From positions 88,332-111,215 of the IMG/VR virus record IMGVR_UViG_3300042946_000144: a DNA stretch of 22,884 nt. One strand, given 5' to 3'. A model generated the notes under the pieces. The model was given only the letters and a program-made list of their open reading frames with translations, ran no database searches and was not told the origin of the DNA. This DNA is from a virus. Its lineage: Duplodnaviria; Heunggongvirae; Uroviricota; Caudoviricetes. Shown here piece by piece: positions 1-22,884 of the stretch (its first letter is position 1; every line of letters begins with the position of its first letter). Position numbers and translations under genes: made by a program.

Positions 1-1
1 G

Positions 2-319
2 TACAGAATGCTAGAAACAATGTCCGAACTAAGTAATAAATGGTATCATCAATGTCTAGAAGAACTTACTCCTATCCTTGGTAGAAAGAGAGCTAAGGAA
101 TCAGCTAGGTTCTTTAAGACATACAATTCTCAGATACAAGCAGATGTTATGTTTAACATGAGAAGCTTTGCTAACTTCTTGAAGCTTAGGATGTCTGAGC
201 ATGCTCAAGTAGAGATTAGAGAGATAGCTACAAAGATGTATGAATTAGTTAGGGATATACCTGGATCACCATTTAAAGAAACATTAAAATCATTTGGATA
301 TGGAAAAAACAATAACTAA
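2..319 (+). CDS. thyX: Flavin-dependent thymidylate synthase ThyX, C-terminal part (5'-truncated by window edge)
   Basis: KESARFFKTYNSQIQADVMFNMRSFANFLKLRMSEHAQVEIREIATKM matches the ThyX C-terminal pattern RExAR...NxRxxxxFxxLR....AQxEIRxxAxxM. The frame is open back to base 2. Confidence 0.8.
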   Translation, partial: YRMLETMSELSNKWYHQCLEELTPILGRKRAKESARFFKTYNSQIQADVMFNMRSFANFLKLRMSEHAQVEIREIATKMYELVRDIPGSPFKETLKSFGYGKNNN

Positions 320-545
320 ATTGTATAGAAATCTTGCAGAAGTAAGAGACTATGATGTCCAGTCTGCAATTGATAAGAATGAACACTTTAAGATTAAGTA
401 TAGTGGGGATGTTATGACTCTATCTCCAGAAGATTTAAAGAATAAAGTGGTATCTACATCAAAAACTACATTCAAAAGTAAGGTTGGGGGTAAAGATTAT
501 AGACTAGTTGGATATGATTGGAACCCTGATGAAATGGATTATTAA
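294..545 (+). CDS. Hypothetical phage protein
   Basis: 83-aa ORF tightly packed in the + strand operon; no recognisable motif. The start could also be the ATG at 300. Confidence 0.6.
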   Translation: MDMEKTITKLYRNLAEVRDYDVQSAIDKNEHFKIKYSGDVMTLSPEDLKNKVVSTSKTTFKSKVGGKDYRLVGYDWNPDEMDY

Positions 546-555
546 AATTTAAAAC

Positions 556-816
556 ATGGAAAACGAAAAACAACTAAAGGTATCTATCAACAGAACACCT
601 TCGTTCACAGAGATTTGGTATGAAGGATCTGTTGAATTAGATGGAGAAGAACACAAGTTCTGGTTGATACATCCACAGGGTGTAGATCCTAATGGTAATG
701 AGTATGAAGTGGACGTTAGATGGTTCTTCCAAAGGGTTCCTAGGGAGATAAGATCTATGGTTCCATATATTATTGACGCATTTAAACAGAAAGCACATGA
801 TACAGGGAAAGAGTAA
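556..816 (+). CDS. Hypothetical phage protein
   Basis: 86-aa ORF with A-rich start context (taaaatttaaaacATG); fits the gene packing. Confidence 0.7.
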   Translation: MENEKQLKVSINRTPSFTEIWYEGSVELDGEEHKFWLIHPQGVDPNGNEYEVDVRWFFQRVPREIRSMVPYIIDAFKQKAHDTGKE

Positions 817-1849
817 AACAGAGGCAACATATAGAGCCTTGCAGTTAGACAGCTCCTCTAGCTTAAAAGAGTTCTCCACAAATAGGAGAAAGTATTACAA
901 AAAGTATATACTGGGTGAGAAGGTTGAAGATGATGATACAAAAGCTGCCACTATAGGTAGGATTGTAGAAACATTATTGTTAGAACCACAAGAGTTTGAT
1001 GGTAGATTTTACATGTCCGTGTGTACATCTGCTCCAACAGGACTGATGCTTGCTTTTGTGGATGCTCTATATAAGCATACAAACCAAGCTACAGATGAAA
1101 TGGGGAATGTAACAAGAAGCTTTGAGGACATTGCAAAAGATGCATATGTAGATTCAGGGTTTAAGATTAAGTTTGAGGCTGTGCTTGCAAAGTTTTTGGA
1201 TAGTGATGCTGAGATTTATTACAAAGAGATCAGAGAGGTTAGATCGAAAGGGCTTACAGTGATTACAACAGAAGATGTAACCAATGCTGAGAAGATTGTA
1301 GAAGAGCTTAAAACAAACAGTGTTACAGCTGATATTGTAAACCTTGTAAATAGCAGTCGTTACACTATTGAGAACCAGATGCAGATTGAAGGATATTCTG
1401 TAATGGGTCATCCGTTCAAGAGCATGTTAGATAAGGTGATAATAGATCATAATGAGAAAGAAATCTTCATCTACGATCTCAAATGTGTATGGGCTGTAGA
1501 AGGATTCTATGATGAATACTATCTCTACAGAAGAGCATACATTCAAGCCTATCTGTATTGGATGGCTGTAAGTTCTCTCACTGTAGATAAGTCTAACGAA
1601 GTGTATGGATATAAAGTGCACTATCCAAGATTCATTGTTTGCGATAGTACAAACTATTATAACCCATTGATATATACACTCAGTGAAGTGGATATGCAGG
1701 AAGCTTTTGCAGGATTTGAACACAAAGGACGTAAATATCCTGGTGTAAAACAACTCATCGAAGATCTAAAATGGGCTATTGAGAACGATATATGGAATAT
1801 CAGCAGAGAAAACTATTTAAATAATGGAATGGTAAATATAAAAGCTTAA
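797..1849 (+). CDS. PD-(D/E)XK exonuclease (exonuclease VIII/RecE C-terminal, DUF3799-like)
   Basis: N-terminal YRALQLDSSSSLKEF...KYY and ATIGRIVETLLLEP resemble the ExoVIII-type N-terminus. The catalytic-like motifs are FKSMLDKVIID and IYDLK, followed by Y...QAYLY. The ATG at 797 is preferred over the track start at 773. Confidence 0.72.
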   Translation: MIQGKSKTEATYRALQLDSSSSLKEFSTNRRKYYKKYILGEKVEDDDTKAATIGRIVETLLLEPQEFDGRFYMSVCTSAPTGLMLAFVDALYKHTNQATDEMGNVTRSFEDIAKDAYVDSGFKIKFEAVLAKFLDSDAEIYYKEIREVRSKGLTVITTEDVTNAEKIVEELKTNSVTADIVNLVNSSRYTIENQMQIEGYSVMGHPFKSMLDKVIIDHNEKEIFIYDLKCVWAVEGFYDEYYLYRRAYIQAYLYWMAVSSLTVDKSNEVYGYKVHYPRFIVCDSTNYYNPLIYTLSEVDMQEAFAGFEHKGRKYPGVKQLIEDLKWAIENDIWNISRENYLNNGMVNIKA

Positions 1850-2403
1850 TGGCAGACATGAAAAAAACAATAACCAGTATATTTATGGTTCCCACATTGA
1901 AAATCAAGAAAGAAAGACTACTTGAATGTGGGTTCATAAATGGTTATATACAAGACAATAGAAAGAGTATTCAATATGAAGGGTGTATATATCTACTCTT
2001 CAAACCTGAGAAACTAGACATATTCAGAGAGTTTCTAGACGATGAATATGAACGCACAAAAGCATTGGTTGATGATTATGATTATGAGGATGGATATGTT
2101 ATTGTGGTTTATATGCTAGATAAGAAATTCAAGAATGATTTTGATCTAGTTAAACGAGGTAAGTATTCTCAAACTTCTCCTTCATTTCAAGAATTGTTCC
2201 CAAAACATGTCAAGATTAACAAGAACGGTCGTAACTTTGAAGAGATTAGTCTTCAATATCGAGTGTTTAACAAGACAGAAGATCTTAGAAAATATTGGGA
2301 GGACAAGCTTGCTGTTGAATTTGATAATGAAATGGAAGTTTGGGATGGGTTTGTGTTTGAAAATGAAATTCTAAACCTTGATAAAATTAAACAAAATGTA
2401 TAA
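1849..2403 (+). CDS. Hypothetical phage protein
   Basis: 184-aa ORF coupled to the nuclease gene by a TAATG overlap at 1847-1851. Confidence 0.75.
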   Translation: MADMKKTITSIFMVPTLKIKKERLLECGFINGYIQDNRKSIQYEGCIYLLFKPEKLDIFREFLDDEYERTKALVDDYDYEDGYVIVVYMLDKKFKNDFDLVKRGKYSQTSPSFQELFPKHVKINKNGRNFEEISLQYRVFNKTEDLRKYWEDKLAVEFDNEMEVWDGFVFENEILNLDKIKQNV

Positions 2404-2602
2404 CGAAGAAATCGTAAAAGTACTTCTTGAGAATAATCCTGTAGAGCAGGTGAAGATTTTCTGCAAGATAGAAAGTATGAAAAACAAAATGCTTGCTGAG
2501 GATTATAAGAAAAGAGGTATCACTGACACTTGGCCATATGAATTTGATTATGATGCTGAGTGGTGGGAAAACAAATACAATGAACTTTTAAACAACATGT
2601 AA
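2396..2602 (+). CDS. Hypothetical protein
   Basis: ATG at 2396 in an A-rich context overlaps the upstream stop. Confidence 0.6.
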   Translation: MYNEEIVKVLLENNPVEQVKIFCKIESMKNKMLAEDYKKRGITDTWPYEFDYDAEWWENKYNELLNNM

Positions 2603-2603
2603 T

Positions 2604-2978
2604 ATGACAATGCTAGAACTATTAAAAGAGTATCCCAACTCAGCCAACATTGTTAGACAATGGTTCTTAAACAAGATGTTGAATGGGTTGAAAGACGACA
2701 GTATTCCTGAGGGATTTAAGGAATACATGAAACAGAAGGGTGTAGATGATGAAAAGATCACAGACATTCTTCAGAACAGTCCCAGGTCTATGTTCGATGT
2801 GTTTGATGACAATGGTTTGTACATTGAGATTACAAGAGCAGACGATCATTTCTGGTGGGCTGTTAATTCTTCTGTCTATCAGGAGAAGTATTCTACAAGG
2901 AAAGATGCTGAAAAAGCAGCTATTTCTGAATCATTCAAACTGTTAAACGAAAAGCTAAATGAAGGACAAAATAGTTGA
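2604..2978 (+). CDS. Hypothetical protein
   Basis: 124-aa ORF starting 1 nt after the previous stop. Confidence 0.7.
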   Translation: MTMLELLKEYPNSANIVRQWFLNKMLNGLKDDSIPEGFKEYMKQKGVDDEKITDILQNSPRSMFDVFDDNGLYIEITRADDHFWWAVNSSVYQEKYSTRKDAEKAAISESFKLLNEKLNEGQNS

Positions 2979-3210
2979 ACAAGTGGTTGACAAGTATTTC
3001 GAGAGAAGTGCTGTAGGTATTCTGAAATATGGAACAACCTTAGAAGGAAACAATAAGGATAACTACCTAAACCATCTACAGCAGGAACTTATGGATGCAA
3101 CACTATACCTGGAGAAATTTATGTCTATGCATCAGGAACTAACTACAATGGTTAAGACCTATGCGAATGATGCTGATCTTGGTATGGCTGTAAGAAAACT
3201 TGTTAAGTAG
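2959..3210 (+). CDS. Small all-alpha nucleotide-metabolism protein (MazG-like NTP pyrophosphohydrolase / T7 gp1.7-like)
   Basis: Pattern D.IVE.V..KY..RS..G..KYGTTL......YL.HLQQELMDA.LYLEK, with an acidic helix (ELMD) typical of this phage family. It lies directly upstream of the RNR gene. Confidence 0.5.
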   Translation: MKDKIVEQVVDKYFERSAVGILKYGTTLEGNNKDNYLNHLQQELMDATLYLEKFMSMHQELTTMVKTYANDADLGMAVRKLVK

Positions 3211-3224
3211 AATTTTTCAAATCT

Positions 3225-3265
3225 CTTGGTTCGTAAGGGCTGCATTTTGTATATTTGCAGCCCTT
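3225..3265 (+). promoter_or_regulatory. Bacteroidota-type promoter overlapped by a 10-bp inverted repeat
   Basis: CTTG (3225-3228) - 21 nt - TATATTTG (3250-3257). The inverted repeat AAGGGCTGCA (3235-3244) / TGCAGCCCTT (3256-3265) is followed by TATTTTT. Confidence 0.6.
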
Positions 3266-3293
3266 TATTTTTAACCAAATTAAAACAAAATGT

Positions 3294-5147
3294 ATGGATC
3301 TTGGACTAGAAACGTTGAGCGAACTAACAGTGTATACTAAGTATGCGAAGTATATACCAGAATTGAAAAGAAGAGAGAATTGGGATGAGATTGTAGACCG
3401 TTATCAGAACATGATGGTCAAGAAATACCCAAAATTAGAAGAGAGCATTGTAAAAAGTGCTGAACTTATTAGGATGAAGAAGGTGTTACCTTCTATGAGA
3501 GCTCTACAGTTTGCTGGTCCTGCTGCAGAAGTTAACAACGCTCGCATTTATAACTGTTGTTTTCTGCCTATTGACAGTTTACACAGTTTCAGTGAGACAA
3601 TGTTTCTCCTATTAGGAGGAACTGGTGTGGGTTATTCTGTACAGAAACACCACGTTGCACAGCTTCCCACTATTAAGAAGCCTGGAAAGAAAAAGACTTT
3701 CCTTATAGAGGATTCTATTATGGGATGGGCTGATGCAGTTAAGGTGTTGATGAAAGCTTATATGGAAGGATCATTTATGCCTAACTTTGACTTCAGAGCA
3801 ATTAGACACAAGGGTGCTAGATTGGTTACAGCAGGTGGTAAAGCTCCTGGTCCTGAACCATTAAAACTTTGTCTCACACACGTACAAGCTATGTTGGACA
3901 GAAAACAGGAAGGAGAAAGTTTAACACCTTTGGAATGTCATGATATCTTATGTCATATTGCAAACAGTGTATTGGCTGGTGGTATCCGTAGAAGTGCTAT
4001 GATTGCTTTGTTTAGCCATGATGATGAGGAAATGATTACATGTAAATATGGATCTTGGTGGGAATTGAATGAGCAAAGAGGAAGAGCAAACAACTCTGCT
4101 GTTCTTGAGAGAACAGAGGTTTTGGCTACAGAATTCTTTGATCTTTGGAAGAGAATCGAGGCTTCTGGATCTGGAGAACCTGGAATCTATTGGACAAATA
4201 ACAAAGATTGGGGAACCAATCCTTGCTGTGAGATTGGACTGAGACCATATCAATTCTGTAACCTGTGTGAGGTGAATGTAAGTGATGTTGCAGATCAAAC
4301 AGATCTTAACGATAGAGTGGCTGTTGCAGCATTTTTTGGAACATTACAAGCTGGTTTCACAGATTTTCACTATCTTCGTGATATCTGGAGACAAACAACC
4401 CAGAAAGACGCTCTTTTAGGTATTGGTATGACAGGAATTGGTTCAGGTGAAATCTTGAAACACGATCTTGATATTGCTGCAAACACAGCCAAGGTTGTAA
4501 ACTCTATGATTTCTGAGAAGATTGGAACAAATGAAGCAGCTCGCATCACATGTATCAAACCTTCTGGAACAACATCTCTTGTATTAGGAACAGCTTCAGG
4601 AATTCATGCATGGCATGCTCCTTATTATCTTCGCACTATGAGATTTAACAAGAACGAAGATGTTGCAGCATATTTGATGGTGAATCATCCTGAGTTGTGT
4701 GAAGATGATGTTCTTCGTCCTAATGATACAGTGTGTGTACGTATTCCTGTTAAAGCTCCTGAAGGTTCTATATTCAGAACAGAGACAGCTATTGATACAT
4801 TAGAACGTGTAAAGAAGTTTTCTCAGGAATGGATTAAACCAGGACACATAAATGGTGATAACACACACAACGTAAGTGCTACAGTGTCTATTCAAGATGG
4901 AGAATGGGCTAATGTAGGAGAGTGGATGTGGGAAAACCGTGATGTGTATAATGGTCTGAGTGTTCTACCCTATTCAGATCACACTTATGTACAAGCTCCT
5001 TTTGAGGACATTACAGAAGAAGAATATAATAAAAGAATTGGCTCACTGCACTCTCTTGATCTTTCTAAAGTGACAGAGATAGATGATAATGTAGACTTCG
5101 GTGCTATAGCAGCTTGTGCAGGTGGAGCATGTGAAATTAATATCTAA
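3294..5147 (+). CDS. nrdJ: Class II (adenosylcobalamin-dependent) monomeric ribonucleotide reductase
   Basis: Motifs RIYNCCF, GTNPCCEI (thiyl radical Cys), FCNLCEVN, TCIKPSGT and the C-terminal redox pair ACAGGACEI. The size is about 617 aa with no ATP cone and no beta subunit gene nearby. The ATG at 3294 is preferred over the track start at 3255. Confidence 0.9.
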   Translation: MDLGLETLSELTVYTKYAKYIPELKRRENWDEIVDRYQNMMVKKYPKLEESIVKSAELIRMKKVLPSMRALQFAGPAAEVNNARIYNCCFLPIDSLHSFSETMFLLLGGTGVGYSVQKHHVAQLPTIKKPGKKKTFLIEDSIMGWADAVKVLMKAYMEGSFMPNFDFRAIRHKGARLVTAGGKAPGPEPLKLCLTHVQAMLDRKQEGESLTPLECHDILCHIANSVLAGGIRRSAMIALFSHDDEEMITCKYGSWWELNEQRGRANNSAVLERTEVLATEFFDLWKRIEASGSGEPGIYWTNNKDWGTNPCCEIGLRPYQFCNLCEVNVSDVADQTDLNDRVAVAAFFGTLQAGFTDFHYLRDIWRQTTQKDALLGIGMTGIGSGEILKHDLDIAANTAKVVNSMISEKIGTNEAARITCIKPSGTTSLVLGTASGIHAWHAPYYLRTMRFNKNEDVAAYLMVNHPELCEDDVLRPNDTVCVRIPVKAPEGSIFRTETAIDTLERVKKFSQEWIKPGHINGDNTHNVSATVSIQDGEWANVGEWMWENRDVYNGLSVLPYSDHTYVQAPFEDITEEEYNKRIGSLHSLDLSKVTEIDDNVDFGAIAACAGGACEINI

Positions 5148-5175
5148 TTTGTTTTTGTGTGATTTTTAGTGATTG

Positions 5176-5212
5176 ACCCCCTGATATGTCTATATCGGGG
5201 GTTTTTTTTTTT
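5176..5212 (+). terminator. Rho-independent terminator after nrdJ
   Basis: ACCCCC(T)GATAT-gtct-ATATCGGGGGT hairpin followed by a long T run. Confidence 0.85.
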
Positions 5213-5214
5213 AT

Positions 5215-5245
5215 TTCGTATTTACACAAAAACTTCATATCTTTA
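5215..5245 (+). promoter_or_regulatory. Putative promoter for the recA-dut-phoH block
   Basis: TTCG - 19 nt - TATCTTTA, a variant of TTTG/TAnnTTTG. It shares AAAAAC..CTTCATATCTT with the element at 11290-11310 on the - strand. Confidence 0.5.
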
Positions 5246-5264
5246 CAGACAAAATCAACTAAAT

Positions 5265-6299
5265 ATGGCAAAAGCAAAAGAGCCTACAGAAGGCAAAAGC
5301 AAGTTCCAGGAAGCTCTGGACAAACTTAACAAAACCTACGGTGTAGGTACAGTTCTTACATTAGATAGTAAGACAAATGGTAATTATGATGTCATCTCTA
5401 CAGGATCTGTAGGATTTGATCATCTCACTCTTGGTACAGGAGGCTTTGTAAAAGGTAAAATGTACGAACTTATGGGCTGGGAAGGTTCAGGAAAATCAAC
5501 AATCTGTGGTCATGCTGTAGCAGAGTGTCAAAAGAAAGGAGGAGTTGTTCTGTATATAGATGGCGAACATGCTGTTGATAAGAACTATTTCGAAGCAATT
5601 GGTGTAGACACAACAAAGATGTTGATTGCTCAACCATCTTGCGGTGAGGAGGGTTTCAATATTGCTATGGAAATGATTGAGACAGGAACAATTGATCTTG
5701 TTATCATCGATTCAGATTCATCTCTCATTCCTAAGAAGGTGTTAGATGGTGAGGTGGGTGATTCCTCTATCGGTAAGAAGGCTCTGCTTAATTCCAATGC
5801 CTATCCAAAGCTTAAAGGTGCTTTGTCACAACACAATGTATGCGTTATTGTAATCTCTCAGTATAGGGAGAAGATAGGTGTTATGTTTGGTAATCCTACA
5901 ACTACACAAGGAGGACATGCTCTTAAGTTTTATTCAGATGTTCGTATAGAAGTGTCTAAGAGTCTTGCAAAAGAGGGTGATACCACTTACGGTAATATCA
6001 CTAAGGTGAAAGCCATCAAGAACAAAATGTCTCCTCCATATAGAATGTCACAGTTTGAGATTGTGTATGGTGAGGGTATTGACAAGCTTGGAGAGCTTAT
6101 GGAGCTCATCAACGAATATGAGATTGGTAGAAAGTATGGTAAGACAATGACCATAGGAGAAACCAAGTATAACCTTGATGAATTCAAAGCAATGCTTATA
6201 GACAATGAGGAATTCCAAGCTTCTATCAAAGAGCAAATCATTAACAAAATTAATCAAACAGAAATCAAAATCGAAGAAGATGCTAGTAGTGAACTTTAA
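5265..6299 (+). CDS. recA: RecA recombinase (phage-encoded)
   Basis: Walker A GWEGSGKS, IDGEHA, Walker B LVIIDS, QYREKIGVMFGNP...GGHALKFY and KNKMSPPY. The real start is the ATG at 5265, because the track extension runs through the terminator. Confidence 0.95.
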   Translation: MAKAKEPTEGKSKFQEALDKLNKTYGVGTVLTLDSKTNGNYDVISTGSVGFDHLTLGTGGFVKGKMYELMGWEGSGKSTICGHAVAECQKKGGVVLYIDGEHAVDKNYFEAIGVDTTKMLIAQPSCGEEGFNIAMEMIETGTIDLVIIDSDSSLIPKKVLDGEVGDSSIGKKALLNSNAYPKLKGALSQHNVCVIVISQYREKIGVMFGNPTTTQGGHALKFYSDVRIEVSKSLAKEGDTTYGNITKVKAIKNKMSPPYRMSQFEIVYGEGIDKLGELMELINEYEIGRKYGKTMTIGETKYNLDEFKAMLIDNEEFQASIKEQIINKINQTEIKIEEDASSEL

Positions 6300-6714
6300 G
6301 AAACTGCATGCAGATGCAAAGCTCCCTGTAAAGGGGAGCTCATCTGCTGCTTGTCATGATGTATATGCAACATCAGTGGAAGTGGATGAAAACCGTGTAG
6401 CAACCTATAGACTTGGGTTTGCAACAGAAATCCCTGAAGGTTGGAGAGGTGTAGTTGTACCAAGGAGCAACATCTCTAAACATCCATGGGTTTTAGCCAA
6501 CTCTGTAGGAATCATAGATTCTGACTACAGAGGAGAATGGATGGTGAAGTTTAAATGTGTAAGTAATTACATAGAAGCTGTACCTTATAGTTTAGGGGAT
6601 AGGGTGGCTCAGATATATTTTGAAAAGAATGTAGATGTGACCTTTACAGAAGTGGAAGAACTAGATGAAACCGCTAGAGGGGAAGGTGGATTTGGATCAA
6701 CAGGACTAAAATAA
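6280..6714 (+). CDS. dut: Trimeric dUTPase
   Basis: All five motifs are recognisable: AACHDV, PRSNI, GIIDSDYRGE, DRVAQI, RGEGGFGSTG. Start at ATG 6280. Confidence 0.95.
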   Translation: MLVVNFKKLHADAKLPVKGSSSAACHDVYATSVEVDENRVATYRLGFATEIPEGWRGVVVPRSNISKHPWVLANSVGIIDSDYRGEWMVKFKCVSNYIEAVPYSLGDRVAQIYFEKNVDVTFTEVEELDETARGEGGFGSTGLK

Positions 6715-6719
6715 CTAAA

Positions 6720-6947
6720 ATGAGTAAGCTAATTTTATCAATTGATGAGGACGAACTTGATTTATTCAAGAAACAATACGTAAATTTGGTGGACCTTAAC
6801 GATGAGATTGAAAAACTCTTTGAAGAAGGTGAGAAGCTGGACAAGCGTAAGAAGAAAGCATACAAGGAATGGAAGGACAAAGTCAACTTCCTGATTGATA
6901 TGTATAACGGAAGATCCAAATTCAAAACCTATAACAAAGTAAAATGA
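6720..6947 (+). CDS. Hypothetical charged helical protein
   Basis: 75-aa ORF in operon; ATGA overlap with the next gene. Confidence 0.65.
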   Translation: MSKLILSIDEDELDLFKKQYVNLVDLNDEIEKLFEEGEKLDKRKKKAYKEWKDKVNFLIDMYNGRSKFKTYNKVK

Positions 6948-7345
6948 AATCACAGTGTAAAACCTGTGGTAGGAATTGTGAAGGAGAATACTGCTTTGCA
7001 CATAAGCCCAGAAAACCTTTGAATGTTGTAAAAAAATCAACGTTCTCTCGGAAAACATCCGATAAAGGTGACAAAAACCAACAAATGCGTGAGTTCTTTC
7101 TAAACATTTGGAAAAGACGACTGCATATTTCTGAGGTGAGTGGAACCTATCTAGGCAAGGAACCACTTACAGTATTCTTCCATCACATCCTTCCTAAGGA
7201 AAAATATCCTCAGGCTAAATATGACGAGGAGAATATAATTCTTCTAACTCTCGATGAGCATACTAACGTAGAAAGTGATATATACAAGTATGATGAGGTT
7301 AATAGGAGAAGAAACCTTTTAAAAATTAAATATGAAGGAACCTAA
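6944..7345 (+). CDS. HNH-like endonuclease (NinG-like)
   Basis: N-terminal CKTCGRNCEGEYCFAH metal-binding knuckle; HNH-type core FHHILPK...YDEENIILLTLDEH. Confidence 0.6.
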   Translation: MKSQCKTCGRNCEGEYCFAHKPRKPLNVVKKSTFSRKTSDKGDKNQQMREFFLNIWKRRLHISEVSGTYLGKEPLTVFFHHILPKEKYPQAKYDEENIILLTLDEHTNVESDIYKYDEVNRRRNLLKIKYEGT

Positions 7346-7982
7346 CAGAGAACGTAAACAAGAAATCAAGTACAATGTTACACTCAATGATGAACAAAAA
7401 GAAGTTAAGAGACTTATCCTTGACAATCAAGTTGTGGTTATTACAGGTAAGGCTGGTTGTGGAAAGAGTCTTGTCTCAGCACAAACAGCTCTAGACTTCC
7501 TTTTTAAGAAGCAATGTGAACAGATTCTTGTTACAAGGGCTACAATTGAGGTGGGAAACTCATTAGGGTTCTTACCTGGAGGATTAAATGAGAAGTTTGA
7601 TCCCTATCTGGAAGCATTCAAGGAAAACCTTATGAAATGCTATGACAAAACAAAGGTGGAACAGCTTATTACAGATAAGAGAGTGTTAGCCCTACCTGTA
7701 CAGTTCATCCGTGGAAAGACAATTGATGATGTTCTAATTGTTGAAGAAGCTCAAAATCTCACAAAGTCTCAGATGTTAGCCATTCTAACAAGGCTTGGTA
7801 AAACAGGAAAGATGATTATAAATGGAGACAATGAGCAGAAGGACATTAGAGATGAATACAATGGTCTGTCCTATTTGATAGAGTTGTCCAAGAAGATTAA
7901 GGAAATCAAATGGGCAAAGCTCAAAGAGAATCACAGAAGTGATCTAGTTGGAAAAATACTAGAATTAGAATACGGTAAATAA
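7332..7982 (+). CDS. phoH: PhoH family ATPase
   Basis: GKAGCGKS Walker A, LGFLPG, RGKTIDD...IVEEAQN, LTRLG, INGD.EQ.DI. Confidence 0.92.
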   Translation: MKEPNRERKQEIKYNVTLNDEQKEVKRLILDNQVVVITGKAGCGKSLVSAQTALDFLFKKQCEQILVTRATIEVGNSLGFLPGGLNEKFDPYLEAFKENLMKCYDKTKVEQLITDKRVLALPVQFIRGKTIDDVLIVEEAQNLTKSQMLAILTRLGKTGKMIINGDNEQKDIRDEYNGLSYLIELSKKIKEIKWAKLKENHRSDLVGKILELEYGK

Positions 7983-7998
7983 TCAAAACCAAATAAAC

Positions 7999-8301
7999 AT
8001 GACAAATCTGTTCTTTTACACACGTAAGGAGTTGGTATCAGGAACTCCAGAGAATCCTGAATTCAAAGAGTTCAAAGACTCTTTTAACATTAACAAGGTG
8101 GTACGCACTGTTACAATCGAAGATGGTAGAGTGCTTGTATTGTTAGATGACATTCATGAAAGAGCACAACAAGTGCCTGATGTAGATCCTAAGACTAACA
8201 AGATGAAGGGCTACAAAAGAGAACGTAACACTTTCCAGAGCGAAATATACTTGGACCCTGCTGATGGAGAACGTTTTTACAAAATCACAGCAGCAAACTA
8301 A
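7999..8301 (+). CDS. Hypothetical protein
   Basis: 100-aa ORF with A-rich start (aatcaaaaccaaataaacATG); last gene before the terminator. Confidence 0.75.
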   Translation: MTNLFFYTRKELVSGTPENPEFKEFKDSFNINKVVRTVTIEDGRVLVLLDDIHERAQQVPDVDPKTNKMKGYKRERNTFQSEIYLDPADGERFYKITAAN

Positions 8302-8318
8302 ACTCCTCTTGCATGCCT

Positions 8319-8357
8319 AATAAAAAAGCCCTCGTTTTATTGAGGGCTTTTTTTATT
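8319..8357. terminator. Bidirectional intrinsic terminator between convergent gene blocks
   Basis: AATAAAAAAGCCCTC-gttttatt-GAGGGCTTTTTTTATT has A/T runs on both sides. Gene orientation flips here. Confidence 0.9.
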
Positions 8358-8530
8358 CATTTAGAAAGTCTTTTCTGTTTCATTGGCCATTGAGGACTTT
8401 TTAATCTGAGCTTTGTGTCAGCTTCCTTCATGTAATTCCCTTTTGGATTGGGATTATTCACCTTAGGAGCTTTCTTTGGAGCACCAGATTTCTTAGCCTT
8501 ACCAAATGTTGTACTCTTACTTGCAGCCAT
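8357..8530 (-). CDS. Small Lys-rich protein, 57 aa (not in ORF track)
   Basis: Hand translation: MAASKSTTFGKAKKSGAPKKAPKVNNPNPKGNYMKEADTKLRLKSPQWPMKQKRLSK. It fills the gap up to the terminator. Confidence 0.75.
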   Translation of the reverse strand: MAASKSTTFGKAKKSGAPKKAPKVNNPNPKGNYMKEADTKLRLKSPQWPMKQKRLSK

Positions 8531-9047
8531 ACATACATTTTTTAGTCATTTTACCACCAGACTTCATTGTAGGTTTCATAGAAGCAGCTGCACCACCATA
8601 TTGCATTTTCTTTTTAACTTTCATTCCTTTCTTAGCAATAACACCACGACCTTTAAGAATATCAGCCTTAGTGATTTTACCATCTTTGTTAAGATCAGGG
8701 AAAGAACCACCTTTCTTGAAAACACCATCTAATGGTGATTCTTTTGGATAAGGAGGATTAGCTTTCATTCCTCCCATTACACGAACTTTTGTTTGTTTCT
8801 TGCCTGGGGTTTTAGAAGCTTCCACCATTTTCTTAGCACCTCTTCTATTTGTTTCAAACTCAACAGTTCTACCTGAAGGACCTTTTCCAGTAACTTTAAA
8901 TCTTTTAGCTCCACCAGCAAGTCCTGAAGTATCTGCAGTCATTGTTCCACCTTTTGGACCAACAGTTTTTACGTAAGGAGGTTTAGATTCATCTCCACCA
9001 TTTTGCATCTTACGTTTGGTCTTTGATATCTTTTTCATCATTTTCAT
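8517..9047 (-). CDS. Basic protein with multiple xKxGG motifs and an EF-hand/dockerin-like loop
   Basis: MQNGG, FKKGG, MQYGG, MKSGG; DLNKDGKITKAD at aa 118-129. Confidence 0.8.
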   Translation of the reverse strand: MKMMKKISKTKRKMQNGGDESKPPYVKTVGPKGGTMTADTSGLAGGAKRFKVTGKGPSGRTVEFETNRRGAKKMVEASKTPGKKQTKVRVMGGMKANPPYPKESPLDGVFKKGGSFPDLNKDGKITKADILKGRGVIAKKGMKVKKKMQYGGAAASMKPTMKSGGKMTKKCMYGCK

Positions 9048-9068
9048 TTTATTGAAGTTTTTTGATTG

Positions 9069-9470
9069 TTAGCAATTCCATTTACGCAAACTCTTGTTGA
9101 TCCTGCTGTTAGGATCGTTTGCTGTTTTAGCCGATGTAAGTCTTTTCTTCATGCCAGACATTCTAGCACAGAATGACTTTCTACGTTTAGCAGATTTAGA
9201 ACCTGGCTTAAGCTTAGAAGGCTTTGTTGTAACAGCTGTCTTAAGTTTAGATCCTGGGTTAGCTGCTCTATAAGAAGCAACTCCCTTAGCATTCAGACCT
9301 CCTTCAGGATTCTTTCCTTCTGATCTTTGCCAAGCTGGTGTTTTACCACCATTCTTCAGGGTAGAACCTTTGAATTCACCCTTCTTCTTAACAAGAGGAC
9401 CATTAGGAACAGGTGTTACACCACGCATCCTAGGAGCAGATTTAACGATTTTCTTGAGAGATGTAGCCAT
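9069..9470 (-). CDS. Basic protein with DUF6321-like domain
   Basis: KTPAWQRSEGKNPEGGLNAKG...RRKSFCARMSGMK...DPNSRINKSLRKWNC is a recognisable widespread phage domain. The family name is from memory. Confidence 0.75.
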   Translation of the reverse strand: MATSLKKIVKSAPRMRGVTPVPNGPLVKKKGEFKGSTLKNGGKTPAWQRSEGKNPEGGLNAKGVASYRAANPGSKLKTAVTTKPSKLKPGSKSAKRRKSFCARMSGMKKRLTSAKTANDPNSRINKSLRKWNC

Positions 9471-9660
9471 GTCTTCCGAATGTTATATTGTTCTTTATGA
9501 TAAGATCTTTGTGTGTGAGCTGCCACATCTGACCAGTTTCATTTATAATCACTGTATAGATTGTGTCAGTCTCATGACCGTAGTCTGTAACCAACCATAT
9601 GATACCATCTCCCTTAGGTGTTTTAACTTCCACACGGTTAGATGGTTCAAATATGATCAT
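9442..9660 (-). CDS. Small beta-rich hypothetical protein
   Basis: 72 aa (VKTPKGDG...ETGQMWQLTHKDLIIKNNITFGR); ATGA overlap with the upstream gene. Confidence 0.65.
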   Translation of the reverse strand: MIIFEPSNRVEVKTPKGDGIIWLVTDYGHETDTIYTVIINETGQMWQLTHKDLIIKNNITFGRHGYISQENR

Positions 9661-9995
9661 TTTTTCTTTCTAGCTTTAAGAATCTTTGGTGCAGACTTAC
9701 GAACAATTCCTCCCTTTCTCTTCTTCTCTCCAAGCTCTTCTAATTGCATTTTAGTAAGAGTGGATCTCTTTGTTGAGTCACCACCTTCTCTTCTTGCTTT
9801 AGACTGAGCAATGCTCATAGCAATATTATAATCAGGAGATTCTCCTGTATAATATCTTGGACCACCAGCTGTAGGTCTTCTTACAACACCTGTGTATGTT
9901 CTACCATCACTGGTTGCACCACTAGCACCAGATTTTGTTCCGTTTTGTGCTTTCTTAACAGAAGGTTTTTTAACAGAGACTTTTTTGCTTTTCAT
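9657..9995 (-). CDS. Basic protein with KKAQNG / RKGG motifs
   Basis: The ATG at 9995 (MKSKKVSVKKPSVKKAQNG...) is preferred, because the track extension to 10043 overlaps another gene. Confidence 0.75.
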   Translation of the reverse strand: MKSKKVSVKKPSVKKAQNGTKSGASGATSDGRTYTGVVRRPTAGGPRYYTGESPDYNIAMSIAQSKARREGGDSTKRSTLTKMQLEELGEKKRKGGIVRKSAPKILKARKKK

Positions 9996-9996
9996 G

Positions 9997-10155
9997 TTAT
10001 TTTCCTTTACGGGCTTTAGCCATTTTCTTGAATGTCTTAGCAAGAGTCTTAGCTCTTCCAGTGCAACCAGGTTTGGTTATAGGAGTACATTTACCCTCAG
10101 TGCCACGCTTCTTAATAGAAGCTGTAGCTTTCTGTATCCACTTCTTATCAGCCAT
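9997..10155 (-). CDS. Small basic protein, 52 aa (not in ORF track)
   Basis: Hand translation: MADKKWIQKATASIKKRGTEGKCTPITKPGCTGRAKTLAKTFKKMAKARKGK. It has the KWIQKA...LAKTxKK pattern of a common small phage protein and fills the gap exactly. Confidence 0.8.
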   Translation of the reverse strand: MADKKWIQKATASIKKRGTEGKCTPITKPGCTGRAKTLAKTFKKMAKARKGK

Positions 10156-10157
10156 GA

Positions 10158-10562
10158 CTATTTCTTTTTAGACATTTTCATACCAGACTTTGCCTTGTTC
10201 AACTTACCAATGGTTTTACCAACACTCTTCTTACTAGGAGAAAGAGTGCCACCATTTTTATTTTTAGGTTTAGTAGCTTTTTTAGCAGCATTCTGACCTT
10301 CCCATCTACCCACTTTTTCAACGTTTCTCTCATTAGGATATCCTTTTTCACCCTTCAAACCTCTTTCAAAACCTCTTCTGTAATTATTACTATCTAGTCC
10401 TGTAGGCATGATGTCTTTGTTCTGACCTGTTGCCTCATAATATTCATTAGCAACTCCCATTCTCAAGTTTTTGTAAGTGGGAGTCATCTTTTGTGTTTTA
10501 CCTTTTTGAGCCTTTTTAACCATGGACTTCTTAGCCATAGCTTTTTTCATCATCATAGCCAT
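10158..10562 (-). CDS. Basic protein with KKAQKG / KNKNGG / KAKSG motifs
   Basis: Start at ATG 10562 (MAMMMKKAMAKK...) lies just after the upstream stop at 10570. Confidence 0.78.
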   Translation of the reverse strand: MAMMMKKAMAKKSMVKKAQKGKTQKMTPTYKNLRMGVANEYYEATGQNKDIMPTGLDSNNYRRGFERGLKGEKGYPNERNVEKVGRWEGQNAAKKATKPKNKNGGTLSPSKKSVGKTIGKLNKAKSGMKMSKKK

Positions 10563-10569
10563 TGTAAAA

Positions 10570-10986
10570 TTATTTAGATTTTGATTTAATCTTTTTTTCT
10601 TGCTTAAGCATTTGGGCAGTGGGTTTTTTACCACTGCCCTTGTTAGCACGAATATTATCCCAAAGACCACGTTGAGAATAAGAACCATCAGCTCTTTTAA
10701 TCATCTCTTTGCCAGCTTTTGCTTTTGTTACTTTGCCACCAGTCTTGTTTTTCTTTATAGGAAATCCATTAGCATCATACCCAGGCTTACCTTTATATGC
10801 TTGTCTCCATTTATCTTTAAGTGCCTGCTTTTGTTCTTCTGATTTATCTGACGTACTTAATCCATACTTAGATCTAAGCTTTGCAATAGCAGAAGCATCT
10901 TCAAATTTTTGTTGATAGTAAGCACTGCTATCAGGTGTGGCTTTTACACCTTTCTGGGCTTTCTTAATTTTTTTGACTGTTGCCAT
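10570..10986 (-). CDS. Basic protein with KKAQKG / KNKTGG / KAKAG motifs
   Basis: 138 aa; start context aaaaaaacataactATG; C-terminal GLWDNIRANKGSGKKPT module. Confidence 0.8.
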   Translation of the reverse strand: MATVKKIKKAQKGVKATPDSSAYYQQKFEDASAIAKLRSKYGLSTSDKSEEQKQALKDKWRQAYKGKPGYDANGFPIKKNKTGGKVTKAKAGKEMIKRADGSYSQRGLWDNIRANKGSGKKPTAQMLKQEKKIKSKSK

Positions 10987-10998
10987 AGTTATGTTTTT

Positions 10999-11259
10999 TT
11001 ATTCAGCAGCTTCTTTAACCATACCTGATTCAACAGCTTTTGCCAGGATTTCTTCAATCACTGTGTTAGCTTGGTTAGCCATCAGGATAGTTGTAGCTTC
11101 TTTGGTGTTTAAAACTGATCTGAAAGCATTCAAAACAAGACCAAACTCTCCTCCAGATAAGATAAACTGATCTTGTGGAGTCCATGTATACTTCTTGTTA
11201 GGATCGTAAGATGGAGTTGTTTGAGCTTCTTGCATTGTGGTTTCTTGTAAATTTTCCAT
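10999..11259 (-). CDS. Hypothetical protein
   Basis: 86 aa; start context aaaccaaaaatcaaaccaaATG, downstream of a promoter. Confidence 0.75.
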   Translation of the reverse strand: MENLQETTMQEAQTTPSYDPNKKYTWTPQDQFILSGGEFGLVLNAFRSVLNTKEATTILMANQANTVIEEILAKAVESGMVKEAAE

Positions 11260-11289
11260 TTGGTTTGATTTTTGGTTTAAAAATAATTA

Positions 11290-11327
11290 CGAAGATATGA
11301 AGGGTTTTTCAATTTTCCAAATTTATT
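11290..11327 (-). promoter_or_regulatory. Bacteroidota-type promoter driving the basic-protein array
   Basis: On the - strand: AATAAATTTG - 20 nt - TATCTTCG. AATAAATTTGGA is identical to the upstream element at 17545-17556. Confidence 0.6.
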
Positions 11328-11596
11328 TCGAACACAATTGTCGCAGAAGTCTTTATGCTCTTAGACAGATTTAGTTTTATTTGGAATAGATTGTGGAATT
11401 TTAATATCTCCTGTAGAAGCATCTCATTGTATTTAGGCAATGAGGGAGCTAGTCTGAAATGATATGAATAGGGGTTCTTTGTGATTTCCAATGTAGACAA
11501 TTCATCTACAGATGAAATAACTCCTTCAAGGTGTGCAAAATAAACTATTTCATTATCAGGCAACACTTCAGGAAAGAACCTTCTATTGATTTGCAT
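11309..11596 (-). CDS. Hypothetical protein
   Basis: 95 aa; TAATG-coupled to the ferritin-like gene. Confidence 0.7.
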   Translation of the reverse strand: MQINRRFFPEVLPDNEIVYFAHLEGVISSVDELSTLEITKNPYSYHFRLAPSLPKYNEMLLQEILKFHNLFQIKLNLSKSIKTSATIVFEINLEN

Positions 11597-12009
11597 TATG
11601 AGAGAGTTAACAAGTATTTAGTTTTAGCAGCTTCACCAGACAGACTATCTGCAAGATTGCACACATCGTGAAAACTATTTCTTTCTCCATAGTCTTTTAA
11701 AGAAGATGCAAAAGACAGAAGATCTGATACACATTGCATGCCTGTACAATTTGTTAGAGCATCTATTTTATAAGCTGCAGGACGTTTGCCTGTATAGCCC
11801 ATGATTTTCTCAATCAATCCATCTTTGAAATCATGTACATAATCGTACAATCCTCCAAGTGCTTGGTGTTCAGCATAACTCTGTGTCTGCCAATGCAATA
11901 GATGTAGTTGCTCATGAAAGTATGTAAGCTTTGCTGCTATACTTTCTATGGTCATTTCTCCTCCTGAGGACTTCATCATGTCATCAGGAAACAATGATTT
12001 GATGGCCAT
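11596..12009 (-). CDS. Dps/ferritin-like four-helix protein (DUF5856-like)
   Basis: QLHLLHWQTQSYAEHQALGGLYDYVHDFKDGLIEK matches the Dps ferroxidase pattern HW....Y..H...Y......D...E; C-terminal helix ending YLLTLS. Confidence 0.78.
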   Translation of the reverse strand: MAIKSLFPDDMMKSSGGEMTIESIAAKLTYFHEQLHLLHWQTQSYAEHQALGGLYDYVHDFKDGLIEKIMGYTGKRPAAYKIDALTNCTGMQCVSDLLSFASSLKDYGERNSFHDVCNLADSLSGEAAKTKYLLTLS

Positions 12010-12026
12010 TTGTTAGTTTTTATAAA

Positions 12027-12440
12027 TTAGGTTATTGTGGTAACTTCCATAGATATAGTTCCAGTTGGGCAAAGAATCTTTACAAGATCATTAGGCATTG
12101 CGAGAACTAATGTCACATCATCAGCTGAGAAATCTCCTAAAAAGTCTGTTGCCAAGTTTGTATTCAACTCAGTTACAAGTTCTCCAATACTTCCAAATGT
12201 AGTTCCTGTAAAATCCATTTGAAATACAACAACTGTACCACATAAGATTTGAATAGCAGGATCTACAAAAGTAGGATCTACAAATGTTAACTGTGTTGTA
12301 TTGCAACACTCATACCCCTGGACTTCTGTCCAATTACCTACCTTTGGTTTTTGTCTTCTCAGGATCAAAGAACCTGCAACTACTCTGCCACTACCATCAT
12401 AGCGGACATAAGCTTTAAGATCACGTTTGTTACTTCCCAT
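12027..12440 (-). CDS. Putative virion structural protein
   Basis: N-terminal LKAYVRYDGSGRVVAGSLILRRQKPKVGNW...ECC motif, which I recognise from Bacteroidota phage proteins; beta-rich C-terminus. Function is inferred. Confidence 0.55.
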   Translation of the reverse strand: MGSNKRDLKAYVRYDGSGRVVAGSLILRRQKPKVGNWTEVQGYECCNTTQLTFVDPTFVDPAIQILCGTVVVFQMDFTGTTFGSIGELVTELNTNLATDFLGDFSADDVTLVLAMPNDLVKILCPTGTISMEVTTIT

Positions 12441-12458
12441 TGTTTTAATTTTTAACGG

Positions 12459-13481
12459 TTAATAGTTGAGATTATATTTGTTTTTTAATTCAAACAGTTT
12501 TGTCAAGTAGTAGTGATTACAATACTTCTTGCTTTCAGGATGGTTTAGAACATCTGTTAAATGTTCCATATCACTAAATGGATTTTCTCCTTTGTGATAT
12601 TTTCCTTTATAAAAGGTTGGGTGGTCACCCATCACATCCCCTGTAATTCCTGCATTATGCAGAATGGTTGTTTTTTCGAGCTTTGACACTAGGTCAGGAG
12701 ACCATGCAAACTCTAGTTCAGGAACCACTTTTGTTTCAATCTTTAACATCCAGAGGTTCCAGAGAACAGACCACATGTCAGCACACCAACTTTGAAATCC
12801 TTTGTCCTCACTCTCAAAAAACTTTTGGTTTGCCGCTCTCAAGAAGGATCTTATTGTAATACAATCCTTTATCACCTTGTCCCAAAACATCCAAGATATA
12901 TTCTTTAGGAGATACTGTGCTCCTCCTGAATTATTATTGTTCTTCTCACAGATCTCTCTATTGATTCCTATTAAGGAAGATAGAGTGTTTAACATGTCTG
13001 TGTTTGAATACTCTTCCAACTTATCTGGAAGAACATCTTTCACCTTACTATCAAAATATGAAGCGTTTATATAGGAGTTTGTGTCTGATAGATATACAAC
13101 ATCATCCTCCAGAAACTTGTCTAAATTGAATTTATCTGTAAATAGAATATCACAATCGCAATAGAAAACAGCCATATTCTCCATCTCTGGATGATCTTTA
13201 AAATAGTTCCTAAGACAGAATGGGCGAAGAACAGGAATGTAAAGTCCTATTTTAGAGGAGATTTCATTCTTGTCATCTTTGTAAAAAACAAATTCTGTTT
13301 CAGGATATAGGCTGATTATACTATCCCATTTAGTGTTCCTCTCTCTGTATGACGGAGTGAAGATTAACACAATTGCCTTGTCTGACATTCCAAGGTTTCT
13401 AAGACTTTCAATCCAGAGGTGCACTTGCCAAGTGTAATAATTATCATCTGGTTGAACACAGATAAACCTTAAATCCTTCAT
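12459..13481 (-). CDS. GT-A fold glycosyltransferase, HPAT/SGT1-like
   Basis: DxD motif (FYCDCDILF), YYTWQ, YIPVLRPF, GGAQYLL, WCADMWSVL and a late ILHNAG His motif. Confidence 0.65.
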   Translation of the reverse strand: MKDLRFICVQPDDNYYTWQVHLWIESLRNLGMSDKAIVLIFTPSYRERNTKWDSIISLYPETEFVFYKDDKNEISSKIGLYIPVLRPFCLRNYFKDHPEMENMAVFYCDCDILFTDKFNLDKFLEDDVVYLSDTNSYINASYFDSKVKDVLPDKLEEYSNTDMLNTLSSLIGINREICEKNNNNSGGAQYLLKNISWMFWDKVIKDCITIRSFLRAANQKFFESEDKGFQSWCADMWSVLWNLWMLKIETKVVPELEFAWSPDLVSKLEKTTILHNAGITGDVMGDHPTFYKGKYHKGENPFSDMEHLTDVLNHPESKKYCNHYYLTKLFELKNKYNLNY

Positions 13482-13509
13482 ATATGTAGTTGTGGTTTGA
13501 GAATCTTTA

Positions 13510-13608
13510 TTATCCTAAGATCTTACAGATCTGATCTAGTTGTCTCAGAATTTCGTACATCAAATTAGCTTCTGTAGAAAGATTTATAGGTTTCGATATG
13601 ATTGCCAT
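13510..13608 (-). CDS. 32-aa peptide paralogous to the N-terminus of the upstream gene (not in ORF track)
   Basis: Hand translation: MAIISKPINLSTEANLMYEILRQLDQICKILG, versus SKQIGWSQESNLLYEILRKLGELAGI in 13620-14021. Confidence 0.72.
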   Translation of the reverse strand: MAIISKPINLSTEANLMYEILRQLDQICKILG

Positions 13609-13619
13609 TTTGATTAATT

Positions 13620-14021
13620 TTAGTTGTACACTCTAATTTCTACAGGTAGGTTATAAGCAATGACACCATTAGTGTAAACCTTAAGAGTATCCTCACTCTC
13701 CACAGTTGCTATGAAAGGAGTGTTAGCACTGATGTTATTGTTTTGAGTGTAAAACACTGTCTTTCCTGTAACAAAAGCTCCTATTAAATCTGCTCTATAT
13801 TCATAAGATGCTTGCAAGGTCCATAAAATATCTGAACCTAAAGTGTTTTCAAGAACTATTACATCTACCCCAACACCATTATCACTAAGTAATGCAGAAT
13901 ACACCTTATAAGGTTTCACCTTAGAAGCAATTCCTGCCAGTTCACCTAGCTTTCTCAGGATTTCATACAGAAGATTGCTCTCCTGACTCCATCCAATTTG
14001 TTTTGATACTCTTGTTGACAT
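13620..14021 (-). CDS. Putative fibre/decoration protein
   Basis: N-terminal helical SKQIGWSQESNLLYEI motif plus a C-terminal domain YKVYSALL...LENTLG...W...EIRVY shared with 22159-22884. Confidence 0.65.
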   Translation of the reverse strand: MSTRVSKQIGWSQESNLLYEILRKLGELAGIASKVKPYKVYSALLSDNGVGVDVIVLENTLGSDILWTLQASYEYRADLIGAFVTGKTVFYTQNNNISANTPFIATVESEDTLKVYTNGVIAYNLPVEIRVYN

Positions 14022-14045
14022 ATCTATTTGTATATTTACAAGTTA

Positions 14046-14076
14046 CGAATGTATGTGTTTTTCTCTAAATGACAAT
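14046..14076 (-). promoter_or_regulatory. Putative promoter
   Basis: On the - strand: ATTG - 19 nt - TACATTCG(TAA). It resembles the TATCTTCG(TAA) element at 11290, including the upstream AAAAAC. Confidence 0.45.
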
Positions 14077-14103
14077 GTAATCCAAAAAAATACTATAATC
14101 AGA

Positions 14104-14313
14104 TCAATTATTTAGATGCTTCGAATAGTATATATAACAAGAGAAAAAGAAACCTGACATTAAGTAGAAAATGATATCTGCTGCCCAGAAAGAACCAGTG
14201 ATATCCATAATCATTTTGAATAGAAAGTCGTAACCAAATGGCAGAAAGAACATCCCTAACATTAGGAACAATTCCTTTTTCTTTTGTATTTTTTTTCTTT
14301 GATCTTGAGTCAC
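14104..14313 (-). CDS. Small two-TM membrane protein (GTG start)
   Basis: Basic N-terminus followed by hydrophobic LFLMLGMFFLPFGYDFLF and FWAADIIFYLMSGFFFSCYIYY. The start is uncertain (see findings). Confidence 0.6.
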   Translation of the reverse strand: MTQDQRKKIQKKKELFLMLGMFFLPFGYDFLFKMIMDITGSFWAADIIFYLMSGFFFSCYIYYSKHLNN

Positions 14314-14337
14314 CGTCCATTGTTTAAAAATTGGTTA

Positions 14338-14466
14338 TCACCTACCCTGACCTCTATATTTAGAGACAGGTTTATCTTTTGGTCCTTTTCCTTTAGAGGG
14401 TTTTCCTCCTTTTCTTTTTCCGAAGGTGGTTTTTATTGCAACACCTACTGATTTTACTTTTGCCAT
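14338..14466 (-). CDS. 42-aa basic protein ending in YRGQGR (not in ORF track)
   Basis: Hand translation: MAKVKSVGVAIKTTFGKRKGGKPSKGKGPKDKPVSKYRGQGR; start context gcaaaacataaccaATG. Confidence 0.8.
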   Translation of the reverse strand: MAKVKSVGVAIKTTFGKRKGGKPSKGKGPKDKPVSKYRGQGR

Positions 14467-14490
14467 TGGTTATGTTTTGCTAAGTTTTGG

Positions 14491-15084
14491 TTATTTTAAA
14501 AGACTGTAGTATTCTTTAAAGTGCTTCAATCTATCAGGAAGTCCTATTGTACCACCATTAACACACTTAGTAACAGATGTAACTGTAGCATCAGTTGCGT
14601 CTACACACTTTTTTAAACAGTTCTTATGGAAGAACCAAGCAGCTGATAACAATGGGTATTTAGTTGCTACTAGATCAGGGTTGCTAATGATATCTTCTGC
14701 TACCACTTTATCAAACTCTGAGTAGTTAGATTTTCCAGTGAGCTGAATATAACCTCTACCTCTAAACTTATATCCTTCACCTGAAGCTTCGGGACCATTA
14801 CCCATTCTACCACCATAAACTAGATTAGCAATCTTTTCTGGTTTACGTTCGTATTCCTTAGCTTTAGCTTCTGTAGGGAAGTATTTCTTAAATATACCAA
14901 GAAGCCCTTTAGCTCCATAGTTTAAGTTTTCACTTACTGCTTTGAATCCACCTGATTCATGACCACACTGAGCTAAGAAATGAGAAAGCTCAACTGCTGT
15001 GTCTATTCCAAACTTCTGCTGCACCTCAGGAATTTGAGCTAATACAGCGTCTGGAATGTGTCCTTTTAGTTTGTTAATATCCAT
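14491..15084 (-). CDS. Endolysin, glycoside hydrolase family 19 (chitinase-like muramidase)
   Basis: HFLAQCGHESGGF, ENLNY, GYKFRGRGYIQLTGKSNY, SAAWFF, VNGGTIGLPDR. Confidence 0.9.
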   Translation of the reverse strand: MDINKLKGHIPDAVLAQIPEVQQKFGIDTAVELSHFLAQCGHESGGFKAVSENLNYGAKGLLGIFKKYFPTEAKAKEYERKPEKIANLVYGGRMGNGPEASGEGYKFRGRGYIQLTGKSNYSEFDKVVAEDIISNPDLVATKYPLLSAAWFFHKNCLKKCVDATDATVTSVTKCVNGGTIGLPDRLKHFKEYYSLLK

Positions 15085-15111
15085 AGATTGTTTGTTTTAT
15101 ATTATTACCAG

Positions 15112-16230
15112 TTATTTTGATTTATCTTTCTTGTCATCTTGTGTAGCGTATTTAATACCCATAATTGTACCAACTATTGAAAATGCATTTGTTAGTAGAA
15201 CACTAAACATGTTACTCCAAGTAGAGCCAATTATCTGAGTATCTTTACCTGTTAGTATTGCCATCCAATATAAAATAGTGGTAACAACACCAACTCCTAC
15301 TATTACCGCCAAAGCACATTTAACTATTACTTTTATTAACTCATTTTGACTCTTCTTTAACACCATGTCTAAATCATTCAGAGCTATATTTTTTTCTATC
15401 TCTATTGAATCTTTAAGTTTGTTTGAATTATCTAACTCAATTTGTAAACTTTTTGAAAGTTCATCTATTTTCTTCTTATTATTTATTGAATCAGTAACAT
15501 CTGTAGCAATCTTAATCACTCCAGTAACATTACCCTTACTATCAAATACTGGGTTATATGATGCTTGTAAATATATTGTAGAACCATCTACTTTTCTTCT
15601 TTCAAATATTCCATCAAAATACTTACCCGTTTTTAAGCTTTCCCAAAACTTGACATACTCATCAGATTTAGAATACTCGTAACTTATAAATATGCTATGA
15701 TGCTTTCCAACGATTTTATTTTTTTCGTTAGATTTATAACCCATAGTCTTTAAAAATATAGAATTTGCATCTAGTATGAACCCATCAATGTTAAAACTAA
15801 TGATTGCACTACTTCTATTAATTGCATCTATTTGTTTTTTACTATCTACAATAGCAGTAATGTCAGTAGCAACTTTCATTATTTTAGTAATCTTACCACT
15901 ATCATCAAAAATGGGATTATAAGTTGCTTGTAAGTTAATTAAAGAACCATCTTTTCTTCTCCTTTCAAATTCTCCTTTGTAATACTTACCACTTCTTAGT
16001 ATATCCCAAAACTTTTCATATTCTAATGATCTAGCATAGTCTTCACATACAAATGTACTATGATGCTTACCAATAAGTTCTTCGTGTCCATTCTCACCAT
16101 ACCCCATTGCTTTCAAAAAGATATCATTTACACCTAATATAATACCATTAAGGTCAAAGTAAATAAGAGCATTACTCCTATTTATAGCTTCCATTCTACT
16201 CAACAACTCTTCTTTCGATAGATGTTTCAT
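15112..16230 (-). CDS. Tandem PAS-PAC sensor protein with coiled coil and C-terminal two-TM hairpin, no enzymatic output domain
   Basis: Two repeats of FD.NG.IL..N.IFLK.MGY.....GKHHS.F....Y..S.EY.KFW..L..GKY..G.FERR..DGS.I.LQA.YNP.FD..G......K.ATD.T (BdlA/Aer-like MCP PAS type), then a heptad-rich region, then two hydrophobic helices. Confidence 0.88.
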   Translation of the reverse strand: MKHLSKEELLSRMEAINRSNALIYFDLNGIILGVNDIFLKAMGYGENGHEELIGKHHSTFVCEDYARSLEYEKFWDILRSGKYYKGEFERRRKDGSLINLQATYNPIFDDSGKITKIMKVATDITAIVDSKKQIDAINRSSAIISFNIDGFILDANSIFLKTMGYKSNEKNKIVGKHHSIFISYEYSKSDEYVKFWESLKTGKYFDGIFERRKVDGSTIYLQASYNPVFDSKGNVTGVIKIATDVTDSINNKKKIDELSKSLQIELDNSNKLKDSIEIEKNIALNDLDMVLKKSQNELIKVIVKCALAVIVGVGVVTTILYWMAILTGKDTQIIGSTWSNMFSVLLTNAFSIVGTIMGIKYATQDDKKDKSK

Positions 16231-16511
16231 TATTCTGAACCTGTGTTGTTAGTAGTATCGTTACCTTTGTTTTTAGCAGCAATGAACTTGTCTAAAGATG
16301 TAAGTCCCAGACAACCAAAAGCTAAAAGAGCTACACTCTCTACAAGGGCTGGTGATGGGGCAACGCTCTGTTCTGAAAAGCTATTGTGGTATAAAGTGAT
16401 ACACAAAGTGAGGCTGCAAACGATTCCCATTAATCTTTTAGAGGAAATTCTACCTTTGTCATCTGTAAACAACTCTCTAAAGTCTTTTAGTAAACTAGTT
16501 ATGATTTTCAT
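16230..16511 (-). CDS. Putative holin (two TM helices, class II-like)
   Basis: 93 aa; ISSKR followed by two hydrophobic segments and a charged/polar C-terminal tail; located in the lysis region. Confidence 0.6.
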   Translation of the reverse strand: MKIITSLLKDFRELFTDDKGRISSKRLMGIVCSLTLCITLYHNSFSEQSVAPSPALVESVALLAFGCLGLTSLDKFIAAKNKGNDTTNNTGSE

Positions 16512-17119
16512 TATTTCTTAAGTTTTATTTTCCAATATGAATGAATTCCGTATTGTAAATCCCCAAAAGAATTTACACCTACAGAACCTCCGAATAATTT
16601 ATCTTTCTTTGTTTTAACCATAAACCCACCCATTATACCATTTGGTACAGGAGATCCTATTATAGATCCTCCTATATACACCTGGTTTCTTTTCTTCTCT
16701 TGGATGGTGATGGTCTCTGTAATCTTTGGGACTTTTATATGGTAGTCTACAGATCTTCCAGATAAGGCATTTTTATTCACTGTATCTTTTATAGCTACAT
16801 AACCAAAGCTATCTAGCTTTACAGTGTCCTGATAGATTCCCATCTGTAAGAACTTGGATGACAGAGCAACATACTGTTCTAACAGTTTAGCATAGTTTGT
16901 GTCTGGTAGATACTCAGTAGACCATCTTTCTATAGGAACCTCAATTGTTTCAACAAGCTGAGGCTTAGTGACAATTGTACTATCCTTTACAATCCAAACT
17001 GTATCTCTTTTTACAGAAGGTTGAACTGGTTCAGAAGAACCACCACATCTTTGTAATAAGATGATGATAATCAACAAGATAACAATGAGTGCATTAAAGT
17101 TTTCTTTAATAAACTTCAT
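16511..17119 (-). CDS. Exported membrane-anchored protein, putative spanin-like lysis accessory
   Basis: N-terminal K-rich plus hydrophobic anchor ending LLQRC (possible lipobox), an extended DT-rich stalk, and C-terminal amphipathic beta strands ending YWKIKLKK. Confidence 0.5.
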   Translation of the reverse strand: MKFIKENFNALIVILLIIIILLQRCGGSSEPVQPSVKRDTVWIVKDSTIVTKPQLVETIEVPIERWSTEYLPDTNYAKLLEQYVALSSKFLQMGIYQDTVKLDSFGYVAIKDTVNKNALSGRSVDYHIKVPKITETITIQEKKRNQVYIGGSIIGSPVPNGIMGGFMVKTKKDKLFGGSVGVNSFGDLQYGIHSYWKIKLKK

Positions 17120-17424
17120 TACTTTGATACATTTGAGATGATGGATGTAATGTATTGGGCAATCATAAGAATAGCAACCCCTATACCAACAGTCCAGTAA
17201 ACCCTGTTTCTGAAGGATCTTTGCTTCTCTTGTTCCTTCTCCAGTTTATCAATCTTGTCCTTCATCACTTCAATATCATGCATAAATCCTCCTGTTTTTG
17301 TCAGGGGATTACCAAGAATAGCATCCACCACCTGGGTGAGCTTGGTGTTAATATCATCAATTTTTTCTTCCAATTCTGTTAAGCGTGCATCCATGTTTTG
17401 TAAATCTGTGATAAACTGTTCCAT
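17119..17424 (-). CDS. Coiled-coil protein with single C-terminal TM helix (holin/antiholin-like)
   Basis: Heptads LTELEEKIDDINTKL and MKDKIDKLEKEQ; TM segment VYWTVGIGVAILMIAQYI. The ATG at 17424 is preferred, because the track start lies inside a leader hairpin. Confidence 0.6.
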   Translation of the reverse strand: MEQFITDLQNMDARLTELEEKIDDINTKLTQVVDAILGNPLTKTGGFMHDIEVMKDKIDKLEKEQEKQRSFRNRVYWTVGIGVAILMIAQYITSIISNVSK

Positions 17425-17444
17425 TATAAAGTGTTTCTTTACAT

Positions 17445-17489
17445 AAAAAAAGAATTCCCCACCCACAAATAGCTGCAGGAAAAGGGAAT
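17445..17489 (-). terminator. Terminator-like hairpin in the leader of the lysis cassette
   Basis: On the - strand: ATTCCC-tttt-CCTGCA-gctatt-TGTGGG-tg-GGGAAT-TC-TTTTTTT. The outer stem is perfect, the inner stem has G-U pairs, and a U7 tract follows. Confidence 0.55.
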
Positions 17490-17518
17490 ATTTAATTAAA
17501 GGTATTACAGTCTTACGA

Positions 17519-17556
17519 CAAAGTTAGGATAATCTTTCGAACTATCCAAATTTATT
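17519..17556 (-). promoter_or_regulatory. Canonical Bacteroidota sigma-A-type promoter upstream of the lysis cassette
   Basis: On the - strand: TTTG - 20 nt - TAACTTTG, an exact match to the TTTG-N19-21-TAnnTTTG consensus. Confidence 0.78.
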
Positions 17557-17558
17557 TT

Positions 17559-17879
17559 TTAGGCCAGGGTAAGCCCTAGTGTCTGAGCTACATATTCAAA
17601 AATGATGTCATCAGAGGGTCCCCATTGCTGAACTGTAGCAGCAGGAATCTCTAAAGATCCTTTAAACAAGTCTACAGCACTGGGTGCATTTACTATAGTA
17701 TTACCTTCCTCATCTACAAAGGATCCATTGTCCTGCATACCAATAAGAGTATATTCTACTGTTCCAGGACCATCGTTAAAATGATATCCGTAGAAGTTAA
17801 TTAGTCCAAGGTAGGTGGCAGGAACATTTCCTGTAGCTGTCCAAATTGGTGTAGGTTGTATTTGTCTTGTGTTTGCCAT
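17559..17879 (-). CDS. Small tail-fibre-associated protein
   Basis: 106 aa; M..RQIQPTPIW start and ...YVAQTLGLTLA end, typical of small proteins following fibre genes. Confidence 0.55.
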   Translation of the reverse strand: MANTRQIQPTPIWTATGNVPATYLGLINFYGYHFNDGPGTVEYTLIGMQDNGSFVDEEGNTIVNAPSAVDLFKGSLEIPAATVQQWGPSDDIIFEYVAQTLGLTLA

Positions 17880-17882
17880 AGT

Positions 17883-18725
17883 TTAATATAAAAAAAAGAA
17901 TAATCCAGATGCACCAAGTGATATTGTCGTACTAAGTGTTACAGAAGCAGGTAGAGACGCTTGTGTAGATAAATATGTATACATCCTACCTGATGTAAAG
18001 TCAAAGGTTTGTACAGCAGCTGTTGTAATAGAAACACCCATTGCTCCAGGAGCTGTAACTTGAGCTGAATTGTTATACAAAGCTCCTATATAATAGGTAC
18101 CTCTAGGTGCATTTGCATAGGGGACACTAAATGCCTTACTCTGCCAAATCTGTCCACCTTTCCAAATATTGCCATCATTTGTAGAGCTAGCTACAAGTGT
18201 AGCAACACCTGCAGAAACCGAATACAAACCAATCCCATTATAAGCATCTCCTGTGTAGTTACCTGTTGTAGCTTGATACCATTTAACTCCTGTAAGTGTC
18301 TGACTAACAGGAAGATATACAGGAATTAACCAAAGTCTAGCATCCACCATTGCTGTAGTGGTACCAGCGGCAGTCATGTTAATACCTAACGGAAAACCTT
18401 TAATAACACTACCGAGTCCTTGATAACCAAGATTGGTTGTATCATCAGCAATTCTGTTATTAAATGTATTCCAATCTGTAGAAGTTAGAAATCCATTAGT
18501 TCCTGCTGTAGCCTGAGTTATGGATAAAGTCCTATTTGCAGAAAGATCTCCTCCTCCTAATAATGGAGCTGTTGTAGAAATGCTTCTACTTGTTTCAACC
18601 TGATTAACATTGCTATTATCTACATACGTCTTTATAGCCTTCTGTGAAGGAACGAGTAGATCACTATCTGCTGCTAACAGAGGATCTGTATCTATAGGAA
18701 CACCGCGTGTAGTACCTTGTGCCAT
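17883..18725 (-). CDS. Tail fibre / receptor-binding protein
   Basis: Fibre-shaft motifs DSDLLVPSQKAIKTYVD, GGGDLSANRTLS and NGFLTSTDWNTFNN; aromatic beta-rich C-terminal head. Confidence 0.65.
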   Translation of the reverse strand: MAQGTTRGVPIDTDPLLAADSDLLVPSQKAIKTYVDNSNVNQVETSRSISTTAPLLGGGDLSANRTLSITQATAGTNGFLTSTDWNTFNNRIADDTTNLGYQGLGSVIKGFPLGINMTAAGTTTAMVDARLWLIPVYLPVSQTLTGVKWYQATTGNYTGDAYNGIGLYSVSAGVATLVASSTNDGNIWKGGQIWQSKAFSVPYANAPRGTYYIGALYNNSAQVTAPGAMGVSITTAAVQTFDFTSGRMYTYLSTQASLPASVTLSTTISLGASGLFFFLY

Positions 18726-18737
18726 GTTTTATTTTTA

Positions 18738-19982
18738 TTATCTACTTATTTCTTCCCAATCCATTGATGCAAGAACAGTATCGTTAGCACTATCAGAAGC
18801 TACTATAACAGTAAGTTCAAATGGTGTTGATGTTAATCCATTTCTTTCAAGCTGTGTTTTAAAAAGTGCCTCTTTAAGAATATCAACCTGAGTTGATCCT
18901 TGGTTTGATACACTAAAAAACCCACTTGCAAGTATTCTACCTCCTGCAAATGATGTTCCTGATATATTGTATTCTACAGAAGCATCTGCTCCTGCACTAA
19001 CCCAAGTACCTGCTGTTGTTGTACCTGATGCCACCACTTGCCAATTATAATTTCCTGAACTAGTTGCCATTACAGAAATTGCAGTACATATTACTATAGC
19101 ATCTAAACGATTAGGAGATGTTTTAAGACGTATACTTACTATAGGATAAAATGTTCCTGCTACTGCTAGTGTTCTTGGAGTGGTTACAGGAATACCTACT
19201 GCTTGTTGTAATCCATTTAATTGGTATCCTCCTTCAGATAGTACAGTAGAGCATATTTGCTTTAATATACTTGATGAAGCTGTAGCAGCTGTATTTGTTA
19301 TTTCATATCTAAGAGGCAGTGAAGCTGTAGTAATATACGTAGATGTAATTAAGTTAGCATGTTGAAATTTATGGCAAACATAAAAGTTACCATCTATTAC
19401 AAACCCTATTCTAACTGTACCAACACCTAACCATTCCAAGTCCATAAACAAGATTTGAGCTTTAGTAAGATCAAGTGTAATTCCACTAGGACCTGAACCA
19501 TTTAATGGGTCAACATTCCAATTTGCTTGAGCAACAGGTGTATTTACTAATGCTCCTGAAACAGAACTCCTCTCAACAAAACTTACTGTGCTGTCATTTT
19601 GCTCTAAGTAATAACCATTAGCTGCTCCATAATATCCAACTCTTTGTCTAAGACCTGTCTTAGCAGCATTCATTACAAATGTAGATAGTACAAGAAGACT
19701 CTTACCAGGTTGATATGCAAATACTTTTGTAGTTTCTCTAACCACTTCAGAACCTGATGCTGCTGTTACACCTAAATTGATTAATCCTTCATTAGCATCA
19801 AATGTAGCAGTTCCACTTACAGCAGTGGCTGTAGACCACAGACCATTATCATCAAATCTATGACTAGAGTCAAACAATGTAAATGGTGTACTAACTCTTA
19901 GTCTACCAAATGCATCTATATTAGGAGAGTTCTTATAAGAAACCTCGCTGCTAAATATACTATATCCTGAATATCCTTGCAT
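18738..19982 (-). CDS. Virion structural protein with beta-sandwich (lectin/concanavalin-like) composition
   Basis: DAFGRLRVSTPFTLFDSS, YQPGKSLL, IL(F)MDLEWLGVG.VR.GF, TTASLPLRYEI and C-terminal W.E are characteristic of a widespread aquatic phage structural family. Confidence 0.65.
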   Translation of the reverse strand: MQGYSGYSIFSSEVSYKNSPNIDAFGRLRVSTPFTLFDSSHRFDDNGLWSTATAVSGTATFDANEGLINLGVTAASGSEVVRETTKVFAYQPGKSLLVLSTFVMNAAKTGLRQRVGYYGAANGYYLEQNDSTVSFVERSSVSGALVNTPVAQANWNVDPLNGSGPSGITLDLTKAQILFMDLEWLGVGTVRIGFVIDGNFYVCHKFQHANLITSTYITTASLPLRYEITNTAATASSSILKQICSTVLSEGGYQLNGLQQAVGIPVTTPRTLAVAGTFYPIVSIRLKTSPNRLDAIVICTAISVMATSSGNYNWQVVASGTTTAGTWVSAGADASVEYNISGTSFAGGRILASGFFSVSNQGSTQVDILKEALFKTQLERNGLTSTPFELTVIVASDSANDTVLASMDWEEISR

Positions 19983-19986
19983 ATTA

Positions 19987-20316
19987 TTAACTTATTTCTG
20001 TTCCAAATAATTGAAATGAAAGACTAGCGTTTCCTGAATAAACTCTTATAACATCTGTTGTTGCAAGAGATATACCTATTGTAGCAATGAATGTATCATT
20101 ACCAGCTAATGTTACATCATAGTAAAGATAGTCTTTATTTGCTGTAGCAGCCCCTGCTTGGGATATACTCACCCTAAATGTAGTTTGCGTACCACCTCTA
20201 TTACATATAGATATGGAACTACATACAGATGATGTAGCTGCAGGAACAGTGTATAAAACTGTTTCCGTTGTAGCCAATGGACTTATTTGCCCTAATATTT
20301 TATATACGTTTGCCAT
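19987..20316 (-). CDS. Small beta-rich virion protein
   Basis: MANVYKILGQ.....T.LYTVPA......I.ICN...........YLYYD.TL....T.......L...D...V......LSF..FG.EI pattern. Confidence 0.65.
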   Translation of the reverse strand: MANVYKILGQISPLATTETVLYTVPAATSSVCSSISICNRGGTQTTFRVSISQAGAATANKDYLYYDVTLAGNDTFIATIGISLATTDVIRVYSGNASLSFQLFGTEIS

Positions 20317-20317
20317 A

Positions 20318-22144
20318 TTATGCTCCCATTAATAAAAAGTTCATTTCAAATCCTGGAACCTGTGCTGTAGCATTAAGTGTTCCTCCAGATAAAGAAAGAC
20401 CTGTACCTACAGTTATTTCTTCCATTACACCCACACCTGCAGTACTCCTACCAATAAGTTTATTAGTAGCCATAGATGTAGATATTACAGGAGCTGTTCC
20501 ACCACTAGATGTTATAGGACTTGTAGCTGTTACACCAGTCACTGTACCTGTAGGTATAGCTTGTGTACTTAATACACCTGTAGAACTAGCTACCACCATC
20601 CTTGTACCCACTCCTCCAAGTGTTCCTATAACTACGTCACCATTTGCTTTTATTCTTAATTTTTCTGAATTATTAGTATAAAATGCTAAATCTTCATAAA
20701 CGCTTGATACTAATTCTGGTCTAATGTAGATACTATTTGTAGAAAATATTAATTTACTTTGATTAGCAATAAACAAATCAGCATTAAAAAATCCACTTCC
20801 TAAAACTTCCAATGTATATGCCCCTGGAGTTCCACCAACACCAAGTCTTTTATTAACATTATCCCAATAAAGACTTGAGTCACTAGATAGAGAAGAAGTT
20901 GTATTCCAAAATGCCACTCTTGTAGCTGTACCAGTTCCTGTCACTATATTTGTAGGAATGGTGGGTTTATTCAGTATCTGATTGTTACCACTTGTTGAAT
21001 TCCAATCTATAGGTTGCTGAACAAGCGGATATCCTGCTCCAAGATTTGTCCAATAAAGAGGAGAAGTTGATGGGGTTAGTGAATCATTATTAGCTATACA
21101 CCTGTATACATCACCAAGATACCAAACAAGATCTCCTATTGCATATTGATTATTGGTTATAGCTAAATGATCTGTTGTAAATGGTAAAGCTACAAGTGTA
21201 CCACTACCTGTTCCTGTAGCAGAAATTGTAAAATTAGGATAGGTTCCTGTTACATTAATACCTGTTCCATTATTCAATACAACTGTCTGATCAGGAGCAG
21301 TGTTTGTAATTGTTATATTTGGAGTGGTTGTAGGATTTGCTACAGAAGCAGAAATTCCAGTTCCAGGTGTTACACTAACTGATGTTACAGTTCCTGTACC
21401 ACCACCAACGGTCACTTCAGAAATAGAAGTGATTTGACCTTTAGAATTAACTGTAAAGGTTGGTATTTTTGTATTAGATCCGTATGTTCCTGGAGAAGAA
21501 AGTACATTGTCTATAGTTAGAGTGATGTTTGTACCTTCTGGTCCAGCCCCATAAACATCTCCTACAAACACAAGGGATGTTGGAGGAAGATTTATAGGTG
21601 TGTTTGTAACAGAAGTCACCCTACCCTTAGTATCTAGTGTTATCCTAGGAACTGTTGTAGCATTACCCCATGTTCCAGCATATAGAGCACTAACATCATC
21701 TAATGTGAATATAGCACTACCAGGACCACTAGCTGTTCCATCTCCTGTAAGAGCTGTTATGTAGTTGCCTGCAGGTTGATATGAACTGTTATCTAAAGAA
21801 CCATCTCCTTTAACAAACTGAGAAGAAGTTCCTCCAGACGTAGCATGAGCTCCTGCAACAAGTCTTCCTGTAACAGTGAGATTAAAACCATCACTGTTTA
21901 CAACAGTGTCTTCTATAAGAGAACCACCAATCTTTACAGGTGCACCAGGAGCTGTTTGAACCAATCCATTCTGAAAAACATACCCAAGACCAGCATCCCT
22001 GAACTTATTATCAATCTTTACAAGGGCCACTTGCAGACTGTCATTTGTTCTAATACCTGTATAAACAAGATTAGCACCTGAGTAAAATACACAGGTGCTA
22101 TCTAATATTATAGGACAAACTGGACCAGAACAAACATTATTCAT
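20318..22144 (-). CDS. Long tail fibre protein (T/G/S-rich, mosaic)
   Basis: Cys-rich N-terminus (C...CP...D..CV.Y.G), two GT(W/Y)G....P..T...KG..TS repeats, GTVTSV repeats, a CBM5/12-like YAIGDLVWYLGDVYRC module, and a C-terminus ending FLLMGA. Confidence 0.75.
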   Translation of the reverse strand: MNNVCSGPVCPIILDSTCVFYSGANLVYTGIRTNDSLQVALVKIDNKFRDAGLGYVFQNGLVQTAPGAPVKIGGSLIEDTVVNSDGFNLTVTGRLVAGAHATSGGTSSQFVKGDGSLDNSSYQPAGNYITALTGDGTASGPGSAIFTLDDVSALYAGTWGNATTVPRITLDTKGRVTSVTNTPINLPPTSLVFVGDVYGAGPEGTNITLTIDNVLSSPGTYGSNTKIPTFTVNSKGQITSISEVTVGGGTGTVTSVSVTPGTGISASVANPTTTPNITITNTAPDQTVVLNNGTGINVTGTYPNFTISATGTGSGTLVALPFTTDHLAITNNQYAIGDLVWYLGDVYRCIANNDSLTPSTSPLYWTNLGAGYPLVQQPIDWNSTSGNNQILNKPTIPTNIVTGTGTATRVAFWNTTSSLSSDSSLYWDNVNKRLGVGGTPGAYTLEVLGSGFFNADLFIANQSKLIFSTNSIYIRPELVSSVYEDLAFYTNNSEKLRIKANGDVVIGTLGGVGTRMVVASSTGVLSTQAIPTGTVTGVTATSPITSSGGTAPVISTSMATNKLIGRSTAGVGVMEEITVGTGLSLSGGTLNATAQVPGFEMNFLLMGA

Positions 22145-22158
22145 TCTAAGCTATTAGT

Positions 22159-22884
22159 TTATGGATACACTCTAATTTCAATAAACACAGTACCACCACC
22201 AGTGTATGACGATGAATTGTTGAATGTTAAGAATGAATTGTATATAATTTTTGAACTACTTTGTCTATATCCATAAAAGTTGTATATGTAACCAAGATTT
22301 TGATAGTTTGAAGACTGCACCCAAGTTTTATTAAGAGTGAACACACTAGAAGATGCTGTAGCTTCAAAGTCTCCTCCTTGATTAAGCCAAATAACAGATG
22401 CTCCTAAAGTGTTTTCTAATTCTAAAACAATAGGATTTGCTGCACCTGTTGGTGTTATTAAAATAGCTGTGTAAACTTTATATGAAATTCCTACAGGAAT
22501 AGTAACCTCACCAAGAGCATTTGCAGGAACTCCATTTACAGACATTGCAAGATTTCCAGATTGATCAGGAAGTTTTATATCTCTATATGCAGTTGCATTA
22601 GTTGCAGCTAAAGTTGCATATCCAGATGAACTGGTTAAAAGTAAATTTCCTTTAAGAACAGAATCTGTATAAAGACTTGCTGATCCATTACCTGTATTAG
22701 ACTGCACTTGAAGGTTTGGAACACCATCAGCTGATAAGATTACATTTTTACCAAAACGGAAATTGTTTAAACTAACATCAAATCTAGCAAATTCATTGCT
22801 ATTCGCTTTGAATACAAGATCTTGAGCATCGTTTGTTCCAATGTAGTTTACATTTTCATTTGTTCCAGCATTACCTGTAAGTCC
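22159..22884 (-). CDS. Fibre-like virion protein, C-terminal part (truncated at window edge)
   Basis: The frame is open to base 22884 (GLTGNAGTNENVNYIGTNDAQDLVFKANSNEFARF...). The C-terminal YKVYTAIL...ENTLG...EIRVYP domain is shared with 13620-14021. Confidence 0.7.
   Translation of the reverse strand, partial: GLTGNAGTNENVNYIGTNDAQDLVFKANSNEFARFDVSLNNFRFGKNVILSADGVPNLQVQSNTGNGSASLYTDSVLKGNLLLTSSSGYATLAATNATAYRDIKLPDQSGNLAMSVNGVPANALGEVTIPVGISYKVYTAILITPTGAANPIVLELENTLGASVIWLNQGGDFEATASSSVFTLNKTWVQSSNYQNLGYIYNFYGYRQSSSKIIYNSFLTFNNSSSYTGGGTVFIEIRVYP

Follow-up and report, generated by a model that had tools for sequence, protein, structure and literature searches.

Can a phage tie the timing of host lysis to a signal that is sensed inside the infected cell? 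This question is raised by P0001, a phage protein in which two PAS domains are joined to a two-helix membrane hairpin and whose gene is embedded among lysis genes. Lysis timing is a central trait of phage fitness and, to our knowledge, T-even-type lysis inhibition is the only well-studied case of a signal-responsive change of lysis timing by a phage. Here we analyze the P0001 gene in its window, that is, the entire stretch of 22,884 nucleotides that was examined, along with the relatives of P0001 in viral and cellular genome collections. On balance, we lean toward the view that P0001 is a signal-gated accessory regulator of host lysis. The phage itself is a freshwater virus, apparently lytic, and the sequencing runs listed for it are lake-water DNA metagenomes, with no RNA set among them.

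Results

Domain architecture of P0001

Pfam searches revealed two PAS stretches in P0001, at residues about 26-126 and 141-247, with the best matches to PAS_3 (1.4e-26; 93 bits against a cut-off of 25.6) and PAS_9 (1.3e-22), and the NCBIfam search returned the PAS S-box alone (TIGR00229, 106 bits). No other Pfam domain scored above the threshold and, specifically, no kinase, MCP, GGDEF or DNA-binding domain was detected; beyond PAS-B, only about 128 residues remain, which comprise a helix and two transmembrane (TM) segments. The full-length protein had no match in PHROGs and matched no defense-system model in PADLOC. In the AF2 model (pLDDT 83.6 overall), both PAS folds are predicted with a pLDDT of about 90, and a single unbroken helix (residues 246-327), of which about 52 residues form the coiled coil, leads straight into TM1, followed by a loop (328-331) and a second helix (332-367) that includes TM2 and the tail. 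The hydropathy scan showed a peak of 2.5 for TM1 and a weaker one, 1.76, for TM2, which is amphipathic and contains Ser, Thr and Asn. The profile searches, the hydropathy scan and the model thus bear out the architecture put forward in the original prediction: two PAS domains, a long helix, two TM segments and a charged tail, with no output domain. The coordinates of these features and of the neighboring genes are given in Table 1.

Table 1. Features of P0001 and of the surrounding lysis cassette, in window coordinates
Feature	Position	Strand	Basis
P0001 gene, 372 aa, tandem-PAS / coiled-coil / two-TM	15112..16230	-	ORF, Pfam, model
PAS-A, aa 21-123, ATDIT motif at its end	15862..16170	-	Pfam, model, PDB relatives
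PAS-B, aa 142-244, ATDVT at its end	15499..15807	-	Pfam, model
Coiled-coil signaling helix, aa 246-297, runs on into TM1	15340..15495	-	model; heptad linker steps in N-domain relatives
TM1, aa about 298-326, strongly hydrophobic	15253..15339	-	hydropathy, hairpin alignment
TM2, aa about 338-359, amphipathic, near-invariant in family, core TNAFSIVGT	15154..15219	-	hydropathy, alignment, dN/dS
Charged C-terminal tail, aa 360-372, predicted cytoplasmic, low pLDDT	15115..15153	-	sequence, model
93-aa protein, family c2, two TM + charged tail, holin-like	16230..16511	-	topology, position
202-aa protein, N-terminal membrane anchor or possible lipobox	16511..17119	-	recurrent lysis-cassette member
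115-aa coiled-coil protein with C-terminal TM, XhlA/hemolysin-like	17119..17466	-	phrog_937 1.2e-05
GH19 endolysin, 197 aa	14491..15084	-	PF00182 4e-09; phrog_181 endolysin 2.6e-63
42-aa very basic peptide, YRGQGR end	14338..14466	-	family recurring beside endolysins in related loci

The D-I/V-T motif at the C-terminus of PAS domains usually comes just before a signaling helix, and this motif closes both PAS domains of P0001. Because a signal peptide is absent, the PAS domains are predicted to be cytoplasmic. The best PDB relatives are PAS domains of the flavin type (Aer/NifL/MmoS), but remote (7e-13, 3e-06 and 1e-05), with the tandem PAS most similar to MmoS (3EWK; E 7e-13, Foldseek 1e-15, 24% identity). 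Foldseek comparison of the PAS folds yielded matches to MmoS, DosP and FixL. The closest solved relatives, at a remote distance, are FAD and heme sensors. By eye, the GKHHS stretch of P0001 is unlike what we take to be the flavin-contact motifs of LOV or Aer. With MmoS, NifL and Aer (FAD) and with DosP and FixL (heme), P0001 shares the PAS fold and the D-I/V-T motif leading into a coiled-coil signaling helix. Unlike these cellular sensors, it belongs to a viral family and has a two-TM hairpin, rather than a kinase, phosphodiesterase, MCP or DNA-binding domain, for output.

Homologs of P0001 carry the automatic JGI name 'methyl-accepting chemotaxis protein'. This assignment was ruled out for P0001 because neither Pfam nor NCBIfam detected the MCP signaling domain (PF00015).

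The lysis cassette

The gene for P0001 shares a TAATG stop/start overlap of 1 nt with the upstream c2 gene and is separated by a 27 nt gap from the downstream GH19 endolysin gene. These junctions, together with the PF00182 and phrog_181 matches of the endolysin, confirm the predicted location between a holin-like gene and a GH19 endolysin. Through overlaps of 1 nt, P0001 is translationally coupled in a chain with three cassette genes for membrane proteins. With respect to its place beside a holin-like gene and an endolysin, P0001 is positioned as is characteristic of an antiholin or lysis regulator; homology to known antiholins (RI, LydB, S107-type dual start) was not found in PHROGs or Pfam.

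The c2 protein belongs to no Pfam or PHROG family and has no holin family match; we refer to it as holin-like because of its two-TM topology and usual position. The 202-aa protein had no family in Pfam, PHROGs or NCBIfam, and its own family is present in 27 of 56 loci anchored on c2. For the 115-aa protein, the phrog_937 match is weak and the XhlA match (0.04) is below the Pfam cut-off. Prediction of a complex between the hairpin and the c2 protein gave a score of 0.00 with a partner pLDDT under 50, which has no bearing either way on binding.

The hairpin module is a conserved viral family

The C-terminal coiled coil and two-TM hairpin constitute an unnamed family that is almost purely viral. 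Searching viral metagenomes with this module alone, as had been suggested, identified at least 574 IMG/VR contigs, in which the heads fused to it are two PAS domains, one PAS domain, a GAF domain or a small N-terminal domain (N-domain), compared to eight contigs of metagenome-assembled genomes (MAGs) among 185,579 species genomes. Clustering at 50% left 102 representatives, which are mostly 130-260 aa in length and have the module at their C-terminal end. Of all library families, phrog_1544 alone showed some similarity to the coiled coil and hairpin; it has no annotated function and matched weakly (3e-05 with the family member P0125, 0.005 with the C-terminus of the window protein). A tblastn search of 50,697 GenBank phage records with full-length P0001 produced three matches, to PAS only and none with the hairpin module, and the same search with an N-domain member (P0140) produced none; this phage collection therefore appears to hold no cultured carrier of the module. 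A Foldseek search of viral structures with the model of an N-domain form returned a single match, an uncharacterized member of the same family.

Alignment of the hairpin family showed that TM2 is near-invariant across very different phages. The dN/dS ratio was 0.085 over the whole protein and 0.05 in the hairpin, the most constrained part, in a comparison where synonymous sites are near saturation (pS 0.62). Selection on the P0001 family is strongly purifying, and these observations support the role of the hairpin as a conserved output module rather than a mere anchor.

Swappable sensory inputs and the linker

The hairpin is preceded by one of four inputs. In addition to the tandem PAS, we found fusions to a single PAS domain (P0133) and to a GAF domain (P0132; PF01590, 2.5e-17), whereas in the fourth form the hairpin carries the small N-domain. 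In 35 of the 37 loci with the N-domain form, the gene is preceded by those for a phage membrane histidine kinase and a stand-alone receiver, encoded together in the manner of a two-component system, compared to none of the 48 loci with PAS-fused forms. The kinase combines two TM segments and PAS/GAF with HATPase_c (1.4e-14) and resembles EnvZ/CpxA, with matches of this type covering the dimerization region. Its PAS domain is of the same subtype as those in the window (47% identity, with the GKHH, QASYNP and ATDIT motifs in common). The receiver consists of 145 aa without an output domain and scores just above the Response_reg cut-off (30.4 bits vs 30.2). The genome of the window's own phage was found to contain no receiver. 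Outside the window, this genome has one HATPase_c match, in a 783-aa ORF, which we did not count as a kinase of the system because it lacks a receiver partner.

The linker between the N-domain and the hairpin varies in length only in steps of seven residues (48, 55, 62, 69, 76, 83 and 90), such that the length is 6 mod 7 in all 53 unique proteins of this form. Such steps are expected for a signaling coiled coil.

Gene neighborhoods

We compared the loci of the 80 top-scoring matches per scan, a non-random sample in which genes were called with a simple in-house procedure. Homologs are located neither mostly outside lysis modules nor, apart from the few MAG contigs noted above, in cellular genomes, the outcome that would have counted against the original prediction. 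An endolysin is encoded within three genes in 39 of the 48 evaluable PAS-form loci (28/37 for tandem and 11/11 for single PAS). The endolysins of the PAS-form loci are of four types (GH19, PG_binding_1/phrog_3000, GH24 lysozyme and M15_3), and the immediate neighbors form 43 different pairs. The PAS-form gene is mostly on the same strand as the endolysin gene, at +1 or +2, and in many loci directly upstream of it. In the cassette of the GAF form, genes for GH19 and a glucosaminidase are likewise present. The linkage is looser for the N-domain form, with an endolysin within five genes in only 21 of 37 loci, and about five of the 48 PAS-form loci have no recognizable lysis gene within this distance, some of them adjoining replication genes.

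Another small TM protein is encoded nearby in 38 of the 39 PAS loci with an endolysin, the exception being locus L010, and many hairpin loci with an endolysin contain a Phage_holin_4_1 gene as well. At least 499 viral contigs encode a member of the c2 family, whose usual place is immediately ahead of an endolysin. Among 56 c2-anchored loci, which were collected with a narrower c2 alignment, only four contain the hairpin module, and the other 52 c2-to-endolysin cassettes lack it. Accordingly, the hairpin gene looks like an accessory insert in lysis cassettes. Conversely, no more than about half of the hairpin loci contain c2, which therefore cannot be a universal partner.

Discussion

The presence of the same hairpin, with different sensor heads, in diverse lysis cassettes suggests that it probably lets phages tune host lysis to an intracellular signal. 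Under the proposed model, an intracellular cue would be sensed by the two cytoplasmic PAS domains, the signal would travel along a dimeric coiled coil continuous with TM1, and the conserved membrane hairpin would change state, delaying or advancing permeabilization by the phage holin, for which the upstream c2 protein is the candidate. The time at which the GH19 endolysin gets to the cell wall would be set in this manner. In other phages, the hairpin would be driven by one PAS domain, a GAF domain or the phage membrane kinase with the free receiver, which presumably docks onto the N-domain. That the holin is the target is an inference on our part, as are the direction of the effect and the kind of signal. 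The redox, oxygen or NO signal first proposed is a conjecture, as the kinship with FAD and heme PAS sensors is remote. Of the earlier proposal that the hairpin is the output and acts as a holin, antiholin or holin partner, the first part is favored by the conservation of the module, the low dN/dS in the hairpin, the variety of heads and the heptad linker; the second is conjectural, as is any effect on lysis timing.

Two other explanations deserve consideration. P0001 could be a membrane effector that is coupled to a sensor but has no part in lysis timing, its gene simply tending to travel with the variable DNA near lysis genes. It could, for example, modulate a conserved membrane machine of the host for respiration, transport or secretion, or serve in superinfection exclusion or competition. 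Accessory genes are known to accumulate in lysis regions, and a minority of the hairpin loci lack lysis genes. Moreover, because holins are very diverse, the near-invariance of TM2 alongside different holins and endolysins is unusual for a holin-interacting protein and could point to a conserved partner, possibly in the host membrane. However, the linkage to endolysins extends to four endolysin families and 43 neighbor pairs, the P0001 gene is chained by 1-nt overlaps to three cassette genes for membrane proteins, and no defense-system model in PADLOC was matched. We therefore consider this explanation unlikely, albeit a serious contender.

The second explanation, that P0001 itself is a sensor-gated holin or pinholin whose hairpin oligomerizes and makes the lethal lesion while the PAS domains lock it in the closed or the open state, appears improbable to us. 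The predicted topology resembles that of class II holins (N-in, two TM segments, charged cytoplasmic tail), the weakly hydrophobic TM2 is rich in Ser, Thr, Asn and Gly like hole-lining helices, and the hairpin gene is often found directly upstream of the endolysin; in L010, no other small TM protein is encoded near the endolysin. However, most cassettes with c2 in the holin position dispense with the hairpin gene, and nearly all endolysin-bearing loci encode other small TM proteins, many of them also Phage_holin_4_1. Furthermore, P0001 matches no holin family in Pfam, PHROGs or NCBIfam, such strong conservation is atypical of holins, and class II holins are usually shorter than 150 aa, compared to 372 aa for P0001 and 130-260 aa for the stand-alone hairpin forms. 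A decaying or functionless fragment of a host chemoreceptor with the hairpin as a mere anchor, to which the JGI chemotaxis naming and the similarity of the PAS subtype to cellular sensors might point, is rejected as barely credible given the low dN/dS at saturated synonymous sites with the hairpin most constrained, the hundreds of viral contigs against essentially no cellular copies, the missing MCP signaling domain and the heptad register kept in the linkers.

A literature search found no paper on the P0001 family or on phage lysis regulated by PAS domains or two-component systems. The closest functional parallel to a signal-gated regulator is lysis inhibition by the antiholins RI and RIII of phage T4, which act on the holin T, with a similar process in the Vibrio phage ICP1 (PMC11413866, PMC7182436). 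In each case, an accessory phage membrane protein encoded beside lysis genes ties, or in the case of P0001 would tie, lysis time to a signal. Unlike P0001, RI has a periplasmic domain with which it senses a cue from the periplasm; it contains no PAS or GAF domain and shows no sequence similarity. In P0001, the sensor is predicted to be cytoplasmic, a conserved two-TM hairpin from an unnamed family makes up the membrane part, and the holin is the presumed target.

In Firmicutes, the LytSR two-component system controls the holin/antiholin-like LrgAB/CidAB (PMC4830213, PMC5717393), so that here, too, a histidine kinase and its response regulator are linked with holin-like proteins of the membrane and with the membrane energy state. 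However, LytR is a cellular, DNA-binding transcriptional regulator, whereas the phage receiver lacks an output domain and its gene adjoins that of a membrane protein, an arrangement that points to post-translational control. The window's phage differs further in having a direct PAS fusion in place of a receiver. A PAS receptor that links host killing to a small-molecule signal, VqmA-Phi, is known in vibriophage VP882 (PMC8284805). This receptor, a transcription factor of the PAS-HTH type, switches the phage from lysogeny to the lytic cycle, whereas P0001 lacks a DNA-binding domain and lies in a lysis cassette.

A broader and more tentative possibility, to which we would not commit, is that phages of aquatic, low-GC hosts, probably Bacteroidota, have signaling pathways of their own, all of which converge on one hairpin and gate lysis post-translationally according to cell state. 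These pathways might be one-component, through PAS- or GAF-hairpin fusion, or involve a full relay from the kinase via the free receiver to the N-domain. If such gating is real, neither a phage two-component system nor a lysis clock under the control of a cytoplasmic sensor would have a precedent.

If P0001 does regulate lysis, many environmental phages would wire PAS domains, GAF domains and even a kinase-receiver pair directly into the lysis machinery. With swappable heads, a register-sensitive coiled coil and a membrane output of about 75 residues, the hairpin offers a modular test system in which the conversion of a cytoplasmic signal into a membrane event becomes testable. The analysis also corrects the widespread automatic misannotation of these proteins as methyl-accepting chemotaxis proteins and defines at least two unnamed families of viral proteins, the hairpin module and the holin-like c2 family.

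Results

The original prediction described the PAS-hairpin protein as two PAS domains followed by a helix and a membrane hairpin, encoded between a holin-like gene and an endolysin gene, and every element of this description and of the gene setting was recovered in the Pfam, NCBIfam, PHROGs, PADLOC, AlphaFold2, hydropathy and gene-junction analyses. Pfam detected two PAS domains and nothing further, and NCBIfam the PAS S-box alone; searches of PHROGs and PADLOC gave no match. The AlphaFold2 model, built from 39 dereplicated homologues (pLDDT 83.6), comprises two PAS folds, one helix (residues 246-327), a four-residue loop and a second helix (332-367). By hydropathy, the first transmembrane (TM) segment (TM1, ~298-326) is very hydrophobic, and TM2 (~338-359), an amphipathic segment of lower hydrophobicity that contains Ser, Thr, Asn and Gly, precedes a Lys/Asp-rich tail. 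Because the protein contains no signal peptide, the PAS domains and the tail are predicted to be cytoplasmic and the loop periplasmic.

The virus record is complete (111,215 bp, with direct terminal repeats), and the window is its last 22.9 kb, with replication and nucleotide-metabolism genes (exonuclease, ribonucleotide reductase, UvsX-like recombinase, PhoH) in the left part and virion proteins in the right part, on the minus strand; lake-water metagenomes are almost the sole source of matches to this stretch. The ATG of the PAS-hairpin gene shares 1 nt with the stop codon of the upstream gene (TAATG), which encodes a 93-aa member of the holin-like family c2, the two genes upstream of the c2 gene are likewise linked by 1-nt overlaps, and 27 nt separate the PAS-hairpin gene from the start of the downstream GH19 endolysin. 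In 27 of 56 c2-anchored loci, a member of the 202-aa family is likewise encoded two or three genes before c2, and this family may supply a spanin-like or outer-membrane component.

Coordinates of the lysis-cassette and signalling genes
Feature	Location	Strand	Remarks
PAS-hairpin gene	window 15112-16230	-	372 aa
202-aa protein gene	window 16511-17119	-	N-terminal anchor or possible lipobox; 1-nt overlap into cassette
XhlA-like coiled-coil/TM protein gene	window 17119-17466	-	1-nt overlap into cassette
Basic peptide, 40-48-aa family	window 14338-14466	-	family match sought, none found
Basic peptide, other loci	L039:5132-5269, L045:6923-7051 and others		
Kinase/receiver genes	L106:4329-5561, L159:3433-5556, L097:634-1071, ~70 further loci (L097-L177)		viral contigs

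A search of 5.8 billion proteins yielded more than 120 full-length relatives with 81-99% identity, identical length and identical Pfam content, many of them automatically named 'methyl-accepting chemotaxis protein'. Compared with 38 homologues from different contigs (dereplicated at 95%; 71-85% identical to the window's protein), dN/dS was 0.085 overall, with synonymous sites nearly saturated (pS 0.62). By region, dN/dS was 0.085 for the PAS part, rose to 0.145 for the coiled coil and fell to 0.05 for the hairpin; the membrane hairpin is thus the most constrained region of the protein, which counts against both a mere anchor and a decaying host fragment.

The hairpin also exists apart from the PAS tandem. 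The last 128 residues had 102 matches among 1.8 billion cluster representatives, most of them 130-260 aa long with the module at the C-terminus, and the commonest head was an unnamed N-terminal domain (N-domain) of ~75 residues with a conserved LEGNILK...RRKRL signature, besides two PAS domains, one PAS domain (P0124, P0133), a GAF domain (P0132; PF01590, 2.5e-17) and a few others. The rarer heads (P0135, P0125, P0161, P0126) look like part of a SOUL heme-binding domain (1.2e-19), a C2H2-like zinc finger, part of a glycosyltransferase and the start of a Rossmann-like fold; they may be further sensor swaps and real fusions, or chimeric gene-calling artefacts. No Pfam family covers the module, and its match to phrog_1544 (no known function) is weak. 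In pattern scans it turned up on at least 574 contigs of IMG/VR and, across 185,579 species genomes, on only 8 contigs, all from metagenome-assembled genomes (MAGs) of unrelated phyla, which are probably binned phage or prophage DNA. Four of these contigs (L092, L093, L094, L095) come from MAGs of Verrucomicrobia, Bdellovibrionota, Gemmatimonadota and Alphaproteobacteria; if they are binned phage DNA, they would hint at hosts beyond Bacteroidota. L092 has a PAS-protein, small-gene, module order that resembles viral loci.

For the neighbourhood analysis, the best 80 matches per scan gave 173 loci, in which genes were called with a simple codon-usage caller, neighbours were clustered and representatives were annotated with Pfam and PHROGs; gene and TM calls are heuristic. 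Counts were made after dereplication at 95% target-protein identity, which left 112 loci.

Lysis and signalling genes around the hairpin module (lysis marker: endolysin, Phage_holin_4_1 holin or c2)
Form	Evaluable loci	Endolysin nearby	Any lysis marker	Kinase and receiver upstream
Tandem PAS	37	28 (within 3 genes)	32	0
Single PAS	11	11 (within 3 genes)	11	0
N-domain	37	21 (within 5 genes)	27	35

The endolysin lies mostly at position +1 or +2 on the same strand, and its type varies: among tandem-PAS loci, GH19 occurs in 14, PG_binding_1 with a phrog_3000-type domain in 8, GH24 phage lysozyme in 6 and Peptidase_M15_3 in 5. In 43 of the 48 PAS-form loci, the pair of immediate neighbours is a different one. 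A random gene would be equally near the endolysin ~4% of the time (given ~190 genes per genome); a binomial comparison with this rate is indicative only, since the loci are related and were chosen as best matches. The GAF-form locus is a cassette with GH19 and glucosaminidase genes; about five PAS-form loci have no lysis gene within five genes, and some lie beside replication genes. Homologues located mostly outside lysis modules or in cellular loci, an outcome named in advance as damaging to the lysis proposal, are not what these distributions indicate, with 8 MAG contigs against at least 574 viral ones and an endolysin within three genes in 39 of the 48 PAS-form loci.

Members of c2 (70-117 aa, two TM segments, charged tail) match none of the library families and occur in at least 499 viral contigs. 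An endolysin is found within five genes, typically directly downstream, in 38 of the 56 evaluable c2-anchored loci, and the hairpin module in only 4, which places c2 in the canonical holin position and implies that such cassettes work without a PAS-hairpin gene. In the window, c2 and the endolysin gene are separated by precisely this one inserted gene, and 38 of the 39 endolysin-bearing PAS loci encode one or more further small TM proteins in the vicinity. The evidence favours the PAS-hairpin protein being an accessory regulator rather than 'the' holin.

In nearly all N-domain loci (35 of 37), a kinase gene and a receiver gene lie directly upstream of the module, an arrangement seen in none of the 48 PAS-fused loci. 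The kinase has two N-terminal TM segments, PAS and/or GAF domains and a HATPase_c catalytic domain, and was aligned by NCBIfam to EnvZ/CpxA/RstB-type kinases over the dimerisation and catalytic regions. The 145-aa receiver is a stand-alone Response_reg domain with a marginal Pfam score (30.4 against a cut-off of 30.2), in which the acidic pocket and the phospho-acceptor Asp are visible. These pairs are apparently phage-owned two-component systems, and the kinase-receiver-module triads in turn lie among Phage_holin_4_1, c2 and endolysin genes (e.g. L154). A conserved N-terminal membrane region that contains Cys is common to the kinases. The kinase PAS belongs to the same subtype as the first PAS domain of the window's protein (47% identity; common GKHH, QASYNP and ATDIT motifs), and the GAF of the fused form looks, by eye, like that of the long kinases. 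Parts that are fused in one lineage and are separate neighbours in another are a classical sign of joint working; the two arrangements thus suggest that sensor and hairpin module work together, and the same sensor types are predicted to feed the same membrane module either directly or via a phosphorelay. The window's own genome encodes no such receiver; upstream of the window, a HATPase_c match (6.3e-08; G000:C1:83729-83968, L178) lies in a 783-aa ORF that could encode a GHKL ATPase, for instance a topoisomerase, instead of a kinase.

The linker of the N-domain proteins, measured from the RRKRL motif to the membrane-proximal DLD..QKK motif, is 48, 55, 62, 69, 76, 83 or 90 residues long, that is, 6 modulo 7 in all 53 unique proteins; of 60 PAS forms, 55 have a spacing of 44 between the last ATD(I/V)T and DLD..QKK. 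Whole-heptad changes of length are expected where a continuous coiled coil transmits a signal in register, as in histidine kinases and chemoreceptors, so the linker behaves as a signalling helix. The helix from sensor to TM1 is unbroken in the models of both the PAS-hairpin protein and the N-domain form.

Discussion

Functional statements throughout are drawn from comparative genomics. On balance, we consider it probable that a cytoplasmic sensor head would receive a cue, which would be relayed through the register-sensitive coiled coil to the conserved hairpin, and that the hairpin would modulate how the phage's holin is triggered and, through it, endolysin release. Under the predicted topology, the cue would be intracellular or membrane-proximal, with redox or oxygen as a sensible guess. 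The nearest solved relatives, at 14-24% identity only, are PAS sensors, tandem or single, whose cofactor is FAD (MmoS, Aer, NifL) or heme (DosP, FixL). The invariant His residues of the GKHH stretch could contact a cofactor; by eye, this stretch seems to differ from the flavin-contact motifs of LOV or Aer.

That the hairpin instead acts as a membrane effector on some conserved target in the host and has nothing to do with lysis timing appears unlikely; the main argument for this reading is that TM2 hardly varies among phages whose holins differ. Still less probable is a gated holin in its own right, given c2 at the canonical holin position, c2 cassettes that lack the PAS-hairpin gene and the other small TM proteins of the PAS loci. 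Functionless capture is hardly credible for a protein under such purifying selection, strongest in the hairpin.

Closest in function to the proposed modulation of holin triggering is T4-type lysis inhibition, in which the antiholin RI acts on the holin T (PMC11413866; also in ICP1, PMC7182436), but the RI sensor is periplasmic and has no sequence kinship to the PAS-hairpin protein. Compared with cellular PAS sensors, the sensor half is structurally unremarkable, a common tandem of PAS domains. The cellular LytSR-LrgAB/CidAB system ties a two-component system to holin-like proteins, but via transcription (PMC4830213), and VqmA-Phi of VP882 is likewise a phage PAS receptor but a transcription factor for the lysogeny-lysis switch (PMC8284805). 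The full-text literature search found neither a PAS-, GAF- or two-component-controlled phage lysis protein nor a phage-encoded two-component system. Judging from sequence and gene order, the PAS-hairpin protein and c2 would make up a signal-responsive lysis regulator from two unnamed viral membrane families, and there is a realistic chance that the system is more distinctive still and amounts to phage-owned signal transduction.

Other small genes accompany these cassettes. The basic peptide is extremely basic, ends in Y(R/V)GQG(K/R) and lies repeatedly beside endolysins of related phages; its two clusters comprise 26 members from the module-anchored loci, and 9 of the 56 c2-anchored loci also carry it. 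A cationic peptide that disrupts the envelope is one possibility, and a quite different role is another. Next to it in the window, on the minus strand (14104-14320), two overlapping frames are both open (14104-14313 and 14108-14320), one product being 69 aa long and two-TM-like and the other 70 aa and basic/hydrophobic.
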